DNA of 64,000 nt, taken from positions 62,001 through 126,000 of the forward strand of contig NIVC01000760.1 in assembly GCA_002269645.1 (NCBI GenBank). Direction: 5' to 3'. This DNA is from Macrostomum lignano (lineage: Eukaryota). Made by a program: the position numbers and the translations under genes. Shown one piece after another: positions 1 to 64,000 of this stretch (its first letter is position 1; each line of letters begins with the position of its first letter). The notes below the pieces were generated by a model. The model did no database searches. It had not been told where the DNA came from and saw nothing but the letters and a program-made list of their open reading frames with translations.

Positions 1-955
1 GGTAGATAAAGTAGGTCAGGGTAGATAAAGTAGGTCAGGGTAGATAAAGTAGGTCGGGCTAGATAAAGTAGGTTAAAGGTAGATAAAGTAGGTCAAAGGT
101 AGATAAAGTAGGTCGAGCTAGATAAAGTAGGTTAAAGGTAGATAAAGTAGGTCAAAGGTAGATAAAGTAGGTCAGGGTAGATAAAGTGGGTCAGGGTAGA
201 TAAAGTAGGTCAGGGTAGATAAAGTAGGTCAGGGTAGATAAAGTAGGTCGGGCTAGATAAAGTAGGTTAAAGGTAGATAAAGTAGGTCAAAGGTAGATAA
301 AGTAGGTCAGGGTAGATAAAGTAGGTCAGGGTAGATAAAGTAAATCAGGGTAGATAAAGTAGGTCAGGGTAGATAAAGTAGGTGAGGGTTGAGGGTAGAT
401 AAAGTAGGTCAGGGTAGATAAAGTAGGTGAGGGTTGAGGGTAGATAAAGTAGGTCGGGGTAGATAAAGTAGGTCAGGGTAGGTAAAGTAGGTCAGAGTAG
501 ATAAAGTAGGTCAGGGTAGATAAATTAGGTCGGGGTAGATAAAGTAGGTCAGGGTAGATAAAGTAGGTCGGGGTAGATAAAGTAGGTCAATGGTAGATAA
601 AGTAGGTCAATGGTAGATAAAGTAGGTTAAGGTAGATATAGTAGTTCAGGGTAGATAAAGGTCAGGGTAGATAAAATAGGTCAAGGGGAGATAAAGTAGG
701 TCAGGGTAGATGAAGTAGATCGGGCTAGATAAAGTAGGTCAAGGTAGATATAGTAGTTCAGGGTAGATAAGGAAGGTCAGGGTAGATAAAGTAGGTTAGA
801 TAAATAAGTAGTTTAGGGTAGATAAAGTAGGTCAGGTTAGATATAGTAGGTCAGTGTAGATATAGTAGGTCAAGGTAGATAAAGTAGGTTTGGGTACATG
901 TAGACAAAGTAGGTCAGGGTAGATAAAGTAGATCTGGGTAGATAAAGTAGGTCTG
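1..955. repeat. 20-bp minisatellite (GGTAGATAAAGTAGGTCAGG)n, in a RABGAP1 intron
   Basis: Period 20 visible from base 1; array runs off the window edge. Confidence 0.95.
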
Positions 956-1063
956 AATAATCTTAGTGCTCTGTAAGGTAGGTCATTATTAATGTAAGAT
1001 CGCAATTACAGCCTCGCACATTCCCAGTTAATTAATTATACTAATAAAAAAAATCACATTTAG

Positions 1064-3379
1064 ATCGACAGAGGCCGTAGAAGACCTGGTGAGTCGGGCC
1101 CTCAGTCTGAAAGGCATTTCAACTAAACGCCTGGACAAACTGTCTAAAGAATTTCAAGCCGAACAGGAGGCTGGCAAGGAGAGAACCAGAGATTACCGAT
1201 CGGATTGCATGCGACTGCAAGAGGAGAATGACTGTCTGGCTAGGGAGCTGCTGCACTCGCAGACCCAGAATCGGATGCAGCAAGATTTGGTAAGCTGCAC
1301 TGCCTGTGTGCTTCTTAGTTGTTTTTTTCAATATTACGCATTTTTAGCATATTTGTCGCGCGTTTGACTTGCTTCTGCTGGTGTGTATGTAGCAAATGTC
1401 ATAGCATTTTTGTTTTAGTTTTAGCTTTTTGCTTTGATTTAAATATGCTTTGATATTTTGTTACTGGGATGTCTGGAATGAATGTGAGATTAAGGGTGGG
1501 ATAAATGTGAGATTAAGGGTGGGATGGATGTGAGATTAAGGGTGGGATGGATGTGAGATTAAGGGTGGGATAGATGTGAGATTAAGGGTGAGATAGATGT
1601 GAGAATTAGGGCGGGATAGATGTTTGCTTAAGGGTGAGATAGATGTGGGATTAAGGGTGAGATAGGTGTGAGATTAAGGGTCCAATAGATATGGCATTAA
1701 GGATGAGATCGATATGATATAAATGTGAGATTAACTGTGAGATAGATATGAGATACATGCGAGATTAAGGCTGGTGTAGATTGAGATTTAGGTGGGATAT
1801 ATATGAGATTTAGGCTGAGATAGATGTAAGATTAAGGGTGGGGTATATTGAGATTTAAGGTAAGATAGCTATGAGATTAAGGGGGTATATGAGACTAAGG
1901 GTTGGATAGATGTGAGATTAAGGGTGAGATAAGAGAAAAGAGCAGATAAGAGATATCGGTGGAATTGATATGAGAACTAGATTTAAGCATTTTTTGCTTA
2001 GACATGGAACCTGTTTCTGGAATATATGTTACACACAATCTTAATCAAATAAATCTCAGTTATTTTTAGTTAATCTTTAATCTGTTTATTAAGTTCCTAT
2101 TCTATAATCATAAGTGTTCTTACGGGAATACCGCATGTTATATAATAGATTTATGCTGCTCATATATTAATCTTCATTATTAATATCCCTAATCAAGTCT
2201 GTCTATAACAAATTTGTACTTTTATTTCTCAAAACACAGTTTTCAGACGATAAAATGCTGGTAAGTAGATTGCAATAAGTTATTTTATTCTTTTAAACTT
2301 GCCATTAAGCACCAATTAGTAAGTATTTTGTTTTAATGGTTTCATTAGTTTTTTATGTTATGCAAGTTGGAATCGTAACATAATTTAGAAGGGTAAAATT
2401 TTTTTATTTTTAAATTTTAAAAGTTGCGTTCATTATTCTTCAATGTTCCATACTTGCTACTGCTTCTACATCTAGCAGTAAAAAGTTGTCAGTAGCATAA
2501 TTGGAACACTTGATTTTTTATTAAGGTTACAGGAATTCGTTTTTTTCGGTGTTTGGCTTTTAATTTTTTATTAGGATGACAGTTTTAACGAGAGAAGGTT
2601 GTAAACTGCGCATTTATTTACTAAACTAATAGTATATGTTTGGGCTATACGCTAAGCATACTACTGCATTAATGTACACTTGTACTAATATAATGTACTA
2701 ATGCTTATCTTCTACAAAGGAGTTAGCGCCAGTACTGTACACACGCTCACGTAGTTTTTATACATCACATTTTTTTAAAACTTGACAGCTCGAGGACAAG
2801 CTGGACGTGGTCCAAACTGAACTCCTGCTCACCAAGCAGATGCTAACAGAGAAAGATGATGAAGCATTGAAGCTGGCTGAGAACAATGCCAGACTCAAGG
2901 ACATGGTTCGAGAGCTCACGGCCGACTGCGACAAACGGACCGGAATTATTGACGAGTATAAACAGATTGTTAGTAGATTGAGTGACAGATTGAACTCTCA
3001 AGACCAACAGCAGCGGTCTGCAACAATTTCAACCACTCCTACCACTGCTGCTCCTACTACTGCTGCTACTACTAGTAGTAGCGATTATTCCGAACTGGAA
3101 GTTGAACTGGCTAAAACTAAGTTAGCCCTGGTCGAAGCCGAATGCCGTTGTCAAGCTCTGGAGCATCAAGTGAACAGTTTTAAAATGATGCAACAGAGAC
3201 CGTCTGCAACTTCTTCTTCTTCTAGTGGAAGCGGCGGCGGTTTGTCTCAACGATTCACCAAAGCTGTAAGCAGTTTTGCTAATAAAACTGCGTCTTCTTC
3301 TTCTAGTGGACAGCAACAGCAACAGATGCCGCCTTCAGTGTCTGAGCACTGCTTGAGCAGTCAGTTAAGTACTATGTAA
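1064..3379 (+). CDS. RABGAP1: Rab GTPase-activating protein 1-like (RABGAP1/GAPCenA family), last two coding exons (C-terminal coiled coil); 5' part lies outside the window
   Basis: Exons 1064-1289 (tttag|...ttg|gtaagc) and 2789-3379 (ttgacag|ctc, stop TAA), joined in phase 0. LKDMVRELTADCDKRTGIIDEYKQIVSRLSDRL and ELEVELAKTKLALVEAECRCQALEH match the RABGAP1/1L C-terminal coiled-coil motifs as recalled from vertebrate proteins. Confidence 0.85.
1480..1935. repeat. 23-bp degenerate minisatellite (ATGTGAGATTAAGGGTGGGATAG)n
   Basis: TGTGAG recurs at 1483, 1506, 1529. Confidence 0.9.
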
Positions 3380-3789
3380 GCTGGATTCATTGACTCGAAA
3401 TCCCTTATTTTTTATGCCTAGTTATATTTTAACTAAGCGTTATTCTTCAAACGCGTGTTTCTTTTGTCTGCCAAGCGTTTCTGCCTGTAGCTATGCAATC
3501 AATTCATTCCTTGTGCGGTTTTACTACTGCTAGTAGGCTATGCGATTGTATGTGAATATTATAATAGCGTGACTGTATAAATATTTGTTAATACAGAGAT
3601 GTCATAATGCTTTATTGTCCAGTATGCACAGTTAATTAGTAGTAATAATATGTAGTAAGAATTAGACAGCTTTGCTTTTTCCGTATCTACCAAACAATTT
3701 ACCTGAATGGTGTGTGTCATTTTGTAAGTACTGCTCATCACTCTAACTTTCTACGTGACTTCTCTACCTCTATGCTCTCGATGTCTACT

Positions 3790-4670
3790 TTCCACCCTAC
3801 CTTTCTTCTCAACCCCTACCTCTCTACTCTCCACCCTACCCCTCTCTACTCTCCACCCTACCTCTCTACTCTCCACCCTACCTCTCTACTCTCCACCCTA
3901 CCTCTCTACTCTCCACCCTACCTCTCTACTCTCCACCCTACCTCTCTACTCTCCACCCTACCCCTCTCTACTATCCACCCTACCTCTCTACTCTCTACCC
4001 TACCTCTCTACTCTACCCTATATATCTACTCTCCACCCTACCTCTCTACTCTCCACCCTACCCCTCTCTACTCTCCACCCTACCTCTCTACTCTCCACCC
4101 TACCTCTCCACCCTACCTCTCTACTCTCCACCCTACCTCTCTACTCTCTACCCTACCTCTCTACTCTCTACCCTACCTCTCTACTCTCTACCCTACCTCT
4201 CTACTCTCTACCCTACCTCTCTACTCTCTACCCTACCTCTCTACTCTCCACCCTACCCCTCTCTACTCTCCACCCTACCTCTCTACTCTCTACCCTACCT
4301 CTCTACTCTACCCTATATATCTACTCTCCACCCTACCTCTCTACTCTCCACCCTACCCCTCTCTACTCTCCACCCTACCTCTCTACTCTCCACCCTACCT
4401 CTCTACTCTCCACCCTACCCCTCTCTACTCTCCACCCTACCTCTCTACTCTCCACCCTACCTCTCTACTCTCCACCCTACCTCTCTACTCTCTACCCTAC
4501 CTCTCTACTCTCTACCCTACCTCTCTACTCTCTACCCTACCTCTCTACTCTCTACCCTACCTCTCTACTCTACCCTATATATCTACTCTCCACCCTACCT
4601 CTCTACTCTCTACCCTAAATATCTACTCTCCCCTCTACCTCTCTACTCTCCACCCTACCTCTCTACTCTG
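3790..4670. repeat. 20-bp pyrimidine-rich minisatellite (CTCTCTACTCTCCACCCTAC)n
   Basis: Direct inspection; explains ORFs 3712-4692 and 3755-4618. Confidence 0.95.
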
Positions 4671-5244
4671 CTCCTGTTCCCTGTTTCTATAATCCAACCA
4701 TACCCCTCTACTCTCCTTCTTTATCTACTCTCATTCCATACTCTTCTTACATACCTCTTCTTTCTATCTATCTTGCACAAGAAAATATTTTATAACGGAT
4801 ATTGGCGTGTATGAGTCACATTAAAAGATATACTCGTTAATCTGACACTTTCAGCAAAAAATTGTTTTATATTTTTTTCGATCTGCATCAGATTCATATT
4901 TCTTCTTTAATTAAGCTCTTCTGTAATATATGCTTATTTTTAATAAATTTATTTCCGCACTACTAATGTAAGTATTATTAAAGCATATAACTCTGTTTTG
5001 TATTAAAAATTACTATAATATGTAAAATTAAAATTATTTTTGCCAGCAATTTTAAGACTGAAATCACTATATGTAATGTAGAGTTATGAAATAATTTTTT
5101 AAGTGGATTTGCAATACATGTATGGCATATTCATTGTTATTTTTTCAGTTGAATTTTGCACTTTAATTGACGCTTCAGTATAAAATTTTGAGTTCTTAAT
5201 GTTCAAAATATTTACTTTATTTGAGGCTTTGTTTTAGGACTTTT

Positions 5245-6056
5245 GAATATTGGATTTGGGAGTTGGGATTTTCGAATGAGTATCTGGATTTTGGATTTAG
5301 AGGGGGATCAAAGTATTGGGATTTTAGAATTGGGATTTTAGAATTGGGATTTGAATATTGGGATTTTAGAATTGGGATTTGAATATTGGGATTTTAGAAT
5401 TGGGATTTGAATATTGGGATTTTAGAATGGGGATCTGAATGTTGGGATCTTAGAATAATGGGGATCTGAATATTGGGATTTTAGAATGGGGATCTGAATG
5501 TTGGAATTTTAGAATGGGGATCTGAATATTGGTATTTTAGAATGGGGATCTGAATATTGGGATTTTAGAATAATGGGGATCTGAATATTGGGATTTTAGA
5601 ATAATGGGAATCTGAATATTGGGATTTTAGAATGGGGATCTGAATATTGGGATTTTAGAATGGGGATCTGAATATTGGGATTTTAGAATGGGGATCTGAA
5701 TGTTGGAATTTTAGAATGGGGATCTAATATTGGGATTTTAGAATGGGGATCTGAATATTGGGATTTTAGAATGGGGATCTGAATATTGGGATTTTAGAAT
5801 GGGGATCTGAATGTTGGAATTTTAGAATGGGGATCTGAATATTGGTATTTTAGAATGGGGATCTGAATATTGGGATTTTAGAATAATGGGGATTTGAATA
5901 TTGGGATTTTAGAATTGGGATTTGAATATTGGGATTTTAGAATTGGGATCTGAATATTGGGATTTTAGAATGGGGATCTGAATGTTGGGATTTTAGAATG
6001 GGGATCTGAATATTGGGATTTTAGAATGGGGATCTGAATATTGGGATTTTAGAATG
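5245..6056. repeat. 28-bp minisatellite (GAATATTGGGATTTTAGAATGGGGATCT)n
   Basis: Direct inspection. Confidence 0.95.
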
Positions 6057-6685
6057 GCGATTAAGGTGTTGTAATATTTAATTTGAAATAGAAAAGAAAT
6101 TTCAGCTGAGCTTTTTATGGTCATCAAATAAAGTATTTGTTATTAAATTTCAGTTAAAGCACACTATTTTTATAAACTCGATTTTTACTCTCGCTTACAT
6201 TTGCCCATAGACACACTTATTTAAACAGCCTGATTTTTACTTACTACTGTCAGTAACAAAAGACGCTTACTGCTCCAATTTTGGTTAATAATGTTTATTC
6301 TACTAACCTATATAACACATTAGTTTAGGTTTACGTCTGTGTTTTTTATTTAAATATTTCCAACAGTTCTATGAGAAATTGCAATGCCACCTTCGACTGT
6401 AACTGTTTTCGCAACTGCAAACAATAGATAATTATAATTTGTTTATTTGTCTGTGTAGTTGCTTTAGTGATAAATAAACGGCATTGGCTCTTCACTGCAT
6501 GTCTGACAGATTGCTGCGTTGGAAACTGGGACTTGGGACTTCATCAGTTATGTTGATTTTACGTGTAAAGCCCGCTTATAAAAACTTTTTAATTATTGAA
6601 TTTGCTTTTGTCTTCTTTCTGGCTGATAACGATTATTTTATATGGGCCAAGTGCAAGTTCTCCGATTGCTGACCCACCACCCTTG

Positions 6686-7076
6686 CAGATCCTCAGTTGC
6701 TGGGCCAGCCTCCCAGATCCTCAGTTGCTGGGCCAGCCTCCCAGATCCTCAGTTGCTGGGCCAGCCTCCCAGATCCTCAGTTGCTGGGCCAGCCTCCCAG
6801 ATCCTCAGTTGCTGGGCCAGCCTCCCAGATCCTCAGTTGCTGGGCCAGCCTCCCAGATCCCCAGTTGCTGGGCCAGCCTCCCAGATGCCCAGTTGCTGGG
6901 CCAGCCTCCCAGATCCTCAGTTTCTGGGCCAGCCTCCCAGATCCTCAGTTGCTGGGCCAGCCTCCCAGATCCCCAGTTGCTGGGCCAGCCTCCCAGATGC
7001 CCAGTTGCTGGGCCAGCCTCCCAGATCCTCAGTTGCTGGGCCAGCCTCCCAGATGCCCAGTTGCTGGGCCAGCCTC
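6686..7076 (+). repeat. 28-bp dispersed minisatellite family A (CAGATCCTCAGTTGCTGGGCCAGCCTCC)n, array 1
   Basis: About 14 units; same unit as at 7720, 40390 and 46675. Confidence 0.95.
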
Positions 7077-7719
7077 TGTCTAAACTATTCATTTTCAGCT
7101 TTCCTCAATCGACTCCCAAGGCCCAGAATCAGGGTGGTTGATCAATAATTATAACTCTCTTCATCAGGTTTCTCCTTGCCGCTGGAATCCAGCTGTCGGG
7201 TTGAGTGCGTTCTATAATTAGCAGGTGCAAATTAGGCTAGCGAGCGATTGTGTATTTGTGCTGTTCGTTTTTGGCTCAAGAGGAAGCAATGCTCGGCTAA
7301 AATTTTTTTCAAGGTAATCACACTTCTCCGTAAACCAGCCGCTGCTAAAACAGCAATTTCATGTGGCTTAGAGCTGGTCGAAGTCTGGAATTAAGTGCCA
7401 AAAAATAAGTAATTACCGTTGAGCAGTCGCAGTCTGTGCCAGCTCACACCTGGCAGCGAGAAACTTCACTCCTGTAATTTTGATCCAATCGGTTTGAGCT
7501 GATTCAGAGCAGGGTTTTCTTGGAGCTGTACAATTATATCCTTCATTCCTGCTAACTTGTGGATGGTTATTAAATGTGTGTGCTAGTTTTTGGTGGCAAA
7601 TGATTGATTGAATGATTGTGCAGCCAGGTTGAGGGTCTGCTGTGCTTCTAACTTGCGGTAGTTTAAAGCATGCCTTGCTGGGCATTTTAATCTGATGGCT
7701 AGTTTTATTGACTCAGTGA

Positions 7720-8270
7720 ATCCTCAGTTGCTGAGCCAGCCTCCCAGATCCTCAGTTGCTGGGCCAGCTTCTCAGATCCTCAGTTGCTAAGCGAGCCTCC
7801 CAGATCCTCAGTTGCTGGGCCAGCCTCCCAGATCCTCAGTTGCTAAGCGAGCCTCCCAGATCCTCAGTTGCTGGGCCAGCTTCTCAGATCCTCAGTTGCT
7901 GAGCCAGCCTCCCAGATCCTCAGTTGCTGAGCCAGCCTCCCAGATCCTCAGTTGCTGAGCCAGCCTCCCAGATCCTCAGTTGCTGGGCCAGCTTCTCAGA
8001 TCCTCAGTTGCTGAGCCAGCCTCCCAGATCCTCAGTTGCTGGGCCAGCTTCTCAGATCCTCAGTTGCTGAGCCAGCCTCCCAGATCCTCAGTTGCTGGGC
8101 CAGCCTCCCAGATCCTCAGTTGCTGGGCCAGCCTCCCAGATCCTCAGTTGCTGGGCCAGCTTCTCAGATCCTCGTTGCTGAGCCAGCCTCCCAGATCCTC
8201 AGTTGCTGGGCCAGTCTCCTAAGATCCTCAGTTGCTGAGCCAGCCTCCCAGAGCCTCAATTAATGGGCCA
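7720..8270 (+). repeat. 28-bp family A, array 2
   Basis: About 19 units with CTGAGCC and CTTCTC variants. Confidence 0.95.
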
Positions 8271-8959
8271 GCCTCGCATATTCTGTAATCTCTAAGCGCA
8301 ACCAAAGCTGTTCACAGCAACAAACTCATGGCTATATTTTTCTGGATTTTCTTAGCTCAAGCGACAATTTGTGCGCCGCATCAGGCAAACGATCTGAAAT
8401 TCCCAAACGGCCTCAGCCTCGACCTCCATCAGCAGTTTTCATATTCATAGAAATTGAGGAGTTTTGTTAATTCAACCGCAAATTTACGAGTGTTTGGCTT
8501 TTCCCTCCTGGGGGGAGGTCGGTCCAGCGAGTTGGCTGGAATAAAATTGATTTCAGCTTTGAAACGCGATAGCGCGCGCGTTGAGCTGTGTAATGAACGG
8601 AGCCTAAATCATGCCAATTTTGATGAAGGAGTCAGCTGCCTTTTCCCCCTTATGGATCCACACTTTACTTGCTGCAACTGCCACCCTGGCAACAGAACCG
8701 AATATTAAATGAGCTGGCATCTGGGGGGGGGTGTTACAGATCGGCCAGTCTCATCTGCAATCATTTATATTCTGTCTGTTTAATCCCCCAATATCCCCTT
8801 AGCTATAGTCACTTGCTCCAATATTCCCAAATGAATGCTGCGAGTGTAATTTAGGAGTATCTGTAAATTTTATTTTAGAAATTGCTTTCCTCAATTGGTT
8901 TCTTAGAGATTTTGTTTATTTATTCTCTGGTTCTCTGGTTAGATTTTTTCTGGGCTTTG

Positions 8960-11715
8960 TCTCACCCTCTCTCTCCCGCCCTCTCTATCTTACCCTCCCT
9001 CTCTCCCGCCCTTTCCATCTCACCCTCTCTCTCCCGCCCTTTCCATCTCACCCTCTCTCTCCCGCCCTCTCCATCTCACCCTCTCTCTCTCCCCTCTCCT
9101 CACCCTCTCTCTCCCGCTCTCTCCATCTCACCCTCTCTCTCCCGCCCTCTCCATCTCACCCTCTATCTCTCCCGCCCTTTCCATCTCACCCTCTCTCTCC
9201 CGCTCTCTCCATCTCACCCTCTCTCTCCCCTCTCCTCACCCTCTCTTTCCCGCTCTCTCCATCTCACCCCCTCTCTCCCCTCTCCTTCTCACCCTCTCCA
9301 CTCTCTCAATCTCACCCTCCTCTCTCTTCTGCCCACTCCGTCTCACCCTCTCTCTCCCGCCCTCTTCTTCTCACCCTCTCTCTCCCGCTCTCTCAATCTC
9401 ACCCTCTCCCGCCCTCTCCGTCTCACCCTGTCTCTTCCGCCCTCTCCATCTCACCCTCTCTCTCCCGCTCTCTCCATCTCACCCTCTCTCTCCCCTCTCC
9501 TTCTCACCCTCTCTCTCCCGCTCTCTCAATCTCACCCTCCTCTCTCTTCTGCCCGCTCCGTCTCACCCTCTCTCGTCCGCCCTCTTTATCTCACCCTCCC
9601 TCTCTTCCGCCCTCTCCATCTCACCCTGTCTCTTCCGCCCTCTCCATCTCACCCTCTCTCTCCCGCTCTCTCCATTTCACCCTCTCTCTCTCCCCTCTCC
9701 TTCTCACCCTCTCTCTCCCGCTCTCTCAATCTCACCCTCCTCTCTCTTCTGCCCGCTCCGTCTCACCCTCTCTCGTCCGCCCTCTTTATCTCACCCTCCC
9801 TCTCTCTCCCGCCCTCTCCTTCTCACCCTCTCTCTCCCGCTCTCTCAATCTCACCCTCCTCTCTCTTCTGACCGCTCCGTCTCACCCTCTCTCTCCCGCC
9901 CTCTCCATCTCACCCTCTCCCGCCCTCTCTATCTCACCCTGTCTCTTCCGCCCTCTCCATCTCACCCTCTCTCTCCCGCTCTCTCCATCTCACCCTCTCT
10001 CTCCCGCCCTCTCCATCTCACCCTCCTCTCTCTCCCCTCTCCTTCTCACCCTCTCTCTCCCGCTCTCTCCATCTCACCCTCTCTCTCCCGCCCTCTCCAT
10101 CTCACCCTCCTCTCTCTCCCCTCTCCTTCTCACCCTCTCTCTCCCGCTCTCTCAATCTCACCCTCCTCTCTCCTCCGCCCGCTCCGTCTCACCCTCTCTC
10201 TCCCGCTCTCTCAATCTCACCCTCCTCTCTCTCCCCTCTCCTTCTCACCCTCTCTCTCCCGCTCTCTCAATCTCACCCTCCTCTCTCCTCCGCCCGCTCC
10301 GTCTCACCCTCTCTCTCCCGCCCTCTCCATCTCACCCTCCTCTCTCTCCCCTCTCCTTCTCACCCTCTCTCTCCCGCTCTCTCCATCTCACCCTCTCTCT
10401 CCCGCCCTCTCCATCTCACCCTGCTCTCTCTCCCCTCTCCTTCTCACCCTCTCTCTCCCGCTCTCTCAATCTCACCCTCCTCTCTCCTCCGCCCGCTCCG
10501 TCTCACCCTCTCTCTCCCGCCCTCTCCATCTCACCCTCTCTCTCCCGCCCTCTCAATCTCACCCTCCTCTCTCTCCCCTCTCCTTCTCACCCTCTCTCTC
10601 CCGCTCTCTCCATCTCACCCTCTCTCTCCCGCCCTCTCCATCTCACCCTCCTCTCTCTCCCCTCTCCTTCTCACCCTCTCTCTCCCGCTCTCTTCATCTC
10701 ACCCTCTCTCTCCCGCCCTCTCCATCTCACCCTCCTCTCTCTCCCCTCTCCTTCTCACCCTCTCTCTCCCGCTCTCTCAATCTCACCCTCCTCTCTCCTC
10801 CGCCCGCTCCGTCTCACCCTCTCTCTCCCGCTCTCTCAATCTCACCCTCCTCTCTCTCCCCTCTCCTTTCACCCTCTCTCTCCCGCTCTCTCAATCTCAC
10901 CCTCCTCTCTCCTCCGCCCGCTCCGTCTCACCCTCTCTCTCCCGCCCTCTCCATCTCACCCTCCTCTCTCTCCCCTCTCCTTCTCACCCTCTCTCTCCCG
11001 CTCTCTCCATCTCACCCTCTCTCTCCCGCCCTCTCCATCTCACCCTCCTCTCTCTCCCCTCTCCTTCTCACCCTCTCTCCCCCGCTCTCTCAATCTCACC
11101 CTCCTCTCTCCTCCGCCCGCTCCGTCTCACCCTCTCTCTCCCGCCCTCTCCATCTCACCCTCTCTCTCCCGCTCTCTCAATCTCACCCTCCTCTCTCTCC
11201 CCTCTCCTTCTCACCCTCTCTCTCCCGCTCTCTCCATCTCACCCTCTCTCTCCCGCCCTCTCCATCTCACCCTCCTCTCTCTCCCCTCTCCTTCTCACCC
11301 TCTCTCTCCCGCTCTCTTCATCTCACCCTCTCTCTCCCGCCCTCTCCATCTCACCCTCCTCTCTCTCCCCTCTCCTTCTCACCCTCTCTCTCCCGCTCTC
11401 TCAATCTCACCCTCCTCTCTCCTCCGCCCGCTCCGTCTCACCCTCTCTCTCCCGCTCTCTCCGTCTCACCCTCTCTCTCCCGCCCTTTCCATCTCACCCT
11501 CCTCTCTCTCCCCTCTCCTTCTCACCCTCTCTCTCCCGCTCTCTCAATCTCACCCTCCTCTCTCTCCCCTCTCCTTCTCACCCTCTCTCCCCCGCTCTCT
11601 TAATCTCACCCTCCTCTCTCCTCCGCCCGCTCCGTCTCACCCTCTCTCGTCCGCCCTCTTTATCTCACCCTCCCTCTCTCTTCCGCCCTCTCCGTCTCAC
11701 CCTCCGTTTTTCCCG
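8960..11715. repeat. 2.75-kb polypyrimidine satellite of ~28-31-bp units (CTCACCCTCTCTCTCCCGCCCTCTCCAT) with recurring unit order
   Basis: Unit variants recur in ordered blocks; the + strand is almost all C/T. Confidence 0.95.
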
Positions 11716-13683
11716 CTTCCCCCGGCCACGTCAATTTCATGCATATATTAATATAAATCTTAATTTTATAAGTTAGTCTGGATTTTGTTATTTTTTTGTG
11801 CTTTTAGATTTTTGTTTATTACCATTTCTCAAGTGTGCAGAAATTTTCCAATGGAAGATGCCGTGACCCATTTGTTTAGCCTCTAGTGCCTCTAGAAGAT
11901 ACTTAGTCGAATCTTGAACGGAAACTGTAACCATTTTATAAGCGGCTTTTTCTTCCGCGTCTAAGAGCATCTTTCTACATTTTGTAAAATGACGAATTTC
12001 TATTGCCACTTAAATGCGGAAGTGGCCTTTGAATTGAAATTATAAAATTGATTACATATCCTTCGACTTATTGATTAGTAATTTAAAAGATGATTATTTA
12101 TTTCATCATCATCATTAGCAGCTGAAGGAAAAAGGTAATGGACACTTTCAATTTAATCTCTGAATAAAGAGTTTCTTTCTTTAATCCTAGGATGATTGAG
12201 TTCTTGAGTTGGCAGAAATTATTCAAAATTCATTTTTCTATAAATGAATCTGTTGATTAACTTTATCTATAAATTGCAATTTTTTACTCAAATGCTTTAG
12301 TAATGGAAAAAAAGTTTTTTCACTACATATCGGTAGGGTCAGATGCAGACATGCGGTCAGTCCGGCATGCTGTTCTTTGTGTGCGTGTGTGTATACATAT
12401 ATAATGTGTAATTTAATAGTTAAAACGGGAAGTGCTGTGTGTTTTTTAAATTTGGTGATTGTTCGGTCGGTCGGTCGGTCGGTTGATTGGTCGGTCGGCA
12501 CCGAAGTGCAGGCACCAGGGAGGTGTGTAGCGATTCTGTCGGAGTTGAAGTGGCTATAGTTGCCGGATTCTTGCACTGAAAAGGCGCAACTTGTTGATGT
12601 CGGTAAAACGCGCCCTGTAATAAATTATTTAGAAACCGATGGAAGGAATGCCTTTCACGTAGAGCAAAGAGGTTGGGAAAAAAACTGATTTTCGATACAA
12701 TTTCGATTTTCAAGCCTTTTACGCGGGCTGTCTAAGATTATAGTCTAGTTAAATTGTTTATGAATTTACATTTGTCTTCTAAGCCTCATCAGTAGCTTGG
12801 GTATTTGCTGCTCGTAACGGCGCAAAAGTCGGGGAAAAGTGTTGCGCTGGTTGGGAAACTAACAATAATTCTTGTTTAGTTGAAGTTTTATTCGCAGTTC
12901 GAACCCGACGAGGGGGTTGGGGGCGGTCTTAATCTCCCGGACCGATCGCGTAGGCCCGTGTTTAAATTAGAAAATATTATTCAAAAATTTTCTCTGCTAA
13001 TTAAAACAAAAAATAAAAAAAAACACAATCGTCAAGAGTTCTTGCGCAAAAATGTTTCAAATTTCAAATGCGAGTTGTGCGACATTTCTAGATGAAAATG
13101 TTTCTAATTAAAAAAGTTTTGATTGTTAATTAGATTTTATGACCTTCGAATGCTCTTAGTTGTCGGGGAGTTGTTGTGCAATTCACAGCCATGAGGCCCA
13201 AGCCCCTAGAGAGTGTACATGCCTGACGATTAGATAGTCAGGACTGATGTACACTCTGAGTGAGCGTGTGTGTGAGTTCCCAGTGCCTGTGTACAGTATT
13301 GTTAATCTAGAAAGCTCATGAAAAGTATATACTATAACAGATGAAGGTCAATTCAAAAGACAAGCAATTAGTTCAATATCTCCGTATTCAACCTGTCAAA
13401 TTTATTTACAACACAGTTGCACTCACAGCTGCTATAAATGTGTTTGATTAAGTTTTTTTAAACACGACAATAACAAGCGTACAACACAACAGACGGCATC
13501 GAGCATGATTTGTTAATATATCAGGGAATATTGTTGAAATTTGTTCTCAGTCAGTTGAAGTGCATGGCATTTCATTTTGGATTGATAAAATTTCATATTT
13601 TATTAATAAACGTTATCATATTTTTGTACTAATTAGACTAGAGTGAATCGCAGAAAGAAGAGAATAAACTGCACAAACATAAG

Positions 13684-14312
13684 AGAGTGAACTACTGAGA
13701 TAAGAGAGTGAACTGCAGAGATAAGAGAGTGAACTGCAGAGATAAGAGAGTGAACTACTGAGATAAGAGAGTGAACTGCAGAGATAAGAGAGTGAACTGC
13801 AGAGATAAGAGAGTGAACTGCAGAGATAAGAGAGTGAACTGCAGAGATGAGAGAGTGAACTACTGAGATAAGAGAGTGAACTGCAGAGATAAGAGAGTGA
13901 ACTGCAGAGATAATAGAGTGAACTGCAGAGATAAGAGAGTGAACTGCAGAGATAAGAGAGTGAACTACTGAGATAAGAGAGTGAACTGCAGAGATAAGAG
14001 AGTGAACTGCAGAGATAAGAGAGTGAACTGCAGAGATGAGAGAGTGAACTACTGAGATAAGAGAGTGAACTGCAGAGATAAGAGAGTGAACTGCAGAGAT
14101 AAGAGAGTGAACTAGAGAGATGAGAGAGTGAACTGCAGAGATGAGAGAGTGGACTACAGAGATGAGAGAGTGGACTACAGAGATAAGAGAGTGAACTGCA
14201 GAGATGAGAGAGTGAACTACTGAGATAAGAGAGTGAACTGCAGAGATGAGAGAGTGAACTGCAGAGATGAGAGAGTGAACTAGAGAGATGAGAGAGTGAA
14301 CGGCAGAAATGA
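13684..14312. repeat. 21-bp minisatellite (GAGATAAGAGAGTGAACTGCA)n just downstream of the NK1 stop
   Basis: Direct inspection; explains the HSLISAV ORF. Confidence 0.95.
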
Positions 14313-14454
14313 GAGTGAGTGACAATAAGTCAAAATTGAGGAAATCATAAAACAACATAAGCAATATATTAGCCTCAAAAAAGCAAGTTTAAGAAAAAAT
14401 GAAGCCCAAAAAGCAAAATCATCATCTCTCATCAGGTTGTCAGAATTGTGAAAT

Positions 14455-17666
<3,212 letters not shown>

Positions 17667-18049
17667 CTCTATTATCGAGGGACTCAAGCTTATGGGATTG
17701 AACTTAACAAATTAGAAAAATCCCCTCAGAAATCACTTCTGGCCTTTTTAGCGGCTATAGGGGATTAGGGGAATCGATATGCGGGGTTGGTTGATGATTA
17801 ATAAAAATTGAGCGCTAAGGTTAGGCAGCTCAGGGAGAATCAATCTGCCAATTATTATTAATGACGACCCGAGGACTTGAAGTGTTTATTAAAATTGCCT
17901 CTGCTGGCGGTAAGGAAGATTGCCGATTTGGAGCGCCTCTTAATGCCCGACTTTTTAAAAACGAAGGGGGATTCTGTTCCCTCCTCTCCAGCTTTTCTAA
18001 TTAGCTCTCTAACGGGCCGATTGGGGTGTTTGGGAAGAATCCTCTAAAA

Positions 18050-18095
18050 GCCGATTGGCCATTGGTTGGGCTTGGATGGCTTTTCATTGGGCGCG
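18050..18095 (-). promoter_or_regulatory. Clustered CCAAT boxes ~400 bp upstream of the NK1 ATG (candidate proximal promoter)
   Basis: Minus strand reads CCAACCAATGGCCAATCGGC, with another CCAAT near 18085. Motif evidence only. Confidence 0.3.
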
Positions 18096-18609
18096 GCTTG
18101 AAACTGGGAATTCTGGGGGGCTATTAAACACCAGCTCCCGATGATTGGGGGAATGGGAGTGGGTTTCGTGGGAAAATCGGCGATGTGATCTTTTCTATTT
18201 TTTTTCCAAAGCGAAATTGAAAACTTAGAAGAGGCGCTGTGTATTGATTTCAGTGAAGAAGAAGACGGTAGAGCTCTTTGTGCCAAGTTCTTTAGTCAGA
18301 TTAAAATTAGTTTTCAAGTTTGGCAAGAAACCTTCATACTTTCATTCGTAGTTAATGATTGTGTGATTTTGAAATTGAAAATTTAGCTACTGAATTTAAT
18401 TACCATTCTTTTTGGGTAACCTTTTCATTATAGTCTAAAGGATTTTAGTAATTATTTTAGTCTATGGCAAAAACGTCCCTTTATACTCGTAGTCTAGGGT
18501 ATTAGCTCCATTATTATAGTCTATGGTATTAAGCACCACTTTATAGTTTATGGAAAAAAGTGTCACTTTATAGCCGACGGTATTATAGTCTATGGTATTG
18601 CATGTACCG

Positions 18610-19335
18610 CCAATTTATAGTCTATGGTATAATAGTCATTACCATAGTCTAGGTAGAAAAGAATGTATAGTTTATGGTAAAATAGTCATTACCATAGTCT
18701 AGGTAGAAAAGAATTTATAGTTTATGGTAAAATAGTCATTACCATAGTCTAGGTAGAAAAGAATTTATAGTCTATGGTAAAATAGTCATTACCATAGTCT
18801 AGGTAGAAAAGAATTTATAGTCTATGGTAAAATAGTCATTACCATAGTCTAGGTAGAAAAGAATTTATAGTCTATGGTAAAATAGTCATTACCATAGTCT
18901 AGGTAGAAAAGAATTTATAGTCTATGGTAAAATAGTCATTACCATAGTCTAGGTAGAAAAGAATGTATAGTTTATGGTAAAATAGTCATTACCATAGTCT
19001 AGGTAGAAAAGAATTTATAGTCTATGGTAAAATAGTCATTACCATAGTCTAGGTAGAAAAGAATTTATAGTCTATGGTAAAATGGTCATTACCATAGTCT
19101 AGGTAGAAAAGAATTTATAGTCTATGGTAAAATAGTCATTACCATAGTCTAGGTAGAAAAGAATGTATAGTCTATGGTAAAATAGTCATTACCATAGTCT
19201 AGGTAGAAAAGAATGTATAGTTTATGGTAAAATAGTCATTACCATAGTCTAGGTAGAAAAGAATGTATAGTTTATGGTAAAATAGTCATTACCATAGTCT
19301 AGGTAGAAAATAATTTATAGTCTATGGTAAAAAAG
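18610..19335. repeat. 50-bp tandem repeat with an internal 9-bp inverted repeat
   Basis: Unit ATAGTCTATGGTAAAATAGTCATTACCATAGTCTAGGTAGAAAAGAATTT; about 14 copies, degenerate flanks to ~18450 and ~19390. Confidence 0.95.
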
Positions 19336-19479
19336 CTACTTGAATAGTATGTATATCGGCATTATCATCATTATTATAGTCTATGGTAAAAGCGCCAGCA
19401 TATCACGAGGTATATATATTGTTTAACTTAGTAGTAGACAGTAAAATAGAAAAGCCGAGGAATTAAAATCTATATATTT

Positions 19480-19720
19480 TAGTGTACCATCATACGGATA
19501 CCCTGTATGAACTGTCTACACGATATAGCCAATTTTTCCCACGGATTTTGATCTTCAGCCATCTCCATCTTGATGATCCCACCACCAATATCGGCAGGTC
19601 TCGGGCGTCTCGCCAGTTTGTGCACGGCATGTTTGTGTTGCCAAGCCACTATATAGCCTCCTAATGCCTCCCATGCACCTTCCCTAGAAACTTAATCTGT
19701 TACTGACCAACACGCCAGTG
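19480..19720 (-). mobile_element. Possible decayed RTE-type LINE 3' end
   Basis: Frame-broken pieces RLSF*GRC, VAWQHKH...RRPR and MAEDQNPW loosely resemble the RTE C-terminal pattern RLRFAGHC...W.P.HG...GRP...M.DR..W. Weak. Confidence 0.25.
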
Positions 19721-20412
19721 CTGTGGATATTCCGTTACCCCGCCGGGAATATAATTAACTGTTCACAGACCATGCGCACACAGAGACACATGTGGGCATG
19801 AGGATGTCCATTTTTTTAAAAGCCTGCATTTTACTTATGGTCGGCCAGCACTAAATATGATTGACTTCAACACATATCAGCCATGCACACTTAACATAGT
19901 AACAGAATTAGATCCACTCTGAGTTACTAAGGCCCCCTATCGCATTGCGAATGATGGTCATATATTTAGAAATGATACTATATATACTGCAGATTATATA
20001 TATATAGTAAGGTCTTTGTTTTACACAATATTCCGATTCTTGACTGACAACATGTCATGCGATGCACGCGCCGTGCGCACACCTGTTGCATAATCTGTTG
20101 AACATATTAGCTGTATAAATACAGAATAGATTATAGATAGAGTTCTCTTGCTGCTAGGCAATTGACGTCTGGGATATTTCAGGGTCCATTCAAGGCTGTA
20201 TAATTAGGCTGTCTTGGGATAAATTAATGTATGCTATAGAATCAGCACTGCATGCTGTTTGGATCCTGCTGTGTTTTAAAATTCAACACGGTAGTACCAT
20301 AATAACGAATATGATATGCCTAATTAATTTTTACACTCATAATAATTTCGTCAATTTTGTTAATATTATAGCTAATTATCATAGCAAAATACTGCCTGAT
20401 TTCTTTGAGATA

Positions 20413-21237
<825 letters not shown>

Positions 21238-22228
21238 GTGAGTTGCATAGTAGATGAAGCTACCGTGGTGAGGTTAACACAAAAACCGAAGTTGGAAAAG
21301 ATTGTGCAGATCTCAGTGATAAGAATTTTATGAAAATAGGAGAAGAAAAGTGGGCAGACATGTACAAAGTTTCGAACGTCAGAAGAATCCTAATTGATTG
21401 ATTTTGCGCGAACGTCCAGTTTGATGCTATATATTAATGCATTGTTTTTTGATGACTTCTAAATATTACAGTCTTTGTTCTTTGTTTGATCTTTGTTGCA
21501 ACTTGCTGGCTATATATCTAAGTGGGAAGGTTTGGGAGACAGCATCGCCCTAACCCTGATGCAAAAATAATAATAAGAACTAATGTTCGCAAGCTGGGGT
21601 CTTCTGACGGTTCTTTACCCGATGTTATGGTCAGTCTTTGTTCGAACTTTGGTCTTTAGTGGGAGTGCAGGACTGGTTTCAATTAGCAAGATATAGGGGC
21701 TGTCCGTTTTGCAAGTTGTTGTGAATGAACTGACATGAATCTACCGTTCGCTTTATCTGTTAAAAATGGGGCGCAGTAGGGCGATGGCTGCATGTGTGTG
21801 GTATGTACCAAGATTTCCAACTTCAACTGGTATAGGGCATTGAATAACAAAGACTCAACTGTGGAAACTGTGTAGATCGCCAGACAAAACCGCTTGGATG
21901 AACAAAACCGTTTCCTGTCCAGCTAATTAAACCAAAACTTTTAGATGATGGAGAGAAAAAATTGGGTGAAAAATGAATCAGTTAAAAACTGAAAATTGAT
22001 AAATTAATTAGGGACCCACCGCAGATTTCTGAGAGAAAAACTCGAATGTTCTGTACACGCGTGCTCTGTAAAACCTCAGAGTTCTTGGGTAGGTAGAGAT
22101 GCCTTCTGTTCAGAGACCTGGATCTCGGTCTGATCTGTCAGGGACCCTTCGCCAAAAACCGTATCTGGATTCAGTGGGTTGCAAAGCGAGTTTTGAAAAG
22201 TGAATTTAACTGAACTTTTTGTCCAATT

Positions 22229-22441
22229 TAGCGCCAGCACAAGGGGCGCCAGCACCAGGGGCGCCAGCACCAGGGGCGCCAGCACCAGGGGCGCCAGCAC
22301 CAGGGGCGCCAGCACCAGGGGCGCCAGCACAAGGGGCGCCAGCACCAGGGGCGCCAGCACCAGGGGCGCCAGCACCAGGGGCACCAGCACCAGGGGCGCC
22401 AGCACCAGAGGCGCCAGCACCAGGGGCGCCAGCACCAGGGA
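22229..22441. repeat. 15-bp GC-rich repeat (GGGGCGCCAGCACCA)n
   Basis: About 14 copies. Confidence 0.95.
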
Positions 22442-23494
22442 TGTCAACATCTATTTAGTTTAGAAACAAGAACAGAACGCTTCCAGTCCATCGAAGACTT
22501 TCCAGAGGTCCTTGGCCCAGAATCCGCGGATTTTTACCCGATTTTCCCCAATTGATGTCATTAGGGAAGTGCAACAGTTCCCTCCTCTCTCCATCTCCCT
22601 TACCCCCCCCCCCCCACCAGATTGTTACCTGTTGATCGCGCGGGCCCGATCGCGGGAAAAGGTGTAAAAAATGGGGCCGAGTTTGCGTGCGGCAGATTAG
22701 GGGGGCGAAAGCGTATCATCGTCTGGGCAGGGTCCTAATTGACTCCCCCAAGCCTTAGCCGGGGCCGAATGGTTAAACGTTAATTAGTGTTCGCTTCAAT
22801 AAGCGAGAGCGATCGAGAGCCGCTGGGGTGGGAGGCTAGGGAAGGATGTTTGTTAACAAATACAAGAGTATAGCAATGGGATTTATAAGGGTTAGGGATT
22901 GGAATCATCAGGTGTCTAGATTATCCCTCTCCATGCTTCCTTCCCACCCAGTTTGGGAATAGGGGAGTGTATTTATGCATATACAATATAAGTATCTAAG
23001 CCCTCCCTTTTAATCTGCCGCAACGGCCGCTGAAGACCCCCGCGGTATGAAATTTCGCTCTAACCTGGACGGGCGAACTGTTTGCTTTATCAGATCTTAT
23101 GGCGGCTTCTCCCCCACCAGATGGCAATTACTAATTATTGCTATATAAAGCGGAATGCCCCCCACCCCAAAATCCGCTTGGTAGCAAACTTGATGAGGCA
23201 GATTTTATGTTTTAAAAAATCTGCCAAAAATGTAGTGGAAGTTGTTATTTCTATTCCATTTTTACATATTTGAACTCTCCAATGATTACCTCTTGTTTTT
23301 GCTATACAAGTGTGCAAAATTTTCAACTTTTTTGTTTATATGCACTAATTAAACTTTAATTTATCGTGTAATACAGAGGTTCGCAGAAATTCATAGGATA
23401 ATTTATTAATTAATATTAAAAAGAACTGACTACACTATTTGAAGTGTAGTCAGTTCTACCTACTACCTACCTTATTACTTACTTACCCATTTAT

Positions 23495-23945
23495 TTTTTG
23501 TCTGTCTATCTATCCTACGTGTCTGTCTATCTGTCTTACCTGTCTGTCTATCTGCCTTACCTGTCTGTCTATCTGTCTTACCTGTCTGTTCTATCTGTCT
23601 TACCTGTCTGTCTATCTGTCCTACCTGTCTGTCTGTCTATCTATCTGTCCTACCTGTCTATCTGCCTTACCTGTCTGTCTATCTGTCCTACCTGTGTCTG
23701 TCTATCTGCCTTACCTGTCTGTCTATCTGTCTTACCTGTCTGTTTATCTGCCTTACCTGTCTGTCTATCTGCCTTAACTGTCTGTCTATCTGCCTTACCT
23801 GTCTGTCTATCTGCCTTACCTGTCTGTCTGTCTGTCTTACCTGTCTGTCTATCTGTCTTACCTGTCTGTCTATCTGTCTTACCTGTCTGTCTATCTGTCC
23901 TACCTGTCTGTCTATCTGCCTTACCTGTCTGTTTATCTGTCTTTC
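23495..23945. repeat. 22-bp repeat (TCTGTCTTACCTGTCTGTCTAT)n
   Basis: Direct inspection. Confidence 0.9.
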
Positions 23946-24702
23946 GCCCCTGTCCATCAGTTCCCTCTATAGCGTATGTTTTATTTTTGATTTTAACACA
24001 GTCTTAAGCAGCCCCTATTATTCTTAATTCCCAATATTTTCCCCTAGAAAAATCCCATTTTTAACTTGACCATTTATATAGCGCTTATAAGTTTCAGTCC
24101 AGATGATGATGAAGGAGGCTGGCAGTTGTAATGCTAATTAAATGTACCCTCCCCCCTCAAACCCAACCGATAAAGCAGCACACATGATACGAGAGCCGCC
24201 TATGTGGGGGCGGCTGAACGCCCCAAGCAGCTCTGCAGATTGGCATCCCAGATAAAAAACACAACGAACCCGTCTGCACCCAATTGGGAAAAACTGCTTA
24301 AGGCAAAGGCATGCCTGGTGGCTGCTATAGTGGCAACGGAAAGTGATTAGAGGCTAAACTTGATGAAGCATCCTTCGATGGCCGATAAACCAACACTCCC
24401 AACACCCACCGTTTCAAGCCCCAACTGAAAAAAAATCTCAACAAACCTGACCCACTGCTGCGTTACAATAAGTGTTACTAATATGATTGTTAGTTTATCT
24501 TATATTTCAGTTCAGTAGGGGCCTGCAAAAGGTGCTGTATCCACGTGGGGTCGCTGCTTATAGACAATGCGGGAGACAGATTTACTTTTGGTAATAAATA
24601 AGCAGCACAGTGGGAGTTCTCTGTACCTGTCAGGGAGGCCTAAAAGCGGAGTCTGGAATGATACGTCTCTTCTACATCAATATCGTTTTACTTTTCGAGC
24701 TG

Positions 24703-25405
24703 GAGTCTGACACCTCAGTGTCTACTCTGTCTGACATCTCAGTGTCTACTCTGTCTGACACCTCAGTGTCTACTCTGTCTGACACCTCAGTGTCTACTCT
24801 GTCTGACATCTCAGTGTCTACTCTGTCTGACACCTCAGTATCTACTCTGTCTGACACCTCAGTATCTACTCTGTCTGACACCTCAGTATCTACTCTGTCT
24901 GACATCTCAGTGTCTACTCTGTCTGACACCTCAGTGTCTACTCTGTCTGACACCTCAGTGTCTACTCTGTCTGACACCTCAGTATCTACTCTGTCTGACA
25001 CCTCAGTATCTACTCTGTCTGACACCTCAGTATCTACTGTGTCTGACACCTCAGTATCTACTCTGTCTGACACCTCAGTATCTACTGTGTCTGACACCTC
25101 AGTATCTACTCTGTCTGACACCTCAGTATCTACTGTGTCTGACACCTCAGTATCTACTCTGTCTGACACCTCAGTATCTATTCTGTCTGACACCTCAGTA
25201 TCTACTGTGTCTGACACCTCAGTATCTACTCTGTCAGACACCTCAGTGTCTACTCTGTCTGACACCTCAGTATCTACTCTGTCTGACACCTCAGTATCTA
25301 CTGTGTCTGACACCTCAGTATCTACTCTGTCTGACACCTCAGTATCTACTGTGTCTGACACCTCAGTATCTACTGTGTATGACACCTCAGTGTCTACTCT
25401 CTCTG
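24703..25405. repeat. 24-bp repeat (TCTGACACCTCAGTRTCTACTCTG)n
   Basis: Direct inspection; explains the SDTSVSTL and DRVDTEVS ORFs. Confidence 0.95.
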
Positions 25406-25934
25406 ATACTGCACCCTTGTAACTCCGTTTCATAATCCTGGGCCTCCTTGGTTTCCAGTCACTACATAAAGTTACTGTCTGTCACAAGTGCTGACACTTT
25501 TGTTAGCTAATAAATATAAGTCATGAAACAAAGACTTCCCATTTGCTGTTTTGCTGTGTTTCTGTCAGCCCGATCCAGATGGCAGCACTCAAATTACAGG
25601 GGCTGTTTCCGCTATTTTTTAAAGATTGTCCTGTCCTTATCGCGGCTCGGTGATCTATTGGTGATAGGAAAGTTGGGAAAATTATCCCATGCCAGGTCAG
25701 GTCTCCATTGATGACGGAGCATTGTTGACTGTGTTAGTTATACGAGAACTCAATCCAGTTTTGTAAAGTATATAATTATAATACACACCATTCCCTAATC
25801 ACACGTCTCACTTATGGGAATATTGGACTTTAAGATTCACACTCTAGAATCTCACACTTAAATCTCACTGTCAGAATCTTATTCTTAGAAGCTCACCCAT
25901 GAATATTAAAGTCTTAAGAGTCTTTTCAGACAAG

Positions 25935-26350
25935 ATTTTCTCAGACAAAGCGCGAGAGAGTCAGACAAGGCGCGAGAGTCAGACAAGGCGCGAGAGAGTC
26001 AGACAAGGCGCGAGAGAGTCAGACAAAGCGCGAGAGAGTCAGACAAGGCGCGAGAGAGTCAGACAAGGCGCGAGAGTCAGACAAGGCGCGAGAGAGTCAG
26101 ACAAGGCGCGAGAGAGTCAGACAAGGCGCGAGAGTCAGAAAAGGCGCGAGAGAGTCAGGCAAGGCGCGAGAGTCAGACAAGGCGCGAGAGTCAGAAAAGG
26201 CGCGAGAGAGTCAGGCAAGGCGCGAGAGTCAGACAAGGCGCGAGAGAGTCAGACAAGGCACGAGAGAGTCAGACAAGGCGCGAGAGAGTCAGACAAGGCA
26301 CGAGAGAGTCAGACAAGGCGCGAGAGTCAGACAAGGCGTGAGAGTCAGGC
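25935..26350. repeat. 18/20-bp repeat (GAGAGTCAGACAAGGCGCGA)n
   Basis: Direct inspection. Confidence 0.95.
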
Positions 26351-26998
26351 ATCAGAGTTGGTCAGTAAATTTTCTCAGCCAATTAGTAGCCCTTCCCCAC
26401 TGTCTGGTGGCCGCTGCTGTGAGAGACACGGGGGGGGAGCGGCCCCAGGAAACAGGGGCCGCGCAGCCCCAGCTCAGCGGGAAATTAGCCCTCAGCCAGA
26501 CAATATCGTGGGAAAAATTCGCCCCTCCGTGCATTCGTAGAAAAGAAGAGGAATTTACACTCTAGTCGCCCTCATTTCCCCTTGCCCACCCACTTGCCGG
26601 CTATTCCCGATGATTTAGCCAAAAGAGACAAAAGCAACTGCTTAGCTTAATTGCTGCTTTTAAAAAGGCTATAGCTAGGCTAGTTAGTGAGTTAGTTATC
26701 AAAACTGCATAAGCTAAATAGTTTGAAGAAGGCACCAGGCGAGTCAGTTTAATTAAGGCAGTTCTTGACCGCGGGTTTCGACATTATCGATACTGCGAAA
26801 TATTTTAGCTAATTGCTAACAGGCATTGGCAGCACTGTCGCTAGCAGGAATGTCGGTCTACTGGGGCGGGGGGGGTAATGAGGCTTATCTAACAACTTGT
26901 AAAGCTCCCTCTTTAAGGGTTAACCAGCTATTGATTGTCTGGCACTAACTGTCAATCACGGTCTTTGTTGATTTGGGTATCACACAGACTTGATTTTT

Positions 26999-28594
26999 TC
27001 AGTCAGTCAGTCAGTCAGTCAGTCAGTCAGTCAGTCAGTCAGTCAGTCAGTCAGTCAGTCAGTCAGTCAGTCAGTCAGTCAGTCAGTCAGTCAGTCAGTC
27101 AGTCAGTCAGTCAGTCAGTCAGTCAGTCAGTCAGTCAGTCAGTCAGTCAGTCAGTCAGTCAGTCAGTCAGTCAGTCAGTCAGTCAGTCAGTCAGTCAGTC
27201 AGTCAGTCAGTCAGTCAGTCAGTCAGTCAGTCAGTCAGTCAGTCAGTCAGTCAGTCAGTCAGTCAGTCAGTCAGTCAGTCAGTCAGTCAGTCAGTCAGTC
27301 AGTCAGTCAGTCAGTCAGTCAGTCAGTCAGTCAGTCAGTCAGTCAGTCAGTCAGTCAGTCAGTCAGTCAGTCAGTCAGTCAGTCAGTCAGTCAGTCAGTC
27401 AGTCAGTCAGTCAGTCAGTCAGTCAGTCAGTCAGTCAGTCAGTCAGTCAGTCAGTCAGTCAGTCAGTCAGTCAGTCAGTCAGTCAGTCAGTCAGTCAGTC
27501 AGTCAGTCAGTCAGTCAGTCAGTCAGTCAGTCAGTCAGTCAGTCAGTCAGTCAGTCAGTCAGTCAGTCAGTCAGTCAGTCAGTCAGTCAGTCAGTCAGTC
27601 AGTCAGTCAGTCAGTCAGTCAGTCAGTCAGTCAGTCAGTCAGTCAGTCAGTCAGTCAGTCAGTCAGTCAGTCAGTCAGTCAGTCAGTCAGTCAGTCAGTC
27701 AGTCAGTCAGTCAGTCAGTCAGTCAGTCAGTCAGTCAGTCAGTCAGTCAGTCAGTCAGTCAGTCAGTCAGTCAGTCAGTCAGTCAGTCAGTCAGTCAGTC
27801 AGTCAGTCAGTCAGTCAGTCAGTCAGTCAGTCAGTCAGTCAGTCAGTCAGTCAGTCAGTCAGTCAGTCAGTCAGTCAGTCAGTCAGTCAGTCAGTCAGTC
27901 AGTCAGTCAGTCAGTCAGTCAGTCAGTCAGTCAGTCAGTCAGTCAGTCAGTCAGTCAGTCAGTCAGTCAGTCAGTCAGTCAGTCAGTCAGTCAGTCAGTC
28001 AGTCAGTCAGTCAGTCAGTCAGTCAGTCAGTCAGTCAGTCAGTCAGTCAGTCAGTCAGTCAGTCAGTCAGTCAGTCAGTCAGTCAGTCAGTCAGTCAGTC
28101 AGTCAGTCAGTCAGTCAGTCAGTCAGTCAGTCAGTCAGTCAGTCAGTCAGTCAGTCAGTCAGTCAGTCAGTCAGTCAGTCAGTCAGTCAGTCAGTCAGTC
28201 AGTCAGTCAGTCAGTCAGTCAGTCAGTCAGTCAGTCAGTCAGTCAGTCAGTCAGTCAGTCAGTCAGTCAGTCAGTCAGTCAGTCAGTCAGTCAGTCAGTC
28301 AGTCAGTCAGTCAGTCAGTCAGTCAGTCAGTCAGTCAGTCAGTCAGTCAGTCAGTCAGTCAGTCAGTCAGTCAGTCAGTCAGTCAGTCAGTCAGTCAGTC
28401 AGTCAGTCAGTCAGTCAGTCAGTCAGTCAGTCAGTCAGTCAGTCAGTCAGTCAGTCAGTCAGTCAGTCAGTCAGTCAGTCAGTCAGTCAGTCAGTCAGTC
28501 AGTCAGTCAGTCAGTCAGTCAGTCAGTCAGTCAGTCAGTCAGTCAGTCAGTCAGTCAGTCAGTCAGTCAGTCAGTCAGTCAGTCAGTCAGTCAG
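26999..28594. repeat. Perfect (AGTC)n microsatellite, about 399 units
   Basis: No interruption seen over ~1.6 kb. Confidence 0.98.
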
Positions 28595-28999
28595 GATGGT
28601 CCGCAATGGCACTGGGGACCTTCACATGGCGGTCCAGCCAATTGTCTCTTTCCCTCAGTGTAATCAGAGAAATAATTTTAATTGCCGCAAAGCGCCTATA
28701 ATTTTCGGTTTTATTCGATCTCTTTCAAAGGTAGCGCAGCGCGAATGTCAGTGTGTGCGCCAATGTGTGTGTTGTGCGGAACACAAAGCGGATCCCAGAA
28801 GCTGCCACGCAGACCGCTTATAGCCTGGGATGCGGCGTTGATAAGGTGAGAGAAAGTGGTCAGCAGCGAGGTGATTCAGTTGAACCGGGCACAGGGACCT
28901 CCGATTTAAATTATTGGACTGGAAACCCATGCCGGCAATTGAGGCAGTGGAAATATCAGTGAGCGATATGGGAGCATATTTTAGTACTATAATTTCAAC

Positions 29000-29445
29000 T
29001 CTAAGCTTCATCACCAACCCTAAGCTTCATCACCAACCCTAAGCTTCATCACCAAACCTAAGCTTCATCACCAAACCAAAGCTTCATCACCAAACCTAAG
29101 CTTCATCACCAACCCTAAGCTTCATCACCAACCCTAAGCTTCATCACCAACCCTAAGCTTCATCACCAAACCTAAGCTTCATCACCAACCCTAAGCTTCA
29201 TCACCAAACCTAGGCTTCATCACCAACCCTAAGCTTCATCACCAAACCTAGGCTTCATCACCAAACCTAAGCTTCATCACCAACCCTAAGCTTCATCACC
29301 AAACCTAGGCTTCATCACCAACCCTAAGCTTCATCACCAAACCTAGGCTTCATCACCAACCCTAAGCTTCATCACCAACCCTAAGCTTCATCACCAACCC
29401 TAAGCTTCATCACCAACCCTAAGCTTCATCACCAACCGTAGCTTC
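29000..29445. repeat. 19-bp repeat (CTAAGCTTCATCACCAACC)n
   Basis: Direct inspection. Confidence 0.95.
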
Positions 29446-30039
29446 TTCAATTTCTCCAATTTCCCCAATCTGAATTCCCAGTCCAGGTAAAGCCACCGAT
29501 GGTCCATGGACATTGCCGGAACCAAAAGTTTGCTTATTACCGGGGCTGCCTTATCTCTCTTTACCTTGATGCCGAATTGAGGCAAAGCTTCCCCAGGAGC
29601 TATAAAATGCTATAGGTTCCGCAGCCTCGCATGGGCCCATGACTAGCGAATCTGTTATATCGTATAGACATAAAAGATTTTGCCGACAAAATCGCATGAA
29701 AACTCCTAACTATCTAAGCTAGCGCGGCCCAATTTGCTGTTGAAATTTCCCAGATCTCCTAATATAAATGGGGGGGGGGCAGGTCTATCAAATGTCGGCA
29801 GGTAGAAGGTAGTGTGTGTAAGCTGATCAGGCTAATGTGCACCGTTTGGGTGAATGAATGACATTCAAAATTATAACCCCAATCAGATTTGAAACTGCCT
29901 GCTAGTAAGAAGATAGTTCCTATATATACTAAAAATGTATGCACTAAGATTAGAAATTCTACTGGTCAAAATGTGGACAATAAACTACTAGAAATAAAAG
30001 AGATTCGGATGAGATAGAACACGACTCTCATAGAGTTTG

Positions 30040-30495
30040 GATGGAGATGGAGAGGAGATGAAGAGGGAGAGATGGAGAGGAGTGAGATGGAGAGGGGTGA
30101 GATGGAGAGGGGTGAGATGGAGAGGGGTGAGATGGAGAGGGGTGAGATGGAGAGGGGTGAGATGGAGAGGGGTGAGATGGAGAGGGATGAGATGGAGAGG
30201 GGTGAGATGGAGAGGGGTGAGATGGAGAGGGGTGAGATGGAGAGGGGTGAGATGAAGAGGAGTGAGACGGAGAGGAGTCAGATGGAGAAGGGTGAGATGG
30301 AGTGGGTAAGATGTTAAGGGGTGAGATGTTAAGGGGTGAGATGTTAAGGGGTGAGATGTTAAGGGGTGAGATGGAGAGGGGTGAGATGTTAAGGGGTGAG
30401 ATGGAGAGGGGTGAGATGTTAAGGGGTGAGATGGAGAGGGGTGAGATGTTAAGGGGTGAGATGGAGAGGGGTGAGATGTTAAGGGGTGAGACGGA
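30040..30495. repeat. 15-bp repeat (GAGATGGAGAGGGGT / GAGATGTTAAGGGGT)n
   Basis: The two variants alternate in the distal half. Confidence 0.95.
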
Positions 30496-30989
30496 GAGCA
30501 AGAGCACAGGAAGCTACAGAGAAGGGCAATTACAGACTGCAGTCAGTTTCCTATTGATAAATTGAACTCGGAGTTGAAGGCCATAGCTCACAGTCTCAAA
30601 TTATAGTTGTTGGCATTTTCTCCAGCCGCCCGCCTTCTAAGTAATTCCCAAAGAGATTTACGACAAACTGACTGGCCGAGCGCGAAGATTAGGGGATGGG
30701 AATGCGGGATATTTCTGGCAGAAAATGGATTAGCTGTGGGCTGCGCCAGCCATTGGGAGGAAGAGGCCAATTATTATTCAAGCGAGCTTTGAGCTTCTCA
30801 ACACCCCCGCACAACTGCTCAAACCCCTTGCACCTGGGTCTCGGGGCTCAGCAGCCCCATCAGTCGAGTCCGGCGCAGGGACCACTGGGATATCTTGGAC
30901 TGGAAAGCATCGGCAAAATCGCAACAACAAAATTAGACAAAACAATTAAGGCCAAGCAGAGCAACCGGATAACGCGACCTCTTAAAAAA

Positions 30990-31230
30990 TCTCACTCTCA
31001 GAATACCCAACCTTCAAAATCCCATTCTCAAAACCCTGCACCTTCAAAATCTCACTCTCAAAACCCTGCACCTTCAAGTCTCACCCTCAAAACTAGGCAC
31101 CTTCAAAATCTCATCCCCAAAACCCTGCACTTTCAAAATCTCATCTTTAAGACCTGCACCTTCAAAATCTCACCCTCAAAATCCTACTCCTTCAAAATCT
31201 CATCCTGAACCTGCACCCTTCAAAATCTCT
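30990..31230. repeat. 30-bp degenerate repeat (CAAAATCTCACTCTCAAAACCCTGCACCTT)n
   Basis: Direct inspection. Confidence 0.85.
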
Positions 31231-32004
31231 CAAAAGCAACGCAAACTTCAATTCAATCCACCAAATCCAAGGCCCTCACTTTTGCGGTCACATTCATGAG
31301 AAATGCGTTAATTATTAAGTTTGCTTTTAAAAAATTTCCATCAAAATCAACCTGGCAGGCCATCTAGGCAGCCAGTCCAATTCTTCAAAGAGGTCCCTGT
31401 GCAGAGTCAGTCGGTAGCATCTGCAGCTGTTCATCTCACCCATCAGCCTCCCCTTCCCGGATATTGCGGGTTGACCGTCTCCCACCCATCCCGTTCCTTG
31501 GCGGATGGATTATTACTATTATCACAGCTTAACGACTCTCCGCTGCTCAATTTTCTATAAAGCCTCGAATTTGGGGGGGGGGAAGATTTACCGTAGGGAT
31601 ATTTATCCCCACAGTCGGGGCAGTTCTTGGAATTGAAATTTTTTGTCATTTATAAGCTCGAATTGGCTGGTTAATAATAAAGATAAGGATTTTCAGTCAC
31701 GTGACCAAAACCGGATATTGTCACCTGGCCTGGGTTATATAATTAATTATCCTTCTGGCCATTCCGTTTGACCGCCGCAATTCTGTGTTCGGGGGTGTTG
31801 GCGCGTGAAAATCCTCTTTGTATGAGGCACGTGTCTCCCGGTCCCGTCCCTGCCCCCACTTGTATCTAAACTCAAATTTTAAACCGACACCAGCCAAAAT
31901 GAGCAGTCAATTAAATGTATGAAAATTCCATAATCTCTTTGTTTGAAATTCGAGCTAAATGTAGTGTCACACAATGTCCTTCATCTGGAGGCTCGCAAAT
32001 TCGC

Positions 32005-33400
32005 TAAATCTCCCAGTCTCTCCCACAATTCTCCCAATCTCTCCTCAACTCTCCCAATCTCTCCGCAATTCTCCCAATTATCCCAATCCCCACAATTCCC
32101 CCTAATTCTCCAAATCTCTCCTCAATTCTCACAATCTCTCCGCAATTCTCCCAATCTCTCCGCAATTCTCCTAATCTCTCCGCAATTCTCCCAATCTCTC
32201 CGCAATTCTCCCAATCTCTCCGCAATTTTCGCAATCTCTCCACAATTCTCCCAATCTCCGCGTAATTCCCTCAATATCCCCACAATTCTCCCAATCTCTC
32301 CGCAATTCTCCCAATCTCTCCGCAATTCTCCCAATCTCTCCGCAATTCTCCCAATCTCTCCGCAATTCTCCCAATCTCTCCACAATTCTCCCAATCTCCG
32401 CGTAATTCCCTCAATATCCCCACAATTCTCCCAAACTCTTCGCAATTCTCCCAATCTCCTCAATTCTCCCAATCTCCGCAATTCTCCCAATCTCCGCAAT
32501 TCTCCCAATCTCTCCGCAATTCTCCCAATTTCTCCGCAATTCTCCCAATCTCTCCGCAATTCTCCCAATCTCTCCACAATTCTCCCAATCTCCGCGTAAT
32601 TCCCTCAATATCCCCACAATTCTCCCAAACTCTTCGCAATTCTCCCAATCTCCTCAATTCTCCCAATCTCTCCACAATTCTCCCAATCTCTCCGCAATTC
32701 TCCCAATCTCTCCGCAATTCTCCCAATCTCCGCGTAATTCCCTCAATATCCCCACAATTCTCCCAATCTCTCCGCAATTCTCCCAATCTCTCCGCAATTC
32801 TCCCAATCTCTCCACAATTCTTCCAATCTCCGCGTAATTCCCTCAATATCCCCACAATTCTCCCAATCTCTCCGCAATTCTCCCAATCTCCACAATTCTC
32901 CCAATCTCCACGTAATTCCCTCAATATCGCCACAATTCTCCCAAACTCTTCGCAATTCTCCCAATCTCCTCAATTCTCACAATCTCCGCAATTCTCCCAA
33001 TCTCCGCAATTCTCCCAATCTCCTCAATTCTCCCAATCTCCGCAATTCTCCCAATCTCCGCAATTCTCCCGATCTCCGCAATTCTCCCAATCTCCGCAAT
33101 TCTCCTAATCTCCACAATTCGCCTAATCTCCGCGAGTTCCCCAATCTTTCTGGCAATTCTCCCAATCTCCACAATTCTCCTTAATTTTCAGAATCCCCAT
33201 AATTCTCTCAGTTCTCCTAATCTACTCAATTCTCCTAATCTCCGCAATTCGCCTAATCTCCGCAATTTCCCCAATCTTTTTAGCAATTCTCCCAATCCCT
33301 ACAATTCTCAATTCTCCTGAATTATAAAACTAGCCAATTGCCCAAATCTCCCCAATCTTCCCCATAATCATTATTGACATCTTCCTAATAATTCTACTAA
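32005..33400. repeat. 18/20-bp repeat (CAATTCTCCCAATCTCTCCG)n with recurring longer blocks
   Basis: Recurring CGTAATTCCCTCAATATCCCCA block marks a higher-order structure. Confidence 0.95.
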
Positions 33401-34888
33401 TCTCTTAAATATTCCGAGTCTTTCCGATTCTCAATATTTTCAATAAGCTAATCTCCCCGATATTGCTAATCTGCCAAATTCACTCCCCCAAAATCTGCAG
33501 ATAACTCTGAGACGAAAGCAAGCAAGCCAAATAAATAAGCGGAGCCAAAATGCGTTTTTCTTCCAAAAGAATAAAATTCGAAACAAAGACCAAAAACGCG
33601 CACACACTACGGTGACGAATATACTTTATGGGCAGCTTATAAAAACCATATTTTTCATATAGAAGAACAGAAAAACAGGAAACAGAAACAGGAAAATATG
33701 AGCGCCAATAAACTAATAGAATTTTCCACAACAATTATAATTAATTGACAGAAAATTAAAACATGCGTCACAATATTATAAAATTAGAAACACGAAACAG
33801 ATTGGTTGGTTAGACCAAAAATTGGCTGAATGGTGATTTTTGCTAAAAAAATATAAAAACATTGAACTACTTGATTGGTATGGCAATAAGGACAGGGTTT
33901 ATAAAAAAATAGTGTGACGTTGTCAGTTTAAGGTGGTCCCGAAAAGGGCCGTTGGACTGCTGTTCTCCATAGTCATTCAACCCTTCAGTTTCACCGTTTC
34001 AACTAAACTTTTCCATTCGTTTATTGCGACGTTTACTTGCAGTAATGCCCAACGATTTTGTGGCAATTTCTAACTCACTGTATATTTTGCTACCCTCTCT
34101 CGCGACCGTATAAAATTGGCACGATCGATAATTTTAAGTTCTCTCGCCAGCCAATGAAATCAGTCGTGCTCGCGCTACCCCCCTCTGCGCTCTTTTATTA
34201 AACCCCCCCCGCCTGGCGGCGGGCACCCCTCACGCTTTTCGTCTCTCCTGTCCCGTTTCTTCTCTCCTTCCCTGGCTGTCTCATCTGTTTGTCTGGCTGC
34301 CTAGAGCCTCCCTATTTCTCGCCACGGCCCCTCTGTCTGGGCCAGTCTGCTCACACACTTACTTGACTGTCTCACGCCACGGCCGACGCCAAACTCGCCA
34401 CTACGTTTCACTGCCTTCACTGTGCTCATAGCCACTGCTCACGTCACGTCGCCATTACATCACTCGTCTGTCGCTTGAACACTCATCCGATTTATCTTGA
34501 AAGAAACCATTGTTGCAGCCGCCAGTGCCCAGGAAACCATAGTTTGTTATTTGCCAGTAACAACCAACTTACTATTTATATTGATAATAAAAACGACTAC
34601 GGCAGTTTCCTGCCCTTATTGCCAAGTGCTCCGCTACACCATCCACTGCGCCTGAGTTGACTCCAACTTATTTTTGGGACTAAAACGGCCCTTTTAAGGG
34701 TCACGGCCAACATCAATTAACGTGACAATAGTTGAAACAGATTTACCTGTTGTTTCTGTTTAATTAAACAAACGCACAACAAATGCAGCAACTGCGAATG
34801 CAAAAAGTTGATAAAATATGATGACGCAATTGTCGAGAGAGAAAATGCTTAGAATTTCAAACATTGGCACGCAAACTGCGCGCTAAGC

Positions 34889-34894
34889 TTTTAT
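34889..34894 (-). terminator. Candidate poly(A) signal AATAAA for REC8
   Basis: TTTATT on the + strand about 30 nt past the TGA at 34921. Confidence 0.35.
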
Positions 34895-34920
34895 TATTGG
34901 TCGATGTTTTTCAAACCATG

Positions 34921-37900
34921 TCAGTCTTCGATGGCTTTAACAAAAATTTCAGAGTAAGGCTGCTTCTGACGCAGATGAACTCGACGCTGTTTGGCCAACT
35001 CTGTGCGCAAAACAATAAGTAAAACTGTTTGTGCCTTGATTTGCTACAAATGCTGACTTAAGTAGACATGCAAGGAAAAAGTTTACAAAACAGAGAGACT
35101 GGGTGAAAGGGGAGACTCGGATAATTAAGGAGATTGGGAAGAATAAGAGAATGGGAAGATTAGGAGAATGGGAAGATTGGGAGAATGGGAAGATTGGGAG
35201 AATGGGAAGATTAGGAGAATGGGAAGATTGGGAGAATGGGAAGAATAGGAGAATGGGAAGATTGGGAGAATGGGAAGAATAAGAGAATGGGAAGAATAGG
35301 AGAATGGGAAGATTGGGAGAATGGGAAGATTGGGAGAATGGGAAGAATAGGAGAATGGGAAGAATAGGAGAATGGGAAGATTGGGAGAATGGGAAGAATA
35401 GGAGAATGGGAAGAATAGGAGAATGGGAAGAATAGGGAGAATGGAAAGAATAGGAGAATGGGAGGACTGGGAGAATGAGAAGATTGGAAGAATGGGAAGA
35501 TTGGAAGAATGGGAGGATTAGAAGAATTGGAAGAATAGGAGAATGGGAAGATTGGGAGAATTGAGGGATAGAGAGAATCGAGGAGATGGGGATAATGGGG
35601 AGTTTAGGAGAATTGAGAATTGGGAGATCTGGAAGTTTGAGACGGTGAGACTTTAAGAGGAAAAATGAATAAATCAGAAATGAATAAAACAAGTCTCACC
35701 AAGCAGGCCGGCAAAAGCTCTGGCAGCCTCTTTCTTTGTAGCGCCATTGGGCGGGCACAGCGACGCGAACGGCCGATAGTCGTCGCCAATCTCGCTGCCG
35801 CTGTCAGCCTGTTGCTGTTGAGACCGGCGAATTCCCTCCATCAACAGCTCCTGGTCTTGCGAAAGCGGTGGTCTGCAATCGAATTAAGTACATGCTGCAC
35901 TTTGCCAAAGTTAAAGAATTAATTAATAAACTGCTTTGCTGTTTTAAATACTCAAATAGCCGCCCTCAGACCCGGGTGTTACAAAAAACAGTCCAGGCTT
36001 GTTAAAAATTTCACCCCATCTGATCTCAAGCCAATCTTCGATTATTAATTAACCGTAGATTGACGAAATCATAACTAATTGGGACGCACTCCGATATCAT
36101 CAGTGGGCGGATGTTATTAAAAAAACGCCATTTTTTACCGATAGGTCAATCCAATCTACAGATTAGTCAATCCAATCTACAGATTGGTCAAACCAGTCTA
36201 CAGATTGGTCAATCCAATCTACAGATTAGTCAATCCAGTCTACCGATTGGTCAATCCAATCTACAGATTGGTCAAACCAGTCTACACATTGGTCAATCTA
36301 ATCTACAGATTTGTCAATCTAATCTACAGATCGGTCGATACAATCTAAATATTGGCCTAAAAATGACGAACCTTTCGGCTACAAACGAAGCGAAAACCTC
36401 TTCCGGCGGTGGTGGCGGCTGCAGAAAAAAATCTTCAAAAGCAGGCGGCGCCGGCTGCTGAGCGGGTGGCGTCATCATTGGAGGCTCTGGCTGCTGCTGC
36501 TGCTGAGGCTCCGGTTCCGGCGGCTGCTGCTGCGGCTGCTCAGCTTCCGGTGGCACGGCTTCCGACTGGATAACGGTGGGCACCTGGACGCGTTCCTCGC
36601 TAATTCGGGGCAGATTCTGACCGGACTGCATGGATATTGTGGACATGTTGAGGCCCGAGAGCCGGGCACTGGGTCGGCCGCCAGCGGACAGTCGGGGCAG
36701 CTCATAATCAAGCAGTTCCTAGTATAGGGAATAGTTGAATGAAAGCTTGAGAATGTATAGGCTAATTATAACCTCGACCGAGATGTCAACGTAACTTTCA
36801 ATTAGACTCAGAACTTGCTCATTAGATCCCAGATTCCAATATCCCACTCCCACAAACCCAAAATCTTTCACTCAATCCCCAATATCCCAACTCAAATATC
36901 CCTAACATCCCAATTCACATATCCCTAACATCCCAATTCACATATCCCCAACATCCCAACTAAAAAATCACCAAGATAACAACTCAAATATCCCCAATAT
37001 CCCAACTCACAGATCCCCAATATCCCAACTAAAAAATCCCCAATATCCCAGCTCAAAGATCCCCAATATCCCAACTCAGATCTCCAATATCCCAACTTAA
37101 ATATCCCCAATATCCCAACTTAAATATCCCCAATATCCCAACTTGATTATCCCCAATATCCCAACTCAAATATCCCCAATATCCCAACTCAAATATCCCC
37201 AATATCCCAACTCAAATATCCCCAATATCCCAACTCAAATATCCCTAACATCCCAATTCAAATATCCCTAACATCCCAACTCAAAAATCACCAAGATAAC
37301 AACTCAAATATCCCCAATATCCCAACTCAGATCTCCAATATCCCAACTCAAAGATCCCCAATATCCCAACTAAAAAATCCCCAATATCCTAACTCAAACT
37401 TGAATATCCCCAATATCCCAACTCAAATATCCCCAATATAACAACTTGAATATCCCCAATATCCCAACTCAAATATCCCCAATATCCCAACTTGAATATC
37501 CCCAATATCCCAACTCAAATATCCCCAATATCCCAACTTGAATATCCCCAATATCCCAACTCAAATATCCCCAATATCCCAACTCAAATATCCCCAATAT
37601 CCCAACTCAAATATCCCCAATATCCCAACTCAAAGATCCTCAATATCCTATGCCCAGATCCCAACAGCTGCGGCACTCACAGGCGGCACATAGTGAGCAC
37701 TCTCCTCTCGTTTATGCTCCCAGACTCGAAGCAGTTTATCGCTCATTGGTTGCCGACTAGGCCGCAGCAGCAAGCCGGCCGCATCAACAGTAGACAAAGC
37801 CAGAGCTCTCGGACCTTTAGTTGGCGGCGGCAGAGTCAACGGTTTCATCAGCTCGTCGCCGTGATCCATATTCCAGCGCAGCCGGCGGCTATTGTACTCG

Positions 37901-40900
37901 GTTAGGCCGTCAACAATTAGTAGGCGAGGTTTGGCGTGACGAGGCTGATGAGGCTGCGGCTGCTGCTGCTGCTGTTGCTGTCTGCGAGGCTGCAGCGGCT
38001 GCATTTCAAATTGCAGCACCGGAAAAGCTGGCGGCGGTGGTGGTGGCGGCGGCGGCGAAGTGCGCGGCGGCTGCTGGTCAGCTGGAGGCTGCATCGGTGG
38101 CGGCGACTGGCGATCGGCGGCGCTGGAGTGAGAGGAGACAATTTTCTCATTCAGAGATTCAGTGAAATCTCACCCGGAAATTCAGTAGAATCTCACCCAG
38201 AGATTCAGTAGAAACGACACCCAGAGATTCAGTAGAATCTCACTCAGAGATTCAGTAGAATCTCATCCGGAAATTCAGTAGAATCTCACCCAGAGATTCA
38301 GTAGAATCTCACTCAGAGATTCAGTAGAATCTCATCCGGAAATTCAGTAGAATCTCACCCAGAGATTCAGTAGAATCTCACCCAGAGATTCAGTAGAATC
38401 TCACCCAGAGATTCAGTAGAATCTCACCCAGAGATTCAGTAGAATCTCACCCAGAGATTCAGTAGAATCTCACCCAGAGATTCAGTAGAATCTCACCCAG
38501 AGATTCAGTAGAATCTCACCCAGAGATTCAGTAGAATCTCACCCAGAGATTCAGTAGAATCTCACCCAGAGATTCAGTAGAATCTCACCCAGAGATTCAG
38601 TAGAATCTCACCCAGAGATTTAGTAGAATCTCACCCAGAGATTCAGTAGAATCTCACCCAGAGATTCAGTAGAATCTCACCCAGAGATTTAGTAGAATCT
38701 CACCCAGAGATTCAGTAGAATCTCACCCAGAGATTCAGTAGAATCTCACCCAGAGATTTAGTAGAATCTCACCCAGAGATTCAGTAGACACGACACACAA
38801 CAGTTACAGACGAGACACTCACGACACAATAGACACTCCCCCGGGCAGTCCAGCGGCCTGTGGCAATTCCGCCGTAACATCTCTGGGCAATTCAACTTCC
38901 ATAGCCGTGGAAGTTGCGGCAGTAGTAGCAGGTGGCGTAGCCGGCAGTTCAACCTGGGGCTGGTCACCAGCCGCTGGTTCCGGCTGCTGCTGCTGCTGCT
39001 CTTCCATTGCTGGCAGATCTTCTTCCGCTTTTCGTTTGCCCCGACGAGTAACTCGTTCGGGCAGCTGCTCCAGCTCCGGCTGCTGCTCCCGCTGTTGCAG
39101 CATCTCTTCTTCATCGCGTTGCTGCTGCTGCTGCTCTTGCTGCTCTTGCTGTTGCTGCTGTTCGCACAGCAATCGTTCGAAATCACCGGCCGGAAACAGC
39201 AGACGTTCGCCAGCCTTCAATCGATCGAACATGGCGCTCAGATCCAGCGGGGGAATGTCCGCTTCCGGTAGCGAGGGCAGCTCCTCTTCCGGCGGCTGCT
39301 GCTGTAGGTTTATTGGGAAAGGCGATTTCTCTCTGGTAGGTTTATTGGGAAAGGCGATTTCTCTCTGGTAGGTTTATTGGGACAGGCGATTTCTCTCTGG
39401 TAGGTTTATTGGGAAAGGCGATTTCTCTCTGGTAGGTTTATTGGGACAGGCGATTTCTCTCTGGTAGGTTTATTGGGAAAGGGGATTTCTCTCTAGTAGG
39501 TATATTGGGAAAGGCGATTTCTCTCTGGTAGGTTTATTGGGACAGGCGATTTCTCTCTGGTAGATGTATTGGGACAGGCGATTTCTCTCTGGTAGGTATA
39601 TTGGGACAGGCGATTTCTCTCTGGTAGATTTATTGGGAAAGGCGATTTCTCTCTGGTAGGTTTATTGGGAAAGGCGATTTCTCTCTGGTAGGTTTATTGG
39701 GACAGGCGATTTCTCTCTGGTAGGTTTATTGGGACAGGAGATTTCTCTCTGGTAGATTTATTGGGACAGGCGATTTCTCTCTGGTAGGTTTATTGGGACA
39801 GGCGATTTCTCTCTGGTAGGTTTATTGGGACAGGCGATTTCTCTCTGGTAGGTTTATTGGGACAGGCGATTTCTCTCTGGTAGATGTATTGGGACAGGCG
39901 ATTTCTCTCTGGTAGGTTTATTGAGAAAGGGGATTTCTCTCTAGTAGGTATATTGGGAAAGGCGATTTCTCTCTCGTAGGATTATTGGGAAAGGCGATTT
40001 CTCTCTGGTAGGTATATTGGGACAGGCGATTTCTCTCTGGTATGTTTATTGGGAAAGGCGATTTCTCTCTGGTGATTAAAAGTGAATTGATTAAAGCTTA
40101 AAAATTTGGCTAACTCTTGTAAAACCAAACTTTTTCTTTACCTCACCGCCTGCGCCATCGCGTCGCCTCTGACGTGACACCCGCGGCGTCAGAGTGGTGT
40201 GAATTTCGGCGCTGGTTCTGCCCCCAAAGTCTTTGGAGGGAGAAATGCCAGAAACGGCGCCACTGCCTGCGGCCGAGTCGGCGCCAATTAGAATTGACTG
40301 GCTGGCCGAGGGCTCCAGAGCGAAGCTCGTGTCCAAGATTGTGATGTCCTCCTGGCGGGCCGTGAACCTGGGGTGGTGACAGGTGGCGGCTACTGAGGAT
40401 CTGTGAAGCGGGCTGAGAATCTGGGAGGCTGGCAGAGGTTCTGAGGATCAGGGAGGCTGGCCCAGAAACTGAGGATCTGGGAGGCTGGCCCAGCAACTGA
40501 GGATCTGGGAGGCTGGCCCAGCAACTGAGGATCTGGGAGGCTGGCCCAGCAACTGAGGATCCGGGAGGCTGGCCCAGCAACTGAGGATCTGGGAGGCTGG
40601 CCCAGCAACTGACACTCTGGGAGGCTGGCCCAGCAACTGAGGATCTGGGAGGCTGGCCCAGCAACTGAGGATCTGGGAGGCTGGCCCAGCAACTGAGGAT
40701 CTGGGAGGCTGGCCCAGCAACTGAGGATCCGGGAGGCTGGCCCAGAAACTGAGGATCTGGGAGGCTGGCCCAGCAACTGAGGATCTGGGAGGCTGGCCCA
40801 GCAACTGAGGATCTGGGAGGCTGGCCTAGCAACTGAAGATCTGGGAGGCTGGCCCAGCAACTGAGGATCTGGGAGGCTGGCCCAGCAACTGAAGATCTGG

Positions 40901-43900
40901 GAGGCTGGCCCAGCAACTGAGGATCTGGGAGGCTGGCCCAGCAACTGAAGATCTGGGAGGCTGGCCCAGCAACTGAGGATCTGGGAGGCTGGCCCAGCAA
41001 CTGAAGATCTGGGAGGCTGGCCCAGCAACTGAGGATCTGGGAGGCTGGCCCAGCATCTGAGGATCTGGGAGGCTGGCTCAGCAACTGAGGATCTGGGAGG
41101 CTGGCCCAGCAACTGAGGATCCGGGAGGCTGGTCCAGCAACTGAGGATCTGGGAGGCTGGCCCAGCAACTGAGGATCTGGGAGGCTGGTCCAGCAACTGA
41201 GGATCTGGGAGGCTGGCCCAGCAACTGAGGATCTGGGAGGCTGGCCCAGCAACTGAGGATCCGGGAGGCTGGCCCAGCAACTGAGGATCTGGGAGGCTGG
41301 TCCAGCAACTGAGGATCTGGGAGGCTGGTCCAGCAACTGAGGATCTGGGAGGCTGGCCCAGCAACTGAGGATCTGGGAGGCTGGCCCAGCAACTGAGGAT
41401 CTGGGAGGCTGGCCCAGCAACTGAGGATCCGGGAGGCTGGCCCAGCAACTGAGGATCCGGGAGGCTGGCCCAGCAACTGAGGATCCGGGAGGCTGGCCCA
41501 GCAACTGAGGATCCGGGAGGCTGGCCCAGCAACTGAGGATCCGGGAGGCTGGCCCAGAAACTGAGGATCTGGGAGGCTGGCCCAGAAACTGAGGATCTGG
41601 GAGGCTGGCCCAGCAACTGAGGATCTGGGAGGCTGGCCCAGCAACTGAGGATCTGGGAGGCTGGCCCAGCAACTGAGGATCTGGGAGGCTGGCCCAGCAA
41701 CTGAGGATCCGGGAGGCTGGCCCAGAAACTGAGGATCTGGGAGGCTGGCCCAGCAACTGAGGATCTGGGAGGCTGGCCCAGCAACTGAGGATCTGGGAGG
41801 CTGGCCCAGCAACTGAGGATCTGGGAGGCTGGCCCAGATACTGAGGATCTGGGAGGCTGGCCCAGCAACTGAGGATCTGGGAGGCTGGCCCAGCAACTGA
41901 GGATCTGGGAGGCTGGCCCAGCAACTGAGGATCTGGGAGGCTGGCCCAGCAACTGAGGATCCGGGAGGCTGGCCCAGCAACTGAGGATCTGGGAGGCTGG
42001 CCCAGCAACTGAGGATCCGGGAGGCACATCAAACGCATTTCCATGAAACAGCAGAAACCAGCTGACCTAGCAAAGGAGGAGGACTCAGCCCGGCCGGCAC
42101 GGTTGCCCCCGCCGCCGCGGCGCAGCTCGGAGAACTCCAGATCTTCCGGCAGGCTGAGTCGCATCAGCTCCATTGGTGGCTGTTCGTCGGCGCCGGTGAA
42201 ATCGGCGGCAGAAAACGACTGCAACTGTTGGAGTTGGCGAAGGTCGACCCCGGCAGCGTCGGCAACCAGGGAGATGTCCAATTCGTATTGCTGATTATGG
42301 GCGGCCGAGCTAGCCTTGCCAGTTGGTCTGCATTTTTTTAGATTTAAAATAATATCATCTTGTGGAAGGGCTGAGCACATGTACATTGGAGTAGGGGGAG
42401 GCACATGTACATTGAAGTAGGGGGAGGGCACATGTACATTGGGGTAGGAGGGCACATGTACATTGAAGTAGGGGGGCTCATGTACATTGAAGTAGGGGGG
42501 GCACATGTACATTGAAGTAGGGGGGGGGCACATGTACATTGAAGTAGGGGGGCAAATGTACATTAAAGTAGGGGGGAGGGCACATGTACATTGGGGTAGG
42601 AGGGCACATGTACATTGGGGTAGGAGGGCACATGTACATTGGGGTAGGAGGGCACATGTACATTGGGGTAGGAGGGCACATGTACATTGGGGTAGGAGGG
42701 CACATGTACATTGGGGTAGGAGGGCACATGTACATTGGGGTAGGAGGGCACATGTACATTAAAGTAGAAGGTGAAAGAATCGTAGGACAGACCAATATGT
42801 ACATTAGGGTAAGGAGCCGATGGGCTAGACAAAAGTACGAAGGGCTAGGCAGGAGTGGAAGGGCTGGGCACATGTACATTGGGGTAAGGAGTGGAAGGGC
42901 TGGGCACATGTACATTGGGGTAAGGAGTTGAAGGGCTGGGCACATGTACATTGGGGTAGGAATGGAGTCTTCCCACATAACTTAAATGCTAATTTGCGTT
43001 ATTTTCATGTTTATGATGAACAAAATATTATTAAACCAATCACCAATAAATAAAAACAAATAAACCGAGCAAATACACTATCTTGTGTTTCGCGAACAAA
43101 GTTAGCAAAAGGTGCTATTATTTATAACTAAAAAAACTTTACAATGTATACTCTTTACATTCGTTGAACTAAATTGCAAAATAACAAATAAAAATTTTGA
43201 ACAGAACTTAAACATCTTAACAGAGAAGCGAACAAGCAAACCTTTTAACGTCTGGTCGCCAAGAGCGACAGCAGCGTCTGTAGAACTCGGCTGTTTCCTC
43301 TATAGAGGATTATTTAATAGTATTAAAAAAGGAAATTAAAAATAGTCAATGGAGCGAAAAGCGAATTCTTGTTTAGGGTAATTTAATTTAGTACATTGCA
43401 GATATGTACTATTTGGAGCATGTACATTTTTTTATACGAGCGCACTATTATGTCAGTTTAGATTGTAGGCATGTACCATTGGGTGAGTGTACATTGTAGG
43501 TATGTACCATTGGGTGAGTGTACATTGTAGGTATGTACCATTGGGTGAGTGTACATTGTAGGTATGTACTATTGGGTGAGTGTACATTGTAGGTATGTAC
43601 TATTGGGTGAGTGTACATTGTAGGTACATGTATGTACCATTGGGTGAGTGTACATTGTAGGTATGTACTATTGGGTGAGTGTACATTGTAGGTATGTACC
43701 ATTGGGTGAGTGTACATTGTAGGTATGTACTATTGGGTGAGTGTACATTGTAGGTATGTACTATTGGGTGAGTGTAAATTGTAGGTATGTACTATTGGGT
43801 GAGTGTACATTGTAGGTATGTACTATTGGGTGAGTGTACATTGTAGGTATGTACTATTGGGTGAGTGTACATTGTAGGTATGTACTATTGGGTGAGTGTA

Positions 43901-44453
43901 CATTGTAGGTATGTACTATTGGGTGAGTGTACATTGTAGGTATGTACTATTGGGTGAGTGTACATTGTAGAGCATGCAATTTTAGGTGTGTAAATTTTAA
44001 ATACGAGTTCTTGCATGACTAGAGTGAAATTCAGGTAAGGCCGATAAAAAGCAAACTGTTTAAAATCGATAGTAAGAAGTAATTACAACACAACAAAATA
44101 AAAAAGAACTTACTTTCAAGCCAGACGACCTTCAATTGAAACACAACACAGGCGCCGTTCATCAAAAGGGCGCTTAAATAGAGTGAGAATTTTTTACTGC
44201 GCTGCTCGCAAATCTCCGCCAACAGTTCCTGGCTGTGGATTTATTAAATAAGTGCCGATATGTAGTGTAAATAACATTGTGGCTTGAAATTTAAAGCTAA
44301 GAAATATAACTGTTGTATAATTCGGACTCACCAAGTGACGCTAATATCGCAGCTGAGAACATCGCGCGGCTTAATTGATTGACGGGTCGCGCCCAGCCAG
44401 ATTAGAGCAAATTTGCCCTTCTTAACCGATAACAATTCGTGATTGTAGAACAT
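34921..44453 (-). CDS. REC8: Rad21/Rec8-family kleisin cohesin subunit, REC8-like, about 775 aa, 10 exons
   Basis: Exons 44453-44332, 44232-44114, 43277-43242 (least certain), 42370-42067, 40367-40142, 39301-38823, 38122-37681, 36718-36372, 35872-35700, 35000-34921; all GT-AG and phase-consistent. N-terminus MFYNHELLSVKKGKFALIWLGAT and FSLYLSALLMNG (Rec8-type FSLYLS); TARQEDITI; central LIVDGLTEYNSRRLR...LPPPTK; C-terminal winged helix FASLCPPNGATKKEAARAFAGLLELAKQRRVHLRQKQPYSEI. Confidence 0.9.
35125..35640. repeat. 16/17-bp repeat (GGAGAATGGGAAGATTG)n, REC8 intron 9
   Basis: Direct inspection. Confidence 0.95.
36140..36350. repeat. 21-bp repeat (GGTCAATCCAATCTACAGATT)n, REC8 intron 8
   Basis: Direct inspection. 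Confidence 0.9.
36840..37650. repeat. 23-bp repeat (ATATCCCCAATATCCCAACTCAA)n, REC8 intron 7
   Basis: Direct inspection. Confidence 0.95.
38152..38788. repeat. 23-bp hairpin repeat (GAGATTCAGTAGAATCTCACCCA)n, REC8 intron 6
   Basis: Each unit holds GAGATTC-AGTA-GAATCTC (7-bp stem, 4-nt loop). Confidence 0.95.
39305..40075. repeat. 32-bp repeat (GGCGATTTCTCTCTGGTAGGTTTATTGGGACA)n, REC8 intron 5
   Basis: Period 32; about 24 copies. Confidence 0.95.
40390..42023 (-). repeat. 28-bp family A, array 3 (about 58 units), REC8 intron 4
   Basis: Reverse complement of the 6686 unit; explains the 806-aa and 545-aa pseudo-ORFs. Confidence 0.97.
42375..42960. repeat. 24-bp repeat (GGGCACATGTACATTGGGGTAGGA)n, REC8 intron 3
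   Basis: Direct inspection. Confidence 0.95.
43465..43972. repeat. 31-bp repeat (TGTACATTGTAGGTATGTACTATTGGGTGAG)n, REC8 intron 2
   Basis: Direct inspection. Confidence 0.95.
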
Positions 44454-44620
44454 TTTCGATTTTTATGGCATGCATTAAAAATGAGCTTCTTGCTAATCAT
44501 AACTACTTATACTCGTAGATAGCAGTAAACGGTTTTTGTCATTATTATTTATTCTGAGAAAAAAAAGCTGTTTTGCAAAAAAATAATTAAGTTGGGAGGC
44601 AACAATTATTGACTTTCTTG

Positions 44621-44626
44621 TTTATT
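44621..44626 (-). terminator. Candidate poly(A) signal AATAAA for ANKZF1
   Basis: AATAAA about 215 nt after the stop codon, followed by a T-rich tract. Confidence 0.4.
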
Positions 44627-44841
44627 CATTAAAGAAAACGATCTGCCCTACACCACACTGACACAAAACAGCAAAACAAATTGCAAGAAAGTCGGAGAAG
44701 TCGGAAGCAATCCAAGTATTAAAACACTTATTTAAATAATTATCACAATATACTCCATCAAACAACTTAAAATAATATTGTTAAGTACCCTGAATAATTG
44801 TCAAGGTTTTCTTTACGGTAAATACGAATACATATTATTAA

Positions 44842-47800
44842 TTATTTTTTCATCACTCTACTAGCAGTAGTCTCGGCGGCAGTTTTATCCCGATGTCTGC
44901 GCAGGCAATTAGTAGAACAGAATTCGTATCGATCGTAGTGAAACGGTACTTTGCCAGTGATATCGGCGGCGCATTGAAAGCAGCGCGACAGAATCAGCGG
45001 CTTCTGATTGGTGCCGCCCGCAGACTGTTGAGACGCCGCCGCTGCCGCTAGAAGACGCCGTTCGGCGGCCAGAGCCATCTTCTGGGTGTCGCTAAGAGTC
45101 TAAAAAATGTAAAAATTTGACGCTTATAAAAAATCATAATGACACCTGTATGACACCAATCATGACATCTGTGACACCAATCATGACACCTGTATGACAC
45201 CAATCATGACATCTGTGACACCAATCATGACATCTGTGACACCAATCATGACACCTGTGACACCAATCATGACACCTGTATGACACCAATCATAATGACA
45301 CCTGTATGACACCAATCATAATGACACCTGTATGACACCAATCATAATGACACCTGTATGACACCAATCATAATGACACCTGTATGACACCAATCATAAT
45401 GACACCTGTGTGACACCAATCATGACATCTGTGACACCAATCATGACACCTGTGACACCAATCATGACACCTGTATGACACCAATCATAATGACACCTGT
45501 ATGACACCAATCATAATGACACCTGTATGACACCAATCATAATGACACCTGTGTGACACCAATCATGACATCTGTGACACCAATCATGACATCTGTGACA
45601 CCAATCATGACACCTGTATGACACCAATCATGACATCTGTGACACCAATCATGACACCTGTATGACACCAATCATGACATCTGTGACACCAATCATGACA
45701 CCAATCATGACATCTGTGACACCAATCATGACACCAATCATGACATCTGTGACACCAATCATGACACCTGTATGACACCAATCATAATGACACCTGTATG
45801 ACACCAATCATAATGACACCTGTATGACACCAATCATAATGACACCTGTATGACACCAATCATAATGACACCTGTATGACACCAATCATGACACCTGTGA
45901 CACCAATCAAGACACCTGTGACACCAATCATGACACCTGTGACACCAATCATGACACCTGTATGACACCAATCATAATGAAACCTGTATGACACCAATCA
46001 TGACACCTGTATGGCACCAATCATAATGACACCTGTATGACACCAATCATAATGAAACCTGTATGCATCACATTGGCAACCCGTACCAATACTCTATCAA
46101 TCCCATTGTACCTGAAACCGCTCTCGTTCGTCGGCCTCAGCCTGAGCCGCCGCTTCGGCCGCCCGTTTCGCCCGATCCCTGTCCCGTTTAGCCGCTTTAG
46201 CCGCCCGCTTTTTATCCGCCTCTTTCAATCGGCGAGCCTCCAACTGTTCAGGAGTCAGCGGCGCGGGAATCCCGGCCGACGCGTAGTCGTGCCAATCCGG
46301 CCGTTTGGCCACAAATTTTCGAAACGCCTCGCGGACAGATTTATTACCAGCCAGCTGATATGGCGTCCGGCCAGCCAAGTCGCGCTGGCAGGGGTCAGCC
46401 CCTGACTCCAGCAGGCTGAGCACTGTCCTGCCGCAGCTGTTTGACGCGGCCAGGTGCAGCAGTGTGGCGCATTTCTGACCCAACGGCTGGCGGAGACGCT
46501 CGGCCACACTGTCCGGTTCGGAACTCGCCAACTCGGACAGCAACTGGTCCAGAGTTTCCGGATCGGCGCAGGCCACGGCAGTAAATAGCTGATTCTGGAG
46601 GGCCCAGTCGGCTGGCTGGGACGCTTCGGCGCCTGCGGGCTGAGAGCAGTTCAAGGCGACTGCAGTGCGAATCCTGGGATGGCCCAGCTACTGAGGATCT
46701 GGGAGGCTGGCTTAGCAACTGAGGCTCTGGGAGGCTGGCCCAGCAACTGAGGATCTGGGAGGCTGGCCCAGCAACTGAGGATCTGGGAGGCTGGCTCAGC
46801 AACTGACACTCTGGGAGGCTGGCCCAGCAACTGAGGATCAGGGAGGCTGGCCCAGCAACTGAGGATCTGGGAGGCTGGCTCAGCAACTGACACTCTGGGA
46901 GGCTGGCCCAGCAACTGAGGATCAGGGAGGCTGGCCCAGCAACTGAGGATCTGGGAGGCTGGCCCAGCAACTGAGGATCTGGGAGGCTGGCTCAGCAACT
47001 GAGGATCTGGGAGGCTGGCCCAGCAACTGAGGATCTGGGAGGCTGGCCCAGCAAGTGAGGATCTGGAAGGCAGGCGGCAGCGGCCAAGCAACCGGATGGT
47101 TAGTGACAGTCAACAGTCGGATATAAGCTAGCAATCCAGAACAATCAGAGATTACTTAACCAGTATTTGTACCTGATCATCATCTCCAGCTTCCAGGGGC
47201 TCCTCATCGCAGAGCTGCACTTGAAGGTTGCCATCACCGTTGTCGTCAGTCTTGACCGACTGCTCAGCAACCGCAGCAGCCGAAGTAGACGAAGACGAGG
47301 ATTTCTTCTTCCGCCTAGCAACACCGGAGGGCACCGGGGCCCGGCCGGAATGCCCCTCAGACATTGGAAACTGCTGCCGGCGTCTTGTCGGCGGCGATCG
47401 ATTCTGGCTACTCAATTTCGAGTCATCCTTGATTGAATCTTCCGTTGCTGCTGACTGGTTGCTTGGCAACATAGAAGCTGAGTGCCGCTTCAAATACAAA
47501 TTACCGTCTGGGGATTGGCTGACAATACGAAGGCCGCTCTCGATTCGATTGACCAGCTGTCGGGATTCCGCCTGGCCAATGGAGGCCGCATCAGCGTCCG
47601 AGTCGTAGACGTGCAGGCAGGCGAGCTCACGGTGCACCCGGACCAGCTCGCTGTGAGTTGGCCGCCTGGTGCTGATTGGGATGCGGCGAACTCGAGGATC
47701 TGATCTGATTAGTGCATGCGGTGGGTGATATCAGGGACTAGGAATACAGGTTGTAGATATATTGATCTGCGCGAAATTGCAGACTTCAGCTTAGATGATG

Positions 47801-50154
47801 GGGAAAATTTCATACAAATCTCAGTGGAGAGAGACTGGCAGGGAAATCTCATGTAGGATAAAGCTGGGGAGGGGAAATCTCATGTAGGATAAAGCTGGGG
47901 AGGGGAAATCTCATGTAGGATAAAGCTGGGGAGGGGAAATCTCATGTAGGATAAAGCTGGGGAGGGGAAATCTCATGTAGGATAAAGCTGGGGAGGGGAA
48001 ATCTCATGTAGGATAAAGCTGATGAGGGGAAATCTCATGTAGGATAAAGCAAGGGAGGGGAAATCTCATGTAGGATAAAGCTGGGGAGGGGAAATCTCAT
48101 GTGAGATGAAGCTGGGGACGGGAAATCTCATGTAGGATAAAGCTGGGAAGGGGAAATCTCATGTAGGATAAAGCTGGGGAGGGGAAATCTCATGTAGGAT
48201 AAAGCTGGGGAGGGGAAATCTCATGTAGGATAAACCTGGGGAGGGGAAATCTCATGTAGGATAAAGCTAGCGAGGGGAAATCTCATGTAGGATAAAGCAA
48301 GGGAGGGGAAATCTCATGTAGGATAAAGCTGGGGAGGGGAAATCTCATGTGAGATAAAGCTGGGGAGGGGAAATCTCATGTAGGATAAAGCTAGGGAGGG
48401 GAAATCTCATGTAGGAAAAGGCTAGGGAGGGGAAATCTCATGTAGGAAAAGGCTAGGGAGGGGAAATCTCATGTAGGATAAAGCTGGGGAGGGGAAATCT
48501 CATGTAGGATAAAGCTGGGGAGGGGAAATCTCATGTAGGATAAAGCTGGGGAGGGGAAATCTCATGTAGGAAAAGGCTAGGGAGGGGAAATCTCATGTAG
48601 GATAAAGCTGGGGAGGGGAAATCTCATGTAGGATAAAGCTGGGGAGGGGAAATCTCATGTAGGATAAAGCTGGGGAGGGGAAATCTCATGTAGGATAAAG
48701 CTGGGGAGGGGAAATCTCACCGAGCATAAAGCTATGATACGGAAATCCCACGGAAAAATCAGATTAGAATAAGCAGCAAATGTCCACACAAAAAACTCAC
48801 TTTGCAATCGGCGATGGAGGGCCTAGAAAGATGGCCTGCTGCTGCTTACTAATCCGAATCAATACGAAATGACAAGCGTTCAATTCGTCAGTCCACGAGG
48901 CCAGCAGGTTTTGAATCTTCTCGCGCAGATGCGCCTCGCAACGGCGCCGAAGATTGGCGCCGGCAGATTTCGGTCCGCTAGCGCCGCCAGATTGAGAATC
49001 GCGCGCGCTCTGCAGTCCGCCCTGGCGTTTCCGTACGGCGTATTGGTGAAACGTTTTGTGAGCCACGGCTCGGCCAGATTCGTCAAATATTGCGCCGGCG
49101 AAATGACCGCCGGCTAGCATTAGAATTGCCCAGCGAAGCATTCTCGGCAGGGCGGCGGCTCGGCTCAGCAGAGACTCTTCGCTTGGGGCGGGCAGGTCGA
49201 ATAGGCATCGGGCTATGCTCACGTACTCGCGGTCTTTGTTTAGGAAGAACAGACGGCCCGACTGGCTGAGCAGCTGGTGACGGGAGAGCGACGCAAAGCT
49301 GCCGTCTGACTGGCCACCGGCCTGCGGGGTCGGGGCGAGGATTCAGGGGCTAGGGGTTGAGGGGGATTCTTATCTGTAGGGGTTGAGGGGGATTCTTATC
49401 TGCAGGGGTTGAGGGGCGATTCTTATCTGTAGGGGTTGAGGGGCGATTCTTATCTGCAGGGGTTGAGGGGCGATTCTTATCTGCAGGGGTTAAGGGGCGA
49501 TTCTTATCTGTAGGGGTTGAGGGGGGGTTCTTATCTGTAGGGGTTGAGGGTCGATTCTTATCTGCAGGGGTTGAGGGGCGATTCTTATCTGTAAGGACGT
49601 TAGGGGCGATTTTTTTCGCAGCGATATTTTAAGCAGCTAATTTTCAGCTTACCTTGGCATCATTATTTTTAGCATAACTATTATTATCGTTCTCGGAGCT
49701 CGACGAATCCGAATCGTCTTCATCTTCATCGCCCGAGAGGCTGGACAGATCGGACGAAGCAAGCGAGCCGTCAGGTCCCGCTGCTCCACCGCCGTTGATC
49801 AGATTGATCGAATTCGGCTTCGCTAATACAAGCCTGTTGCTTAGCAACCCGATGCCGATTGTACAGATGCCAATCGGAGCGGAAATGCTCGCGCTGCTCG
49901 GCGCAACTGGAGAACTGCTCGCCGCATGTGGCGCATTGGAAAGAATCTAACTGCTGCTGCTGCTTTTGCTGCTCCTGGGGGAATAGGTTGAATTTACCTT
50001 TTAGCTTATCAAGCTGTCAATCTGCTTTTCCATGTGTCTGTTTGTATGGCTGTCTTTCCGTCAGTCTGTCTGCCTGCCTGCCTGTCTGTCTATCTGTCTG
50101 TCTGTCTGCCTGCCTGCCTGTCTGTCTATCTGTCTGTCTGTTTATCTGTCGTCC

Positions 50155-50187
<33 letters not shown>

Positions 50188-50258
50188 GCCTGTCTGTTTA
50201 TCTGTCTGTCTGTTTATCTGTCGTCCTGTCTGTCTGTTTGTCTGTTTATCTGTCGTCC

Positions 50259-50291
<33 letters not shown>

Positions 50292-50627
50292 GCCTGCCTG
50301 TCTGTCTATCTGTCTGTCTGTTTATCTGTCGTCCTGTCTGTCTGTCTATCTGTCTGTCTGTCTAGCAATCACTGCATCAAGCAAAACCCGCACACAGTAC
50401 CTGTTGCTCTTCAGCCGCAGCCTGGGCAGCAGTCTCAGCAGCGGATGAGCTGGTGCTCAACCTGGCAACACCGTCGGCATCGTGATACAGGAGTCGCAGG
50501 CCGGTCAGCAGTTCGGTGCTCTGCTTGAAATTAAACAGCGGCACAGTGCCGCAGGTGCGCTGGCAATGACGGGGCACAAGGCCGTCCAGTCTAGCTCGCT
50601 GATTCTGCGGCTGCGACTGCTGCTTCT
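44842..50627 (-). CDS. ANKZF1: ANKZF1/Vms1 (C2H2 zinc finger, VLRF1 release-factor-like domain, ankyrin repeats, coiled coil, C-terminal Cys/His motif); one +1 frameshift in this sequence; start codon not located
   Basis: Exons ~50627-50401, 49974-49653 (frame change inside), 49321-48801, 47704-47173, ~46639-46112, 45099-44842. Motifs: CATCGEQFSSCAEQREHFRSDWHLYN; DLSSLSG; WAILMLAGGHFAGAIF; HKTFHQYAVRKRQGGLQ; SAGANLRR; DPRVRRIPISTRRPTHSELVRV; TLLHLAA...GADPCQRDLAGRTPY; CFQCAADITGKVPFHYDRYEFCSTNCLRRH. Confidence 0.9.
45135..46075. repeat. 21-26-bp repeat (ATGACACCTGTATGACACCAATCATA)n, last ANKZF1 intron
   Basis: Direct inspection. Confidence 0.95.
46675..47070 (-). repeat. 28-bp family A, array 4, ANKZF1 intron
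   Basis: About 14 units. Confidence 0.95.
47838..48720. repeat. 31-bp repeat (GGGGAAATCTCATGTAGGATAAAGCTGGGGA)n, ANKZF1 intron
   Basis: Period 31. Confidence 0.95.
49355..49610. repeat. 26/27-bp repeat (GGGGCGATTCTTATCTGCAGGGGTTGA)n, ANKZF1 intron
   Basis: Direct inspection. Confidence 0.9.
50035..50362. repeat. (CTGT)n-based compound microsatellite, ANKZF1 intron
   Basis: Direct inspection. Confidence 0.9.
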
Positions 50628-50684
50628 CTACAGTGGCCAGCAATCAGGTAGGTGAGGATTCAGGACTAGGATTACCTTTACAGC

Positions 50685-51412
<728 letters not shown>

Positions 51413-51964
51413 TCTTTGACTTTGTGATTTAAAAAATAAAATTTTGAAAAAAAACATTAGTAGAGATTATTTTTATTTCAGCTGAAATGGGTCAAACTGC
51501 AGTGTATTTATAATATTAATTCCTACTATCCGTTTATAATGACAATAAAACTAACAAAAGCAACTAATAAACAGACGATAACATAATTATTTCACAAATT
51601 ATAAACAAGTACAAAAGTGAACCAACGTGACAAGTTGATTAATAATTCACAAAATCTATTTTTAGATTTTATAATCGTAAATAAAAATTAGGCAAAACGA
51701 TAAAGATTACAATAATAAAACAAATATAACCAATGACAATACGGTGAGATTGTAGAAATTTTTACTTAACTACACATATAATACTTACAAGCGCATAGAA
51801 AGGTGGGACAAAAGAGTAGACACAATAAAACAATACGGAACTTAGCAGCCCACACATATGTACAGAACTTAGTTTTAGGCACTTTATTTATTTTTTAAAC
51901 ATAAATTTAAAACTTTAAACTTGAAGATTAAAGAGATTTGCAGAACTTGGCATTTAAGTTTGAA

Positions 51965-52725
51965 ACTTGATCTGCAGTTTGAGGAATTGAGTTGCAGTTT
52001 GGGGAATTGAGTTGCAGTTTGGGGAATTGAGTTGCAGTTTGGGGAATTGAGTTGCAGTTTGGGGATTTGAGTTGCAGTTTGGGGAATTGAGTTGCAGTTT
52101 GGGGAATTGAGTTGCAGTTTGGGGAATTGAGTTGCAGTTTGGGGATTTGAGTTGCAGTTTGGGGATTTGAGTTGCAGTTTGGGGAATTGAGTTGCAGTTT
52201 GGGGAATCGAGTTGCAGTTTGGGGATTTGAGTTGCAGTTTGGGGAATTGAGTTGCAGTTTGGGGATTTGAGTTGCAGTTTGGGGATTTGAGTTGCAGTTT
52301 GGGGAATTGAGTTGCAGTTTGGGGATTTGAGTTGCAGTTTGGGGATTTGAGTTGCAGTTTGGGGAATTGAGTTGCAGTTTGGGGAATCGAGTTGCAGTTT
52401 GGGGAATTGAGTTGCAGTTTGGGGATTTGAGTTGCAGTTTGGGGAATTGAGTTGCAGTTTGGGGAATTGAGTTGCAGTTTGGGGAATTGAGTTGCAGTTT
52501 GGGGATTTGAGTTGCAGTTTGGGGAATTGAGTTGCAGTTTGGGGAATTGAGTTGCAGTTTGGGGAATTGAGTTGCAGTTTGGGGATTTGAGTTGCAGTTT
52601 GGGGAATTGAGTTGCAGTTTGGGGAATCGAGTTGCAGTTTGGGGAATTGAGTTGCAGTTTGAGGAATTGAGTTGCAGTTTGGGGATTTGAGTTGCAGTTT
52701 GGGGGATTCAAGTTGCATTTTTGGG
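51965..52725. repeat. 20-bp repeat (GAGTTGCAGTTTGGGGAATT)n downstream of the PAXIP1 stop
   Basis: About 37 copies. Confidence 0.97.
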
Positions 52726-52972
52726 GATTAACATGCAATAATTTAGAAGCAAGACAAAAAACGATGCATGAAACAATTTCATAATTAACTTAAAACTAAA
52801 AAGGCCATGCAAGAAAAAAGCACAGAGAGCAATTATAAAGACATTAAAACAGACAAAAATTCGCAGAGATAAACTATACACGGATAGATAGATAAGAAGT
52901 ATGCAATTGAATAAGCAAACAGACAATAGTTGATGACCAATTGTTATGCTATCAATAATTGATTTCCAATAA

Positions 52973-54005
52973 TTATTGAAATCCTTGTTTAACACTGCCA
53001 GACGACTCATCTTGCTGTTGACGCTGAACTGTAGGAGAACGATTAATCGTTGATGAAGTAGAAGATGCTGCAACAGTAGCAACAGTAGCCCCAGTAGTCC
53101 CGGATTTGGCAATATTAGATCCATCATTTTGAGCACTATTGGACACAGGTCGAACAGCTGCGTTAGGAAGTTCCGTAGCTACTGCCGTATTACTATTAGT
53201 AGTATCAACAGTAGTAGCAGTAGTATTAGTAGCAGTTACAGCTAAGCTAGGCTCCTGCTTTTCCACTTTAATAGTAATCTGACTGGCTGAGTTAGTAGCG
53301 CCGTCAGTAGTAGATGCAGATGCGGTCGGTTTTGATGAAGCCTGAGCGTCAGATTCAGCGGAGACTGGAGGAGCAACGGCCGCAGGCGGTGGCGGCGGAG
53401 GCGGCGGTGGTGGCGACACAGGCGGTCGAATAGGGAATGGCGACTTTTTAAATTGCAACTGATGAGACAGAAGATCAACGCGCTGGTGAAGGGCGCAGTC
53501 CAATACAAATGACTCGCTTTGGACAGCTGAATGGGGGTTTAGACAGGGGGGTGGGGGTTGGGGCTGGGGTTAAATCAGTTTATTTATGCATTCTACTGAC
53601 CAATAGGCGCACAGACATTTTCATAGTATGTACACTGGCCACCCGATGACAATGTACACCTCACTCCTCTGTGCCTTAGCGCTGGTCCCTAATAAGCGTG
53701 GTAACCAAGTGACTTACATTTATTAACATGGGTTACTTAAAGACAGAATTATCCTATCTTTCTGTCTTACCTCTGTTTTACCTGTCTACTTGATTTATTG
53801 TCTGTCTGTCTGTCTTACCTCTGTTTTACCTGTCTACTTGATTTAGTGTCTGTCTGTCTGTCTTACCTCTGTTTTACCTGTCTATTTGATTTAGTGTCTG
53901 TCTGTCAGTTTTACCTGTCTGTCTTTGTCTTACCTGTCTATCTGTCTGTCTGTCTTACCTGTCTAGGTGTCGATCTGTCTTTTTGTCTAGCTGTCTGTCT
54001 GTCTT

Positions 54006-54078
<73 letters not shown>

Positions 54079-57000
54079 GTGTTTTCTGTCTGTTTCTGCT
54101 TTGTCTGTTTGATATGAAATCACTTTCAAAGTCTATATCTAGCTGTATCCGTATCTTTCCTAATCTTTTTCTATTCAAAATTTTGCTATTGGAAAAGTTT
54201 ATTTCGATACATATCGTCAAAACTAATAAATAAGTAACAAAACTCACCTAAGCGTCCGTGTTTACCACGCAGCAGATAGTGCACGCAGTGACAATCTTCC
54301 TCAGTGCCAACAAACAGATGCTTGGGCGCCAGCTCGCTATGGCACTGATCGGCTGGCGGCAGGCGTTCAATAATATGCCCGCCGTTGACATTAATCAGCT
54401 TCCTAATTAGGTCATCTCGTACAGCTCCGCCGCAGCCGCCGCAGGTTGGGCCTAGACAGAAGGTATAACCGGAAAATAGCTTCCTCTGCCGGCTGGACTC
54501 TAGCACCGAGGCCAGACTGATGCCCAGCTGCCGCTCGCCATCTGTATCGGACAGTGCAAACGATTCGGGTTGCAGCCAAGCCTCTGCACTGGCCGATTCG
54601 TTCAACCAATCGGTATTAACAATTGGCACACCGCTAGATACTGCTAATAGTAGCTTAGGCGTGACAGCTAACGATGGCGTCACTAATATTTGACACTTCT
54701 CCGATTCTGTATCTTTTAACAGACGGCCGCCTAGCTTGGCGCACAGTTGGGCGCATTGAGTTCGATCTTCTTTTGTTAGACCGGAGACGGCTACTAGCAG
54801 GGGCTCGTCTGTTGGCCGCTGCCACACTGGTCGAGTGGCAGCCGCCGCGGCGGAACTGTTGGCCGGGTCGCGGTTGACGGCGCCAGCGAGTTCGAGTCTA
54901 ATAAAAACGTTTATGTGCCAATATGTATCGAAAGTACACATAAACCCCCAAAAATTGTTTCCAGAAGGAATACTAAATCATGCAAGACACGTATAATAGT
55001 TTATGTACCTATATCATACCTGCATTAATACTAAGTAGATGTAACATAGCCGATATGTATAGAAAAACAAGTTTACTAATAGTTAATAAAATTTCTAAAT
55101 CTGCTATTGCCTCACCGATATGTATCGAAAGAAACATTTACTACATAAGGATACTATTAAAAGTACGTGAAAGGAAAAAAATAGCATTAGCTATAAATCC
55201 ATCAATTTAAGACACAAAAATCCGATATGTATAGAAAAAGAGGTTGACCAATAGGTTTTTTATTCATTGTTATAATAACGACATGTATCGAAAGTACACT
55301 TTACTGTACTTACTTGATTCTCTTAACGGAACCAGTCGAATCAGCCTGCGCCTCCTCTAATTTGCGCTTCTTATCGCCACTGTTCATTAATTTACGATTC
55401 TCCACAGCAGCCTAAAGGGGTTCGAGAAGATATGAAGATTTAGATACGAAACACATGGATAGAAGACAAATAAATAAGCTAGTACTATACCTGCAGCATC
55501 TCAACAGTGACATGAACAGGTGTTGTCCAAGGTGCTAAAAAAGGTAGTTATAAAAATGACAAAACTTTGCAAATTAACATATGAAAAAATATTAACTGAC
55601 AAAGAACCACGAGATAATGACTAACCCATCAGAGCTTCAGATTCGCCTTTAGCTAGCATTAATTCGTTATTTTTATTGGCGTCCCATCGGCTGTATTTAT
55701 CGGACACTGGTTTTGCTAGGATAGCAAAACTGCCACGATATAGATCCATGACAAATTTGGCATTCACCACCTGTACACGAAAAAAGAAAAATTATGTAAT
55801 TGCGTAATTTTTCATAGACTGCCTTAAAATTTAATGACGGTATTTTTGACTGCCTACTTTTAACAAAATATACGAGTAGTATCATTAGCATTTTTGAATA
55901 AAAGAATCGATAAATTTTTTTTGAAAACAGCTTACAGCAATGCCAAGACCACGAGCCTTATGAACAACATCTGTGTCGCCTTTTTTGCAGACAAGCACAG
56001 AAACGGTGGCGCACAATACAGGTGAATAACGAGCGCCTAAGCTTTTGATCATGTAGTACAGCTTGAGGCGATCGTCCACAGCGAAGCCGTGAATAGCGAA
56101 TACCTGAATAAAGATAATTGGCAGGCGCACTAGTATTATCATTAATAGGGACACATTTCACTGCCGCAAATAAATGCTATAGGAGACCAGCAGGCACACG
56201 GGGATTACGAAAAACGGGAACATGTTCGCACAGGGTGTACTTTCTCGGTTAATGCGACCAAGCGCGAATTCGAACTCAGTCAACCTTGGGTCGAGAGTCA
56301 GACGCATGGGTCTAAGTCGAAAATTGATTGCCAGTAATTTGACTGTCAAACCTGAACCTAATCTGCATAAACATATTCCAGATTTATCCTAAACCCGGGT
56401 TCCTAAACCTGACCTGAAATCTAACCTTAACCAAAATTTCACTCATTAAAACTGATCCTATTTGGGTTTAGGGACCCTAATTCCTCACCCAAACCTAAGC
56501 CCTAATTCCTAAACCTTAATTCCTGAACCTATCGTAAGCCCTAATTTTTACCTAAACCCTAATTCCTACCTAAACCTTGTTTAATTCCTACCTAAACTCA
56601 GATTCATACCTTAACCCTAATTCCTACGAAAACCCTAATTCCTACCTAAACCTTAATTCCTACCTAAGCCCTAATTCCTACCTAAACTCTAATTCCTACG
56701 TAAACCCTAATTCCGAAATCTAATCCTAAACCCCAATTCCTAAACATATCCTAAACCTTAATTCCTTAACCCTAATTCCTACCTAACCCTAATTCCTAAA
56801 CCTTGACTAAATCGCTGACAGTAAATTGCCTTGCCCCCCTGATGCGTTACACCATCGCTAGCAGCTTTCTAAAAGTGTAAATAAAAAACAATAAGAAAAA
56901 GAAGAACCAACCTGATCCCGGCAATAGGACGGCGAGCTTTGCCTATCAACAATGCAGGGCAGATGCTGCAGCTCAGTTGGCGGCTCCATTGTGCCTTTGG

Positions 57001-60000
57001 TAATGCAGGCGGCCAACCAATTCATGCTCACTATGCGCTTCTTGTCTTGCAGAGCCTGCGCAATATAGTTATGAGATATTGTTAATAAAATAAATAATCC
57101 GGTTTGCTTTATGATCTATGATAATCGTATTTTGTTTTATTGATGAGAACAGAAAAACTGAAGAGAGAAGAGGAAAGAAGAGATGAAGATAAAAGAAGAG
57201 AGGAAATGACAGAAAAGATGAGAGTAGATAAGATGGGAGAGATGAAAGGAGAGAAGAGATGAGAGGAAATGGGAGAGTGGAGAGAGAGAAGAGGAAAGAG
57301 ACGAGAGAGAAGAGATGAGAGAAGAGAGAAGAGAGGAGAAAAGAGAGAAGAGGAAAAAGAGGAGAAAGAAGAGGAAAGAGGAGATAGGGGAGAGAGGAGA
57401 GAGGAGATAGGGGAGATTGGAAAGAGAAGAGGGGAAAAGAGGGGAAAGGAGAGAGAAGAGGGGAAAAGAGAGAGTAGAAAGAAGAGAGGAGAGGAGAGAG
57501 AAGAGAAAAGAGAGGAGAGAGAAGAGGGGAGAGGAGACAGGGGAGAGAGGAAAGAGAAGAGGGGAAAAGAGGGGATAGGAGAAGAAGGGAGAGGAGAGAG
57601 AGGGGAGAGGAGAGAGAAGAGGGGAGAAGAGAGGAGAGGATAGAGGAGAGAGAAGAGGGGAGAAGAGAGGAGATGACAGAGAAGAGAGAAGAGGGGAGAA
57701 GAGAGGAGAGGACAGAGAAGAGAGAAGAGCGGAGAGAAGAGAGACGAGAGAAGAGGGGAGAGGAGAGAAGAGGGAGATGGAAGAGCAGAGAGGAGGGGAC
57801 AGTGGAGGAAGAATAGGGGTGAGGGGAGGAGAGCTGAGAAGAGACATAAACCATGAACAGGCCGGATTGCCATTCTTCTAAAGCACCCCGAGGGCCAGAT
57901 ACTCGTAGAGAGGCTTTGCTGGTCGAAGTTTGCCCACCCTGAATTAGCACAAATACGGTTAGATATGCTGGTTTACTGGAAGATTCCTATAGCAAGCTTA
58001 CTACTAGCACAAACTTACCACAAAGTACTCATCACAGGTGAGACACTCCAGAAGCACGTGAGTAACCCTATCCGGGCTGTACCGTTGAACAGTAACACCG
58101 CCCCTAGCTTCAATTCGATCCAACCAGTGCTGCTTATATTTGGGACAATCGTTGAATGCTGGTACAAAAAATACGCAGCCTAATAGACACAGGTCCACTG
58201 GTAATTTCTCTGGACAGTTGTGACCTACGTAGGTTGGCTTTGGCGGTGGCTGCTGTTGTTGTTGCGGCTGCTGCTGCTGCTGCTGAGCATGCATTTGAGC
58301 ATGAGCAATTGACGGAGCGGCAGGTCCCCCAATCATAGTCGGAGGCTTGAGCACAGCAGATGGACCAGGAGGCTGATGAATAAGAACACCTGGTTGATGA
58401 TGCTGCTGTTGCTGCGGTTGCTGATGTTGATGATGCTGTGGCATTGGCAACTGAGGATGCTGTTGCAGCTGCTGGTGCTGTTTAGCTGCCATCATAGCCG
58501 CCTGTTGCTGCTGTCGCTGTTGTTGCTGAGCTACAGCTGCGGCCACAGCGGCAGCTGACGAACTGACAACAACTGAAGCACCGGAATGAACCGGATGCTG
58601 AGGCTGATGATGCTGCAATTGATGATGCTGCAACTGATGCTGATGTTGAATAGCTACGGACACAGGCGACTGCATGTGAGGCGACGGAGCTTGCAACTGC
58701 TGGTGCTGTTGCTGCTGCTGAATTGGATTCAAGTGAACAGTCTGCTGCTGCTGCTGCTGGTGATGATGCGGATGCTGATGAGGCATCGGCTGAGGCTGCT
58801 GCTGTTGTTGCTGATGATGCACAGCGTGAGCTTGAGCCATCATCTGTTGCTGATGATGATGCTGAGCAGATAAAGTCATATTAGGTTGAGCAGGCAATAA
58901 GCGAGACTGCAGATGCATAGCCGGTGCGTACTGAGGCGACTGAGGCGGCAACGGTTGAGCATAGGAAGTGAATTGAGCAGCAGCAACTGGCGGCTGAGCA
59001 TGAGAATAAACTAAGTGCTGTTGTTGCTGCTGCTGCTGCTGAGGTGGAGGAGGAGGAAAATTAGGATGCTGATGCATAGGATGATGATGATGCTGCTGCT
59101 CAAGCTGCTGGTGCGGCGCCGGGGCTAGAAATATACTCTGAGCAGGCGTGGCCTGCTGAGTAGCCGTAGTTAAACTAGACTGAGGCGGCTGCTGAGTAGC
59201 CAATGCTGAGTTAGCAGATGAAGAGACGGCTGTACCAGTGACATTGATGCTAACACAGCTAGGCGACTGCATGCCGCTAGGAGAGAATGCAAGGCCAGGT
59301 GTTGACGACATGGGCGAAGGCGACACTTCCGGTTGTTGTTGCTGTTGTTGTTGCTGTGGCGGCTGCAGTAGCATCGGAGTAGCTATACTACTACTAGTAG
59401 TAGTAGTAGCATTGCTAACACTCAAACCAACTGATACAATCGACGATGCTACTACAGGATTATTATTATTGCTAGGAGAAGCGGCAATAGTGCCAGCAGT
59501 AGTAGGAGCAGCAGAAACAGTTGAGGACACAGTTGAAGCAGCTGTAGTAGTAGCACCAATTTTGCCAACTCTGCTTTTGGGACTCTTGGGCGAACGAGTT
59601 TTTGCTGGCGATTTCGGCGACCGAGGCTTTTTTGGCTAAGAAAAGTTTAAAGGAATCATATTTTTAGCAACATAAAATAATACTGATCCTACTAATAATT
59701 ATATTTAAACAGATTAAAATGCGAGGCAAAGGGGACACTAAATCACTAATCAATAAATGACTTAATGATACGCATACTAATGCACTCAGTAAGAATACTA
59801 ATGGACTCAGTAAGAATACTAATGCACTCAGTAAGAATACTAATGCACTCAGTAAGAATACTAATGGACTCAGTAAGAATACTAATGCACTCAGTAAGAA
59901 TACTAATGGACTCAGTAAGAATACTAATGGACTCAGTAAGAATACTAATGGACTCAGTAAGAATACTAATGCACTCAGTAAGAATACTAATGCACTCAGT

Positions 60001-61514
60001 AAGAATACTAATGCACTCAGTAAGAATACTAATGGACTCAGTAAGAATACTAATGCACTCAGTAAGAATACTAATGGACTCAGTAAGAATACTAATGGAC
60101 TCAGTAAGAATACTAATGGACTCAGTGAGAATACTAATGGACTCAGTAAGAATACTAATGGACTCAGTAAGAACACTAATGGACTCAGTAAGAACACTAA
60201 TGGACTCAGTGAGAATACTAATGGACTCAGTAAGAACACAAATGGACTCAGTAAGAATACTAATGCACTCAGTAAGAATACTAATGCACTCAGTAAGAAC
60301 ACTAATAGACTCAGTAAAAACACTAATGGACTCAGTGAGAATACTAATGGACTCAGTAAGAACACTAATGGACTCAGTAAGAACACTAATGGACTCAGTG
60401 AGAATACTAATGGACTCAGTAAGAACACTAATAGACTCAGTAAGAATACTAATGCACTCAGTAAGAATACTAATGCACTCAGTAAGAATACTAATGCACT
60501 CAGTAAGAATACTAATGCACTCAGTAAGAACACTAATGGACTCAGTGAGAATACTAATGGACTCAGTAAGAACACTAATGCACTCAGTAAGAACACTAAT
60601 AGACTCAGTAAAAATACTAATGGACTCAGTGAGAATACTAATGGACTCAGTTAGAATGCTAATGGACTCAGTGAGAATACTAATGGACTCAGTAAGAATA
60701 CTAATAGACTCAGTAAAAATACTAATGGACTCAGTGAGAATACTAATGGACTCAGTAAGAATACTAATAGACTCAGTAAAAATACTAATGGACTCAGTGA
60801 GAATACTAATGGACTCAGTTAGAATACTAATGGACTCAGTGAGAATACTAATGGACTCAGTGAGAATACTAATGGACTCAGTGAGAATACTAATGGACTC
60901 AGTGAGAATACTAATGGACTCAGTGAGAATACTAATGGACTCAGTGAGAATACAATTGGACTCAGTGAGAATACTAATGGACTCATTATTAGCAGACAGT
61001 ACAAAATACTCTCCTCAGCAGCATACCTGCGAGGGAGACGGCCTAGAAGGCGCGGATTCTTTAGTAAAAGCCAAATATTGCTGGCTAAGTATGTTCTTTA
61101 CGTTTTGCTGCACAATAGCGTCTTTTTCTTCTTCGTTCAACGATTGCTCTTGATGATATTTATTGGTTTTTAATTTTTTCTGCTGTTGCTGCTGTTGCTG
61201 CTGCTGCTGGGTCATAGTGAGAGCGGCGGTTGCAGCTGCAGATGCTGCAGCAATAGTTTGAGCAGCAGAAGAAGCAACAGTAGTAGCCAAGCTGCCACTT
61301 CCAGCCATAGACATTGTTGACACGGAGGCCGCTCCGGCGGAACTAGTTGGCGAAATCAATTGCTGCTGCTGCTGCTGCTGCTGAGAAGGCGGTGTTAATC
61401 CAATCACTGGCGGGTTGCCTAGCAACTGTTGCTGCTGCTGATGAGGCTTGGCTAAACTACCACCGCTGATAGCTATACCAGAAGCTACCGGAAGGCGTTG
61501 TTGAAATGCTTGCG

Positions 61515-61548
<34 letters not shown>

Positions 61549-63281
61549 TTGTTGTTGAGGCATTGGAGCAGCAATACGCATTTGAAACGGCTGCTGTTGC
61601 TGTTGCGAAGTATGAGGCTGCGATTGCTGCTGCTGGGCCGACGTGGCAAATCTAGGCTGGGCACTAATGTGCGATACAGGCACAGCGCCAGGCGCTACCG
61701 GCTGCTGAGACTGCTGCACGCGCATCATATTCGGATTGTGAGTTAATATAGTCACCTGTTGCTGTTGCTGCTGAGTAGGAGCCTGTTGCATCTGTAGTTA
61801 AAGTTAAACGAGTAACTTAGAGCATGAGAAGGTTTGAGGGGCTTGTTGTAAAGTTTAAGCCGGGGGTTGGCAAACCCTTTTTACCTCAAGGAAACTTGGC
61901 TCATGAGAGTCGAAAAGAGAGGCAATAGATTAGAGATGGGAGAATGTAGGAAAGGGATATAGAGAAGAGAAGACGATAGGGGGTGAGAAGAGCGGAAAGA
62001 GGAGAGGGAAGAGAAGAGGAAAGAGAGGAGAGAGGCAAGAGGGGAGATGGGAGAGAGGGAAGAGAGGGGAGAGGGGAGAGGAGGGAAGACAAGAGGAGAG
62101 AGGGGAGATGGAAGAGAGAGGAGAGAGGAGAGAGGGAAGGAGAGAGCTGAGAAGAGACACAAACCCTGATCGGGCCCGCATTGCTATTGTGAAATTTCAA
62201 AGGACCAGAGGGCAGGACAGAGCCGAAATGTGGCCCGCGAATCCGAGTTTGCCGACCCCTGCTTTAAGCCAACAAGGGCCAACCACTAGGACTAATCATT
62301 GAGCGTGACTCAATAGTCGCCTCTTAGTCGCATTACAGTAGTTTGGAGTCGTTAAAAAGTCACAAGAGTCACCCTACAGGTCGGTGGAGTCACTAGTCAG
62401 TTGTTTGCAATGACCCTTTAGCGATTCTTATCACCGTAACGTTTTTAACTGAGGTTGTACAGCGCCCCCCTCTGACTTTCTAATTGTCAAGCATGTGTAC
62501 ACTTTCTGTGCCTTGTGGTAAGCCAGAGTCAGGTGTTTTATCAGGATGAAAAGCATACATAGAAACAAATTTTATCGACAATTAACTACAACCGAAACAT
62601 ATAACTAACCTGCTGCTGCTGCTGTATGTTAACGGACATAACTGGCACATTGTCAACGTGACTGCCAACGCGAACATCGACTGGCTGCGGCCCGCCAACC
62701 GCCGATGCGGCAGTGGGACCGAAGCTGAGCATAGCCGGTCCAGAAGCCGCTGAGCCGGCACTGCTGCCAGTCAGAGCAAAATAGGCCGACACTCTGCTTA
62801 GCCTACTAGGATGATAGTCGCTCTCCCTTTGCATAGCATTATGCTGCACAGAATCTGTAACCCAATCCGGTAGTACAACGTGTACTCTAGCTTTTAATTG
62901 AGTCAATTGATCCATTAATCTGCCGCCGCCTTGAGTAGTGACAAAATGCGTCACAGTATTATCTAATCGACATTTCATTTCGGCGCCCCGGAAGCTCAAC
63001 AAAGCGTACAGATTGAACCAGTCCTGTCGGCCAACTTTAGCTATGAAAGCTGTAACGCCGCGGAATAATTTCTTAATACTTGGATGAAACCAATCCATCT
63101 GTTGTTGATTCTGCAGCTTGCACGATAGCAGCACCCATTGCGGTGTAACGACTTTGACATTGTGCAAATCGGCCGCTTCGGCCACTTCGTCGGCGTCTGG
63201 ATCGTCGCTAATTGCTACACTACAGCTAGACGTCAATAGGCTGGTCTTACTGGCCCCATTGCGATCGAGGAGTTCCAGAGC
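52973..63281 (-). CDS. PAXIP1: PAX-interacting protein 1 (PTIP), multi-BRCT protein with long polyQ region; at least 1618 aa; first coding exon not located
   Basis: Exons 63281-62610, 61791-61027, 59635-58019, 57055-56912, 56103-55936, 55770-55626, 55534-55491, 55411-55314, 54897-54248, 53526-52973; all GT-AG, phase-consistent, no frameshift. N-terminal BRCT pair (ALELLDRNGA...VVTPQWVLLS...VVLPDWVTDSV...YHP), Q-rich middle, LCLLGCVFF BRCT, FAIHGFAVDDR BRCT and a final BRCT pair: the PTIP domain order. Confidence 0.9.
53750..54110. repeat. CTGT-rich compound repeat, last PAXIP1 intron
   Basis: Direct inspection. Confidence 0.85.
56350..56810. repeat. Degenerate ~19-bp repeat (CCTAAACCCTAATTCCTA)n, PAXIP1 intron
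   Basis: Direct inspection. Confidence 0.8.
57150..57941. mobile_element. Truncated relative of the same hAT MITE with an expanded GA-rich interior
   Basis: Shares GAGCTGAGAAGAGACA(T/C)AAACC...ATTGC and a right end GTTTGCCCACCCTG (57928-57941) with the 61861-62261 element. No left TIR or TSD found. Confidence 0.55.
59765..60985. repeat. 21-bp repeat (ACTAATGSACTCAGTAAGAAT)n, PAXIP1 intron
   Basis: About 58 copies; explains the 462-aa and 310-aa pseudo-ORFs. Confidence 0.97.
61861..62261. mobile_element. Non-autonomous hAT (Buster/Charlie-like) MITE, 401 bp, in a PAXIP1 intron
   Basis: Left TIR CGGGGGTTGGCAAAC and right TIR (reverse complement) CAGGGGTCGGCAAAC match 13/15. Flanks GTTTAAGC (61853-61860) and CTTTAAGC (62262-62269) form a 7/8 8-bp TSD with central TA, typical of Buster/Charlie hATs. 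Interior is a GA-rich tract. Confidence 0.8.
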
Positions 63282-63321
63282 CTGCGTGTTCACAGTGGAG
63301 AGCGGGGATTTGAGAATTGTA

Positions 63322-63500
63322 GAGATTTAAGCACCCATTAAGTGCCACACAAAGCCAAGATTTAAGCACCTATTTAGTGCCACACAAACCCAAGATTTAA
63401 GCATTATTTAGTGCCACACAAAGCCAAGATTTAAGCACCCATTAAGTGCCACACAAAGCCAAGATTTAAGCATTATTTAGTGCCACACACAGCCCAGATT
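63322..63500. repeat. 35-bp repeat (AGATTTAAGCACCCATTAAGTGCCACACAAAGCCA)n
   Basis: About 5 copies. Confidence 0.9.
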
Positions 63501-63743
63501 GCACAAATTTAATGCCATACATTAAAATGTAAAGAAAACAGCAAATATAGCACATTATAAATAAAAGAATTCTATTTTTTTGTACAAAAAAGAACTATAA
63601 TTTTCTTGAAAACATTTTTTAACTCATTGCATATAGTTAAACAATCTCAATAACTCAAGGAGATATTAATTATCCATGTTAATATAATATAGACAAGATA
63701 GTTTTGAAAATAGTAGGAAAATAAACGTCAAGAAAAAGATAAA

Positions 63744-63941
63744 AGATTTTCTTGGAGTTTACTCCACCAAGAGGTTTCTGCCCTGACTAAAATCTTCAGA
63801 TCCAATGGTTACCCTCTCAGTTTTGCCAGCCGCATTATTAATGCATTTGTCACCAAGAAAGTTTCCAGCAATGTGAGCTCCAGACAAATGGAGATAGATT
63901 CTTGGGATACTCTATTGGTTCTCCCATCAAAGAGTTTTAGA
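63744..63941 (+). mobile_element. Penelope-like retroelement fragment (region between RT and GIY-YIG)
   Basis: Translates to FSWSLLHQEVSALTKIFRSNGYPLSFASRIINAF...TLLVLP, matching the PLE-type W..FH.E...L..IF..NGYP..F and LVLP motifs. Short, with an in-frame stop. Confidence 0.65.
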
Positions 63942-64000
63942 GGTTGTATGATTGTGGCTTATGAATGAGGAATGAAATTTAGGATGGGATAACACATGGC

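What the first reader, a model, noticed from the sequence alone, without database searches (positions are those of the whole stretch)
49653..49974. ANKZF1/Vms1 zinc-finger exon needs a +1 frameshift; the first frame ends at ACC-UGA-C
Seen: from the phase-0 acceptor at 49974 the frame reads ...CATCGEQFSSCAEQREHFRSDWHLYNRHRVAKQQACISEAEFDQSDQRRWSSGT* (TGA 49773-49771). The conserved DLSSLSG acidic tract and the phase-0 donor at 49653 lie in the +1 frame. Both frames are open across about 49950-49771. It is the only frameshift in ~11 kb of coding sequence rebuilt here. Known: ANKZF1/Vms1 is an eRF1-like ribosome-quality-control factor; prfB (CUU-UGA-C) and antizyme (UCC-UGA) use autoregulatory +1 shifts at a UGA; a stop ~118 nt above an exon junction would normally trigger NMD. 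Inference: this could be recoding-based control of a ribosome-rescue factor. The more mundane and more likely explanations are a 1-nt consensus error (removing the T at 49803 gives FDQLINGGGAAGPDG, which reads naturally) or a disabled paralog.
Basis: partly seen in the sequence, partly recalled or inferred. Interest (0 to 1): 0.7.

Follow-up and report, generated by a model that had tools for sequence, protein, structure and literature searches.

The report
Frameshift private to one gene copy
The apparent frameshift in this flatworm ribosome-rescue gene is a one-base defect found in only one of the genome's three copies of the gene, so it is an assembly error or a freshly broken spare copy, not a programmed recoding signal.

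Summary
On the minus strand, exon 49974-49653 reads the C2H2 zinc finger in one frame to TGA 49773-49771. The DLSSLSG acidic tract and the donor lie in the +1 frame.

The window is Macrostomum lignano, assembly Mlig_3_7, contig NIVC01000760.1. This worm is a neopolyploid with three homeologous subgenomes. Two other contigs of the same assembly carry syntenic copies of the gene, each annotated with a 798-residue product.

The copy I could read (L003) is identical across the 322-nt exon except at 49804-49803. The window has CAATCTG where L003 has CAG-CTG. The ACC-TGA-C heptamer is identical there and is read as G-P-D. It is only the first out-of-frame stop after a private one-base net insertion.

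Programmed +1 frameshifting is rejected. Whether the extra base is in the worm's DNA cannot be settled without reads. I lean to an uncorrected assembly error (about 0.55) over a young disabled homeolog (about 0.4):
- The copy shows purifying selection.
- A sibling contig has a G5-to-G4 frameshift in an otherwise identical exon.
- Splice-acceptor bases in these loci were overwritten by spliced-leader RNA-seq reads.
- 18% of transcripts have shortened ORFs on this assembly.

The parts
50638..50645 (-). Octamer gattgcTg immediately 5' of exon 1. It is the SL trans-splice acceptor, true sequence probably gattgcag. Position -2 carries the spliced-leader base, which I read as a polishing artefact.
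   Evidence: The L003 copy reads gattCATg. Every differing base equals the SL 3' end (..TTGCATG, PMC8629364) in ungapped register. The acceptor motif [T/C]TNCAG is reported in the same paper.
50401..50637 (-). Exon 1 of the ANKZF1/Vms1 homeolog, starting at GCC (Ala2). There is no genomic ATG. An in-frame TGA lies at 50646-50644, and the AUG is supplied by the spliced leader.
   Evidence: The annotated CDS of the L003 copy starts at the homologous GCC (L003 3299) with 798 residues. My rebuild with a leading Met is 799 aa.
49653..49974 (-). Exon 2, the zinc-finger exon and the finding itself. It is 322 nt here and 321 nt in the intact copy.
49867..49935 (-). C2H2 zinc finger CATCGEQFSSCAEQREHFRSDWH (C-x2-C-x12-H-x5-H), in the first frame.
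   Evidence: It matches the HFKSDWHRFN fingers of orthologues P0002 and P0003.
49803..49804 (-). The lesion. The window has AT where the sibling homeolog has G (CAATCTG versus CAG-CTG), a net +1 nt. It is the only difference in the 351 aligned bases of exon 2 plus flanks.
   Evidence: (alignment A1).
49771..49773 (-). TGA, the first out-of-frame stop after the lesion. In the intact copy these bases are part of GGA CCT GAC (G-P-D).
49692..49751 (-). Conserved acidic and serine-rich tract DLSSLSGDEDEDDSDSSSSE, in the +1 frame of this copy.
   Evidence: Orthologues have D[IV]SSISGS[ED] 26-33 residues after the finger in one frame.
48801..49321 (-). Exon 3, the VLRF1 domain. It holds the Met (49141-49139) at which the GenBank protein PAA77167.1 (P0001, 552 aa) starts, and the conserved Gln loop RKRQGGLQSARD (49033-48998).
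   Evidence: It is 100% identical to L003.
47173..47704 (-). Exon 4, with the conserved IPISTRRPT motif at 47676-47647.
46112..46639 (-). Exon 5, ankyrin repeats and a coiled coil.
44842..45099 (-). Exon 6, the VATC treble-clef domain and the stop codon TAA (44844-44842).

Best explanation
The frame break is a one-base net insertion (G replaced by AT at 49804-49803). It is private to this one of three homeologous copies of the Macrostomum lignano ANKZF1/Vms1 gene. ACC-UGA-C is simply the first stop met in the wrong frame, and no ribosomal recoding is involved. I put about 0.97 on this part.

The most likely cause is a base error left in the Canu (PacBio CLR) plus Pilon assembly Mlig_3_7. The three copies of this exon are otherwise identical. 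Short reads from this copy would therefore map perfectly to the sibling contigs rather than to the erroneous one, and polishing could not correct it (inference). On this reading the real gene copy is intact. Its mRNA is SL trans-spliced at GCC (50637), takes its AUG from the spliced leader, and encodes a 799-residue protein: zinc finger, VLRF1, ankyrin, VATC. The confidence given below is for this cause.
For: Shown:
1. The window is GCA_002269645.1 contig NIVC01000760.1. That assembly was built with Canu from PacBio reads and polished by Pilon with Illumina DNA and RNA-seq (PMC5730564).
2. Contigs NIVC01000051.1 (L003) and NIVC01001145.1 (L002) carry the same gene order. Both have ANKZF1 products of 798 residues. 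M. lignano DV1 has three subgenomes, S, L1 and L2, with 1.4-2.4% SNP divergence (PMC10733133).
3. Exon 2 of L003 differs from the window only at the lesion and reads one continuous frame. The whole L003 CDS rebuilds to an intact 799-aa ORF with all splice sites conserved.
4. In exons 4-6 the changes private to the window copy are 7 synonymous and 2 non-synonymous. P = 0.0013 under neutrality. The copy was therefore under purifying selection until very recently, if not still.
5. The same three-contig block has another private 1-nt frameshift. It is a G5-to-G4 homopolymer contraction in a Rad21 exon of L002 that is otherwise 100% identical in all three copies. This is the classic long-read error signature.
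6. Base-level artefacts are demonstrable in these loci. At two SL trans-splice acceptors the copies differ only by bases that equal the spliced-leader 3' end in ungapped register: 5 of 5 at the Rad21 site against L002's TTGCAG, and 4 more at the ANKZF1 site.
7. The authors report that 18.4% of de novo transcripts have a shorter ORF on Mlig_3_7 (Suppl. Fig. 4c).
8. In exons 1-3 plus the Rad21 exon (about 1.3 kb) the copies differ by one SNP and two frameshifting indels. That ratio is typical of long-read consensus errors, not of evolution (inference).
Against: - The change is not a homopolymer-length error. It is a complex G-to-AT change in a non-repetitive context (the palindrome CAGCTG), which is less typical of PacBio consensus errors.
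- The assembly was polished with both DNA and RNA reads, yet the base survived.
- A neopolyploid with three redundant copies is just where young inactivating mutations are expected.
- No reads or cDNA could be examined here. The protein databases searched held no M. lignano transcript-derived protein covering this exon.
Confidence: 0.55

Rival explanations
1. The extra base is real. One of the three homeologs has just acquired a frameshift and is a nascent unprocessed pseudogene, an early step of gene fractionation after whole-genome duplication. Its mRNA would end translation at UGA 118 nt before an exon junction. It would then be degraded by NMD, or yield a 146-residue zinc-finger fragment. 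The two sibling copies supply the function.
For: - Three redundant homeologs exist, and two of them are intact.
- The lesion is a complex, non-homopolymer change that survived Pilon polishing with DNA and RNA reads.
- GenBank annotates this copy as a 552-aa protein starting at the first Met downstream of the break.
Against: - There is no sign of relaxed constraint on this copy (7 synonymous to 2 non-synonymous private changes, P = 0.0013), so the lesion would have to be very recent.
- Exons 1-3 are otherwise identical to L003 apart from one synonymous SNP.
- The 'lost ATG' that first looked like a second lesion is not one. The AUG comes from the spliced leader, and the bases there are polishing artefacts.
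- The ML2-based UniProt model (P0014) also starts at MLRW. That is explained by the absence of any Met between the SL AUG and residue 248, so it is not independent support.
- Assembly frameshifts are demonstrably common here.
Confidence: 0.4
2. Programmed +1 ribosomal frameshifting at ACC-UGA-C restores the full-length protein and autoregulates a ribosome-rescue factor, in the manner of prfB or antizyme.
For: - Both frames are open across the overlap, and a UGA followed by C is a weak stop context (established knowledge).
- Modest RNA structure is predicted around and downstream of the stop (z = -1.97, 8 of 200 shuffles fold as well).
Against: - The frameshift requirement is not conserved even within the genome. 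Two of three homeologs read one frame, and the identical heptamer is in-frame G-P-D there.
- Distant orthologues have the finger and the acidic tract in one frame.
- The frame break maps 30 nt upstream of the UGA, not at it.
- ACC to CCU re-pairing of the P-site tRNA is poor compared with CUU-U or UCC-U (established knowledge).
- The predicted hairpin contains the stop itself rather than lying 3' of it.
- No literature links ANKZF1 or Vms1 to programmed frameshifting.
Confidence: 0.01
3. The frame is restored at the RNA level, by a tiny intron, an alternative splice site or RNA editing inside exon 2.
For: None beyond the need to restore the frame.
Against: The only GT..AG between the last conserved finger-frame residues and the stop is GTGGAGCAG. 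It is 9 nt, a multiple of 3 and far too short (inspection). There is no usable donor between 49830 and 49771. The sibling copy needs no such event.
Confidence: 0.01

Closest known systems
Residual indel errors of long-read (PacBio CLR) assemblies in duplicated or polyploid regions that short-read polishing cannot reach
   Same: A single private 1-nt frame break sits in an exon otherwise identical to its paralogs. The assembly was made by Canu plus Pilon. A sibling contig has a homopolymer frameshift, and the authors report 18.4% of transcripts with shortened ORFs.
   Different: The change is a complex G-to-AT change rather than a homopolymer-length error. It could not be checked against reads here.
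Unprocessed pseudogenes and homeolog fractionation after whole-genome duplication
   Same: One of three syntenic homeologs carries a disabling frameshift while the others are intact.
   Different: There is no relaxed constraint on the affected copy (7 synonymous to 2 non-synonymous), no second lesion, and all splice sites are intact. If real, the lesion is extremely young.
Programmed +1 frameshifting at a stop codon (bacterial prfB CUU-UGA-C, eukaryotic antizyme UCC-UGA)
   Same: A UGA sits in the zero frame with the continuation in +1. The gene product acts on ribosomes, so an autoregulatory story can be imagined.
   Different: The frame break is not conserved in paralogs or orthologues. It lies 30 nt upstream of the stop. 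There is no slippery P-site codon and no convincing stimulator.
ANKZF1 (human) and Vms1 (yeast), VLRF1-domain peptidyl-tRNA release factors of ribosome-associated quality control
   Same: The architecture matches: N-terminal C2H2 finger, acidic Ser-rich tract, VLRF1 domain with a conserved Gln loop, ankyrin repeats, coiled coil and C-terminal VATC treble clef.
   Different: Nothing functional. This assembled copy is interrupted, and 247 N-terminal residues are missing from the GenBank protein.
Spliced-leader-donated AUG start codons in flatworms (the Schistosoma and Macrostomum SLs end in AUG)
   Same: Exon 1 has no genomic ATG and an in-frame stop lies just upstream. The SL ends ..TTGCATG and joins in frame at GCC. 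The annotated sibling CDS is 5'-partial from that base.
   Different: This concerns the gene's start, not the finding. It is inferred from sequence and annotation, not from reads.

Membership tests
Programmed +1 ribosomal frameshift site (prfB / antizyme type) | The requirement for the frameshift is conserved in orthologues and paralogs | tested here: not met
   L003 reads one frame through the same exon. L002 is annotated with the same 798-residue product. Orthologues P0002 and P0003 have the finger and the acidic tract in one frame.
Programmed +1 ribosomal frameshift site (prfB / antizyme type) | The frame change occurs at the stop codon on a shift-prone P-site codon | tested here: not met
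   The alignment places the extra base at 49803, 30 nt upstream of the TGA. The ACC-to-CCU shift gives poor tRNA re-pairing (established knowledge, by inspection).
Programmed +1 ribosomal frameshift site (prfB / antizyme type) | A stimulatory RNA element lies 3' of the shift site | tested here: inconclusive
   The fold of 49790-49660 gives z = -1.97, and 8 of 200 shuffles fold as well. The first hairpin encloses the UGA rather than following it. The same sequence is present in the intact copy.
Programmed +1 ribosomal frameshift site (prfB / antizyme type) | A trans-frame protein product is made | not testable with these tools
   This needs mass spectrometry, ribosome profiling or a reporter assay.
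ANKZF1 / Vms1 (VLRF1 release factors) | VLRF1 domain | tested here: met
   Pfam PF18826 with E = 1.3e-48 on P0001 and 6.8e-47 on the rebuilt full-length sibling.
ANKZF1 / Vms1 (VLRF1 release factors) | Conserved glutamine loop of the VLRF1 domain | tested here: met
   RKRQGGLQSARD (49033-48998) lines up by eye with RAKQGTAQTAHD in P0002 and RAKAGKRQSAKD in P0003. No formal alignment was made.
ANKZF1 / Vms1 (VLRF1 release factors) | N-terminal C2H2 zinc finger followed by an acidic Ser-rich tract | tested here: met
   A C-x2-C-x12-H-x5-H finger lies at 49935-49867 and DLSSLSGDEDEDD at 49751-49692. They are in one frame only in the sibling copy. Pfam finds only a sub-threshold zinc-finger match.
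ANKZF1 / Vms1 (VLRF1 release factors) | Ankyrin repeats and a C-terminal VATC / p97-binding region | tested here: met
   VATC PF18716 with E = 3.8e-13. The Ank match is below the curated cut-off (18.1 bits against 21.1).
Unprocessed pseudogene (disabled homeolog) | A disabling lesion present in genomic DNA, not only in the assembly | not testable with these tools
   No reads were available. The lesion is in the assembly.
Unprocessed pseudogene (disabled homeolog) | Relaxed selective constraint on the disabled copy | tested here: not met
   Private changes in exons 4-6 are 7 synonymous and 2 non-synonymous. P(at least 7 of 9 | neutral) = 0.0013.
Unprocessed pseudogene (disabled homeolog) | An intact paralog is able to supply the function | tested here: met
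   L003 rebuilds to an intact 799-aa ORF. L002 is annotated with 798 aa.
Assembly or polishing base error | The variant base is absent from raw reads | not testable with these tools
   This needs a k-mer count in SRX2866466-94 and SRX1063031.
Assembly or polishing base error | Comparable base errors are demonstrable in the same assembly region | tested here: met
   L002 has a G5-to-G4 change in an otherwise identical Rad21 exon. Spliced-leader bases are written over trans-splice acceptors at two sites. 18.4% of transcripts have shortened ORFs.

The most novel reading that the evidence does not exclude
The extra base is real, and the frameshifted homeolog is expressed and partly rescued by low-level +1 frameshifting at ACC-UGA-C, or instead makes a stand-alone 146-residue zinc-finger fragment. 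Either way, one of three copies of a ribosome-rescue factor would have a new, translation-dependent mode of regulation in a neopolyploid.
Probability: 0.01. Interest if true: 0.6.

Novelty: not a real feature. Interest (0 to 1): 0.07.

Why it matters
As a recoding candidate it does not matter, because the sibling copies show the gene is normally read in one frame. The result has practical value for users of the Mlig_3_7 assembly.
- GenBank protein PAA77167.1 (552 aa) lacks 247 N-terminal residues because of this base.
- The neighbouring Rad21 model on another contig is truncated by a homopolymer frameshift.
- Bases at SL trans-splice acceptors appear to have been overwritten by spliced-leader sequence during RNA-seq polishing, which creates or destroys apparent ATG codons.

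If the lesion proved real, it would be one ordinary data point on early homeolog loss after whole-genome duplication.

Tried and rejected
1. A second lesion. The sibling copy has ATG where the window has CTG at 50640-50638, and I first read this as start-codon loss supporting pseudogenisation. I rejected that reading. The bases 5' of GCC match the spliced-leader tail in both copies, the same pattern occurs at the Rad21 trans-splice site, and the sibling CDS is annotated from GCC. The AUG comes from the SL.
2. The ML2 assembly's UniProt model (P0014) as independent evidence for the frameshift. It starts at MLRW like the GenBank protein. However, there is no Met between the SL AUG and residue 248, so any ATG-requiring gene caller would start there. 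Rejected as evidence.
3. A micro-intron or alternative splice inside exon 2. There is none (GTGGAGCAG is only 9 nt).
4. Overwriting by spliced-leader or exon-junction RNA-seq reads at the cryptic acceptor GATCAG|CTG as the cause of the exon-2 lesion. The observed CAATCTG fits neither the ungapped nor the 1-nt-gapped prediction.
5. Same-species transcripts or congeneric orthologues in the protein collection. There are none. The closest hit outside M. lignano is 32% identical.
6. The 5' exons of the third copy (L002). They lie about 3 kb beyond the 10-kb flank.
7. RNA structure near the stop. It is unremarkable.
8. Whole-locus BLAST between copies. It was swamped by micro- and minisatellites. 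Exon-wise comparison was used instead.
Full report
**What is there.** All of the following is on the minus strand.
- The window contains a six-exon gene for an ANKZF1/Vms1-type protein.
- Exon 2 (49974-49653) opens with a phase-0 acceptor.
- It encodes a C2H2 finger (CATCGEQFSSCAEQREHFRSDWH, 49935-49867) in one frame, which runs on to ...ISEAEFDQSDQRRWSSGT and TGA at 49773-49771.
- The conserved acidic tract DLSSLSGDEDEDD (49751-49692) and the phase-0 donor at 49653 are in the +1 frame.
- Both frames are open over 49946-49774, and the stop lies 118 nt before the exon junction.

**Where the window comes from.**
- A protein search with the conceptual exon 1-3 product returned a 100% match to GenBank PAA77167.1. 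This is BOX15_Mlig018479g3 of the flatworm Macrostomum lignano, 552 aa, with VLRF1 and VATC domains. It starts at Met (49141) inside exon 3, downstream of the frame break.
- The encoding contig is NIVC01000760.1 of assembly GCA_002269645.1, known as Mlig_3_7.
- That assembly was built with Canu from PacBio CLR reads. It was polished with Pilon using Illumina genomic reads and RNA-seq reads (PMC5730564).
- M. lignano DV1 is a neopolyploid with three homeologous subgenomes (S, L1, L2). They differ by about 1.4-2.4% in SNPs, and the assembly largely keeps them as separate contigs (PMC10733133).

**The sibling copies.**
- No protein containing the zinc-finger exon was in the searchable collection. 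I therefore went through the downstream neighbour, a Rad21/Rec8 gene (Mlig018479g4).
- Its 90% cluster holds two further GenBank proteins on other Mlig_3_7 contigs.
- Fetching them gave L002 (NIVC01001145.1) and L003 (NIVC01000051.1). Both have the order ANKZF1 then Rad21, and L003 also shows the end of a PAXIP1-like gene upstream, as in the window. Both ANKZF1 products are annotated at 798 residues with VLRF1 and VATC.
- Exons are 98.3-100% identical to the window, whereas introns are 91-97% identical with many indels and different tandem-repeat lengths. These are distinct loci, not the same reads assembled twice.

**The decisive comparison.**
- Exon 2 plus flanks (351 nt) of L003 aligns to the window with a single difference. 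The window has GATCAATCTGATC and L003 has GATCAG-CTGATC, so G is replaced by AT at 49804-49803.
- L003 therefore reads EQQKQQQQLDSFQCATCGEQF...ISEAEFDQLINGGGAAGPDGSLASSDLSSLSGDEDEDD...DAK in one frame.
- Its whole CDS rebuilds to an uninterrupted 799-codon ORF with every splice site conserved.
- The heptamer ACC TGA C is identical in L003 but is read G|GA CCT GAC| as Gly-Pro-Asp.
- The 5' exons of L002 lie outside the fetched flank. Its annotated product has the same 798 residues as L003's, which requires the same continuous frame.
- Distant orthologues (P0002, P0003) also carry the finger and a D[IV]SSISGS[ED] tract 26-33 residues later in one polypeptide.

The frame break is thus private to this copy and lies 30 nt upstream of the UGA. 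Programmed +1 frameshifting fails its main defining test, conservation. It also lacks a shift-prone codon and a convincing stimulator (fold z = -1.97, with a hairpin that encloses the stop). No paper links ANKZF1 to programmed frameshifting.

**A false lead worth recording.**
- L003 has ATG where the window has CTG at 50640-50638. This looked like a second disabling lesion.
- It is not. The M. lignano spliced leader is CGGTCTCTTACTGCGAAGACTCAATTTATTGCATG, and trans-splice acceptors follow [T/C]TNCAG (PMC8629364).
- The annotated L003 CDS starts at GCC, the base after that 'ATG', with 798 residues. An in-frame TGA lies two codons upstream. There is no Met between residue 1 and residue 248. The AUG is therefore donated by the SL, in frame: AUG|GCC ACU.
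- The bases just 5' of the junction differ among copies only by taking the SL's base in ungapped register. At the ANKZF1 site the window has gattgcTg and L003 has gattCATg. At the Rad21 site L002 has aattgcag (a proper acceptor), L003 has aattgcTg and the window has aaTGCATg.
- At the Rad21 site, where L002 supplies the reference, 5 of 5 altered bases equal the SL base. Chance is about 0.004.
- The simplest cause is that SL-bearing RNA-seq reads, aligned end to end, outvoted genomic reads during Pilon polishing (inference).
- This also explains why the ML2-based UniProt model P0014 starts at MLRW. That model therefore says nothing about the frameshift.

**Error or real mutation?** This cannot be settled without reads.

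For an assembly error:
- The changes private to the window copy in exons 4-6 are 7 synonymous to 2 non-synonymous. P = 0.0013 under neutrality, with 24.9% synonymous sites. The copy has been under purifying selection.
- Exons 1-3 are otherwise identical to L003 except for one synonymous SNP.
- A second private frameshift exists in the same block. It is a G5-to-G4 contraction in a Rad21 exon of L002 that is otherwise 100% identical in all three copies, and it explains the truncated 483-aa annotation P0021.
- The authors' own benchmark finds 18.4% of de novo transcripts with a shorter ORF on Mlig_3_7.
- Polishing cannot repair an error in an exon that is identical in the paralogs, because short reads align perfectly elsewhere (inference).

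For a real lesion:
- The change is complex and non-homopolymeric.
- It survived polishing.
- Triple redundancy makes young knock-outs plausible.

I put about 0.55 on error, about 0.40 on a very young disabled homeolog, and about 0.01 each on recoding and on RNA-level repair.

**Family and function.** The gene is a bona fide ANKZF1/Vms1 orthologue. It has the following features:
- VLRF1 domain (Pfam E = 1e-48).
- Gln loop RKRQGGLQSARD.
- C2H2 finger.
- Ankyrin repeats (sub-threshold Pfam match).
- VATC treble clef (E = 4e-13).

By homology, the intact protein would release or cleave peptidyl-tRNA from stalled 60S subunits in ribosome-associated quality control (established knowledge).

**Verdict.** This is an ordinary artefact or spare-copy defect, not a recoding site. 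It is of low interest apart from the practical warning about base-level artefacts in this public assembly.

Noticed in passing
window 50645-50638 and 44476-44469 (minus strand); L003 3291-3298 and about 9987-9994; L002 about 4823-4830: At two SL trans-splice acceptors (ANKZF1 and Rad21), the three homeologous contigs differ only by bases that equal the 3' end of the spliced leader (..TTGCATG) in ungapped register: TTGCAG, TTGCTG, TGCATG and TTCATG. This looks like acceptor bases overwritten by SL-bearing RNA-seq reads during Pilon polishing. It creates a spurious genomic ATG in L003.
   Followed up: partly
window 50646-50635 (minus strand): The ANKZF1 mRNA appears to take its start codon from the spliced leader. 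Exon 1 begins at GCC, an in-frame TGA lies two codons upstream, and there is no Met until residue 248. The sibling CDS is annotated 5'-partial from GCC.
   Followed up: partly
L002 9006-9012 (equivalent to window about 40226-40222, minus strand): There is a private 1-nt frameshift (G5 to G4) in a Rad21/Rec8 exon of contig NIVC01001145.1. The exon is otherwise 100% identical in all three copies. This explains why GenBank PAA71695.1 (483 aa) starts at an internal Met.
   Followed up: yes
L003 7405 (equivalent to window 47664, minus strand): The otherwise intact L003 homeolog carries Arg-to-Trp in the conserved IPxxxRRPT motif. It has 5 synonymous and 4 non-synonymous private changes, so it looks more relaxed than the 'broken' window copy.
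   Followed up: partly
window about 57000-35000 (minus strand): The PAXIP1-like (BRCT), ANKZF1 and Rad21/Rec8 genes lie head to tail on one strand. ANKZF1 and Rad21 share a transcriptional-unit name (Mlig018479 g3 and g4). About 370 nt separate the ANKZF1 stop (44842) from the Rad21 trans-splice site (44468). The ML2 gene model P0014 fuses them. This is probably an SL-resolved operon.
   Followed up: no
window 50905-50650, 50361-50020, 49640-49350, 52789-51887, 47110-46700, 46065-45130: The introns and the spacer upstream of ANKZF1 are packed with micro- and minisatellites: (CAGA)n, a 28-nt unit, a roughly 36-nt unit and others. Their lengths differ between homeologs, so they would serve as copy-specific PCR anchors.
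   Followed up: no
window 50637-48801 compared with 47704-44842 (minus strand): Exons 1-3 are almost identical between the window and L003 (1 SNP in 1,083 nt apart from the lesion). Exons 4-6 differ by 1.4%. This may reflect recent gene conversion of the 5' half between homeologs.
   Followed up: no
protein collection: The 798-aa ANKZF1 and the 1,642/1,645-aa PAXIP1-like GenBank proteins appear in the gene-position tables. Yet search for homologous proteins did not return them, although they are about 99-100% identical to the queries. The searchable protein set is incomplete for this genome.
   Followed up: no
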